A DNA stretch of 64,000 nucleotides from positions 1-64,000 of the forward strand of contig NOWV01000163.1 in assembly GCA_003344405.1 (NCBI GenBank), given 5' to 3'. The notes under the pieces are model-generated. The model saw only the letters and a program-made list of their open reading frames with translations, was not told where the DNA came from and ran no database searches. The DNA comes from Trichoplax sp. H2. Taxonomy: Eukaryota. Both the position numbers and the translations under genes were made by a program. Position 1 is the stretch's first letter, and every line of letters begins with the position of its first letter. Positions 1-64,000 of this stretch are shown here, piece after piece.

Positions 1-2718
1 TGCGATATTAAAATAATGGGCTAAAATTTTCTTTGAATTATTCCACATAATAATACAAGTGGCTGAAACGTTAATTTATCATCGTGGTTATTTATAGTAT
101 CGAATTTCATAGCTGTACTGGGTCTACATTTCTCCACACCTTATTCTATTTGGATAATTTTATCTAATACTGGAAAAAAAATTGTAACGATTGCATTGCT
201 TCCAGATCGAATGGAAAATGTTTACTTGGTTTTGACATAATAGTTTAAATGATAACGTAGAGGTGACATTAGAAAGGCTTTCTAATAGTACATAGGCGAG
301 AATTTATTGCAACTACATGTTAAGTGGCAAGTAATGATGATCGAAGTAATAGATTTATGATAACACGATATAAGAGAGAAATCAATCTTTTTAGAATAGA
401 CTTGAAAATAATATGACTTAGGCTATCAACTTTTATTTGAGTTAGCAAATGGTCACCTCAATTTTCGATAGATCTAGAATTGGAATGAGGGAATCAAAAT
501 GTTGCTTAGTTAAACTTTTTGGGGTATATGTATGTAAAATTATTAATTTCTGCTCCTTATGTTTCTGTCTTCAATATCCATAATCAAATTGGCGATACAA
601 TATGAGTTATCTAATCACAGTGCCTGTGTGATTGTTGTAACTCTTAACATGGTTGATTTTTCTTTCAACAAGAATTAACTAATTGGTAGTTTGTATTATC
701 TGCAGCAAAGGCAATAATAAGGAATAGCCATCCATCGCCATTGATGAGTCTGCTTTAAGTATAGAAACCAAATAAGAGCGTTATCTTGGATAACTATTCG
801 TAGTTATCTATCGAGTAATCAACTAACGTGTCAACAAGTAAGTTATAGCATTATGTTAGACCTTGATCCGCATCGAAAGGGGCTTAACAGTAGCGAAGAA
901 CTTAGCCTTTATTGTGGTGGTTGTAAATTAGGCAATAATCTTGTTTAATCAACGGTCTTTAAGATTACTTTGCTCCACTTGAGGCACATTCAATAATCTA
1001 CAACACAATTTTTTCATACTATAAAATCATCATTATTCTGTATCGATAGTTTAACAAATCGAGCGAACTTTACGATTACACTAATAGCGATTGGCAATCG
1101 ACTTGTTTATTTTTTATGACGTTTCTGCATCAATATCGCCTTAAAATAATGCCTAATTAAGAGACTGTTTCTCTTGTAGATTGTGAGATATCGACTGATT
1201 GTGATTTTTATGAGATGGTTGTTGCTACTATTCATCATTAAAAAAGAACGCGATAGCAACCATAGATTAAAAGAGATTTAGGATAGAGCTAGTTAAATTA
1301 ATCTCCCGTTATAGATTTGGGTAGAAAATATAACCCTACTATTCTATCTATCTCATAATTAAATCATATGTTGGAATAATTTAATAGGATATCAATCCAC
1401 AACGTCAAATTATGATGTTGGAAGTCTTTAAAGTTATTTATTCGACTGGAAGGAGCCTAATGATAATATTGATCAAGATGATGTGTTCTCCTCAATCGCA
1501 AATCGCATTGAAAATGCAGATCATTTAAAGATATTTGCTTTGCAAGCGTAATTCTCGTCATTACAAGCTAATAATAATAGCTAAGATTCACCAACAATGT
1601 CCTATTAATACATCAAATTACACACAACGTTGTCCACAAGGAAGTTTTACAGTCTCATCGACGTTGAATAAATCATAATACTATTGGATCTGTAGGACAG
1701 GTGATGTAATATAAAATCGATGCCTATTTGTGAATATCAGACTTACAGCAGCTTAAACTATCCCATTGCTATAGCTGATTTTACATCTAATATTGAGATC
1801 TATTGATAGCGTACTGCATCATGGCAAAATACCGTGATATTAACTGCCATCATTTATGTTCTAAAAATAATTTCCTTCTGGTGTGCTTGTTACATTATTA
1901 AAGCTATCTTCATGCATCTATCTCGTTTGTCCGTTAGGCCAGAAAACAGTAAGCTTGCACTCTTTACCTATTTTGCCTTACTATTCGACTAGCCACGTCG
2001 CATTCACGTTGTAACCTCAAATGGTTATCTTCTTCATGCTAGCTCAATAAAGATTACTGTTCAATATTTATTTCTCTAGTCATTTATTGCAATTATGAAA
2101 GACCTTCAATCTCCCGAAACATCAACATTGTCGTTATAGTTTTAATGCGAATTTTAGTCCATATACGCGTAAGTTACAGTTTACAGCTTCAAAAAAATTA
2201 GTTCGCCAATCTAGCTTTTACGCCTTTAATGATAATATGTTTAACACTGTAATTGCGGTTCTTAAACTTTCTATGGGCGCAAATTAGCGAGAAGAAAACA
2301 ATTTTTGAACTTTTGACTTAGATTAGTTAATAATTTCATGTATGCGGTAATAAATATCTAAGGCAATTATTTTGATGATCAGATACTATAGCAGAAGAAA
2401 GTCGTAGAAAAAAAATGTAATTTCTTGTAACGATTAAACAGATTATGAATCATATCGACCGAGTTAAAAGATTAATAAGATTGCTTAGCTATCAAATGAG
2501 TTTATTTAAGTTGATATGCGAATATTTGTAAATGCATAACATTAATGATAGTTGCGGGGGTATTTCAGTCATCAGAGTATTAAACTGATCATAGAGACCA
2601 TGGAGAAACCTCATGCATAATTTGTGTGCATTTTCGTGTTATTAATTCGCTAACAGATAAACTAAGATGCGATTTGGCTATGTCAGACTGAATATGAATT
2701 ATGCCCCAAAACAAAGTA

Positions 2719-5700
2719 CTAATTTGCTAAATGTTCAATCAACCGATTCCACGAGTTGTTGTCATCCGCTCTTAAGTCTTCGATAACTTCGTGACCTGCA
2801 TTGATCAAAAATTGAATAGCATTCTCCGAATTATCATCAAAGCGAATAAAATATTCTAACTAATATTGCCAACGGCTGTAATGAGATCCCATAATAGAAT
2901 GTAGTTCATCGTCCACGTTATTTTGTTGAGCTTCGAGTACGTGATGTAGTTTAGCTGCCCAAAACAGTGCACCTTGATTTGATTGCGGTCTAAGGATACT
3001 ATTTACGGCATCGCCAGTTCCTAGAGACCATAAGTAAATGTTTTCTCGTTTAATACCTTGGTCGAGAGCATGTTTATATGCATATCCAGCTGGATTGTTG
3101 GCATGAACTCCACCGTCAATAAATACATGCTCTAATTTTTGCGTAGAATTAGTTTTGGTATTGTGCCTCTGATCTATTATAATCCGATGTGGAGGAAAGT
3201 AAGTAGGCGCTGCACTCGTTGCTAAAGCGACGTCTAATATCTTAAAATTCTTTCGCGGATCTTTGAGGGCCTCACAACGTGTAAAGTAAGTAGTGACAAG
3301 TAGTTGATTTTGATTGCAAGCTGGTATAGCAACATCGGTTAAAAGTTGAGATAATGTAGTATCATTGAAATATTGGCTTAGTACATTTTTTAAGCGTTTA
3401 TCGCGATATTTGTGGCTGGCAAATCCAAGCCACGGCATAGCCCCTTTGTGAAATATTTCAGATGATTTATCTTTATATAAAGATAAAATGTCAGCAGCTC
3501 GATATTTTGGCTTACAGCTGTTTTCAGCTTCGGGAGTGGTAAGACCAAGTGAGATAATACCTCCTGTTGATGTTCCAGATATTAAATTAAAGTTGTAGCT
3601 AATAGGTCGGTGTGTACAGCGTTCTACTTCCGATAAAACAACTGCAGGAATAATTCCACGAATCCCACCTCCATCGATACTTAAGATATTATAAGAACTG
3701 GAGGAAGTAGAGCTCTGCCGCTGTAGGTAAGTCGTCGAGTTATAATCAAGTTGTGTTGCGTCGTATTGAAATTGACGTTGCTGATTGGAACTACGCTTAG
3801 TACACTTTTGAATTCTCGATCGTTCTTTCATAAAGATTTCATTATTGCAGTCTAATTTTAAAGCTTTATTAATTGCTGTAGCTGCCTTATCATAATCTTG
3901 AATGCCCCGCTGTGCCTTGGCACAATAATACCAAAACTGCGGTTGAGCACATAACTTTAGATTTGCAGATTTCCTATCTCTTCCAGACAGAAATCGGATT
4001 GCAGCACGATTTCGATTGCGTGCTAAAAAACATTCAGCAATACGCCAACAAGCAACCGAAGTAGGGAATAAACTTAGTGATTTAGTGTAATATTGTTTAG
4101 CCTCTTTATATTTTATCAATCGGCGTACTAAGCTTGCGGCGTCTGTTTTATTTGCCTCTAACATAAAGTGATCACCTATTTGTCTTAAAATCTCAGCAGA
4201 AATTATTTTGTTATTCTTAGCCGAATTCAACTTATTGTGTAATGTCTTTAAGGTAAGATTATTGTTATGCAGAAAAACGAATTTCGGCACTCCGTTTTCT
4301 AGATAATCTGATTCTACCCCTAGGCAGATAGTTGCTTTTGACACGTGGAGTGTCGGTAGTTGATGTTCCGGTAGCATTTTAACGAAAATCGATTCTGAAT
4401 TTCGTATCTTAATGACATATAGTTGAAACTGAATTTTTGTTAATTTGGATACAATTTCTAGATAAGAATATTTCGAAATACCTTCATCCAGTAGTTCATC
4501 TTCATATTTTTCCAAGAATTCTTCGGCAATAGGAGAAGATTCGGCTTGTAACTTTTTTAGGAAGTCGACTCGCGATAAAGTAAATAAGCCATCCGATAAA
4601 ATATTCAACATATTCAGCATATCCTCTGTATGACCTAGATCTGTAACGTAAGAATAAATAATCTTTTCTCCGTCTATTTCATTGATAGTGATAGTTGGCT
4701 TATAGGCTATTGGCGCTAAATTTTGAGTAGTAGTTTTTATCTTTAGAGCTGCTGCAGGATCAAAACCTAGCGCTGATAGGAAATCTTCAACCGAAGCTAG
4801 ACGATATTCGGTTATGCTAAAGAATTGAAAATTCTGAGAGGTAACACTATACATTTCTATCAGTTGTTTTTTAGCAACATTTAAGTGATCATCTCGACCG
4901 GTGATCACCTGCACTAGGGCAAAGTTTAATCTAGCTACCAATATTATTTTTTGCAAGCGACTAACAAAAGGTGATTCTTTAGCATCATTCAGCTTTTCTT
5001 CAGAACCTCCATCAGCAGATATGACAAACAAGCAGTTTATTACTTGTTTTGCCAATATCTGGAGATCAATTATGAGCATTTTACCGACTTCATTGTCTAA
5101 ATCTTCAGCAGCATCTCTTAATTGGTCACTGTTTTTAAAGACACTCTCAAAAATTTTACACGCTTCCACTTCTAATGTAGAAGCTGGATACTCGGAAAGG
5201 GTAACTTTACCACTCATTAAAGTTTCTCCTATGATGACAAGTAGATAGGCAATGCCATCAGGGCGAAAATTATGATACAATAGATCCTTAATCATCTTTT
5301 CGGGCGAAATTTTAATCAATCTTCCCTTGTCATAATGTATAAGGCGATTACCTGTTTCTTTCCTTTCATCATAATTTTGCGATAATTTTTCAAGGAATTG
5401 CTCGTATTCATCGCAATTATATGCTTTTATTGCGTCTGCAATTAAGTTATTTAAATTTTCACGAATTTTCGGTTCTCGTAATAACTCCACTCCTTTTCGA
5501 TAAATTTTATGACCCATAAACATGCCTATGCCCCCTGAAAAAATACCTCCTAATACACCAATCGCTATCCCCAATGGACCAAATGCACTTCCAAGAACAG
5601 CCCCAGTTTTTGCAAACGCTACTATGTTGGCGCAAGCCAGTCCGGTACTACTTACAGCTACAACGCCTCCTGTTGCAGTTGCTAACGCACCTTTTGTACG

Positions 5701-7383
5701 AAGACTTATAGCATCAATTCTAGCTTTTGTGATATCTTCGTTTGGGCTAGAATAAGATACTAATTTTGTTTGAGGGATCGCTAATTCATTTCGAACCAGT
5801 TCAGCGATATCTTGACGAACGATGTTTTGCCGCCGCTGTCGTCCTGCATAAGTAGAGATCGCAGGCAATTTCGCATTGCCTACTGCTAATGATTGGCTGT
5901 TGCGATGAACAGAAATTGTCTGACAATGAATTGGTGGCCTAATTTGAGGATCATTTTCACTTTCTGATGTAACCTCTGGTTCGGGGGGAGTATTTCCTTT
6001 ATTTTGCGATTTAACCTTAGCTAATATGTCACGAATTTCCATAAATTGTGAATCAGTAGCGTCCTGACATTCCAACAAGACACGTAATGCACCAATAGCA
6101 TACAATTGCGACTCCAATGGATACTCTGCGGCACGCAAAGCCGTAGAGATGCATTTTCTTAATTCAACTTGTTGATGCTGATAACTATTGAACTTGGGTA
6201 AATCACTGTTTTGAGAAGCTAAGGTATCTATAATCTTACAAGCAGCTCGATATTGCTGATAGCACAACTCAGCATATTTTTTTTTAATAAGAAGGTGTTC
6301 CTCTGGTGTTTTATTGATATAATCTTCACGCTTTAAAACTCTTAAGCGATCCAATTTATCTTTACCAACATTTTGCCAATCAACGACTATCGTTAAATAT
6401 TCTTCTGCTTTTTTTTTATGGTAATCAGCAGCACACTCTGGTTCAGCGGAACCGACTAATCGTTCCAGTCGCTCTAAAGCGATTTGCTTCTGTTCCATTA
6501 ATATCTGAAAAAATTTTTTGAAAACATCGTTATTTGGACTTTGCGGGAATCGATCAGGATGAAATTGGGAGAATAAGCGAAAGCGCTGATTGATATTTTT
6601 CTCTGTTAATTCCACATCGCTAAAGAAACTATCTCGTAACGCTGCCTCATCACTGAGGCATAACTCAACTACTTGGGCAGCTCTGTAATCTAGTAATCCT
6701 TCCATATTTTCACGAATAGCTTGTTCTCCTTTTACTGCTTTTGATAAGCGCTTCAACTCTTCTTCTAATTTATTTTGTTGCGAAGCATTTTAATCAGTTG
6801 AAGCAAGTTCTTCCTTTGCAACGTTGATATTTTCAACCAATTCTACTTTGAATTCATTCAGAGCCTTTAACACACTGTAATAATTTTTTCGTACGTCAAG
6901 AAACTTTTGTAATGTCGGAAAAGGGCTCTTTATTGATTCTATAAAATTTTTCAGTAGCTGATACAATTCATCACTGATATAAGATTGTAACTTGCTCAAC
7001 ACTTCGAGAAGAGTTTTAGTATCACTAGGATGCTTGATGACTTCGAATGTTTCCGTATTGCAAGATTGTATTTCACTTTCCAAATCCCGTAACTCATGCT
7101 CAAACTTTTGAAGATATTTAGTGCTTACTGATTTTTCATGTTCGACATTATTGTCTCTGTTGTAATGTTGGAGAAGGCTTACCTTCATAGAATGATATTT
7201 CATACGATAGTAATAAAGAGTAAGGTCGTCTCTCCCTTCAAGCTCATCTATATCAGCTTTAAGACGAGCCAATTGTTTCTTCAACTCTTCTTCGTTATTT
7301 ATTCCATCACAGATTCTACCATTAATTTCTTGTAATTTAAAATCCAAGGTCTGATTTGTAAAGCTTTCTTGAAAGTAAGTCAT
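2719..7383 (-). CDS. Intronless multidomain patatin-like phospholipase (helical N-terminus, J-domain-like HPD, glycine zipper, TPRs, patatin), ~1554 codons, interrupted by in-frame TAA (6790-6792) and TAG (2860-2862); recent pseudogene or recoded/split gene
   Basis: ORFs 6790..7383 and 2860..6756 share one frame (…ELASTD*NASQQNKLEEELKRLSK…). The frame continues past the TAG for 46 codons (LEYFIRFDDNSENAIQFLINAGHEVIEDLRADDNNSWNRLIEHLAN*) to TAG at 2719-2721. Patatin motifs DGGGIRG (~3675-3655), GTSTG (3576-3562), SAAPTYF and DGG (3117-3109) are intact. FHPDRF is at ~6553-6561, the Gly-rich hydrophobic stretch at ~5505-5700, and TPR-like helices at ~3840-4200. Confidence 0.85.
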
Positions 7384-8279
7384 GATGATTCTACTGTTTC
7401 TTTCTGAAACAATTGTATTTAAGAAAGTGTATTAAGTTTTAATCGATGGTAATATTGTATTACTCAAACTGTAGGAGTTGCCGAAGTTTTACTAATGAAG
7501 TCAATTAGCTTATTAAGTAACTGGCACTCTGGGACAGCAACAATAGCATAAATGTGTGGGTTACTTTTATAACTACTATTACTTAAGAGAAATAACTGCC
7601 ACTTAACGGCATTATGATAACCACAGTAATCGAAATGGTTTACAATTCTTAATAAAAATACCTTCAGCAGCGATAAGATGGAAGATTATCTTTTCTTCTT
7701 AATAACTATGAATATTCAGTTTTGGGATTACTTTAAGGTTTTACAGCTACGGTAGTAATTTCTTTTTATTCGGTATTTTAGCGTTATAGCTGATCTTTGA
7801 AATTTATCTTTCGACGGAGAGCCTTTGAAGTGCTCCTAAATGAAATAAAATCCTGTCTTGTTTTATTTATTTTCGAAGCTTTGGTAAGGTCAATTACAGA
7901 GGTTACCGTACTTCCTGGTTTTGATGTTTCGATTCAAACAATGATCCTTAACACGCCTTCTGAGATGATTTGCATAGCAGCGGTCATTTTAATTTATACA
8001 ATGCTGAACGATAGAATCACTGCTGTGACTAATTCAAAGGAACGGAAAGTTAATTTTAGCCACAAAACTATTTCCCGAAAGTAAGGAGTAAAACAAATAG
8101 GGTTTATGACATCATCAATTTGGGAGTTACTTTCCAATTTTGTTTGGTTTCTAGTTGAAGTGATAAGATCCCAAGATGCTTTGTACACTATTCTTCAGTG
8201 ATACTTTTAGTTAGGGTAATTAATACTACGGCTAATTAACTTAACTTAACTAGATCTTCTGATCGAGCCAAGTGCTGTT

Positions 8280-8572
8280 CAAGAAAGGTTTTGATACTTC
8301 TTAAGAAGCGGTTGATGCCTATCGGCGTCACCATTTTAGCTACAACGTTAGAATAAGGTTTTCATTCTAAAATAATATTCCATTCGATAATAATAATTTA
8401 ATTCGCGGGTTCATTCTAAATCATCTGTGCCTGATCTGAACTCTTTCAACTACCAATTCAATTTACTTTCGTTGAATAGTTCTGCTATCAAGTTATCATC
8501 AATCATGATTAACTTATCCTGTAATACGGGGATTTTGTAGTGTTTTGGCGGTAGATAATCAAGCGATATCAT
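8280..8572 (-). pseudogene. Degenerate fragment homologous to the first ~95 aa of the patatin protein
   Basis: Manual translation from ATG at 8572 gives …LQDKLIMIDDNLIAELFNESKLNW*LKEFRSGTDDLE*TRELNYYYRMEYYFRMKTLF*…, which aligns with copy A LDFKLQEINGRICDGINNEEELKKQLARLKADIDELEGRDDLTLYYYRMKYHSMKVSLL. Confidence 0.7.
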
Positions 8573-8746
8573 TCTTTTTAATACTTTGGAAATCAATAAA
8601 CTATCCTAGATAGATAAACAAACGAGCATTTAAAGAGTAAATTAGCGTGTTCGGGAGATTTAAGCGTTTACATAAGATGGCATATAGTTTCATCTGGCGA
8701 TGATATTTCCGTATGAATTAAAAATAAAACCTTGAAATAGACCAGA

Positions 8747-11253
8747 ATGGTATCTATGTCTGGTGCCTTCATCAAAAAAGAATCATACAAAAATCTCACT
8801 CAATTCTTAAAACATTTAAATGATCCTTTGAAATCATTCTCAGAGATGATCGATGTAAGGAGCAAATTTTGTTCTATAAGGCTAATTTTAGATGATATTC
8901 GATCAAATTGAATAGAGAATATTCAACTAATAAGAACCAGTCTGCACAAACTGAACAACTTCTAAAAGATGTGGAAGAATTTCGTATGAATTTAGATTAT
9001 TTAGTAGACATGAGAATTATACGTGTAGCTGAATTAAGTTTAAAAGATGAGACAGCGCTACAAAGAAATTTCTTCCATGATATTGAGTTAACCCAAGAAA
9101 GTATTAATAAAATATTTGACATATATGCACGTTTCGTCCACCCTGATAAATTTAATGCTTATCTCAGGTATCATGATGTCGTCAATACAGTGATGCAACT
9201 ATTAAATCGAGAGAAATAGTCGGTTTACAACATGTGAGTATACAGTTAGCTATCCATGAACGGATTGAAATGCATAAGAGTCAAGGAGATAAATATCTAC
9301 AACGTCTCATTGAATGGCAAAATGTGGTTAAAGATCAATTCCAACGCCTAAGAGTGTTAAAGCCTGAAGATTACAAAGGTACGGATAAAGAACAAATTTA
9401 CAAGCAAAAATAATATTATGCAGATAAGGCCTATCAGGAATATCGATCTGTGGGCCGGCTAATCGATGAATTAGCGGTTGAAAATATCAATTTATCGCAT
9501 ACTGATTGCATGTGTTGAAAGCACGAACAAGTTAATATTCGAAAAAATAGCAATAGTTTCGCGTGTCGCAGAGGACTTTCTCGGGTCGTAGTTGTACGCC
9601 ATTGGTGTCCTTCGTATCGTAACCTACTGCTTTCACAAGTATGAAATAGTGGATAAGGAGATTCAAGAAATTGAAAAGATTCTGTCTACAGTTCAATCCA
9701 AGTGTAAAGAAAATAATTCTCAACCGCATAGCGAACTACCCATCGCCACTCAAGTCATTACAAAAATACTATCAGCGGAGATTCTACGACAATTTTCCCA
9801 ACACCACTGTGTAATAGCCAGAAATACAACAGTTGGAAGCTTAACTCGCCGACTTTTACACTATAATGAGTCCAAACGTTACTACATTAAATCGTTAAGC
9901 TTGTATCCTACACTTGCAGCATGCTGGAGCATTACGGAGTGCGATTTAATCTGTAGTCGAAACAAAGCGGCAATAGATTTTCTAACGTATCGTTGCCTGA
10001 GGCCTGAAATCTAAAATTATCGTCGGAACCCCAGTTATGGTATTATTTAGCAAGGGCTTATCGAGGCCTGCAGCAGTTTGATGTTGCAGCTAAAGTGATT
10101 AATAAGGCTTTAAGTTTAGACCCATGTAATAAGGCTTTCAATAAAGAAAAATCGAGACTTATAAATATACAAAAAGTGGCCTAAATAAAAAGCGCCTATC
10201 GCAGCATGATATTTCCCAGCTTGACAAGGTAATTTATTGAAGACGCCTGGACTTATCTTCAACCAGTGCCTATAGTATCTTTAAGTATTGATGGTGGAGG
10301 TATTCGAGGAATTATTCCGGTAGTTGTTTTAAGCGAAGTGGAACTATGTACGCATCGACCCATCAGTCATATCTTTAATTTAATATCCGCGACATCAACA
10401 GGAGACATTATCGCACCCGGTCTTACCATTCCTAAATGTCGTTGGAATTGTAACCCGAAATATCAAGCCGCTGATATTTTATCGTTATATAGAGACGAAT
10501 TGCATGATATATTTCGTAAAAGACCAGCATTGCATATACTTTTCAACTTTAAAAGTCATAACTATAGTGGTACACGTTTAAAAGATAAATTCGATTCCTA
10601 TTTCGGTGATATTAAGTTATCTGAACCTTTAGTCGATGTTGATATACCAGCCTACAATTAAACAGAACTAGTCTTGACAATTTATTTTACACGTAGCGAG
10701 GACTTAAAGAGATCCACTAAAGAATTTTAGAGTATTAGATGTCTCCTTAGCAACCACCGCCGCTCCTACCTATTTTACTTCGCATAGATCGATCAAGAAT
10801 ATGGAAACGAAGCTTACGAATATGATGCGAAACCATCAAAAGTCTTCATAGATGGCAAAGTTCATGCTAATAATCCGGCTGGTTATTGCTATAAATATGC
10901 TCTTGATCAAGGTATTAAGAAAGAAAATATCTACATGTCGTCATTGGGAACAGGCGATTGTGTTGATGGTATTCTTTGGCCGAAAAAAACACCAAGGTAA
11001 ATTATTTTGGGCAGCGAACTGGCATCATGTACTCAATGCTCAGCAAACAACATAGGTGATCAACTTTTATTCCGTTATGGGATATTGTTGTAGTCGTTGG
11101 CAATATTGATTGGAGAATCCTGTCCAATTAGATGATATATCTGATGATAGTATCAATTTTTTGATCAAGGCTGGTCAGGAACTTATCGAAGATTTAAGAT
11201 CCGATGATAATAATTCGTAGAATCGAATGATTGAACATTTAACTAAATCTTAA
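8747..11253 (+). pseudogene. Decayed paralog (copy B) of the J-domain/TPR/patatin gene, with frameshifts, stops and a large internal deletion
   Basis: Colinear fragments: MVSMSGAFIKKESYKNLTQF…DVRSKF (8747-), FVHPDKF, ILSAEILRQ, YYIKSLSLYPT, SIDGGGIRGIIP, ISATSTGD (damaged GxSxG), AAPTYF, IDGKVHANNPAGY and RWQY*LENPVQLDD…EHLTKS* ending at TAA 11251-11253. Confidence 0.9.
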
Positions 11254-13439
11254 TTAAGTTTATCATAGCACTATACAGACATGATTACTTTGTAACAACA
11301 GCTTCGTCCCTTAATCAATTGAGCTGCCAGCAAGTCTAGTATCATAGTATTAAAATATAGTTTACAATATAGAGAGGAATTGCAAGGAAGTTGGCAGCTC
11401 AGTTCTTACTCTTTATGCGAGAAAGAATAAATCTGAGATAGCCCGGTACAATGGCAAATAGGAAAATCGTGTTTCATTAATTTCTAATACCAAAGTGACT
11501 TCAACTGTTAACTTTAGTAATAAAATACGTTATCTTTTTATAATAGTTAATCATAAAAAGAAGTATATTATTACGGGAAATTCATTTAACTATTAGGATT
11601 TGTTCAGCAACCAATGCAAGAAATGATAATTTTACTCAGATATATTGGCAAGATTATCTTTAGACTTTAATATCGATCCATCGCCTCTACTCTACCAACT
11701 TGGCTTTAAGATGCTAAATCATTGAAAAATTTTCTAAATCATCGTTTACAAATTTATTAACATCTTACTCCGGTATTAAATATGAATACCATTAGGTAGA
11801 AACCTAGGAAGCTTTTAGTTATTGCTCCATTTTGTCAATAATGCCGCAAACTAAATAGAATCCTAAATTTAAAGCCATTATTGCTATCTTGCAATTGGGT
11901 GATTCATATACCCCATTGCAAATGATTTTTTATAGTTAGAAGCCACAATTTTTGCATTGATAATAATATTGCTATACTCGTATAATACTTTCGTATACTT
12001 TCTTAGTAGCTTGACTTGCATTACATTCAATCTAGCTTACATAGTGTTGTAGTCAAGCCATAAATTGTTATTTCTGAGTGGTATCAGCTCAAAAGTAATT
12101 AAATTTGTCGATCCAATTTTGCGATTCTATGATGGCTTTGCTAGAATTTAGTTAATTAAATCAAGGAATTTTACGAGTTATACTATTGAAATGCTTGCAG
12201 AATAAAGTGGGTATACTATCATACATGTTTTAAGGAAGTAACAATACTAGTTTCATACTCATCTTTCGATTGCGTAGTTTAGTTGAGGAATCATTCGATC
12301 ATCTTTAATGTGTGCTTACTGTAGCAATCGCTAGCAAACAATTTGAAATAAGTCGATTCTCGAGCATCATTCAGGCAGCATCCGCAGACGCCATCTTAAC
12401 CAATTTTTGATAAGAATAAACAATTGTGTCAATTGTTTTGGCATGATTATCTTAGACTTTAATATCAAAATATTTATGATTTTCCCAATTTTAGAATTTA
12501 TAGGTTATTGGTTAGATTACCGCAGAGGGCTGTACTCTATGCTTGTATAGTAAAATCTTGCATTTAACGTCTATGATGATATCTTTGGATAATTATGTTT
12601 ACATTGGCCTAAACGAACAATGCTGTGTGATCCTTAGATTGATTTGCTGTTGGAATTAAGCCTAACCAATTATATACTATGCTGCAGTTATGACATAACA
12701 GACAACAAAAATACACTCACGTTACTACTAACGGAGCACGCTAACAGGTTTATTGTTCATTTCTTTCCAATACATTGTGTTAGACACAATTTAAATATAA
12801 TATGGAAAACCGAATCAATTCCAAATAGAATCGCACAATTAATTCTTTTGAATTTAAATGAAAATTACAGCCAGAACGATATTTAACTAAAAATAATTAT
12901 TAGGAATATGAAATGTTATTAGTATTTAATTACAATTATATGAGTAAAGGTTCATAGAGTCATGCAGCTTACCGGTCAATCACACAAAATGATGAAAAGA
13001 TTACTACATTGACAAACATCTATTGATTCTAATATAAGCCGTTTGTAAGAATAACGTCGCCTAAAACGACATTTTGTACTCTAATGCCATATTTCGAATC
13101 AAAGATATCTGTATTCATTAAGGAATTATTATGAGAAAACAGATAGGCATAGAATTTATAGAGCAACCATAGCGATTCATTCTAGTCTGTCTATTTATCA
13201 TTCAATTTTAAGTTAAGACAACGCTATTGCGAAAGCATCACTAATACGCTCTTAGCGCTAGTTTTAGCTTGCATTATCTTCAGAAAATTGTTATATTAAA
13301 TTATCACAAGAAAGCAGCTATTTCTCTTCAGTTGTACATTATTCACTATATCTTTGTCTAAAAGTGCTGTAGCACTAAGGTAAATTAAAATTGTATCATA
13401 AATCTTTTTTAATTCTTACTTTTAATATTATTACATATT

Positions 13440-16400
13440 TTAATGAAACTGGATGGCTCCTGGATCTTGGTCAGTTGATGCAGCAATATGCCTTAAAATA
13501 TCCTTCTTAGTAATAAGACCCATTACACGCCTAAGGCAATAAGATGATATAGATCGTAATAGGTACATAGCTCAAAATAATACATTCAATCTAATACACC
13601 TACCCCTTGTGAATAACTAGAACTTTGCGTGTACCCAACATACGAAATATATCCAACACAGTATCAAAAGATGTCTCCAGGGTAACCTGTAGCGGAGTCT
13701 TCAATAAAGTTATTGGGACAATTAAAAGTCTCAATAATTTCGAAATTGCTTAATCTTCTAATTAAAGAACGGTATACTTTATCCGATAACATACCAGATC
13801 AACAATTTCTTTAAGCAGTAGTGGAGATGGATCATGTTGCGCAGGTATTTTATCGGAAAAGTACACTTTAGATTCTACGGTTATATTACTATTCGTTTCT
13901 AAGGCAAAATCTGTATTTGAAGTTAAGCATGGACAACCATCAGTAAAATTTCATCATTAATTGTAACAACGTACATATAGCATTACCGAGACGATGTTTC
14001 AAATCTTTCCTAGTAATAAAACCGATCAATTGTTGTGATTCGCTTGAATAAACAAGTGGATATCCTTGATAGGGGCATTCCTGCATTAATTCAACTGCAG
14101 ACAATATCCCGTATACAGATAAAGGTTAGTTTGTATTTCTTTCGGTTTTGAAATTGATAATTCAACTCAATTACTAACGCAATGATCCAACAGTGTTTCC
14201 ATTGTAATTGATAGTCACAAGTATAGTGGGTTTACTGCGAAAATAAGATATTAAAGGGTTTAGTTCTCTGCTTTTTACAAAATCGAAGTGATAAAGAATC
14301 TTGCCAAAGTAATGTACCGTGGCTGCATAATCTCCGAAGCATTGGCAGTGAATTTAACTTCTTCTTTGCTATCTAAGAACGGATATCCATTCAATCGAAT
14401 GTGGCCGTCGTAGCTGTATAGAAGTTAAAGTTTCTTGTTTGTGTTGAATATGTAAGCTTTAAATAAACACACTAAAACTATGCAAATGCTATTGATAGGA
14501 TACATTCCTCCCTCGACGAAAGCATCGCCAACCCATTTACTAGTCATTACAGCAAACATAATCGGAACAATATACTGCAAGCCGCCGGTCAATTCAAACA
14601 TTATGACCACCAATGATACTAGTTTGCAATATCAATAGAATCATCTTCAATGTTTTGAAACTGTTCAAAAATTATCCTACTCAACCTACAGTATATTCTA
14701 CTCCATACTCATAGAACAAAAAAAGTTTAAGGTTATACCTGTCATCTTAGTAACGCCACCTAGAGTTGCTGCAGCTCCAACCATTGAATAAAGGCCAGGT
14801 TGAACGCAAACACGGCCAGGATGACACGCCAATTTGAAAAAGAAAGTATCAGGATTGTAGCTATTGAGAAATATTAAATCAACTTTAAGAATATCTCAAT
14901 CATTGTAAGGTGCTTAGAAACATTCAATACAGTTCTGTTAAGGTCATCTGCTTTAAGAAATTGACACTTACTAGTACCATTGTTCCATTGCCACTCCCAA
15001 TATGCGACCAAAGCAAGCACCAACAGCCATGCTGGGAATAAATAATCCAGCAGGTATCTACAGTACGTTAACAATATTATATCATTTTATTACAATCAGG
15101 CTTCGCCAAAAGATGATTGCTATTGGTTGTACCTTAATACCAAAGGTAAAAATAGTGACGAAAGCTTTTAATAGCATGGCAAGAGCCAGTAACCATAATG
15201 ATCGTAAGACTTGCGGTCCAGCAGGAAGAGTAGGAAAGTTTGCTCTATCATTTGTGTTAATGACATAGGTCCCATTATTGATGTAATTGCTGTCGATTAA
15301 TAGGTGTAGGTACATAAGAATTGCTCAGTAATCTGGCATAGCTAATCTTGTGAAGATAGTACAGTATAATGAATGCAGCATTTGTAAACTAACCATAAAG
15401 GAGTCGAATCCGATTGATCGCACTGCTGAAATAGGTGACGTATCAAGCTGCTGGTATTTTCTCTAATTTATTCCAAAGTATGGTGGTCAAATAAGCGATT
15501 ATTACATTTTAAAATATGATTCAGTAAATTATCTTTAGCAATCGCTACTTACTTTGTATAAGGATTTAAATAGCTTAAAAGCGCAGTAACAACCGTGACA
15601 ACCACAACCTTGATGACAGGATAAGGCCATTAGCAAAGTTGTATGATAAACTGAAGGTAAAGAGTTATTGTAAATTCACAGAAATCGTATGTAGTATAAA
15701 CCTCTGCAACTGGAAAGCGTTTCAGTGCACTATTTTTGCGAAAGTTAGACCACATAATATTAAATTTAATAAAAAATGCGCCATATAAGCCCTAGGCCAT
15801 TAAATCAATTGGGGTTGTAATTAAATAGGTTAGTTTATAGAAATAGCGGCACGAAATTGACGAAACAAAATAAGCACATATACCCCAAATATTCCCAAAA
15901 CGATGAAAGGAATTAGTTCAAATAAATGCCACACCATATCGTAGCTGACTTCAAACCTAACAAGGTGGCCATTACCGTAAGGATTTATATAACTTAGAAC
16001 TATAGCTGCCATTAATGCAGAAAAGAATGAACGCCACATTGTTTTCAGGGGGAAGTAGTAGCTAACCTATGGTACATAGCAAATAAATTGCAGATAAGAC
16101 TAGAATAGCCAATTTAAATAGAGCGTCCCTATAAGAAGATATAATTTTTCACGAGTACTTTTCACAGTACTTCTATAACGTGATTATTTATGTAACAAGG
16201 CTTACAGGTTATGAATAGTTTAAGGAATAAAATTTATGTACTACCTCTTCAAGACTAAAAAGTATCCCCCCAATTGGGGCTCCAAAAGCAACAGAAACTC
16301 CAGCAGCAGCAGCAGCAGATAATATCTAGGTTGAAAGTTTAGTTTCAATACAGAAGTGCGTTGTATATTGCCAATTAACATTATAAGATACAAATGGGCC

Positions 16401-18804
16401 CGAGTAGAACACTGTTAACATAACATCTCTATTTATCGCTTAGGCATTACTATAGCTGTCAAGTTCGAAAGATATAGCTGCTAATGTACATGTAATGCTT
16501 TACCTCTCGCTTTTTTACTTCATTTTGACGGTATTTTGGAAATAGACGACAAAGCATGTTGCCGCAGCAGCTTGCAACATGTACCAGTGGACCTTCTTTA
16601 CCAAGGCTTAGTCCTGCGGACACAACCATCATCATAGTTAACGATTTGATCAACAGTACCCATTTACCGAGGTAACTCCTAATGACAAAACCACTAAGTA
16701 TGGTTTTTATCTGCAAAATGGATTAATTAAAGAAACGAATGCATAAGAATAAATGATTTCCAACTTACAGGCTATTATTTTACTGTCACAACTATATTGA
16801 CACAAAACAGTGCTAAGCAGGACTAATATGTAGCAGCAATATAGTCAATAAAGAAATAACTTTATAGTATATGAAAAAAGTCAAAAAGTAAATCTTCCGT
16901 TAACCTCGGGTATTCCACTACCACATGCGTATGGAGCTAAATCGCGAACAAGTACAGCAGCAAGAAAGCCAAGCAAGAATGAAACCAATACATAGACAAA
17001 ATATTCAAATGCAAATATGGAAGCCGAAGAGGACATGATGCCAAATATTTGAGACCAACTCAACCATTCTGGACAGTCATTATCTGCAGTAGTGAGATTA
17101 GACGACCAACAACATGCTTTCTTATTTAACCAAAACCGTTGCGGACAAACGCCTGTATTAATAATCAATGATAATATTCGCTCAATTTAATCAAAGCGTA
17201 ACATGGATTGAGTGTTACTTCCTTCCTTATTGCTTGGCAGTTAAATAAGTGCAATATCAACAGCAACACCCTTAAATACCAGGGTATTTACTTGTTCTCA
17301 TCAGCATACTCACCTAATCGCAAATCTGTCATCCATTCGGTTCCAATATCGATTAATCCTGCACATAAGCCAGATAATATACCAACACCACTAACAATTA
17401 GCCAGCCTAGTGATTATGTATGAACCATGTCAACATTTCAGTTAAACAGATTAGATAAGCTGTAATACTTTTTTTACAGCGAAAACCTGTCAATATCTAA
17501 TTATACTACTCATAGCCCCTCTGCCCATATTCAAATTTTGTTCATTCTATATAAACTGGTTGTTGCTATGAATATGAATCCATTTATCTTTGAATTTGAA
17601 TTGCTATGACAAAGTAAAGCAATTGTTTCCATCAAATCAGCATTCATATTATGATCAATGATGCAGAAACTTTCTATTGCCTTTTAACATCTACTAAAGC
17701 CTATTGGTTAGCTTTGTTGGTACTGCGATGTATCGAAAGTTACAGAATTACTTTTTATCTAGTACGAATGATGGTTATTGTAAGATAAGAGTAGTAAAGT
17801 ACTGTGTTGTATCAGGTTGTATCGCAATATCATCACCATTGGTCATGCAAGAGTCTATTTTGCTACGAACGTATTCCAGGTTATTTCATAGTTTTACGTC
17901 AAACCTCGTATATCAATAGGCAAAAACAGTCTATCTATTCGCAGTAATAGATGAACATGTTGGCAATGGCAAGAGATAACATAGTAATAGGAGTTTTACT
18001 GCGATGCATTTCAGTGTCCTCGATACCATAAGTTGTCAGGGGCCAATATTGCCAATGATTTATTTCGAAGTTCATATGACTAGCTAGCTTTATTTGTAAG
18101 ATTACGTTTACGACTATTTATCGGCTTTATTAGTCAAGTTACGATGAATAGAACAGCTTATTGCTACTCAGTACGATCGTTGTCGTAGGATAAGAGTGAA
18201 GATCAAGTTGTATCTCAGCATAATCTCTACAGTTTGACGTACTGATATCGGCTGAATTGCACTTAAACATATGATGATAAATTGCACAGACAATTAGAAT
18301 TTACTGAGATAACTTAGCGGATCGATCAATCAATGATGAATGAGAGACGTTATTTTATCCGTAGTGCAATCAAGAAGAACCCGTACTCGTACAACAGCAA
18401 CATCACCCAATAAGTTATTGTAACCTACCAGACCAGGCATCATGACTGGAAACAATCCAGTTCCACCATCCTTTCTTTTCATCGAATTTGAGAGATCGAT
18501 GGCGCTTAAGATACCTCGTCCTATCACGAACCCAATCAATGGTCGTAAAATCGTCGTATTCCTTTCGATTAAAACGATGATAATGTTCATAGGGATCAAT
18601 ATGAGCGCCACTATGACGATTGATAGCCCGATTGGTGTCTAGTATTTCTTCATCGTCTTGCATCATCTGACCAGTTTGGTTACCACTCCCATTGTGTTGT
18701 CTTGAATCCTCTTGATCGGATTGACGGCTTAATATTAAATCATCGTCATCTTGCAGGCGGTTATCGCTGTCATCGATAATCAATAACTGAGTATCATTCT
18801 CCAT
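13440..18804 (-). CDS. CLCN3: CLC-family Cl-/H+ exchanger, ClC-3/4/5 subfamily, multi-exon, with C-terminal CBS domains
   Basis: Exons contain [46 protein letters not shown] (gating Glu), LFSLEE, GLFIP, MFELTGG, GYPFLD and [14 protein letters not shown] at 18804; exon 1 ends at 18429; last exon ends …PGAIQFH* (TAA 13440-13442). Sequence alone cannot separate ClC-3, -4 and -5; this is likely a co-ortholog. Confidence 0.95.
14414..14503 (-). other. Probable U12-type (minor spliceosome) GT-AG intron in the CLC gene
   Basis: The 5' splice site is GTATCCTA, and a branch-like CTTTAAC (14430-14424) ends about 10 nt before the AG. Removing the intron restores [15 protein letters not shown]. Confidence 0.75.
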
Positions 18805-19179
18805 GATGAATACGTTGACTCGGAGTTAATTTCTGATATTGATCAATCAGTTATTTTACCAATGCTGTCGACTGGATGATGTACTCGTATTCTCGATCAA
18901 TGTATCCTGAATGAATTAAGTGGGACCAATCGCCGCTAAGCCTAGACTCACTTTCTTTCGACCTTGGCTACTTGCACCTTTGCCAATCTATCTTGGCTAT
19001 TTCCCGCCTAGCCTGTATTCAATACTAATGGATGAAATGGCGTACTAAGTAGATTGGATTTAATCACTTACTGGATATCAACCACTGCGACCTGATTTGT
19101 TGAAGGCAATGTCGAGCCATTACTTACACCAGGATTTAGGTCAAGCTTTTCCACTTTCTGACTGCTGCCTCCTGTCATT

Positions 19180-19940
19180 GGTCGTACAATGTACAGTGTA
19201 CAGTACTGGGAACTACAGTACTAGAAAAGAAGAGAAGGACTCAACACCGGCATAAATTGGGCAGGCCGACTTTTTTGGCAGTTATTTCCCTGTACGCTAC
19301 GACTGTAATCGTACACGGCAGTGTGCAAAACTCACCTGGCAGCTATTTTGGAGCGGCTACACAACAATTGTACTGTAGACTGTCAGGTCTCGTACGGTGA
19401 CTCGTCTTTGGAGTAGTCTCTGACCCTGACAGTACGATGTACTGTACAATTGTACTGTACATTGTACAGAACCGTACTGTACTTTACTGCAGTACATGTA
19501 GGTACGTCTGTCTGTCTGGTATTAGTATGAGCTTGGGTGGCTGTGCGTACTGAAAGCACGGCCAGCAACGGTACTGTACTGTACTGCTAGCATGTCGTGC
19601 TTCGGATTCCACTTGCGCTCATCATGAAAGTGACGTCACCTTGGTTGATAAAGTACTGCAGTCCGTACGGTGGAAAAGAGGCACGAACTACAATGTACAG
19701 TAGTCAAATCAACGTACTGTACACTGTAATGTATCAGTGTACACTGTAATACTACAGTATACAGTACTGTACACTATCCTTTAAACTACTGTACCGTACT
19801 GTACCATGCACTGTACAGTACGGTACCAACGACCCTGCTGGCATGACGTGCTTCAGATTCCAATAGCACTCGTACTGTACTGATAGTGACCTTCGTTTGA
19901 TTGAGGCGTAACTGTCAATTAGAGTACTGTACTGTATCCT
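19180..19940. promoter_or_regulatory. GTAC/ACTGTA-rich low-complexity tract upstream of the CLC gene, with a CRE palindrome GTGACGTCAC at 19630-19639
   Basis: Dense TACAGT/ACTGTA/GTAC words in both orientations, 400-1100 bp 5' of the CLC ATG. Confidence 0.5.
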
Positions 19941-21260
19941 ATCCTCAAAGCCTGACATGACCACATGACCAGTTCATTATGCATCATTGAAATGACCATG
20001 CGTAGTGACTGTCCTCCTGTATGACACCGGTTAACGTCGACAATATTATTATGATTTCCAGATAGAGATTTCTCTGCTCGGCCATGGACTGCTGGATGCT
20101 AATCCATATACTGCAACAGGGATGATCGTGATTGAACTTCTATTTCACCTTTTTGTTGATCAATACTTAAGTTAGTATATCCCTAACTGGAGAGAAAGCA
20201 TGGGCCGCTTTTTCCATGATACACAGTGAGTATTGAATGTGAAAACGATGAAAAATGACGTTGAATAGTGGCTGCCATGATCGCGTCTATTTCCAGCACT
20301 ATTCGACAATACCATGACAACACAAACAATATTTGATTGGCGCTTCTACTAGTGGCACCTTAAGTGTCAATAAACTTGACTAGGCCGACGGAATGGAGCA
20401 CCGATGCATCATAATTACTCAGCATTAGTCTGCAGTATTCTGCATGGAAAGTGTTCTCGGTGTTAGAGGGGGAAAAAAAAGAAATTGGAAGTTTAATTAC
20501 TAGTATTCTTGATAGGATGTTGCCATCCATTTAGTCGATCATAGCTAGAATAAAATGTCCTGCGAGAATGCACTTGCTACCAAGAACGAAGACGATCGTT
20601 GGCTAACGATCAAATGGAGTGGATAAAATAGGAGACTAACTATTGCAAAGACTTAAAAGATACGGTCTATATTCATTGATGCCAAGTCATGCAGTCAAGA
20701 GGAAGAATTGTTCCATTCTCAATTGACATCACCATATATAGTAGTAATATCGATTCGATGGACACCAACAACATCCAATGAATACGGATGATTTCAATCT
20801 CAGAGATTTGTTATCATGCTGAGTAGATCGAGATAGAGTATTACTTTATTGATTCGATAAACGAAGCACGAATAACAATCTTGAATAAGCAGAACGATTA
20901 CAAGGAGAATAGAAATCACTTTGTACTATCCGACAATACAGGAACAACCTGTTTGCAAGATAGGGAAGATTGATTAATGGATTGATTTCAAGTTAATGAA
21001 TACACTATTACTGCCACGGGCTAGTAACAAAATAGTGTTGCAATCTCATCAAAAAGTTTCTTCTTGACTTGGTAAAATTCAATTCAACCTTAGCTGGCCT
21101 AATACCATTAGCATACACAAAAATCTGTTTCAACAATAAGATGGAATACAACTTCAGATAAATGCACTTCTTACATGGGTTATATTATGGAATACTTAAG
21201 GGGATCTCTACTTTCTCTATTCACTAGTAAACCTTTTACGTTATTACCTAGGCAAATGAA

Positions 21261-21458
21261 TCAGTGAAAGATTTCTCTAATAGTCAATACTTAAAATTAC
21301 ATCAGCTACATTTAAAATTTGTATTGTCAACAGTAAAAGGTAGTAGTTGAGCGATTGACTCAGTGAAAGATTCCTCTAATAGTCAATACTTAAAATACAT
21401 CAGCTACATTTAAAATTTGTATTGTCAACAGTAAAAGGTAGTAGTTGAGCGATTGACT
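21261..21458. repeat. Near-perfect ~99-bp tandem duplication downstream of thioredoxin 1
   Basis: tcagtgaaagatt(t/c)ctctaatagtcaatac…gagcgattgact occurs at 21261 and 21360. Confidence 0.95.
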
Positions 21459-21531
21459 GCCATGCTACGACAATATCAATGAATACTTTTCTAAGCCTAC
21501 TCATATTTTAGACTTACCTTAAATGGGTCAA

Positions 21532-22720
21532 TTAATCTTGCCCAGCTATTTTCATGTATTCCTTAAAGTTTCCAATAAGTTTGCTTTCATCAGCCCCAAT
21601 AACTGTTGCTTTCTGTCAGGGTAAAAGTTGTAGACAGTTACAGCAAGTAGGAGCACGGTTAATACGTTATCATAACGTAAAATCTCATACATTAAATTAA
21701 ACTAAGGTTAATCTTTCCGCGTGAAAAGTTATTGCTATAAGTGATCAACAGCGGAATACCTTTTCCCCTTTAATATAAAACAGGAATGTCGGCATGCTCC
21801 TGATACCACAGGTTTCGGTAGTCTCCTATTTTAGGGGGAAAATGGATCAATTTTAGCGATTAAAGCCCAATAGTGACTGGACGGAATAGCCTAAACCAAC
21901 ACTGTCGATTAAAAGCTATAATTTTGCCATGAAGTAGAGAAATTAGACTGCTACAATCATATTATAGATTCCTGGCAAAAACTGACCACTGCAATAAGTG
22001 TCACCTAACGATACATCTAGATTGTAGATGATCCTGTTTTTTCGCTATAACTAAAAGCTGTTTACCGTGTAGAAGCTCTATCGCTATGTTGCAATAACCG
22101 TTGACATAGTTAGCAACAACGTATAACAGTAACTACCAATACTTACACTATTTTCATCAACATCGACCTTCAGAAAGACAACATTGCTATATTCTGGGTC
22201 ATCACTCATTTCCTAGAAATGAACAAAGTGGGAGGGCAAAAATAAGACGAAGAAACTATTACGACTTCATGACCTACGGTACTACAACTGAAGCAGTCAT
22301 TGTAATTGAAGTAAAATTGATCTCAAAGTAAAACCTCAAACTTTGGGCTTATCTTGCGACATGGTCCACACCAGTCGGCATAAAAATCGATAACAACCAA
22401 TTTGCCACCAGCGGCTGCAAGGGCGCTATCAAAATCCTCCTAGTTAAACGTTACAACAACATGGTTACGAACCATAATTCCAATATGACAAGGCCTAGCA
22501 TAATGGCATATCCCACAATTTTTTCCATTACAAAAAATATCAATCCTTCCTCTTGGATATGGACAAAATTCGATGATCATTGTAGGCTACACACTTTCAG
22601 TAAAATTAGATAATGCTACTGACAGGCTTTCATAAATTATAAAGGTCAATTCCAAAGGTTTAATAGCGAGAAATGCGAAGATTGATATCTTACCTTGGTT
22701 TTTAAAGGCTTAACCACCAT
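21532..22720 (-). CDS. TXN: Thioredoxin, copy 1 (5 coding exons)
   Basis: [114 protein letters not shown]; all introns are phase-0 GT-AG. Confidence 0.95.
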
Positions 22721-25700
22721 CTTGTCGATCGTTGACCTAACAAATAATGCTACGAAAGATAGGCTATCGTTACCTATATCACAGCTTCTCAACGCCCAAC
22801 AATAGACTGATTAGCTGTAAATCATACATTAAAAATGCGCATTAAATCAAAACTTATTTCTCCTCTATGCCAATAAGTCTATTCTTTTACTGACTTTATC
22901 ATTTTTATTTAAATTACTTCTTCTCTTTGAAAGAGAGTCTGAAAAGTTTTCTCCACGCCCCTTCTCCAATGTTGCCTCAAGGTACTTCATGTTTTCTCCC
23001 CTCCATCAATTAAAAAGCATAATATGATATGGTAGCATTGATTGCTGTCTAATGCACAATTTATTATCCAATATTTAGTATTTAAATGTTGCTAATCTAT
23101 CTAGTACAACATTTTGGTAGAATATTTTCTCGTAAACGATAATGTGCAACATTATACTCTCTTTAAAACATGATTTGATATAATTAAATGCATATTTTAG
23201 ATATACATAAACCGCACTTAAATGCAGCACTGGTGTAGATCGTTATATCTCCCATTGGCTTATCACCGACCTATACTTCAGGATACTTAGCTGCTGAATA
23301 AGTATTTTCCGTATAGTTTTACCGCAATACTTATGCTATGAAATCATACTAGCTACAATCAACATTTGCCTTATTAAGATATACATTTCTACACAACATA
23401 CTATCACTGTATTCTCGTACACATAACTGCCGTAATTCACTGAATTTTATTACAATTCATGACCGTTTTCGTGGATAATGGGAACAGTATTCGATCAAGA
23501 AGGAATCAATCCAATGCATAATTATAATTATGACGCACTTCAATCTCAAAATACTTTAGCATGCTGTACCTCGAACACAGTTTCGCATTTTTGAGATTAA
23601 GCTGTGTAAAAGCAATTATTGACATGTCCAGCATTATAGCTAGATCAAAATGAGTGAGTATCATTGGTGGCTTTGCAAATAACTCAATTTTCTGAAACTC
23701 ATATTCCTTGTCTTTAATGTAGTCATCAGAAGATTTCTATTGATAAATTTCTGCAATGAGAGTTGATGCAATAAAAATAGAATGCAAGCTAAACCGACTA
23801 GAAATGTAGTATACGGTATACGAATATTTTTCTTGAAGTGTGTTAGCAAATCTTCTCTTTGCATACGTAAGCTAATGTTATGAATTACATATTTGCTATA
23901 AAAATAATTAAAACGATGTTGATAGGGTTAAGCCTTTTTACAATTTTGTAATATTTGTTATATATTGAAGCTGATAAATTGCTATATCACCCAGATATCA
24001 GCTATCACTGTCACTGTTTATTGTAGTATGAAGTTAATTAATCACCAGGGACTTCTCGAAATTTCAGGGAAAATAAATGAGAAATTCCTATAATTACTAA
24101 ATTTGATATAACTGTATGAGTTATATCAGGATTTGTTAGACTACTGAAGCCGTACTTGATCTATGGATATGGAGAGAGATCTGTATGTTAGTAAATCAAT
24201 GATGACAAGAATCAGGAATTAAATAGAATTAGAGTTCGTCATTTTCGATTCGATGTTACGATCAAATGATACAGGATATATCCCGCTGGAATTGGTTATG
24301 AGAAAAGAAATCAGTAAAGGAGCTAAATCATACAGCATACTGTATAATTGGGCCTTCAGTCAGAGTAGCTCCTGCTATTAGCCAATACAATAACACCACT
24401 CCATCTAGGTATTTACTGAACTGTGTTTACATTTACAAAAACCCTATATTAAATTTGCAACAAAGACATTGCTAAATTCCCTGACAGCAAGTAGAAAGAT
24501 ACTAATCATAATCGCGAGATCTGTATATGCACGTAATTATACAATAAGGGAAATGTGACAGAAAGAGCAATCAATATGATACCACTGTTAAATAGCTAAA
24601 TTTCGATATCTGTGATCAGAAGAGGAAAAGTGGTAACATTAGACAGTTTTGGACCAGTATAAACAAACGTAGCCGTAATGATGCAAATAGCAATAGTTGA
24701 TATCGAGGTTAATTTAGGTAAGATTAAAATGCGACTGTATATATACTCACACAGTTTTGATCGACATATGTGCACGTCTTAAAATCTTAAAACTATATAA
24801 AGGGCTAGATATCTTACTTATAAAAAAGTCTCCGTTATGTTCGTGTAAAGAACACTATGCAACTCCACTATCTGGTTCAATAAAAGCCTAGACCTTAAAC
24901 GCTCTTATTTATCTGTTACTGGCAGTGGATATTAGAATAAGTTAATTTCCCCCACTGTAGGCCAGTGAGAGTGAAACTAAGATCAACTAGGAGTAGAGAG
25001 TACAATTTTGGTCTACTCACAAAGGCTGACTAGTGACAAAACATATACGTATATATATATAATATCACATTGAATGAAAGCAGTTTAGATTTTAAAATCT
25101 TTAGTATGAAAGATGATTGATGTGGACAACATGACCGCGTCCAGGCAAATTCAACGTGCTGGTTTCTGAAGATTAGTGATTACTTTGAATCATCAGGTAA
25201 TACTAATTCATCTATCTACCTATTTGCTATTTTACTGCTTAAATTACCTCCTACGATGATTTTAAAGAAAAAGAGGAATTGGCTATCCACTGATGTAAAT
25301 TTTTTCGCATAAATTAAGCGATCTGCTTAATTTAAACTATGAAATTATCTTCTTCCCTAGCGGGGTTAATGACAATCTGCCTCAAAATTATATACTATTA
25401 TCTTCTTTTCGTTATAAGTAGGATGAAATTCATATCTAAATTACGTTCGTCCTACTGTCTTTCTTCTCATGCTAAATGTTAGAGTTAGATTAAATATCTA
25501 CATTCGTACTAGATCTGTTCCCCTCCTCCTTATATACAATGCATGTTTCAGCTATTCCTAAGTGATAGTATAATGTACTCATCGGGTTTTAAAGGAAATA
25601 TTGCATATCAAATTTAGCAAGCGAAAACGAGCTTTAAAGTAATTTTTATGCATCGATATGATATTCACAAGACCATCATGAAGCACTGTACTAGGTATTG

Positions 25701-25934
25701 TTGAATTTTGTATTTTTACTTTTATTAAAACTAAAAAAGTTACTGTTTCCACCTTCTAAGTCATTTTACGCAGTAAATTCGAGACCCGAAGCAAATGATT
25801 CAAATTCTTTTCATAGTTTAAACTTTAATTTACTGGAAAAAATGAAAATTTGCATCATTAATACTTCAAGACACTTACATAGTCTAATTAAATGTCATTT
25901 TTCATCAGTGACATTCATTTTTACATAGTTACTC

Positions 25935-27082
25935 TCAAAACTGATAAGTTTTCTTTGCAAAGATCGCTTCTTTCCCTTTGTGTTTTTCAATTACACTTTT
26001 AAGTTGTACTTCGTTTGCTCCAACAACTTCGTCAACCTGTACAGATAAAATTTTAATACTGACAAGTAAGATTGATGACATGAAAGGTTATATTGATGCA
26101 ATCTTTTTATGTGAAATAGTTAAGGCTTTATGTCAAAGTACTCTTTATGAAATACCTTTTCTCCACATTTGTAAAACTGAAATGTTGGCATGGCACTGAT
26201 ATTGCAATCTTCGGATATATCCTAATTACGGAAAATAGATTATTAACGCTGATTATACTACTATAATTAAGTCAGTCCAATAGAAATTTGATCCAGTGGC
26301 GTAGATAAAACAGATTAAATTAAGAATTACTATTACGTCGATTGCCTTGAGAAGTTTAGCAATTTCGCCCGTAGTATAATAGCATATTTCGACAAGAAAA
26401 TGATTAATTAACACTGAATGATAAGTAAAGATTATAGGCTATCGCTCTGTTACCCTACGATAAATCTATTTAATGTCTAAAAATTCTATTATTACAGATG
26501 TAACTATCGATGCTTACACTATTTTGATCAACATTAACCTTCAAGAATATAACATTGCTATATATCGGGACGTTGCTCAGATTCTAAATATAGGTAAATT
26601 TAGTAGAAGATGAACAGATTGACACAAATCAAATCTGTTTAAAAATAAATTACTCATTGTTCGTAATATGAAATCATACCAATCTTCACCTCAAATTTTG
26701 GCCCTATCATACGGCATGGACCACACCAAACTGTATAAAAATCGATCACTACTAATTTACTTTTAGATAATTGAATGTAACCGACCAATTCCTCCTAATG
26801 AATTATTAAAAAGATATAATTAAGAACAACAAATTAGTTTTAAGGCGAAAACGATAACGATCCTTCTCGTAGCTATTTTAGATAGCATAAAGTGAAATCT
26901 GTTCCTTCTATTAATACGAGTAACAAGTAGCTATATTGTAGATTATAGCCCTAGAACGATTAAATTAATATCTTGTTACGTTTATTTGTCACTTATATAA
27001 TCTTAAACGACAAACTAAAAATATCAAGCAATGAATAAAACAAATGTAATCTTACCTTTGTTTCTATTGATTTTACGCCCAT
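25935..27082 (-). CDS. TXN: Thioredoxin, copy 2 (C-terminally extended)
   Basis: [121 protein letters not shown]. Confidence 0.9.
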
Positions 27083-29194
27083 TTTCACGATCGTTAACTT
27101 ACCAACTAATGCAGCATGAACTTTTCTTTAATCCTAGCCGTCAATATCTATAATTCAGATTGTGGCATACGCTATAGTGGATAAAAATTTAAATCTGGCC
27201 TCAATTAGCCGTAAAGCTACGATTTTAAAAAATTCGTACAAGATTGTTTTGTTTTTCCTTAAACAGAGATTTATTCTTCTATTTTAGTTTTTTTTATATT
27301 TCAATTACTTCCAATAAAACTAAACCTTAAAAGCGACCCCCTACCGACGATACTATTGTCGGTAGATAACGTGTCTTTCGTTCACTAAAGACTATATCGT
27401 GTATCTGAGTAAAGCCCCCTTCTTAACGTTCATTTTTGATGACATTGCTATGAAAACCTTATACTAGTTTATCAATCTTCTCCTTAATGATATAACTTTA
27501 ATGGCATATCTGTAACTTAATAATCAAGAATTTAGTCCTTCTGTTAAAATCTCGACTTTTTAATTAATGGATAGAATTATTTAAGAAATCCGCAGTTTAT
27601 ATTATTGGAGAAGTATTATGATGTCAAGCGGTGGATGCATTAGCCTTAAAGATACTCTACTACATCATAGATACATTAATGATTGCCATTAGCCATCGAT
27701 TTATCGTTTGCTCTACATCAGTCTCTTAAATCACTAATTTTACTAACTATCGGATACTATGTTTAACTGTGTCACAGTTATAAGCTAGGAAAGGATACTA
27801 ATCATTCCTTAGCTAGTCTTTCTATTAACTAAGTACTGCCTGCACACTAATGGCCAACAATACTTCTGAGATTTAATACATCGATTGTAATAATTAAAAT
27901 CCGAATTGTGGAAAAAACTACCATATCTCTTAAATTCTCAACAACATGCATGCTCATTTAAAAGCCATTTGCGGGGCTCTTCCAAATAAATAGGTTTCTA
28001 GTCACACAGTATGTCATTTAATCTTATCAGATTTTATCGATGAATTTATTTATCAAGCAAAGTTGACTGTTTCGCGTCTTACGAGGTTTTCCTTCATATT
28101 GCCTCAGAATCTCAAACATGCACCTACTGAATTACTCGTAAGGACTACAATCTATTAATAAGGTGCGTTTCTAAAATTGATTTTGATTAATAAATGGAGC
28201 AACTAATACAATTTGTCATCCATAAAATATGATAATAGTGCCCACGTTAATAATCAGTACGTATCAACAAGAATCTACAAATCTGTTATTAATTTAATAG
28301 AAATTAATAAACTAACTCCTATATCTTAATAACAAGCGAATCGTCACAGGTGGTATCCTTTAAGTCCATACAATAGAAGGCTCTGTAACGAAGCTGCGTA
28401 GATTTTCCTTAATTAAACGAAGTCCTTGACAATCGTTTTTACATGGCTTCTGTAGCCATAACTGGCAACTATTATTATTAAAGTACTACAGATTATCGCT
28501 TTAACGTGATGTTGTCATATAGAACTTACGAATATAATGATTGAAAGAGTGTCATTTTCCTAGAACATTGGATTTAATTATAATTATTGTACAGACCGTT
28601 TGTAGCTACAGCACTAAGCAGCACATTGTTCTCTCCTTTTCTGATTTAATAGTAACAGTAATAAACGGTAAATTGCTACCTTTAGTAGGTTGCCACTATT
28701 TCATTCAAAATTCATAACCAATTGGCTCTAGCAAGGAATACACTCTTCTTAACATAGCCTCTGAAGTAGCAATTTTTAAACTAAAGTTTCTTGCGGTATA
28801 TTATTTTTGGGACCTGATTTTTATACAAGTAACTGTTATGATTATATTTAGTGCTAGTAATGTGGATCTAGCCTAATAGCTTTCTGCTATTACCAAAAGT
28901 AAGGGCGCGTACAATACTATGGAATTAAAAGTTTAAAAATGATATTAAGAAATCATGCAATAATGCTTTAATATATGTTGCATAAGGGTTCAACAACGGC
29001 CTATCAGCTAAATTCGCAAGAAATCTTTCAAGTAACAAGTTTGTAAGCCAAGAAAATTTAGAAATAGTTTTATATTGTTTATTGTTATCTAAAGGCTATC
29101 GTCTATCGATTATATCAGCACATATTTAAGTATTACATTTTGTATCCCAAGTAATCAACCGCTGGAAGATTCCTTTCATGAGCTGATCTTCGAA

Positions 29195-30871
29195 TTACTG
29201 CAATAAAACATGAAAATTTGTATCGTTAAATACTTTAAGACACTAAAATAACCCTAACTAGTGCTTTTTTGCTACCATTTCAAATCAATATCATCTCATG
29301 TTTACGTATTAAAGTAACAGATAAGTTAATTTTATCTTATTTATATTTTTCACCTTATTGCTTTCAATCTTTTGTTTAAGCTTCTCTTCGCTAGCTCCTG
29401 TCAATTCGTCAATCTGTATGAGGAAATTTAAATGTAATAAATATCAGAATTACTGAGATGTTATTCTATCGGGTTAAAGCTATTACTAGTGATGCACCCA
29501 TACTTGATTATACGGATAGCTATATTTGATATACTTTGGTTACTTTGAATAGACATTATCGTGACGCTAATATTAGATGATTGCTGACTACTATATTAGA
29601 TATTGTTGATGACTAATAGTAGCCAGTTGACTAATTATGGTACCAGATTTATGTATCTAGAACACCGTAGTTGTTAAGATGCCCTTCGGAGAAAGGGCCT
29701 GGACGTAAATTGCAAAGTAGTGACATCTTAAGTAGAATAATTTAGATTGTAGAAAATAATGATGTACCATTACTGAAAAGTAATTTGTTTGATGACTCAT
29801 GTCTGATCGTAGATTAATCAAGTCATCATAAGTGGATTTAACGAAATTTTTATAAGAACTGCAGAGATGAGCTCAAGGAGAGAAAAAACTTCACTTCGGT
29901 TTGAGCTTGGAAAAATTTAGATTTTAGACTGGGTTCTTGTAGTAATTAATTATTGCTCTACTATTCCTAAAACTTGCAATAAGAGCCATTTAGAAAATAT
30001 CATTTAACAAAGGAAATTATCGTGAGACGCATTTATTACACTATGATGTACTCATTCTGCAAGAAAGTCTTTACTATGAGAGAGTAATTTTATAAAACCT
30101 TTTTTCCATTTTTGTAAAATTGAAAAGTTGGCATTGCACTGATTGCACAATCTTCGGAAACTTCCTATTTTAAGATATGATAATAGCTCAGCACTACTGA
30201 TTAAGTAGAATGATTAGACAAAATAACGTGACCAAAACAAACTAAAATAACCATTTCCTCGATATTGAGGGCTTGAGAAAATTTCACATTTGTACTGTAA
30301 CTATTAAAACTTACGGAGTTTTGATCCACGTCAACCTTCATAAATTTAACATCGCTAAATTGCTGACTCATTTCCTAGATAGGGTAAATTGGGCAAAAGA
30401 CCAGAAATTGTCATAAATCAAAGGCTTGTACTATTAATGCTAAGTCATTATACAGAAAATGAAATTATTACTAATATTTACCTCAAACTTTGGACTTATC
30501 ATACGACATGGACCACACCAAGTGGCATAAAAGTCAATCACCACTAAAGTACTTCCAAATTTTGTAATTGCTTCATCAAATTCATCCTAGTAAGCCATTA
30601 AAATGATATGATTAGGACAATAAATTAACTTTAAGACAGCAACGATAGTTGTATGTAAGGAAATTTTTACAAGTAGCGAAAAAATCAATTTTTTTTCTGG
30701 ATATGAATAATTTCTAGATGAATTTGTGGATTATAGCTAAGATACAATTAAAATATAGCAGTATATATATATTTATTCCTCACTAATACAATTTTAAACG
30801 ATAATTCAAAATACTAAAAAGAAAAGCCAAAAATGTAACTTTACCTTAGTCAGTAAAGGTTGTACGCCCAT
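29195..30871 (-). CDS. TXN: Thioredoxin, copy 3 (stop codon probably at the start of a sixth exon)
   Basis: [106 protein letters not shown]|gtg…ttgcag|TAA (29197-29195). Confidence 0.92.
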
Positions 30872-30897
30872 CTTGTCGATCGTTGAATAATTTGCTA

Positions 30898-31040
30898 ATG
30901 CTGTACTAGTAATACAAAGTAAATTTACTCTTACTTAGTCCTAGATTTTATAATACAGTATGAATTATGATGCTGTACTAGTAATACAAAGTAAATTTAC
31001 TCTTACTTAATCCTAGATTTTATAATACAGTATGAATTAT
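30898..31040. repeat. 72-bp tandem duplication just upstream of thioredoxin 3
   Basis: atgctgtactagtaatacaaagtaaatttactcttactta…tgaattat occurs at 30898 and 30970. Confidence 0.95.
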
Positions 31041-33202
31041 ATCTATTGATTAGCTACCGCTAAACCTACTTAGCAGTCGGTAGTATTTTAGAAACTTATA
31101 TGAAACAATCTTATTATTAGTTATGAATAAAACGTTGATCCTTTTATTGGTTTGTTTTATTTTTTATTTAAATTACTTCTTCACATGAAACCAGAATATG
31201 AAAGACCTCCACTCTCGTACTGATGACATTGTATAAAGTTGCATTGTGTTTTATTTCCTCTAGAGACGGTATCGAAAGGTCATGAAAAGGCCTCTTTTCG
31301 GCATTCTCTTTTGACAACAGTAATATGACGGCCTAAGGCTACTTTATCGCTTTCCTACCGTCTGGTATGACCTCAAAAGTACAAATGGGACATGGGACTT
31401 GTCGAAATAGTAATTTCTTCTTCAATAATAATCGAGAGCATTACATGCAAATAAAATTTGAAAAATCCATGGTTTACATTGTTAGAGAAATTGATGGAGT
31501 AGCTTGGACAGTAAGATCCGCAAAAAGATGCTCTTACTTTATTGAATTGTAGATGACTACTGCCGTGTTCTAATGAACTATACGGTGTTTAATAAATTTT
31601 AAATCACCTATCTTCTCATTTTTACTGATGCTTAAAATTATTCTATTACGATTATACACAAAGCTACCATTTTAATAGTATTATAGTTTTGAAATTAATC
31701 ATCAATTTGTCAGAATTGGTCAAGATAATCATATTTGATAGTGAATTAAAATGATAGTGTATAACGCTATGCAACGCAATATACGATATTACCATTTTAG
31801 TTAACTACGGTACTAAATATTCTGGAAGTAGCTACTGTAGGGACGATGCCACCAATATGGATATATCTAAATGTCTATTAATTATAATTGTTTATCGTCA
31901 GTACGTCACAACGGTTGACTAGTGCGCCGTATTAGAGATACTGCTAACATATAAAAAGGAAGGATAGAATTATCTGCTAAATTGTTTGCCTAGAACTACT
32001 ATAGCTGATCAATTTTACTATCGATCGGTGAATGTTCTCATAAATCATGTTTACAGTGGCCTTACCTTGCCTTAATATAATCTACTGGGTTTTAGTAAGA
32101 GTCTCAACGGAGCCTCTGGAATGTTGCGATATGAAAGATAAATAATTGCTTCCTAGACAGAATATTGTAGCATGAAATATAAGTAATTGATTTCGCGATC
32201 ATGGCCGCAGTCAGCTTGATTGAATGTAATTTTTTAATATAGATCTACATTAGAGTTAGTGTGTTGATGCAGCAATTTAAAGATTATAGTTGGATTAATT
32301 TTCAGAGCTTGACAGATAATGCGTTCGTTATATGCTTGTGTGTTCAAGCAAGGTACCTCGTCGATTTTTCCAAAGTTATCGAAAAAAAGTGAAAGAAGCA
32401 CAATTCTTCCGTTAGTAAATTATTTATTCTAATTAGAGCTTAAAGGACTACAATAGTCTCGTCAAACCGTATATAGGATTTACTGTTCAATATGCGGGAA
32501 GCTATATTTTGCACTAGCTTTGCGTAAGCTTGCGATTAAAGAGATTAATTATTCTCGAATGCCATTTAATTTTCGCTTAAAAGTAAAATTAATCAAGGGC
32601 TATGCATTTGCAGTAATCCTAAATAGAAATGAGGAGATTTTAATAAAATTTAGGCGATGTGCGTAATGAACTACTATATCAAAGAATTAGCGAAGAAAGC
32701 GTTAGTTCACAACAGGTACTGTACTGTTATGACATTGACTAAACATATCTACTGCAGAATAGAACTGAACCAGTCTTTTAACCGAAGAAATTTTTGTTCG
32801 AATGTTCTGAATGGTAATTAGTGACTGTATTCTTTTCTTAATCAAATATATAGACTATATTCCTGCCGACGACCGAAGCCAACACAAGGGGAATATTGAT
32901 CATGATTCAATAAAAGAGATTCGCTTTCAAGTTGGGTAGACTAGCACAGTTACTTTAATGATGCGGTAGGACGGATATTAAAGAAACATTTCACATACGA
33001 ATCTACAAATTTTATTTATGCGAGCATAAAGTATCAAGAGTAGACAATACAATAATCAATTGCAAGTAAGAATTTAATGTTAATGGATGGTATTTATAAC
33101 AATATCCATAATAGAGTAAACAATTTTAGATATGCCATGATTACTATCACTCATGAAGAGGTTATTATTTATGTCGTATAGTTGTGCTTCTTTGCGTAGT
33201 AT

Positions 33203-33863
33203 ACTATTTTAGTCTAGGTAAATGAATCTGAGAATGATTCCTCTATCAGTCTACACCTTAATTTACTGACAGTAAAATTAATGAAATTTTGTACTGTTGA
33301 ATACTTGTAGACATATACCTCACCGACCGAGGATAATTACTGTAATTCCGTATTAAATCATGTCANNNNNNNNNNNNNNNNNNNNAATATTCACAAGTGT
33401 ACCATCGGCGAGACTATAAAAAGCGGAGCACTAGCTTAGCTTCTCAGTTCCAGTTAGTCATTTGCAGGATCTTGTGACTATTATTGCTAAGAATATTCTT
33501 ACGTTTTTCTTTAGTACATTTTACGACTAATGTTAACGAAAATAAAGTAAAGTATTTAAACCTATTACTCAATAGTAGTTTTTGTGTAGCTGAGAGTTAG
33601 TTCAACTACGATAGGTCCCTAAGTTAGTTGGGAACACAAGTACTAGTGAAGATAGTGTTTAAGACCCGGTTTCTTGTTACAAAGAAGAAGATTTGCAACA
33701 ACTATTTTAGTCTAGGTAAATGAATCTGAGAATGATTCCTCTATCAGTCTACACCTTAATTTACTGACAGTAAAATTAATGAAATTTTATACTGTTGAAT
33801 ACTTGTAGACATATACCTCACCGACCGAAGATAATTACTGTAATTCCGTATTAAATCATGTCA
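33203..33863. repeat. ~163-bp direct repeat on either side of a 20-N assembly gap (33366-33385)
   Basis: 33203-33365 is nearly identical to 33701-33863, and the first copy ends exactly at the Ns. Confidence 0.9.
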
Positions 33864-33910
33864 TGCTATGCTACTCATACACACGGATAAAGTAACTAGG
33901 CCCAATCTCT

Positions 33911-35099
33911 TTACTTCCAGTAGTTAAGTTTAGCAATAAGTTTTTCTTCACTAGCTTCAATTAGTCGATCAATCTACCACGGTAAAATTTTAATGCAGAT
34001 AAACATTATAAATGATTATGTTCTATCATGTCACGAGTATAAAAAATACCTATTATACAATTTTTACTGTGAAATGTTATTGTAATGAGTGATAAATTCT
34101 GTAATACCTTCGCGCCATATTTTAAAATTGGAATACTGGCAAAGCTCCGATATTGTAAGCTTCAGCAGTAGCCTATTTTAAAGAAATATAGATCAGCATC
34201 GTCGGTCAAGTGAAGAGTTAAAAGGTAATTGGATGGGACATTGTAGTTTAAATAGAAGATGATTTTTTTGACATTAACTGTATTAACTCAAAATTTTACA
34301 TAACATTTTGACCTTAATGCAATCGACATTCAGTATAAAAAAACTTAGTGCCTCTTAATGACGTAAAAAGAATATGCTTGATCCTTCATCCGCTGTAGGA
34401 TAGCTATTCGAAGTCCGGAAATTTTATTATTACGGTACAACAAGCCATACTTATGCTATTCTGGTCAACATTAACTTTTAGAAATACAACATTGCTGTCT
34501 GTGGATTTTTGACTCAGCGCCTAACATAGACAAATTCGACAATAGATAAAGAAACTATTACAAATCAAGTCTCTACTAAACAGCATAACTTATGCAATCA
34601 TTGATTGTCCTTCAAATGAAATTTACACTCATCTTTTACCGTAAACTTTTGGCCTATCAGACGGCATGGACCTCACCATCGGTGTAAAAGTTGACGACAA
34701 CTAACTTACTACCAGTTGATGCAATTTTATTATCAAAAGCGTGCTAGACGGCAATGAAATAGATACATTTAAAGACAGAATAACCAATTTATTTTATTTT
34801 ATGACGATAGCGATTAAGGTACATCCCACAGAATTTTACTTCAAAAGCTAAATTCTACGTATATATGAGTATACTTGCATACATACTGCGTTATCAATCC
34901 TTTTCTTGATACCATTATGATATCCTAAGTTATAGCCTATATACTGTACAACTCTAGAAAAACTGTACTATTCTGTATCTTTTTTCTCCCCTAGTAAATC
35001 TTAGACGTCAATCAGAAATATTATAAAGGAAAAATGTAGAAATTAAATAAAAAAACGAAATCTCACCTTGCTATCCACAGCCGTAACTGCCCTTTCCAT
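33911..35099 (-). pseudogene. Thioredoxin pseudogene, copy 4
   Basis: MERAVTAVDSK|HAFDNKIASTGSKLVVVNFYTD is followed by a 1-nt deletion and TGG TGA GGT CCA TGC (W*GPC). The exon-3 donor is mutated to ATAAGT, exon 4 has another 1-nt deletion, and the last exon reads IDRLIEASEEKLIAKLNYWK*. Confidence 0.9.
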
Positions 35100-36818
35100 C
35101 GTGTACATCGTGAAACCACAATATGGAAAGAAAAATATTAATGAAATGAAGAAATACAATTTCGCCATACCAGCCATAGTTTGACAACTATCTTAATCAC
35201 TAACGAAACAGTTACGGTAATTTGATAAAGCAATCTCAGATTAGCTCCGAGTTATACTTTCAAAATACACATCAGGGTCAAAAATTGATTGTTTGATCGG
35301 TATTTATTTTCCTTTTAAATTGCCTCTCCTATGGGTTATGACAAATCTTCTTGTACTCCTCCTCACTGCCCTCCGTCATGGCAAGGTTGAGGTGTTTTTG
35401 TCTTCTCATTCTTAATTAATGGTCTGCTAGTTGTCTATGAGAATTCCTTTGACATCGTTACCACAACATCTACAAGCTACTTTATCTTATTATTCTTAGA
35501 AACTGCATGAAAATAAAGCTAAGACTAGACTCGAGAATTGTTTTCAGCAATTGCTCTCTCTTAATTTTATAATTGAGGAAATTCTTAGGAACAATTCCTC
35601 TTTCTATCAATTCTGTTATATCCGTATGTACTGGCTGTCTTAAAGTTATCGAAGTTAGAAATCAAATGCTGTTCGAAATTCTTCTTCAGCCAGTAATTAG
35701 AATTAATCGATGTCCAGCAATTATAAAATTACAAATTCTTAGACTTAAACACTAAATATCGTTCTTCAAGTGGTTGATTTTCAATCACACTTTAATGCAG
35801 AAATTTACCGATTGCAACTTGCAACCATGTCTGCAATGGTAAGAAATAGTCTGTGGGGTACCCGGAGTTGACCGGTAATGAAGGTACCCATTGGCAGGGT
35901 TGATGATGGAAAAATATTTGAAATTATACTTCAAAAGCACTCTTGAAAACCTCACTTGCTTTCTCTGCTAGTAAAATTAGCTGTCATAGTAATAGGACGA
36001 CAGCGTTAGTAGTCAGTTATAGGATAGGCCTTCCTTTACTGAATGCTTAATGTAAGTACAGGTGTGCCAATACAACTGAGTATCAAGGTGGTTACGTTTA
36101 CTTGTATACCTTTACTTGTGAGGCTTGCCTATCTTATCGAAACAAGACAGTATGATTTTATTTATACGCTATCTACAAATCCAATGCCAATTATCCACTT
36201 AGTCTAAGATATTACAAATAGGCGAATAATTGAACCGAAGAGTAATACAGTCATGATACTTACATGACAGTCTTGTTTCTCAAATCTAATCTTTTTACCG
36301 GTTAATATCACTCCTAAAATGACATAACTAGATGGTAAGCATAAGATAATTCAAATCTATGATAGGATAGAAAAGACAGTGCTACCCTTTACAATGTGAT
36401 GAATTAGAAGAATTTTAGCGTTAGTTTGGGCGCGTTGTTTTCGCCCGGCAAATGGAGTAATTTAGGGGAAAATTTAGGTTTAGACTCATTTCGGCAACGC
36501 GGTAGAGTTCATGCATGCGATCTGGACATCGACGCGTATATGATATACGTATAAGTAGTGAAGCTTTTCTATTTACAGTACGGTCTATCCGATCCGAATG
36601 GTCATACTGGATGGGAATCTTCATTGTACGTACGGTTAAGGAGTATCCTGAACGCTTTACGCTATGGACTTTTGAAATTAAATTATTTAAATGGATATTT
36701 TAATAGTCCATGTCTATGCGCCTATGTGAAACGCTATCGCTCATTTTAAGCTAGCTGCTGACCCTTATTCATAGTGATCATGAATCTATACAAGAAGTCA
36801 TTCAGTGCCTAATTGCGG

Positions 36819-38003
36819 TCAATTTCAATAGTAATTCAAGAAAGAACCTGGATTGATGTACTTTAATATGGACAACATTCGCGGATGATTTGAACATGAC
36901 ATATGAAATTAGAGCGACAGTATTTGGCAAAAATGGACAGCACCGTATTTAGTAGTCCATGACATTATACTATACTGTATAGTACATTACGATGTGTTAT
37001 TTTCCTTTGCAACTTTTGGATGGCAAAACACATCGTAATTATTGTGCGTATACGCAAATTATTGCTATGTGCTTCGACTGTTGGATCTTCCATGGACATT
37101 GGACGGTCGAAGTCAAGTTGAATTCTATCAACTTGTACAGTATACTGTACAGGAAAGCGTGATCAAATGTAAAGCCCTGAATCCCTTGCCCTACTGTCGA
37201 CGGTGGGAATGGAGGCGGAAAGGTCCTGTGGGGTGGATTGGTTGTCGATCTGGGTTAGTGCCCAATCCATTCCATCGCTGTCAATTTCAATCGTAATTCA
37301 AGAAAGAACCTGGATTGATGTACTTTAATATGGACAAGATTCGCGGATGATTTGAACATGACATATGAAATTAGAGCGACAGTATTTGGCAAAAATGGAC
37401 AGCACCGTATTTAGTAGTCCATGACATTATACTGCACTGTATAGTACTATACTGTACTTCGTGATCAATTTGGGGGCAAATTAGAGATAGTAACTGCTAG
37501 CTGTTTTAGGTTCAATTTGGATCAAGGTTTAACCCTGTTTAAATCCAAGCCTATCAGTTGAAGCCTTGAAGGGATAATTATCGACAAGTTAAGAGGTGTG
37601 AACTGTAGTATCTTTTACTTATAGTTAAATACAGTACTGTACATGACGATGTGTTATTTTCCTTTGCAACTTTTGGATGGCAAAGCACATCGTAATTATT
37701 ATTACATTAAATGCAAAATTTAAAGAAGGGTATATCATTAATTTTCCCTATAATTTATTACTTTGTGCTTCGACTTTTCTTCCATGGACATTGGACGGTC
37801 GAAGTCAAGTTGAATTGTATCAACTTGTACAGTATACAGTACAGCGTGATCGAATGTACTGTGCACTGTACACTGTAGAGTACAGTGTACAGTACTGAAT
37901 CCTTGCCATACTGTACACTGTAGACAGTAGGAATGGAGGCGGAAAGGTCTTGTGGGTGGATTGGTGGTCGATCTGGGTTAGTGCCCAATCCATTCCATCG
38001 CTG
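36819..38003. repeat. Tandem duplication upstream of YIPF5: a shortened copy (36819-37280) followed by a full copy (37281-38003)
   Basis: Shared blocks tcaatttcaat…ccatgacattatact, gatgtgttattttcctttgc…, ttccatggacattggacggtcg… and ggaatggaggcggaaaggtc…ccattccatcgctg occur in the same order in both copies. Confidence 0.9.
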
Positions 38004-38323
38004 CCATACTGTAAGCACTTGAAAGGGAGGAAAACCGCTGTTGATATGGGTTCGATGCCTTGGTCTTTCGTTGTACTGTGCCAACGGTCGTTGACTTCTT
38101 CCTTTCCTCGCTCACCGACTTCTGTACTCAAGCTGGAGTAGAAGCCATCGCATAAGTCCTCGCTGAACCACCATTAGCAAACTTGGAGGGGCAATTGCCC
38201 ATTAATGTGATTGGATTAAGGTGCAACAGAAGAAGGCAAATTGAGCTAAGTTGATAACTATCTTGCATTAGTAGAAAAGAAGCGACCGGCGGTGCAGTAA
38301 AAAGCAAGGAGATCAAGAGAGCG

Positions 38324-40256
38324 ATGGCGTATCCATCAGGCGATAATAGCATCGATTTCGATCAAAGTGGATTTTATTCTGGTCATCAAGCACCGGCTTA
38401 TACGCCAGGAAATGATGCCGGCTATGGATATTATTCACCTCAAGAACAACAACAACAATATCCAAATTATGCAGGACAAATGACAGTTCCTTCTGGAAAT
38501 ATCGACAATAATGCCGCTCAAGTGAAGCATACCAGCTTTGATGATGAACCACCGTTGTTAGAAGGTTAGGCTACAAGCGGATTGCATGGATCGCCATCCT
38601 AAGACAATCGCATTCTATGAATATTAGTATCTTCCACTTTATGCCAACGTAGATAGTATTGCTTTTCACTATTGTAGTTCATAGTCCTTTTCCATACGTT
38701 CTGCTAACAATACAAGCACTTGTTTTTCGACAGGATGAGGTTGATAGATAGGTTAACATGAAAACAATATTCACTCATCTAGTTGTGTCTTCTTTCTATT
38801 CTTTCTCGATCGATTGGCCTGATGATAGAACTTGGAATCAACTTCCAGCATATTGTACAAAAGGTAAGTTTTACAGTCATCAGTTCACTCATAAAATCGC
38901 CTTGGAAAACTCTTTGCCAAGACTTCTCTTTGGTATGAGTAAGGCTCTACAATAGGATTGCTTTAGATAGTGACGCTTAATATGGATAGTTATGAAAATG
39001 GGAGCCGATTGCTTAGGATTGAATCTGTTGCAATGGATCACTTTCTTCCATAGCTTTTTGCCATGATACCAAAATTGTAAAGAAAGTAGTAAAATGAGTT
39101 AAAGTCGTACTCTATTTTATAAGAAGAGTTGACATACTATTCATCATTCCTTGTCAACTATCGTGGTTGAAATTGATAAGTATGATTCCGATTGGTTGCC
39201 AGCACGTAAAACAGGATTCGACATCATTTTTTTTCACACTTTTCCCAAAATTACCTGATTGGATGTATACTATACTCCCTTGAAAAGCTAATTGTCTTAA
39301 TAATGTTATATTCAGTCGATCGACTTGTATTTCTAACATAAATTGATTGGTATCGATTGTGTCTGTTCTCTTTTTCATCATCAACAACAAACATAAAGAC
39401 TGGTCATGTCTTAAATCCATTTCGTCATATTGAGCCTAGTATTATGGACGATACCGATATGGCTGGACCTTTAGTCTTTTGCCTGCTCTTAGGCGCTACT
39501 CTGCTTCTAGTAAGTAACCATTTGCAGCTCGTAACGAATGTCAATATTGTCTATAGCTTAAAATGGCGACAATATCAACGTCAATGGCCGCTAATGATTG
39601 TCGTAATGTTACGTATTTTAAAATTAAAATGATCAGTCTATGCATGTCATCAATACCAACCCAATACAATAAGACATCAACGAATAGTGGTTGTATCGAT
39701 GCTACTGTATGCAATTCTATCGACTAAAATTCAAGTAGAATCCATTTTAAACTACTGTTATTCCTCTTTCATTCATTCCTGTCTACCACTATAGACTGGT
39801 AAAGTTCATTTCGGCTACATCTATGGTGTTGGCTTAATGGGTTGTATTGGATTGTACAGCGTCCTTAATTTAATGAGTACCAATGGAGTTGCCTTGGCTT
39901 GCATTGTTAGTGTTTTAGGTTATTGCTTGTTACCAATGGTTTTTCTTTCCAGCATATCATTTATAATGTCCTTAAAGTAAGTTATGGCTTGTTGATTGAA
40001 TTAAGTGATCGACCACATCGAGATAACTGTTGTAATCACGATAATGGAGCCATCGCTTTAATAGTATTATACGCCGTATTTTAATATTTCTAGGGGCACT
40101 TGGGGCATGATTCTAGGTAGTTTTACCGTTTTATGGTGTAGTCTTTCGGCAGCGAATCTCTTTGTGGTTGCGCTATCCATGGATCAACAGAGAATATTAG
40201 TGCTGTATCCATGTGCCCTGCTGTATGGTATATTCGCTCTGCTGACGGTATTTTAA
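38324..40256 (+). CDS. YIPF5: Yip1-domain family protein (YIPF5/Yip1A-like), 5 exons
   Basis: Exons 38324-38564, 38829-38863, 39399-39509, 39795-39976 and 40094-40256 give [49 protein letters not shown] and [16 protein letters not shown]. Confidence 0.95.
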
Positions 40257-43200
40257 ACCATGTCTGGCAAGTAATCATTCTAAATCAACATGCAAGATGT
40301 ACATAAGTCATAAACACTCAACAGGAAATAAAATTAAATGGTAAAAGAGACTTTGATACACTTTCGACTGTGACGACACTAGAACGAATGGATGAGGGCC
40401 AATTCTAGAGTGGAAATAGAAATATTAATCTGTAACTTGAATTGTTTGTTTTTTAATTCAATTAATGAATCAATTATAAAATCATTTGGCCAAATGAACT
40501 TTGTGCTTTGCAAATTATATAGAATAAATCGTCGATAATGACATCACATTAAAAGCCATGTCGGCTGAATTAATCATTAACCGCATCAGCGGATATATCT
40601 ATATAACAACATCACTGCAATTTAATGTTGCTTTTATCCTATCAAGCATACGAAAGATAAGAATTTACGCAAGTATTCTGCAGCATGTTTATAAGACACC
40701 AAACTCGATCTTAATCTGTTATCTAAAATAGGCATTCATTTGCCTGTAATTCGATGTGGCAAGGCAGCCTTTAATGCTGACTTGTACGTGGTGTGTCAAT
40801 ATGATTGAAAACTATTGCATTAAAATGACTTCTAGCTCAGTTCTTGCCGTAACACTTGATGCTTTTGATAACATCAAAACTATTAAACATTCATGGAATA
40901 CGTATCTTGTCAACCGATTTAGAATACTCGTAAGTTACAATTTACATGTTGGATGCTACTTATAATTTAAAAGCTAGTTTATCCTTTGCTTAATCGGTGA
41001 TTAGACTATCAGCTTATTTGATCACGGTACAAAGGAGTTGCAGGCTTGATAGCTGTATGTTTATTCCATGTTATAGCAGAAAATCACTACATCTCAATTT
41101 GCGGTGGAGATGACATGCGATAGCAGAAATGTAATGCGTTGTGCTATAATATGCAACAAAATATCCTGCTTGTCAGGATTACAACTGCTTGCAACTTATT
41201 TCGATATTTAGTATTAGCTATCCTATATACACGTTCCAATTTCTTCGCTATTACCATAATTACTGATAGTCTTGAAGCCAATCATTGCTTTCTAGCTTCG
41301 AAATCAATTAATCAATGTCATATTCGCATCATTGCCTTATACTGTAGCCATAGCATCGAAAAGTGACTAATTAGTTTGATTATCCTGATGTGCCTTTCTC
41401 ATGAAGTTTTTTTAAACACAGATTCCATACCCTATCAACAGTACCTGCTAAGCAGGATAGAAGATACTGTAATTTAAAAATTCTCTGTCATCCAGTTTTT
41501 AGCCAATTCTTAATATAAGCGCACAATAAATCCAAATCTCCATAAATTGAACTCTTGTATTACTATGCAAGATTCTGCTGAGACAATAAGCACGCGCGAT
41601 ACTTAGCAATTTGCTATTTAATTCAAAATTTCCGTTTGTTAAGTCTATCAACATCTGTTACCTGCTACTGTATTTACAATATCGATAGGAAGTTGCATGA
41701 TTAACATTATTCATCATAGTTTGCCGTTTTAGAATGAAATGCAGAATATTGTACATAATCGTAGTACCTCGTGAGATTCAGTAAGATCAGTTGTATACAT
41801 GTAACATACACATCAATGGTTAATGATAGCATTAAATTTAACCCTTTCGCTAAGACTTAAGTGAACAGTTCATTCATGGCTTAAGTAGTTATTATTATAG
41901 CCAATTATCATCTTAACTAGGTACAAAATAGAATTAACTATTCCGTGAATAATTATAATAAAACCAGTTTTGCATTGATTATCATCCAAATATTGCCCAT
42001 GTTTACCGGTACTTTGCAGATTGAAAAATTGAATCATTTTTATAGAGCGACTACTTAACTAATATACAAGTTTGAAATTCTCTATCAGGCAACTTCTAAT
42101 AGTAATATTCCAAGTAATTTAAAGTAGGTCACTTAACAAAGCTATAATGAAAGCCCAAAAATGATGATCTTGCTTATGTCTGCAAATTCTTATGATCTTA
42201 CTGACGCAAAGGAGAATCAATTCTTCCGTTCAGTAGTCATAAGTAATACTGATACCATCACTAGTAAATCAATATACTGCGGCAAAAAAACATGAAATGA
42301 AAATACTTCTATCTGCGAATTCTTGCTACTTTAGGCATCTGAGAATAAATTTAAGTTTTGAATTGTGGCTCAATATTATTTCTACAGTATACTATTGAAA
42401 TCATTCCCAGTAGTTAAAGTAAAAAGCGTTTATTTTTAAGATTTCCTGGTTGTCATCAGAGGATTACATCTACAAAATGTTGCCGTATTGCATGGGTAAC
42501 AGAGAATTAATTTTATCCCTTAAATTATTGTGATTGCTATTGATGCCATCACAAGTAACTACAGCGAAAGACTAATAGGCAATTGAGAATTAGTTATATC
42601 ACTTGAATTCTTATGAATACTGTCGATTCCATCGCTAGTAATGATACTCAAGTATAAATTACCATTTTAAGATGATTTTAGTCTATCAAGAATTATATGT
42701 AAATCTTAATATTGAATGCTAAGGTTACTAGTCATTGCATTAGCAATTAATACCACAACATGAACTGAACGGAAGACTATCGTAACTGTAATATCCTTGC
42801 TCCAGGCTATTTTTTTCTTTACCCTTCTATTTATAGATGTATAGAGCTTGAGGTATGATTCTAGTCAGTATGAACATTTTATCGCGTTGCCTAAAATAAG
42901 GTATTTCATTTCTTACTGCTTGCTCTATCGATGGACTCGAGGCGACTACTAGTGCTTGTAGTGAATACGGTTGCTATGCCCAACCAATAACTTCTTTATT
43001 CATATTTTTCTGGAAGTGTTATTAGCATCTGTTAAAAATTACTATACAGCATGCGGTCTCCTATATTAAGCAGAAGGCTTCTTCTAATACAACTCCTTAC
43101 AGCCCGCTATTTTAAATTTATGTACCTTACTAAGTATTATGAGAGAAAGAGTTGATGAAATCCGTTCGTCTCCTGTTTACTATAGTCTTAAATACGACGT

Positions 43201-43469
43201 AGAGTGCTATGCCATGCTGTGAGTTTCCTACTTGAAAGTGAAAGGGATAACCCCTAAACGATAGCCTTGAGCAGTTTCATGAAGCTATAATTCACTATCT
43301 ATGGCAACAACTAGGCATGGCTATATGTTTAATTGTCTAGTATAATTTTCAAGTAATGATAGTTGATGCTTACCGAACTAAGTCATCCCTTAGCCTGGTA
43401 GCCTGTATGGCAATAAAATTAAACTTTGATATCTTTGTGGAATTAGAAATGTGCATTAACTGTAGGCTC

Positions 43470-45235
43470 CAAATGATAGCATGTGATCAATTGCATTAGG
43501 TGTTGCACCTGTACAAGGGCCAAAGGAGATTAATCTGAATATAAATCGTAGATTTCATCGAATGAAATAAACTTATTAAAGACAGTACATACTATGTCTC
43601 AGTTTAGATATTACCGTTGCCATATAAAATAAACATTTGAGGAAGCAAATATGTCCGATGGATAATTAAATACATTTTAGAATTGGCGATATCGTTATCT
43701 ACTCTACGCTACTATAACGCAAGTACACTGATATTATTCATTATAGAATTTACATTTTATTTATTTGCCCTTACTTTAACATTATCTAACAGATGGAATG
43801 AATTGCAGCCAAATTCAGTAGTAGACGATTTAATAATTTGAAATGAGTGTCCTACCATTGGAATACTTTCAATCAAAATATTATCATGATTAAGTTCATT
43901 TTATGGCAAGTAAAGCTTAGAATACTCTAAATAAAATTGTCTAAATCAAATTACTAGCCTTCTAATGGTAGCATGGGATCAATAAAATGTGGAGTTTCAA
44001 AGTCAAAAAGAAGAAATCTGAATATAAATTCTAAAGTTTATCGAATGGAACAGCCTTATTAGAAAAGACAGCACATACATATTCCGCAGTTTAGATACTA
44101 CCATTTTCATATTAAAATAAATATTTGATGAAGCGAATATGTTCAATTAGATTATCAAATATATTTTTAGAATTAGTGATGCTATGATTTACTTTACTTT
44201 ACTCTATTATATTTCAAGCGTACTGATATCATACATTCTAGAATTTTCGTTTTAATAATTTGCCCTCAGTTTAACCCTATCTAACAGACAGAATAGATTA
44301 CAGTCAAGTTCTTTATGGAGCAATTAATGATTTGAGATGAGTGTTTCAACGTTACGATACTTCCAATCATAATATTATCCTGATTAAGTTTTTCATTTTA
44401 CTACGAGTAAAGGCTAGATAAGTCTAAATCAAATCACTAACCTTCCGACGATAGCATGTGATTAATTATATTTGGAGTTTAAAAGTCAAAAAAGAGAAAT
44501 CTGGATATAAATTCTAGGATTTATTTAATGAAACATACTTATTTTAAAGACAGTACATACATATTCTTCAGTTTAGATATTACCGTTGTCATGTAAAGAT
44601 AAATATTCGAAAAGCAAATATGTAAATTAAATTATAAAATATTCTTTTAGAATTTGCGATGCTATTATTTATTCTACTCTACCGTATTGTATTTTGAAGT
44701 GTACTAATATTGTACATTATAGAATTTTGAATTTTCGTTATAATGATTTACATTAAGGTTAAACACTATCTAACAAGCGGAATCGATTATTGTCGCATTC
44801 AGCATTTGGCGATTTAATGATTTGAAATGAGTTGCCTACTATCAGGGTAGTTCCAATTATAATATTATCCTGATTAAGTTGTTCATTTTACCGCAAGTAA
44901 AGCTTAGAATAGTCTAAACTAAATAGTCTAATTCATATCACTAGCCTTCCGATGATAGTATGTGATTAATAATATTTGAACTTGCAGTAGTACAAAAGCC
45001 AAAAAGGAAAAATCTAAATAAAACCTAGATTTCATTTAAGGTAGCAAATACGTTAAATTAGATTATAAAATATTCTTTTAGAATTAGCAATGCTATTATC
45101 TACTCCACTCTATTATATAATAAATTTAAGCGTATTAATACTGTATGTAATAGATTTTTCGTTATAATAATTTGCTCTCATTTTTAATATTATCATGATT
45201 AAGCTATATATTTTACTGCGAATAAACCTTACAAC
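43470..45235. repeat. Diverged tandem repeat, unit ~490 bp, ~3.5 copies
   Basis: The anchor gatagcatgtgat recurs at ~43474, 43966, 44449 and 44953. Other blocks also recur (cagtttagata, ttttagaatt, ctatctaac, tgaaatgagt, aatattatc-tgattaag, gtaaagcttagaata). Confidence 0.85.
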
Positions 45236-48145
45236 TGTAGATCTATCAAAGCGGATAGTCCTTGCAGAGATAGTAAGGTAATACGCGTAGCTTTTAGGAT
45301 AAATGAACACATTGTGGTATTTTTTGATTGACTTTGATAGAAACATTTAACAAACGACTCTTTTTTGATATTTTACAGTAGACCTAGCCTATAAAGTTTA
45401 ATTATGGATGTTTTCCATGGGCTACTAAATTACATTATACTGTAATTTAGTAGTCCGTGATATTTTTAGCAGAAGAAATATAGAGTACTTTATTACTCTA
45501 GACAAACTCATTTTGTCATCAACGATTAGTGATTGGCCTACGCGTATTCCCCATCAAAGCTTTTGCTGAGCGTAAAATACATTTTGTAGGTCTCTAGACA
45601 CTATTAACACAGCCATAAAAGGCAAAAGTAAGGTGACAATAGTTATGAAGTAACAGACTTTAGAGTTTATCTCTGTTCTGACACTGTTGCAGTTAATTTA
45701 ATTAGTCAAGTAAACTTCAATAATTAATAACCAATAATATTTTTGCGCTGGACAGTGGTAGCTATTTCTATCAAATTCACTTTTCTTTGTAACTGACATG
45801 GATACAGTTTTGAATGAGATATACGGTCATGCTCAATTACATGAAAGATAAAATATCAAGGTTAAACATTTAATTAATATTTTACCTAAAATGGCACGCC
45901 AGAATAAATCTATTATGCCTTATCAATATATGCCGATAAGAAGATAACCTTATAATGCAATTGACATTTTATTTTCCACGTTAGCATATGCATTGATTTT
46001 TACGCAATTTATTTATTTAATATAAGTTGAAACCCTATGGTTAATAATTATAATCATCAAGTTTAGTTCCCCATTTTAAGTGTAAATCTAGCCAAAATCT
46101 TGCTGGGAGATAAACTAACAATTTGATTATATCTATACAGTCAGTTATATTGTAAATTTAAAGCATTGCTTCCTTAGCTTACGTTTCATTCCTCTAGGCA
46201 ATAGCAATAAGGTAAAACAAGAGTAATTGTAAACAATCATCCTATGATCAAAGAATTTAGGTGATATAGCGAAGCCATAGCTAGGGACAGAATTGCTAGT
46301 TCTATAGTTTACTATCGAGCATTGATTATGAAAGAAAGATTACGATTGCCAATTTTCATCATCATCATCATCGATTTGTTACACTTAACAATTCATTGTA
46401 CAATTCAAACTTTGCTTTTGCAGCTGATTATGAATGAGATTTTGTTATATTAATAAATTGGATTGAATATAATAATGAAGATAGGGGAGTTTATCATAAT
46501 TCAATTCATATTTCTAACACTAAGCAATAAATTGATCTGAACATTTTTAATATTATCTACTCTAAATATGATAATTTAATTATTTTTTATGGCTTGAATT
46601 AGAAACACGGAATCAATAACAAATGATGCAACGCAATCCGCACTTCAACCGAAATAAGGAATGCCAAAGCTTAAAATGAAATTTTCGTTTCATTTTTGCT
46701 ATTCTATGCTACACAAGAAAGCGTTGAGCCATGTTAACCTTGATGATAGATTATAGATTCTAAGAATTTCTCATTTCAATGACTGAGCAGCCTTTCTTTA
46801 CAGTTAAAATTTAAATATGAATTGTTGTTTATGATCCTATGCAAGAATTCAATCAGATAAAAACGTCATCATGGTATTACTGGGGCTTCTTCTTCTTGTT
46901 CTTTTGAAAGATCTAGTAGGATGAATAAAAAATCTATTAATGAATATGCCATACTACACGTATTAATTAAGCTATTCTATATATAATATCCTTAGATAGA
47001 TCAAATTATGAGATTATTAGTCTGAGAAATGTAGTTGTCTATGATCAGTAATCACAAAGAATATTCCTTCTCTTTAATAAAGATAATATACATCAAAAAG
47101 CAACAATAATTTAATAATTCATTATAAGGAGATCAAAGGTTATCCCCAGACAACAACTTTTATTCAGCATTTCCATCTGCTGTCATTAAAGTCTGAAGCT
47201 ATTGCAGATTTATTTCCGTAACTTGGATATACTGAAGAATTATTATTATGTATTGTAATCAAAAATTCAAGATCCAGTAATCTTCTACGTCAATTTTCTT
47301 ATAAGATTAAAATGGATATTAATAGTTAATGATATCGTGAAAACACTGTATTGCAACATCTTTCTGACCAAGATATCATTGATAAATGTTAACATTATTT
47401 ATTTATTTTAATCAACCAAAGCAAAACTAGTTTGGGGTATAAGATAATAATATTGGTATTCAAGGCAATATTTGTTTTCCAAAGCTTCTGTCTTAGTTCT
47501 GTTTGTTTACGACGTTGAAAATATTTATTCTCAATTATCAGTCACTATAACTAATTGTGTTAGATATCTGTAAGAGTAATTTACTGATTATTATATCTAT
47601 ATGTTCTAATTTTGCTCCTAAACTTTCATTAAAATCAAAACTGATAGATAAGACTTCGATAATATTTGCATTTGGTTTCAATCTGGCAATTCGCCATTAA
47701 ATAATCATATTATTTTATTGTATTCTATTAATTTGTTTTTCTTCCGGTAATTTTTGGTAGTTGTAAAATACTGCCACATAGTATTACTTTTATAACTTTA
47801 AACATTGGATAACATATTTTATTTTGTATTTTTAACTGATGCAACATAGCTTACTTTTATTTACTTATAGTGATAAAAAAGTATTCGATTAACTCTTCTA
47901 TTTTGTTGTATAAATTAGATGCAGCTGCAAAATTAAACTAAATCAGAATTGATTGATAAATCTGAATGTATTTGGGGGAATTTACAGCGTATCTATCGCT
48001 CAATTCATGTAATTGTAATAAAGAACTGAATTAAATCTTGAATAAATGAACTTAGATGTGTATATAGGCTAAATAATTCATCTTTCCTATCGCTAGCTGC
48101 ATATTAAATTAATTTCATTGTAAAATTGATGGAATTTCTATTTAC

Positions 48146-49466
48146 CCCAAAAGCTTTCAAGTTGCTTCGGGCGACAAATTCTTTAGGTAATTTATCGTCA
48201 CGAAATGAACTGACTTCTGCTTCTTGGCGTTCTAAATAATGATTTAATAATTCTCCAAGATATTCCTTAGCCCAGCTTTTGGGTAATTTTAAAAGGACGT
48301 ATTCATCGTCGACTTGATCATCTATTTCAGATATGGCATTATCCTTGCGCTTTTCAATCATTGCATGCCTCGACGGATAGGCATCGATCATTATTGTCGC
48401 CATGCATAATGTTAAGACCAATAAAGTGATCTGGATATATTAAAAAGAAAAAAGCATTAATAAATACAGTATATTCATTTGAATATCTGCGATATCATTT
48501 TCCCAAGCGAGCAATTATTAATCAGTGAACATGTCAACATATTCAACAGTATATATTATTAATTACAGTAGTGAAATTGATACACGTATAAACAGTTTCA
48601 GTCATTGCTTAAAAATGTAGGATTGATATATAAACATCATTAAACATGTAGAATCATCAGCAATAAGGTATAGTTACTGTACAAACGCAAAGACAATGAG
48701 TTTTCCTAAAGAGCGGAAATAGAATTAATTTTTTTCAGCTATAGCTCTAATATGATATAACGCTGATTTTTGTAATCAAAGAGTAATGTAGCTAACTAAA
48801 ATGCTTATTATGTCATATTGAAAGTAATTATTTCTCCTTAAAAATAACATTATTAACAGATCTGAAGGCTATGTGTGATATGCGTAAGAAAAGCTAGACA
48901 ATTGCAAGTATAGAATATGAAAAGAAATTTAGCAATTCTCTACTACCAAGCTAAATAAATTCTTATAAAGACATAGGAAGATTCATGGCGGTTTTATTCA
49001 TTGAATTGTTAAAAACAATCTTAATGCGTTATATATATGCATAGAAATTTAAGATTTTATATTCTAAAAGAGATAAAATCAGCTTAGGTCAAACGTTTGT
49101 GACGACTGCTATTAGAGTAACAACGAGAACGGTATTCTAAATCATAATAAACTTGGATGAGAAGTAAAACTGGCATAGGATTAAACTTTTTAAATCTGCT
49201 ATAGTTGAATTAGGTAAATTAGAAGGTATATAGGAAATTTATAATCTCTTTTAACTGATGGGCAAGTAATTGATATGGCTAGACAAAGAGATTAAGGAAA
49301 TTAAGAAAGGAAAATTTATGAAGTTTAACTATGTATTACAGCAGTCACACGGTTTTTATACGAGCACCTTTAACTTAATCATTTAGTATAATAAATTTTT
49401 AGGCCAATAAATAAATAATTCAATCGCTATCGAATTAAAATAAATCGATTTGAAACTTACCTTCAT
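48146..49466 (-). CDS. Small secreted protein / putative neuropeptide (prohormone-like) precursor; 3' exon(s) unresolved
   Basis: Exon 1 is ATG AAG|gtaagt (49466-49461) and exon 2 is 48430-48146, giving MKITLLVLTLCMATIMIDA-YPSRHAMIEKRKDNAISEIDDQVDDE…FVARSNLKAFG|gt. It has a signal-peptide-like N-terminus, a KR site and an acidic spacer, with TATATAAG at 49578-49571. A candidate last exon lies at ~46912-46870. Confidence 0.7.
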
Positions 49467-52400
49467 GGTGAAGTGTTATATATTTCAACAGTTTAGGCAA
49501 AATCCGTAAAGGAATTAGAACTTCTAATCGTAACGATTGCGTATAATGAGAGATTGAGAAAACTACTCGTCTTATATACTATCGTCGACGGTGGGAGTTG
49601 TAGACAAGTGGAACGCAGTCAACACCCACTGCTGCTGAATAAAAGCGTTGTAGTAATTAAATTTAATTAATAAAGAACAAATAGTATCTTGAATAATACG
49701 CCACCTATTAAAAAAATGAATTGAATTTAAGGTAAAATGTGCACATGTATGATTGCTGATAGCGATGACTGGCATATAATTGTACGCCATAAACTAAAGA
49801 TATGACGGAAATATGCTGTAATTTTTAGGTCATTAATCTGTTAAGAAAAGATAAAATTGAATTCAAATTAGACAATGATGTTAAAAATAGGCAACAGCTG
49901 ACAATAAGAATGGAAGTTTTTGCATTATTATTATGATTGGAGATTCATAGGTCATGTTAGCAGAATGTATTTTCAAAGGGTAATCACGATTTTCAAATAA
50001 ATAAAGAATAGAAGATAATAGATCAATTACTGGCTCAGTGATCCATTCTATTCAAGAAATTAATTTAATATAGCAACTGACGTTAAGGAGGAAATTGCTT
50101 TCTTGTTTCTTGTACTTTAACGTTGTGAAAATTAAACTAAATAGTTCCATCGATTATGATCGATAATTACTTCAAGGGAAATAATATATTAATTTAGTCT
50201 AACGAACAATCTAAGCTGAAAATTAAATCTAATGTTGTCAATTCAATAAAATCAAAATCGATTGTATGCGGTCTATCATTTTCTCTTATCTAAAAATAAA
50301 ATAATATAACACTTTCCCTTCATTCAATGAATTTTGCTGCATTTTTGTTATCTATTTATTGCTACAGCTATTTATAAAATAATCATTTCAACTGATGAAT
50401 AGCAATATCCAGGCAATAGATTAGAAAGATAATAGACAATAGATCGACCCTTACGTGATAGATATGTATGTTAAACTATTGCAGGTATTATTTTCAGTGT
50501 GAAAGTTATTAGGCTTCAGGTGTCATTTACGTTGAAAAGCAACGCTAACTTTCAATAATTTCGATTGGAGGGGCTAAAGAATTTTAAATTATTCTTTACG
50601 GGATGATCAAAAAGAAACAAAGCGATAAAGCCCCTCTAGTCATTTAATTTCAATTGGCAAATGATTTCCTGCGCTAATGTAAATCAATCTTATCAGCGGA
50701 TAATTTTGGAAAACTTTCTTTTTAGTTCTCCGTAGATAAATTTTATCATCATCGGATGATAACATGGCTCTTGGCGTGCTAGGGTTGATTAATAATTTAT
50801 AAATAACCCTATTTTTATATTATTTGTAAGGCGAGTGTGGATTTAATCAACAATTTGAATGCATTCATCAGTATTCGTTAAAACTAAGTTAACTTCCAAC
50901 AAGAGTTGAAGTAAATTGTAGACAATAGATTAATTATTATGTTTAATAGCGTAGTCAAATCAAAGTTAAAAAATCAAAGTATTGATAAGAATATTCTCTC
51001 GGATACTGACAATGACTCAATAGTATAGCAATATCGGCTGGACATATGTCTAATCAATCAGTTTTTTGCATATTACTTTAGCGAAGGCGATGATGGACAG
51101 ATATTACTAAAAAGATTTTGAGTCGCCTACATTCGTTCGCTATTATGTTTATCGCAATCAATTAGTCAAGTAGAACAATTGCAATATTAATGTAATCTAA
51201 TCCAAGTTAAAAAATTTCGCCCTGATATTGGTATTTATAGACGATGAGTATTGCATAAAAAGCGTACGAAAGTTTCATTTTTTATCGATTCCATTTGATT
51301 AATTTAATATACTCTCATCCGCCTCAATATTAATGAATACACGAGGAAGTTGTTTATTCTATAGTTGTTGATATAATTAGTTCCAATAAAACTTTTTCAT
51401 TAATATCTACTCCAATTGAAAATCGTATTCCCTAATCATATTATAGGAATAGCGTCCTAGATTTCCTTATCTCTATCAGCCACTTTATCTTAATTGATTC
51501 TCATAACATATCAGTTTCCATATCCTAGTAATACTTGTTCTGTGATTGATAGGAGCATTAAGATCATGCCAAGCTATGATTAACTATTGGAATTCTTATA
51601 ATTTTCACAGGAGATACTTCAATATGTGCTACAATAAATGACAAATGAAGAGTCGCAACATTGTATTGATTGTAATTTTAACAAGATAACCATTAATTTA
51701 CTGTTGAAAAGTTAAATGTCAAGATTTAATTTCTTAGAAATATGCATGCTATTCTGTAAATTGATGTAACCATGATATATATGATTCATTTCGAAATTAA
51801 TTTTGCAAGGCCTATAGTATCACTTTTTCTAGTTGTTTATTTTATAAAATCAATATTATTCATAAGAAATAGTGGTGACTTTAACTCTTTACGGTAATGC
51901 ATTTTATGAGTGTAGTAGTAAAATAAAGTAAAATATTATGTAACGCAATTGATAAAAAAAACTTCGTTATAGAAAGATACGCCAAGTTAGGGCGAGAAAC
52001 AGTAATCTATCACTGTATCTTGTGCAAATTGAGTGTCTTATAGCACTGGTTATCTATTCTACCTAAATTATAAATCATAACCAAGTAATAACTTCCTGAT
52101 GGGAACAGAATAGAAGTAAGATAGCTTCCTGTTATTAAAATATTTTCTCTATCAGGTATATTAGTTACCGTTAGCCATTTTACACGATCATTCAATGAAG
52201 TAGGATGTTTCTATCGATTAGCTCATCTTATTCTCCGTTAAAGTTATCTTTCATATCATTTGGTTACCTCCTGTTCATTGTATCTATCTTATAGAGCATT
52301 TTCTTGCTATTAATTTGAAAGAATTTATCGTCAGATACAAAATCCAAGCATTTATATCAACAAAATATAAATAAATTTTTTCAATAGGATATAATAACCA

Positions 52401-55400
52401 TATAGACGTTGTTGACGAAAAATAGTGATTATGTTGATTGAATTACGTGTCCGCTTTAGAGTCTTTTTTTACTTTAACCATGTATTAATGACGTAGTATC
52501 TAATATTAATCAAGGATAGTGTTAAAAAGTTAATATATTAATGTTACTTTTGTTGTTCTATTTAAGCTAACGATGTTTTTGATAAGAAGCTAGCTAATAT
52601 CATGATCAATTCAGTGTGGAGTGTTGCTGATGTAGCCGAGATCGATATAACAGTATAAATAATATTATTGCCCTAGGATATCTTCCCTAATGAATAGAAG
52701 TCGTTATTTAAGTAAACTAGTGTAATCTAGTTTATATTTTTAGAGGAGATAAATTAATTTACTTTAGCAAAACAACGGATCAAAGTAAATAGCTATCGAA
52801 TTTCTGCAACAAAAATGATGCTGATGATCTCTATCTGATTCACCATTTATTTAATTACTTCAATCTGTTGTCTTGTGTTATAAAATTAATGTCATCATCA
52901 GTGCTGTCTTCCTTGATCGAACATAATTAAATGTTACGCTAGAGTTATTTATATTTACGGCAGATTATAACAAATACACTGTAGTATTTTATTGAAATCA
53001 ATGTAAACATTTATGAATTTCAAATTACCATTTGGGTAGAGATTACAAAAATGATTTTAATTAAGTTGCTTTTAAGCCATCACGGAAATTTCGATAGCGT
53101 AAGTGGAATTGTTGCTTAACAAAAATTTTGTAACTCATATGAAAATTTATTATACCTTATGGTTAAACATTAAAATACAACAAACAGGATGACGGAGATG
53201 TTTAATCATTTTTCATCTTTCAATCTAACTATTAAATTTGATAGCGAACAGTTACTTTGATACTCCAGATCAGTGGTAGAAATGCTTGTAAACAATTTAA
53301 ATAAATCGTTATAGATTTCCTAACATTACGTAACTACAGAAATAACCCGAATTGATAGAGTTTAAGCCACACTATTTCTGCGACATAAAGTATATTAGAT
53401 AGGAAATAGATTGCGTGAGTGAGAGAAATTCGATGCTATTTATAGAAGCATTACAGAAATATTTTAAATTTTCTTTGGATAAGAATGTATTGAGCAATTT
53501 TAGTATTTTAAATTCTAGTTTAGAAGGAGAAAGATATAATCATCTCGATTATTCTTCAGAAGATGCAACAGTAATAGATTCGTTTGTAGTAATAACTGCA
53601 AAATCTGTTCTTAATCTATCGGCGAAGTTATAAAAATGGAAGTGTCCCGTAAGACTTCTTCGATAGACACATACCATTACCATCATTACTAGTCAAGAAA
53701 AACCTCTGATGGTGTTAGATTATGACTATCAAAGCTTGAAATTTCTTCCAAAATGAACATATTCTTGTCGTCCACACATAAATAATTATTTTATCTAATT
53801 ATATATACAGTGCTCTCATACTAGACTCACGAAAAGGTATGAAAGCGTTTATTTGCACGACATTAATTAGTTCTCATATTATAGATAAAGCTTAAATTTT
53901 GTTCATTAAAATCGGTAACTATTAAAATCAATATTTATCAAGAAATTAATGTAAAGACCTTAAGGATATACAAGCAGGATACTCAGTGTAAATCTGGCTT
54001 TACACCCTATACCATCTTAAGGCATAACAGCCTTACTTAATTTTCAACTTGAGTCTAATACAAAGACAGTCAAAGATTCACTGTAATCGTTTAATATATG
54101 CCGTACAGTAATATAGAAGAAGAGAAGGCGTAATTATAACGTACCCTTTCAATATTTAGATAGATTCCCATTTGTTACAATTTAATGTTGTAATTGTTTA
54201 CTACTAATAAAATTATTTATTTAAAGTTCATGAAACCGCTAGTATCGATTTATATTTCCGCTATAGAATAGCTCAAGTCAAACTGCTTAAAATAGCTTCG
54301 TTCGAAATTAAAACCAATAAGTCTAATTCACCTTTTCATAGGATGTATTAAATCTATTCTTAGTATCATCCTTCCTAATATCGTCTTACGGACACAGAAA
54401 GCGTTATTTTTTTACGTAATGGAATTAGAATTGAATAGCAAGTTGCTTTTTTCAGAGATTCATCGATGATATAAATTATTCGATTCCGAGAAAATGTGCT
54501 GTGAGATAATTTACCTTTGTTCGTAAGAACACTATTTAAAATTGCGCTCAGTTGCGGAACGCCTACTAATTTTAAATACATATTGAATTATATTACTTGT
54601 AAGAATATCATTATTGTGATTTATTGCCTAAATTACAATAAAGTAGAAAAATGGAATTATAGCAATTGATAAGAAGAGCTAAATTTAAACGGCATAAAAA
54701 TCAAAATAATTGAGCTCTGATTGCTTTGAAAAGAGTAGCGAAATGATACTGAAGATATACGATTACTTTTCTCTAATTTTATATCCATTCTTCCTTCTTT
54801 CCAATCTCAGTAGTGTCTATTAAACAGTAGGCCAGAAAGACGTTGATAAGCAGTGTATATCTTTATGTAACGAAGCTGTCTTCTGAAGTGTTTCTAAATT
54901 CTGTTTAAAAAGATCTTACGTTTTTCGTTAGCATTAAATGAACATGACAAGGACAGAGAGAAATTTCTCTCTTAACTCCTTAGATTCTAATTTTATAGGC
55001 TATTCTATTATTTGCCTATTCACCATTTTCTCAGCAATTCCATTATTATCTCGTCACTAATAATTAAAAAATATAGCTATTTCATAAACTATTTGCTTAT
55101 AAAACTATTATTTCTCTTTATTACTAGAACGTTACAGTAGTTGGTATAATTTATAGCTCTACAATTCTTAAAAAATAGAAAGATCTTCTATTTGATTGTA
55201 GTGTATTACCAACTTATGCCAATATCGAAAGTCAAATGAATTAATAGGAAGTAACATTTCTTGTATGCGATAGCAACGGCTTCATATTAAAAGAAAATTT
55301 TTATTTGATATGCTAATTAACATTATTGGAGATAATCTATTTTCCAATAGAGTACCTCTATAATCAACTGATTATATTCACAATTTATTGCTAAATGAAT

Positions 55401-57809
55401 TTTTCTCACTTTTGATTTCAATTTAATTCGAATGAATGAGTTATATTTCGTATGTGATTTTTACTTAAACAATCAATCATATTGAATGATATAACCCAAA
55501 TGATAAATTGCAGAAATATTTTTATGGTTCGTATAGTTAAAAATTTGGTAAAGACAGGAGAACACTAATCCAAGAAGAAATCTACTTCCGATAGACTTAT
55601 TGAAACTACGATAAAAACCAAAGTTTTAATGGATTGTCGTTTTTATACAATCAACTAATATTGAGTCGATTAATTGCATTCTTCTTATGAGATTGGATGC
55701 GTCGATTTAGATTTCATTTTAATTGATCATTGACGCGGAAAGGTAATTTTAAATTACCTCTATTTCTTTTGACATCTATCCTGACCAGCAGGACGTATGC
55801 ATTTGTGACCGACTGCGACTTTATTCAAATATCAGAAAGTAGCTGGCATTAATGACTTCGATAACAGCCGTAATGCCATCAGAAACTAAATCTTTCTACA
55901 CTACCTTCAATAGCTTATGTTGATCCTTATTCATTGTTCAATAAATTAAAGCGCAGTTGTAATGTGAAGTCAAATATTAATGTTAGATAACCAGTTGCAA
56001 TAATACGTATAAAATAATTTTGTCGTAGTAATTGTTACATTATTTGTAGTAACCTGACATTATACTGCTAATATATTACACTAATTAATCGATAATAAGG
56101 GTAAAGGTTGCAAATACCTTACGCAAAAGGAATATCGCTGATATTTGCAATGATTAAATATTAAATTTAATCATGTTGATATTAATATTGATTTATAATC
56201 ATTGACATGTAGAATTAAACTTGACTAACTACTTTATGTCAATAGTACTATTGGGCAGTCTTAACTCTCTGGCTACAGTTGTAGATTCACAAAAAATATT
56301 TTAACTGAGTGACTATCATTTCCATCATCACGTCGTTCAACTTTCCGCAAACAGTGTATTTGTTTCTTACTATCAGTTGTTTAGCTACGCAAAAGTCAAT
56401 AGAGTTTTATCGATAAGATAGCGAAAAGGTCATGAATAGACTATTATAGCATGAAATCATTATAATTTCTAATATCAAGTCATATTAAATTCTTCCTGTA
56501 ATCGTTTAGCTACTCTGCATTTTACAATAGCTTTTCTGTGTAATAGGAAATTTTTAATAACTATTTCAAGCATAGCGATGTCATGATTTCCTTCCTGGTA
56601 AATTTTAACTTTAGGTAAAATCGATTGCTGCTGATAGCAATTTATCTGGTTTGAAAATTTAAAAGAATACGTTTATTTGCAGATGCATATCATATTGAAA
56701 AAAAAACTTATATATGTATGCCTTATTTTACAGCGATAGTCCAAATTTTTTATTCTAGATATCTTAACTTTAATTAACGTTAAACTCTTAGGGTACTATA
56801 CACTTTACTAAGTCAAATTTATTTCAAAATTTTTATTTGATACGGAAAGCAATTAATATATAATAGCTTTATTGCCAGGAAAGCCTTGATTTACTTAGCA
56901 GAGTATCCAATTCTTTGTGCTAACGTATTCATTTATTTAATGGCGAGATCATTGTTTCTATTATTGAATTGTCATTAAAAGCGTATTTAGTAATAATTTT
57001 TCTTAGAAAAAGAATCCTAATCTATCTACCATCTGCTCAGAATTACTTGAAAAGGGGCGCGTCTTGACAAGCTTAAGAACATTACATCAGCCATGACAGT
57101 GCCAAAATATTACTATGTTAGGCCGGACTACTTTAGTTTTTAATCTTAAATATCAAGAGAATTTTAATTGCTTGTGATGTCAGGATGTTATTAATCGATT
57201 CCTAGGATTGACCATAACAAAGACACTAACGATTTTATCCTAAAATTTATCTTACAATTCTACTATTTACTTAGCACCAATTCTAATACCAGCTTGTCTA
57301 TTTACTACTTCAAAGTGATTAAAGAATGCTAGTTCATATTCGGCATTCTAATGATAGTTAATTTAGTTACCTTAAAATCTTTATTACAGCAGGTTGTAGG
57401 TTACTTTATTTAAAGCGCGAGAGTCGAATAGCTACTTTTTGAGGAACTTCCTTCCGGATTTGCTTCCAGACTGATTGTTACCTAAAGCTCAAGAAGCAAG
57501 CAAATATCCTAACTTCAACGATAGATAAATTCAAAATTCGTATAAGAATTAAAACACGTTTAAATACTGCAACACTAATGGGCGACCGATTGATCAAATG
57601 AATTAATACATTATAAAATTCGGTGTTCTTCAATGGTGATATATCCAGGTAATAAAACCAGCTGGATCTACTAGAAAATAATAAATAGTAACGTTTTTTT
57701 TGAAATATGATATCCTATTTTGAGCAGCACACTGTTGGCATCGAAATAAACTCTGTCGTATGAAATCTAATTATCAATGTTAACATGAAACAAAATTCTG
57801 TGTGGTTGA

Positions 57810-59460
57810 TATCGATTTAAGAGATCTCAAAAAATGAGCAGATACTATCTGCCGAAAATACACCCCTTTATCTGCTCAAAATTACAACACTTTATTAGAT
57901 TTAGTTAGTATCTAGCGAATGCTCATAATCATGGTAAGAATACAGTAAATGATTGATTATCACTATTATTTTAATATCTAATGGACATATGTCACAAAAA
58001 AGCTTTGCAACAAGACAACGTAATATACGATTAATAAGTCAATTCCTTGAACAACGTATCAAGGAACGATATCTGCACTATCACAAACACTTTTGCTCTA
58101 CTAGCAGACTACACAAAGACTTGAACGCCTCGTATTTTACGTTGAACACTAAGTTTGAGAATCTTCTTTATTACACGATATACTGCATTTATATACTCTT
58201 CCTTAATAGTTCATGAGTCATAGTTAATACAATTAACATTGGAATCATTTACTGAATTATATAATAATTTTAGCTACTGCTCCCTTAATGCAGACAACAG
58301 TATTTACGAACATAGTCATGTAATGACTAATACAGAATAGTTAGATTACGATATGTCCTATCACGGAGCATTTCCATGATAAGTTACAATCTACCATAAG
58401 TAAATTACAATCACAATGATTGGAACTGTAAGTAGATGGTTTGCATTCCCTATTATAACTATTAATTTCAGTACGTGTATATGTGTCTCTGTCATAAAAA
58501 GTCAATGCTATATTGAAACACAGTATATCCGAATTAGAAGTTAACTAAATAAGGATAGGCTAACAAAATTATCCTAACATAGATATTTCTACTCTAATAC
58601 AGTACATAACACTGTCACAACATATTAAATTTTTTGGTGACAGAAGGCATCGCTAGACATCGATTTTAGTGCCAGATTGTTGTCAAAGGAAGTACAAAAG
58701 GCCGATCTTCCGTCTAATAGATTCGTTATATTTCGCATCTTTAAGACAAATTTTTGGTCATCCACCGCGTGCAGTAACTATGTGCCTCTCGCGAATTCTA
58801 ATTAGATATTACTTCATAATGGAACGAAAAGATTAGTCGTTCAGTAGATACCTCAAATGAAGCCCAGAGAATGCCTATTAATCGCCACTGTGAGACTATT
58901 CGATAGATAATTTTCAACCATAATAAGATAATGACTAGTACTGCCTTGAAGATCCTAAATACATTAGTTAGGCGATCTTTTTCGGGGCTTATATTGATTT
59001 AAGAGTTTTCAAAAAATGGACGGTTGCCATCAGCGTAAAAATGCTTTCCTTTATCAGCTCAAATTTGAAATGTTTCATAAGCTTAAAGGTAGTATCGAAC
59101 GAATATTTTTGATCAACGGTCAGAATACTCTAAACGAATGATTTCACTATCGCTTTAATGTCAAATGGATACGTTAAATTTTTCCTTGATAGAAGGCACT
59201 ACTAAACATTATCGTTTTAGTGGCAGCTCATTTTTCTGGTAAGTGAGAAAAGCTCATCTTCCGTATACAACATTACTTATGTTTTACACAATTTAGACAC
59301 ATCTTTGATCATCTTCCGGGTGAAGAGTAACTACAGTATATATCTCTCTTGACCTTGTAATTATATATCACTTCATAATATAACGAAAAGATTAGTAGAT
59401 CATTAGATATCTCAGACCAAGTGGAGAGGATACCTAGTTAATTGATCACCACTGTTAGAC
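57810..59460. repeat. Diverged local duplications
   Basis: 57810-57990 resembles 58993-59170 (gatttaagag…caaaaaatg…tttatc-gctcaaa), and 58740-58900 resembles 59290-59460 (acttcataat…aacgaaaagattagt…ccactgt-agact). Confidence 0.7.
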
Positions 59461-62400
59461 TGAAAGAGTGCCGACAGTAAAGCTATAACTAACACGGAAT
59501 TGGAGATTCTAACTAGGTTACTTAAGCAACCTATTTGAAACTGCTAGGGCTCAGTAATATCCATTCCTGCTAAAGGTAATGATTAGCTAGGACTTATTAC
59601 GACGACGACAAACCCAGTTACTGCAGATATAACCTTCGTTATTAAATTAAAATCCTTTATATTAGGATGATACTGTATAATAGACTGACCTATCGTAATA
59701 ATTGGGGTTATCAATTTAAAATTTTTTTTTCATTGTTATATTCATTATTTATCCTCAGTCTAAATTAGATGGTCTTACATAGTGAAATTGCACTGAAATT
59801 TCAAATAGATTAAAAGATTAGGGTATCATTTAAAATAATCATAAATCCGCATTTAATTACTTTTAAAATTGCTGATTTCCAAGAAATTCCCTGGAATCTT
59901 CCAGATTAAATATAAGGTTCAAAAGCGTAATAAAATCAACTTTAATAATTCCCTAAGGGAAGCTAACAACATAGATGCTTGTATTGTTCAATAATTAGCT
60001 GATGCTTATTGTCATTTACTGTGTTAACTAAATGTCATATGTTTGATAGAGAATATCTATTAAGCAAGGGATGGCTATGGTAGTAAGAGCTATACAAGTT
60101 ACTGTAATTTAGGCTTCCCTCGATCCCATGAAGAAAAGTCTATTCTATCCTTCAAACAATTAAAAAATAGGCAATATAGGATAGGCTTACTTACATTCTT
60201 GGAATCAGCGATAGAATACAATTTCTCCAACGGGGTTAGAATATCGTTCCAAGTCGTGAAATATGTAATAATCGCAAGTAAAAATGTCAATTGAGTCTAT
60301 AATTAATAATTATAGAAAATGCTGTCGTAATTGTTTAGTCAAATAACCTTCCAAATAGTCACATTGTTCAATAAGAAAGAAAAATTGTATAATTAAACCT
60401 TTATTAGGTTACGTATAGTATGCGGTAACTAAGTAGGGTGCGTAAAGGAATGCCCAATTTTCATTTTGATTAATCACGTTTGGATGCCTACAAAGTTGAA
60501 CACCGTGAATTCAGTCAGACTAGGCCTAGGTTTCTAGTTAAAATTTATTTTCCTTACATAATTACTTTTGTTTATTACTGATGGTGGAGTGAAGTCAAAT
60601 TTAAAGTATTTTATGCTCAATATATATTCTTTAAACGCTAGCATTAAGAATCTTAACAAGAATCTTTACTTGGCAAAAATAGTTGTTATAAAAATACCGA
60701 TCTTCTAATAGAGCACTTTTTTCTTCAGAGCTCTTTGTTATTAATCAGTAATATTCATGATGAAAACTATATTCCTGCTCTTCCGCAATCGATAAAGAAA
60801 ATATCAGATGACATGCTTTAAAATAAATAATTATCTATTCAAATTAATATTTATAAGTATTGCTGATTTATGATGCAAGCCTAAAATTAGCTTAAGATTA
60901 ATGACTCAGTATACGAATTAATTTTTAATATAAAGCAAAGTTTTGGAAGAAATGTAATTTTACTACAATATTTTAAATCGCATCAAATATTTGAAGCCAT
61001 AATGATCAATTCTGATTGCCTTTTACCCATTTAATAAAAATTCATGATGCTGATAATCATAATCCACGAAAAGAATTTATTTTAAATATTTAATCTATCT
61101 GTAACTAGTAATCAGATATTTTTAAACTAAACCAATGTATAATTAATTTCTAATGGCTAAGTGGCGAGTCTATGTGTATGATATACAAATATGAATATCT
61201 TGTTTTATTCCGCCGAAAAACAGCAAGGTCATTAACTAAAATGTGCGCAATGAAATGTGGTTCTCTACTGCCAAGAAATTTTACGCAGTGGGTATTTTAG
61301 AGTTATCGTCAAATAATCATGATTGGAGTTTATCTAAGCTATTACGTATTGTTGCATAAATAACAGTGTCTTTCAATGATGTTGAAAGTATACTATTTAA
61401 ATTACGATAATTATTAATCATGTTCCGGTCATTCCGAATGAGTATCCGAAATGCTTTACGTGTGCCTGCTATACTTATAAAATTAATGGATTTCTAATAA
61501 AATTTGAGTTTTACGCTACAGTGTAGGCTAGAAGAACATAGCTTATGTATTCTCTATCTGATAGAAGATGATCAGTATTTTATGTAAGTGGATAAATATC
61601 GATGACGAGGACAAGCCTATTAGCTAGCTCGTAATCATAATTTCTCGTCACAAACCTAGGTTGTTAACTTTCTTTCATAATGAAAATCCCTATAGTGTTT
61701 GCAGTCACTAAATGAAATACAAAACTCGTATATTATAAGCGATCTGCTGTTTAAAAATATCTTTAAGCAACGATTAGCAAGGAATATTTACGTAATAAAG
61801 CAAGTGTTATTTCGGCCAACTTCTCTACTAGTCTAAAGAATCGAATTAAAGCTGAAATTAGTCGGTTTATAGATACGAAATGTATGAAAGCGAATTTATA
61901 CTGTAAATAAGTGCTTCGGGTATTGCATATAAAGCGATGATTATGCAAAGTGTAATATCAATAATGCTTATTAAAGGATTTAAAAGTCCATTAAAGAACC
62001 AGATTTTCTCTATAATTAGTCTTTATAGGGATACAAAATATAAGGCAGAGTAACTACAGTTTTAATAAATACTTCTGTGCATTAAACTTGTAAGAGTTGG
62101 TAGATAAGCAATATAGTATTGATTCATATTGAATACTAGGTATTTATATAAGTCGATAATAGTCGATAAGAAGCCGATTAAATTAGCTATTAAATAATCG
62201 TTTCGCTTATCCTCGATGTGAAGTACAGCAGTCACTTTAATAAACATCGAATTGCCCAGTTTAGTTAAATTAACCAGACTACTGAATTCTATCAAAACGG
62301 TAATAATCATAATTTTCTTCGCTTGTAAGAGTAACATAGTGTGATGACTTTCAATATAGCTGATGCCAAATGCAAATAATTTAGACATTAAGTGATTTAC

Positions 62401-64000
62401 AGTAAAAATTTTTGACATTTGTTCATTCGTAAAAGTCAATGTGTTCAAACTTTGTGGCTATAAATATTTTAAGAATACTGACGCATACCAATAAGCAAGA
62501 TAAAAACAATATTACAAAATCTAAGGTATCATTTTTATTTACCATTAATTTATTGTCGGAATAATTTTTACTCACTTCTATTACTTAACGACTAACTTTA
62601 TTGATGCTCATGCTTACATATGCTACCAACTATGACATATTTACTTTGATTAGGCTTGTTCTCTATAGAAATATACTCTAATTATTAAGCTCTGCTTGTT
62701 GCCATTGTAAAATTGTGACGACCAACAATAACCAGTTAATCAAAAATTCCTGGAACGATTGCATTATCTGTTAATCTTTGTTCTTTTAGTAGTCGTATAA
62801 TAGAAACAATGCTATTGTTACAATTGAAATTGCTTATTTCTTAATGATCGTCATTATCATTTTGATTATATTACATGATTCTATTATAATAGCTAATTCA
62901 CCTAGGCAAAGGTCTTTCTATAGTTAGCAATAAAAAAAATTATAATGGATTTTGATATTGTAATTATGATTGGATCTGGTTAAGTTAAAGGAAACTACAT
63001 GAATATCTATATAATAAAATGATAACATTAGTTGCCTCATAGACTGCCTTCCATGCAGTCTATTTCAGTCCAATTTTGATTCTATTAGTCTGATTCTATT
63101 TGTTATGATCACTTTATCGATAGCAGCGCATAATAGGCTTGATTAAGATTTCTACAGTCTAAACTATAAGCAGAAATGATAGAATATGAAACATCTGCCG
63201 GATACTTATTATCTTTATATGTAATTAATTTTTATAAATGTACAGTTTATAACCGTGATAGCGTATCCTTAGTAACACTTTACTCTTAGAAATGTCTAAG
63301 GGTGTCGTGATGCTAGAGTATATCAAACCAGTATGATTGTATTCTATGTCACATGATATCTTAATTAAATATCAGTTGGATGATCAAATTTCTTGATATA
63401 CAGATTACTCTTTCTATGCTGATGTTGAATTAAAGCTAGGAGAAGCTATTTTACTGTTGCTAAATTGTTATTGTTTTAGATTTTAGCTAGATCTTAGCCA
63501 GTATTAATTCCATTTATTTATTATATATTAAAGTGTCAAGTTGCATTTCTTAGAATTCACCATAATTTTACGGTTAGCGAATTGAACTAAGATTTTATTG
63601 ATCAAGAATTTAATTCTTTAGGAATCTAGTATATTTCGATAAGAATCTAGAATCTGTTACAAAACTTATCAGTTAGGTAAGTGGTATTATTAATTAAATA
63701 TTATCACGATCGGAAACTGATTAATTATTTAATTTGATAGTTATAATTTTGATTTTATTTCTGAATGCTATTAATGAAAATTTTATAGCATAATTTTTAT
63801 GGATTTGTGTTATAGTAATGAAAATCTTCCTACTGACTAACTTTAATTGATAAATGATGACGTTTATATGGATAATCGCATGTTGTAACTTTATGAAATT
63901 CTACAGTAGCCTTTTAAACCGAGTAAAAATGAAAAATCAACTTGAGTTTGTCAACTCTAGCTTATCCAATTCTAGTGAACGTGGGGGTACAATGAGTAAA

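What the first reader, a model, noticed from the sequence alone, without database searches (positions are those of the whole stretch)
2719..2862. Both paralogs have a stop at the same codon of the patatin tail, but different stops (TAG vs TGA)
Seen: copy A reads CGT TGG CAA TAT TAG TTA GAA (TAG 2860-2862) and copy B reads CGT TGG CAA TAT TGA TTG GAG (TGA 11107-11109). Both continue in frame with strongly conserved protein sequence (FLINAGHEVIEDLRADDNNSWNRLIEHL vs FLIKAGQELIEDLRSDDNNS*NRMIEHL), with many synonymous differences. TAG and TGA are each one G-to-A change from TGG, so the ancestral codon was probably Trp and was hit twice independently. Established: A-to-I editing converts UAG or UGA to Trp codons and rescues premature stops in filamentous fungi. 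Inference: either a safety-lock stop corrected by editing or readthrough, repeated selection to disarm a toxic lipase, or coincidence at a stop-prone Trp codon. A second TGG-to-TAG in copy B (11218-11220) shows coincidence is plausible.
Basis: partly seen in the sequence, partly recalled or inferred. Interest (0 to 1): 0.8.

Follow-up and report, generated by a model that had tools for sequence, protein, structure and literature searches.

The report
One-allele stop in placozoan patatin gene
The shared stop position is real, but it is an ordinary nonsense variant on one of two versions of a Trichoplax phospholipase gene that happens to coincide with one of many stops in an old dead copy next door, not a stop that is corrected at the RNA level.

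Summary
Copy A (minus strand) has TAG at 2860-2862. Copy B (plus strand) has TGA at 11107-11109, at the homologous codon.

The window is placozoan, not fungal. Copy A's translation matches a Trichoplax sp. H2 protein at 1302 of 1302 residues. The T. adhaerens orthologue and 25 of 45 family members have Trp at this position, so the ancestral codon was TGG and was hit twice independently.

Copy B is a long-dead pseudogene with at least 7 stops, several frameshifts and about 650 codons missing. Two of its 9 Trp positions are now stops. A chance coincidence with one of copy A's two nonsense codons has odds of roughly 5-10%.

In a DNA run of the window's own organism label, position 2861 reads both T (stop) and C (Trp), 42 of 114 depth units being C. 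The C is linked to three nearby letters that reproduce the T. adhaerens allele. The stop therefore sits on one of two versions, and a TGG version coexists.

Published surveys report that placozoans lack ADAR and A-to-I editing. The public H2 gene models hide both copies' stops inside predicted introns.

This is ordinary allele-specific decay. Interest is low.

The parts
2860..2862 (-). Premature TAG in copy A at the conserved Trp codon (codon 1508, counted from the ATG at 7383). It is polymorphic in DNA: plus-strand T (stop) and C (Trp) are both read at 2861.
   Evidence: for the sequence. In one search, X1 reads C at 42.3 of 113.7 depth units, while X3 (172.1/172.1) and X10 (32.7/32.7) read only C. 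P0002 has W here.
2719..2859 (-). The 46 tail codons after the TAG, plus the normal terminal TAG at 2719-2721. This is the conserved C-terminal part of the patatin fold (LE.PI.LDD...IE.L.ADD.N..N.LIE.L).
   Evidence: Family alignments place the nearly invariant D309, E328, E329 and E343 downstream of the stop. The family profile aligns through this tail to plant patatin 1oxw residues 17-345 of 373.
2863..6789 (-). Main open frame of copy A, a TPR plus patatin-like phospholipase. The ORF listing gives 1298 aa from TTG at 6756. There are no introns.
   Evidence: Pfam Patatin scores 93.2 bits against a cut-off of 27.7, and TPR_2 scores 27.4. It is identical to P0003 at 1302 of 1302 aligned residues.
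6790..6792 (-). A second in-frame stop, TAA, in the window version of copy A. T. adhaerens P0002 has Gln here (ASTD*NAS against ASTDQNAS). It splits off the 197-aa upstream frame.
6793..7383 (-). N-terminal 197 codons of copy A. They are continuous with the main frame in the T. adhaerens protein.
   Evidence: X3 contig 23 spans 6065-7411 without a joint.
2796..2873 (-). A 78-nt in-frame GT...AG segment that the public H2 gene model P0003 removes as an intron. This hides the TAG and deletes WQY*LEYFIRFDDNSENAIQFLINAG.
   Evidence: One search shows the 26-residue gap. One search shows the segment is 78 nt, runs GTTGGC...ATGCAG, and that the join gives HYSRHEVIED. No joints were found in any of the 4 runs laid (table 5).
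5538..5543 (-). An A6 run (T-run in coding sense) inside copy A. One X1 contig carries an extra A here, a +1 frameshift. Its phase relative to the TAG is unknown.
   Evidence: table 4: 33.5 of 71.5 depth units in X1, 0 of 190.1 in X3 and 0 of 32.7 in X10. Sequence.
8747..11253 (+). Copy B, a decayed paralogue lying head-to-head with copy A. It has at least 7 stops, several frameshifts, no counterpart of copy A codons 411-1058, and damaged catalytic motifs (SATSTGD, DGK).
   Evidence: The public model P0128 (528 aa) is stitched over the breaks; only two segments (residues 37-87 and 506-528) passed my 97% filter.
11107..11109 (+). TGA in copy B at the codon homologous to copy A's TAG.
11218..11220 (+). 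TAG in copy B where copy A has TGG (SWNR).

Best explanation
Copy A is an intronless TPR plus patatin-like phospholipase gene in the nuclear genome of Trichoplax sp. H2. The assembled version carries a simple TGG-to-TAG nonsense mutation, and also a CAA-to-TAA further upstream. The same DNA sample also holds a second version that reads TGG and matches the T. adhaerens allele. The stop is therefore an allele-specific loss-of-function variant in a highly heterozygous, clonally propagating animal. It is not a stop that has to be corrected. Copy B is an old paralogue (dS about 1) that was once under purifying selection and has since decayed into a pseudogene. Its TGA at the same codon is one of many lesions and coincides by chance, because TGG is a stop-prone codon: either of its two G-to-A transitions gives a stop. 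Shown here: both stops, the ancestral Trp, both letters in DNA, and the decay of copy B. Inferred: that the two forms are alleles of one locus, that the truncated product is inactive, and that the coincidence is chance.
For: (1) Organism and orthologues. The window's translation is identical to Trichoplax sp. H2 P0003 at 1302 of 1302 aligned residues, and T. adhaerens P0002 reads ...SRWQYWLEYPIRFDD....
(2) Ancestral state. W occupies the column in 25 of 45 homologues, and also in the closer relative P0122, which reads RWQFWMES.
(3) DNA polymorphism. In run X1 (the window's organism label, best holder with 0.75 of words), 2861 reads T and C, with C at 42.3 of 113.7 depth units. The C lies on one contig together with 2817C, 2849G and 2850G. 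These four letters give exactly the T. adhaerens residues V, P and W. At all 40 listed variable places, X1's alternative letter equals the letter read by organism B's runs X3 and X10.
(4) Copy B is dead. It has 7 stops on the best path over 736 aligned codons, 11 apparent frame switches of which at least 5 are robust, codons 411-1058 absent, and 2 of 9 Trp positions now stops.
(5) Past constraint explains the conserved tail. A-versus-B dN/dS is 0.219 in the tail and 0.220 in the patatin domain, with dS of 0.95-1.3.
(6) Published context (PMC6057997, sections 5-10 read). [quoted passage not shown]
(7) No need for editing and no means for it.
Against: All runs were Logan contigs, not raw reads, so allele fractions are rough and rare variants are dropped. 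In X1 the two bubble branches sum to 113.7, while flanking contigs have 54-61 and the copy B region 27-36. A recent two-locus duplication or a mixed sample cannot be excluded as the source of the two forms. One X1 contig carries a +1 frameshift at 5537 of unknown phase, so the TGG version in organism A may not be intact along its length. No transcript of the TAG version was seen, so its fate (decay, truncated protein, rescue) is untested. A coincidence of 5-10% is not large, so a local mutational hotspot cannot be ruled out. Whether organism B's copy B has the same TGA was not seen directly. Its contig differs from the window at 4 of 1907 positions, but the table was truncated.
Confidence: 0.85

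Rival explanations
1. The UAG is converted to UGG by A-to-I RNA editing, so the full-length lipase is made only when editing is active.
For: TAG differs from TGG by one A-to-G change. A contig of X23 (organism A label, guessed RNA) reads C at 2861.
Against: The C is already present in DNA run X1 on a T. adhaerens-like haplotype. The X23 contig has 3 other letters and its first 4 letters did not align just at 2849-2850, which would fit that haplotype (my inference, not shown). Published surveys found no ADAR and no A-to-G editing signal in T. adhaerens, described as a secondary loss in Placozoa (passages of PMC9989829 and PMC4323055). There is no stable RNA duplex around the site: z = +0.40, and 124 of 200 shuffles fold at least as well.
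Confidence: 0.02
2. The ribosome reads through the TAG, or TAG/TGA are recoded in this organism, so the tail is still translated.
For: The tail frame stays open for 46 codons to the normal stop.
Against: The normal terminator of the same gene is also TAG. Reading TAG or TGA as sense does not open long frames elsewhere in the 64 kb. An open tail is expected for a young mutation. Downstream of the stop, the window version has changed the Pro that most of the homologues aligned carry into Phe by two C-to-T changes, which looks like relaxed constraint. The TAG TTA context matches no readthrough motif I can recall; this is recalled, not tested.
Confidence: 0.03
3. The 78-nt GT...AG segment 2796-2873 is a real intron, as in the public H2 model P0003, and removes the stop from the mRNA (intronization).
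For: The boundaries are canonical, the length is a multiple of three, and the public model was made by an evidence-based pipeline.
Against: No joint was seen in any of 4 runs (table 5). X3 and X23 contigs run straight through the 5' boundary, although both carry the TGG letter. T. adhaerens reads the segment as coding. The segment encodes the conserved RWQ.W.E.PI.LDD motif. The same annotation also stitches the dead copy B together (P0128), so stop-skipping introns look like a predictor habit here.
Confidence: 0.05
4. The TAG is an assembly or sequencing error.
For: The assembly is an unphased consensus (PMC6057997). At 3370, 3405 and 3627 the only X1 contig differs from the window.
Against: About 71 of 114 depth units in X1 read the window's T at 2861, on a branch that also carries the window's letters at 2817, 2849 and 2850.
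Confidence: 0.02
5. Repeated selection to disarm a harmful lipase: both copies were inactivated adaptively at a favoured position.
For: The same codon is hit in both copies. The gene evolves fast between the two versions: 169 of 1553 residues differ, and 28 of 40 listed nucleotide differences are non-synonymous.
Against: A stop 46 codons from the end, downstream of all catalytic motifs, is a poor way to disarm an enzyme. Copy B has many other lesions. T. adhaerens and a coexisting version keep TGG. There is no population data.
Confidence: 0.04
6. The two forms in X1 are not alleles. They are two near-identical loci from a recent segmental duplication collapsed in the assembly, or a mixture of two strains in the sample.
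For: Branch depths in the bubbles sum to about twice the depth of the neighbouring copy B region.
Against: The alternative contigs rejoin the same flanks repeatedly across about 5 kb. Organism B has one contig through 2409-9523. The published pattern of one shared allele per locus fits. Multiallelic sites were reported as negligible.
Confidence: 0.1

Closest known systems
Allele-specific premature stop masked by a complete second allele in Trichoplax (the BMP7-related gene described in PMC6057997, section 11 passage)
   Same: A single substitution creates a premature stop that cuts off the C-terminal part of a conserved domain on one version, while the other version is complete. It occurs in the same pair of lineages, which share one allele at most loci.
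   Different: Here the stop is in the H2 assembly rather than the H1 transcript. The stop-bearing version has a second nonsense codon. The intactness of the other version in H2 is not shown over its full length, because of the +A at 5537. Expression of the alleles was not measured.
Patatin-like phospholipases: plant patatin Pat17 (PDB 1oxw) and bacterial cGAMP-activated CapV-type patatins (9wn1, 9kh6, 8zr9)
   Same: The Pfam Patatin domain is present. The DGGGIRG, GTSTG and DGG motifs are visible in the sequence. The family profile aligns to 1oxw residues 17-345, including the Y.R.Q ... LDD tail.
   Different: About 1000 residues lie upstream, with TPR repeats and no other Pfam family. The nearest non-placozoan relatives are only about 40% identical, in intracellular-bacterium MAGs, bdelloid rotifers and Glomeromycotina. 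No enzymatic test exists.
Stop-loss A-to-I editing of premature-stop genes in filamentous fungi, and ADAR recoding in animals
   Same: A UAG one A-to-G step away from a Trp codon.
   Different: The organism is a placozoan reported to lack ADAR and editing. The G is present in DNA. There is no RNA duplex.
Decayed duplicate pseudogene with stop-skipping predicted introns in automated annotation
   Same: Copy B has many stops and frameshifts, yet is annotated as 'Patatin-like protein 5' (P0128). Copy A's model P0003 also jumps its stop.
   Different: Nothing unusual. This is the standard case.

Membership tests
Patatin-like phospholipase (Pfam PF01734) | Domain match above the curated cut-off | tested here: met
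   93.2 bits against a cut-off of 27.7, E = 3.1e-26, residues 1025-1226 of P0001.
Patatin-like phospholipase (Pfam PF01734) | Ser-Asp dyad motifs: the G-x-S-x-G nucleophile elbow, the Gly-rich oxyanion loop and the D-G-G/A Asp motif (motif definitions recalled) | tested here: met
   SIDGGGIRG, GTSTGG and FIDGGVHANNP are read directly in copy A. S65, D216 and G31-33 are invariant in alignment A1. In copy B these motifs are damaged: SATSTGD and DGK.
Patatin-like phospholipase (Pfam PF01734) | Complete C-terminal part of the fold (Y.R.Q ... LDD ... helices) | tested here: not met
   In the window version this part is cut by TAG 2860-2862. The family profile aligns this part to 1oxw up to residue 345 of 373. 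It is intact in T. adhaerens P0002.
RNA-editing-rescued premature stop | An editing enzyme and transcriptome-wide A-to-G signal in the organism | tested here: not met
   Literature only. T. adhaerens was the only metazoan without an A-to-G signal, and the machinery is described as secondarily lost (PMC9989829 passages). ADAR was not found (PMC4323055 passage). I did not search the genome myself, because no genome is held.
RNA-editing-rescued premature stop | G in RNA where DNA of the same individual has only A | tested here: not met
   DNA run X1 already holds both letters at 2861. Contigs only were available, and no raw RNA reads.
RNA-editing-rescued premature stop | Double-stranded RNA around the site (for ADAR-type editing) | tested here: not met
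   MFE -27.9 kcal/mol against a shuffle mean of -29.4, z = +0.40. The TAG lies in an unpaired stretch.
Heterozygous nonsense allele masked by a second allele | Both letters in the DNA of one sample, each linked to neighbouring variants | tested here: met
   2817, 2849, 2850 and 2861 lie together on one alternative contig, 42.3 of 113.7 depth units.
Heterozygous nonsense allele masked by a second allele | The second allele is intact along its whole length | tested here: inconclusive
   The T. adhaerens protein is uninterrupted. But one X1 contig has a +1 insertion at 5537 of unknown phase, and the state at 6792 in X1 was not listed.
Pseudogene (copy B) | Multiple independent disabling lesions | tested here: met
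   7 stops on the best path, at least 5 frame changes, about 650 codons missing.

The most novel reading that the evidence does not exclude
The stop-bearing version of copy A is rescued at the RNA level by splicing out the 78-nt GT...AG segment 2796-2873, as the public H2 gene model implies. That would be a fresh case of intronization of coding sequence around a new nonsense mutation. My evidence does not exclude this, because no transcript carrying the window-type letters was seen at all.
Probability: 0.05. Interest if true: 0.55.

Novelty: new member of a known kind. Interest (0 to 1): 0.2.

Why it matters
The main value is as a correction. What looked like a candidate for stop-codon rescue by editing is a one-allele nonsense variant next to an old pseudogene, in an animal reported to lack the editing machinery.

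Three smaller points follow:
- It adds a second concrete example to the published picture of Trichoplax lineages carrying disabled alleles beside working ones.
- It shows that two public H2 gene models, 'Patatin-like protein 2' and 'Patatin-like protein 5', contain introns that appear to exist only to skip stops.
- It flags an intronless, fast-diverging TPR-patatin family in a placozoan whose nearest relatives are in intracellular bacteria, rotifers and arbuscular mycorrhizal fungi.

Tried and rejected
- Alternative genetic code. Counting open frames with each stop read as sense gave no sign of recoding outside this gene.
- Own-genome search. No genome is held for this window.
- Earlier findings of the scan.
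- RNA evidence. No RNA holder is listed for the window's organism. The three runs on record as RNA hold next to none of the words. X3 and X23 are only guessed to be RNA. No transcript with the window-type letters at 2817-2861 was seen. The uneven depth of X3 (172 over copy A, about 10 over copy B's 3' half, none over 8420-9322) is at most a weak hint of expression in organism B.
- Joints. None in any of 4 runs.
- Structure prediction of the patatin domain, to place the tail in the fold. The tool accepted no jobs. I retried after the stated twenty calls and then dropped the step. A profile search against solved structures was used instead.
- Pfam on the N-terminal 1100 residues. Nothing above threshold. 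A possible J-domain-like HPD motif (FSQFHPDRF) is only my eye.
- Donor of a possible horizontal transfer. In a FastTree of 61 patatin domains (chosen from 120 hits by coverage of at least 250 residues, first 60 kept, P0003 left out), the Trichoplax pair sits on a long branch beside a mixed clade of bacteria, rotifers and fungi. A scan of bacterial genomes gave only 30-39% identity. The donor is unresolved.
- Literature. Searches 'Trichoplax + patatin' (12 papers) and passages of PMC3641634 and PMC3688537 mention patatins of the rickettsial endosymbiont. The passages I saw do not mention this nuclear gene or its stop. The term '62223' is not in the main text of PMC3641634. Supplements were closed and may list it.
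- Polarising allele differences. Using copy B and P0122 by eye, both versions carry derived changes (A1477T and H1481R look derived in T. adhaerens; W1508*, and P1512F look derived in the window). Decay is therefore not one-sided. I made no formal test.
Full report
WHAT IS IN THE SEQUENCE

On the minus strand, copy A reads CGT TGG CAA TAT TAG TTA GAA, with TAG at 2860-2862. The frame then stays open for 46 more codons to a terminal TAG at 2719-2721.

On the plus strand, copy B reads CGT TGG CAA TAT TGA TTG GAG, with TGA at 11107-11109. It has a further TAG at 11218-11220 where copy A has TGG.

The two copies lie head-to-head. Their tails form an inverted repeat, 2714-2900 against 11069-11255, of 187 nt at 74% complementarity.

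WHAT ORGANISM AND WHAT GENE

The window is not fungal or bacterial.
- Only 2 open frames of 150 aa or more exist in 64 kb, and there are no tRNAs.
- A neighbouring short frame is an exon-sized piece of a CLC chloride channel. It was the one clear Pfam hit among the 20 frames scanned; a second hit was weak and below its cut-off.
- No prokaryote genome is held for the window.
- Copy A encodes TPR repeats plus a patatin-like phospholipase domain. Pfam Patatin scores 93.2 bits against a cut-off of 27.7.

Of 142 proteins found with the C-terminal 387 residues, the two best are placozoan:
- T. adhaerens TRIADDRAFT_62223 (P0002, 95% identity over that part).
- Trichoplax sp. H2 'Patatin-like protein 2' (P0003).
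- The next best hit is 42% identical.

P0003 is identical to the window's translation at 1302 of 1302 aligned residues. The window is therefore Trichoplax sp. H2 or something indistinguishable from it (taxonomy).

THE ANCESTRAL CODON

T. adhaerens reads ...HYSRWQYWLEYPIRFDD..., so it has Trp at the stop position. In an alignment of 45 homologues the column holds W in 25, F in 5 and other residues or a gap in 15. A closer relative, P0122 (52% identical to copy A), reads RWQFWMES.

THE TAIL IS A REAL, CONSTRAINED PART OF THE ENZYME

Four nearly invariant family columns (D309, E328, E329, E343 of alignment A1) lie downstream of the stop. A profile of the family aligns through the tail to plant patatin Pat17, 1oxw residues 17-345 of 373. 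The catalytic motifs SIDGGGIRG, GTSTGG and IDGG all lie upstream of the stop. The truncated product would keep the dyad but lose a conserved part of the fold. I infer that it is impaired, but this is not shown.

COPY B IS LONG DEAD

Against copy A, copy B aligns over 736 codons, of which 373 are identical.
- It has 7 stops on the best reading path.
- It needs repeated frame changes (11 apparent switches, at least 5 of them robust).
- It lacks any counterpart of copy A codons 411-1058.
- Its catalytic motifs are altered to SATSTGD and DGK.

A-versus-B dS is 0.95-1.6 and dN/dS is 0.22-0.35. The tail (0.219) is no different from the patatin domain (0.220). The duplication is therefore old, and both copies were constrained for most of that time. 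The 'conserved tail with many synonymous differences' is that legacy. It says nothing about present translation.

The public H2 annotation nevertheless models copy B as a 528-aa protein (P0128). The model jumps the TGA and ends at the TAG of 11218.

HOW SURPRISING IS THE COINCIDENCE?

All 9 Trp codons of copy A align to copy B, and B has stops at 2 of them. Relative to T. adhaerens, the window version of copy A has two nonsense codons: TAG at 2860-2862, and TAA at 6790-6792 where P0002 has Gln. Using the codon counts, about 6 of 120 transition-to-stop paths in copy A fall on codons that are stops in B. By my arithmetic that is about 5% per hit, about 10% for two hits, and 2 in 9 once a Trp codon has been hit. 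This is unremarkable for a feature picked out by eye.

THE DECISIVE RESULT: THE STOP SITS ON ONE OF TWO VERSIONS

I laid four coded runs on 2400-11400. All were contigs, not raw reads.

In X1 (DNA?, organism A, the best holder with 0.75 of the words), position 2861 reads both T and C. C has 42.3 of 113.7 depth units. It lies on one contig that also carries 2817 T>C, 2849 A>G and 2850 A>G. Translated, these four letters give I>V, F>P and stop>W, which are exactly the T. adhaerens residues.

Runs of organism B read only C: X3 at 172.1 of 172.1 and X10 at 32.7 of 32.7. At all 40 places listed (258 more were not shown), X1's alternative letter equals organism B's letter.

The sample of the window's own organism label therefore holds a window-type version with TAG and a T. 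adhaerens-type version with TGG.

This fits what is published for these lineages (PMC6057997; I read the abstract, sections 5-10 and 21, and some passages):
- The assemblies are unphased consensus sequences.
- The H2 SNP rate is 1%.
- A BMP7-related gene has a premature stop on one allele and a complete second allele.

CAVEATS ON THAT RESULT

- Contig depths are rough. The bubble branches in X1 sum to about twice the depth of the copy B region, so a collapsed recent duplication or a mixed sample is not excluded.
- One X1 contig (33.5 of 71.5 depth units) has an extra A in the A6 run 5538-5543. This is a +1 frameshift in copy A that X3 and X10 lack. Its phase is unknown. If it lies on the TGG version, organism A has no intact copy.
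- The state of 6792 in X1 was not listed.
- Organism B's copy B was not read letter by letter. Its contig differs from the window at 4 of 1907 positions over 9494-11400.

THE TWO VERSIONS ARE VERY DIVERGENT

X10's contig differs from the window at 265 letters plus 20 gaps over 2409-9523, about 3.7%. By contrast, a mean dS of 0.024 is reported genome-wide. P0002 differs from the window's translation at 169 of 1553 aligned residues, mostly in codons 500-1200. Of the 40 listed differences, 28 fall in non-synonymous codon changes and 12 are synonymous. That is close to what unconstrained change would give. By eye, both versions carry derived states. Downstream of the stop, the window version has turned the widely conserved Pro1512 into Phe by two C-to-T changes.

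EDITING, READTHROUGH, SPLICING

Editing. Passages of PMC9989829 state that T. adhaerens was the only metazoan examined without an A-to-G editing signal, and that the machinery was secondarily lost in Placozoa. PMC4323055 notes that ADAR has not been found there. The RNA around the TAG is no more structured than shuffles (z = +0.40). The only contig from an organism A run guessed to be RNA (X23, 2851-3039) reads C at 2861. It has 3 other letters, and its first 4 letters did not align just where 2849 and 2850 differ. This pattern would fit the T. adhaerens-type haplotype, not editing; that is my inference.

Splicing. The public model P0003 removes a 78-nt GT...AG segment (2796-2873) containing the stop. 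No joint was seen in any run. T. adhaerens reads the segment as coding, and the segment encodes conserved residues. I therefore regard it as a stop-skipping prediction. However, no transcript of the TAG version was seen, so splicing is not excluded.

FAMILY CONTEXT

The nearest solved structures are patatins: CapV-type cGAMP-activated phospholipases and plant Pat17. Outside placozoans the closest proteins are about 40% identical. They come from Amoebophilus, Rickettsiaceae and other MAGs, bdelloid rotifers, a nematode and Glomeromycotina. A quick tree leaves the Trichoplax pair on a long branch beside that mixed clade. Bacterial genomes give 30-39% identity. A bacterial origin is plausible for an intronless gene of this kind, but no donor can be named.

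VERDICT

The feature is real but ordinary. It is a one-allele nonsense mutation in a fast-evolving, possibly dispensable gene of a heterozygous clonal animal. It coincides by chance with one of many lesions in an old neighbouring pseudogene.

Noticed in passing
window 6790-6792 (-): A second in-frame stop (TAA) in the window version of copy A, where the T. adhaerens protein has Gln. It splits off a 197-aa N-terminal frame. The public H2 model starts downstream of it.
   Followed up: partly
window 5538-5543: One contig of DNA run X1 carries an extra A in this A6 run, a +1 frameshift inside copy A that is absent from organism B's runs. Its phase relative to the TAG is unknown.
   Followed up: partly
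window 2796-2873 (-) and 8747-11253 (+): The public Trichoplax sp. H2 gene models P0003 and P0128 skip in-frame stops (in copy B also frameshifts) with predicted introns. Copy B, a pseudogene, is annotated as 'Patatin-like protein 5'.
   Followed up: yes
window 2409-9523 versus 9494-11400: There is a sharp change in divergence between the window and organism B's contigs: about 3.7% over copy A and the spacer, but only 4 of 1907 letters over the 3' half of copy B. This looks like a boundary between an unshared and a shared haplotype block.
   Followed up: no
window 2719-7383 (-): An intronless 1554-codon TPR-patatin gene in an animal genome. Its nearest non-placozoan relatives (about 40% identity) are in intracellular-bacterium MAGs, bdelloid rotifers, a nematode and Glomeromycotina. 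Horizontal transfer is possible, but the donor is unresolved.
   Followed up: partly
window 5480-5720 (-), copy A codons about 555-630: A glycine-rich hydrophobic stretch (GALATATGGVVAVSSTGLACANIVAFAKTGAVLGSAFGPLGIAIGVLGGIFSGGIGMFMG) that looks membrane-embedded. It is among the most divergent parts between the two versions. Upstream there is a possible J-domain-like HPD motif (FSQFHPDRF). Neither has a Pfam match.
   Followed up: no
window 13400-17200 (-): Exon-sized frames of a CLC chloride channel (Voltage_CLC, E = 8.3e-11, at 16462-16722). This is a spliced animal gene next to the patatin pair.
   Followed up: no
window 33366-33385: A run of 20 N, an assembly gap.
   Followed up: no
run X3 on window 4920-5274: A run labelled organism B holds both a T. 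adhaerens-type contig (depth 135.9, 34 other letters) and a window-type contig (depth 13.5, 1 other letter). The window-type version may therefore also exist in that sample at a tenth of the depth.
   Followed up: no
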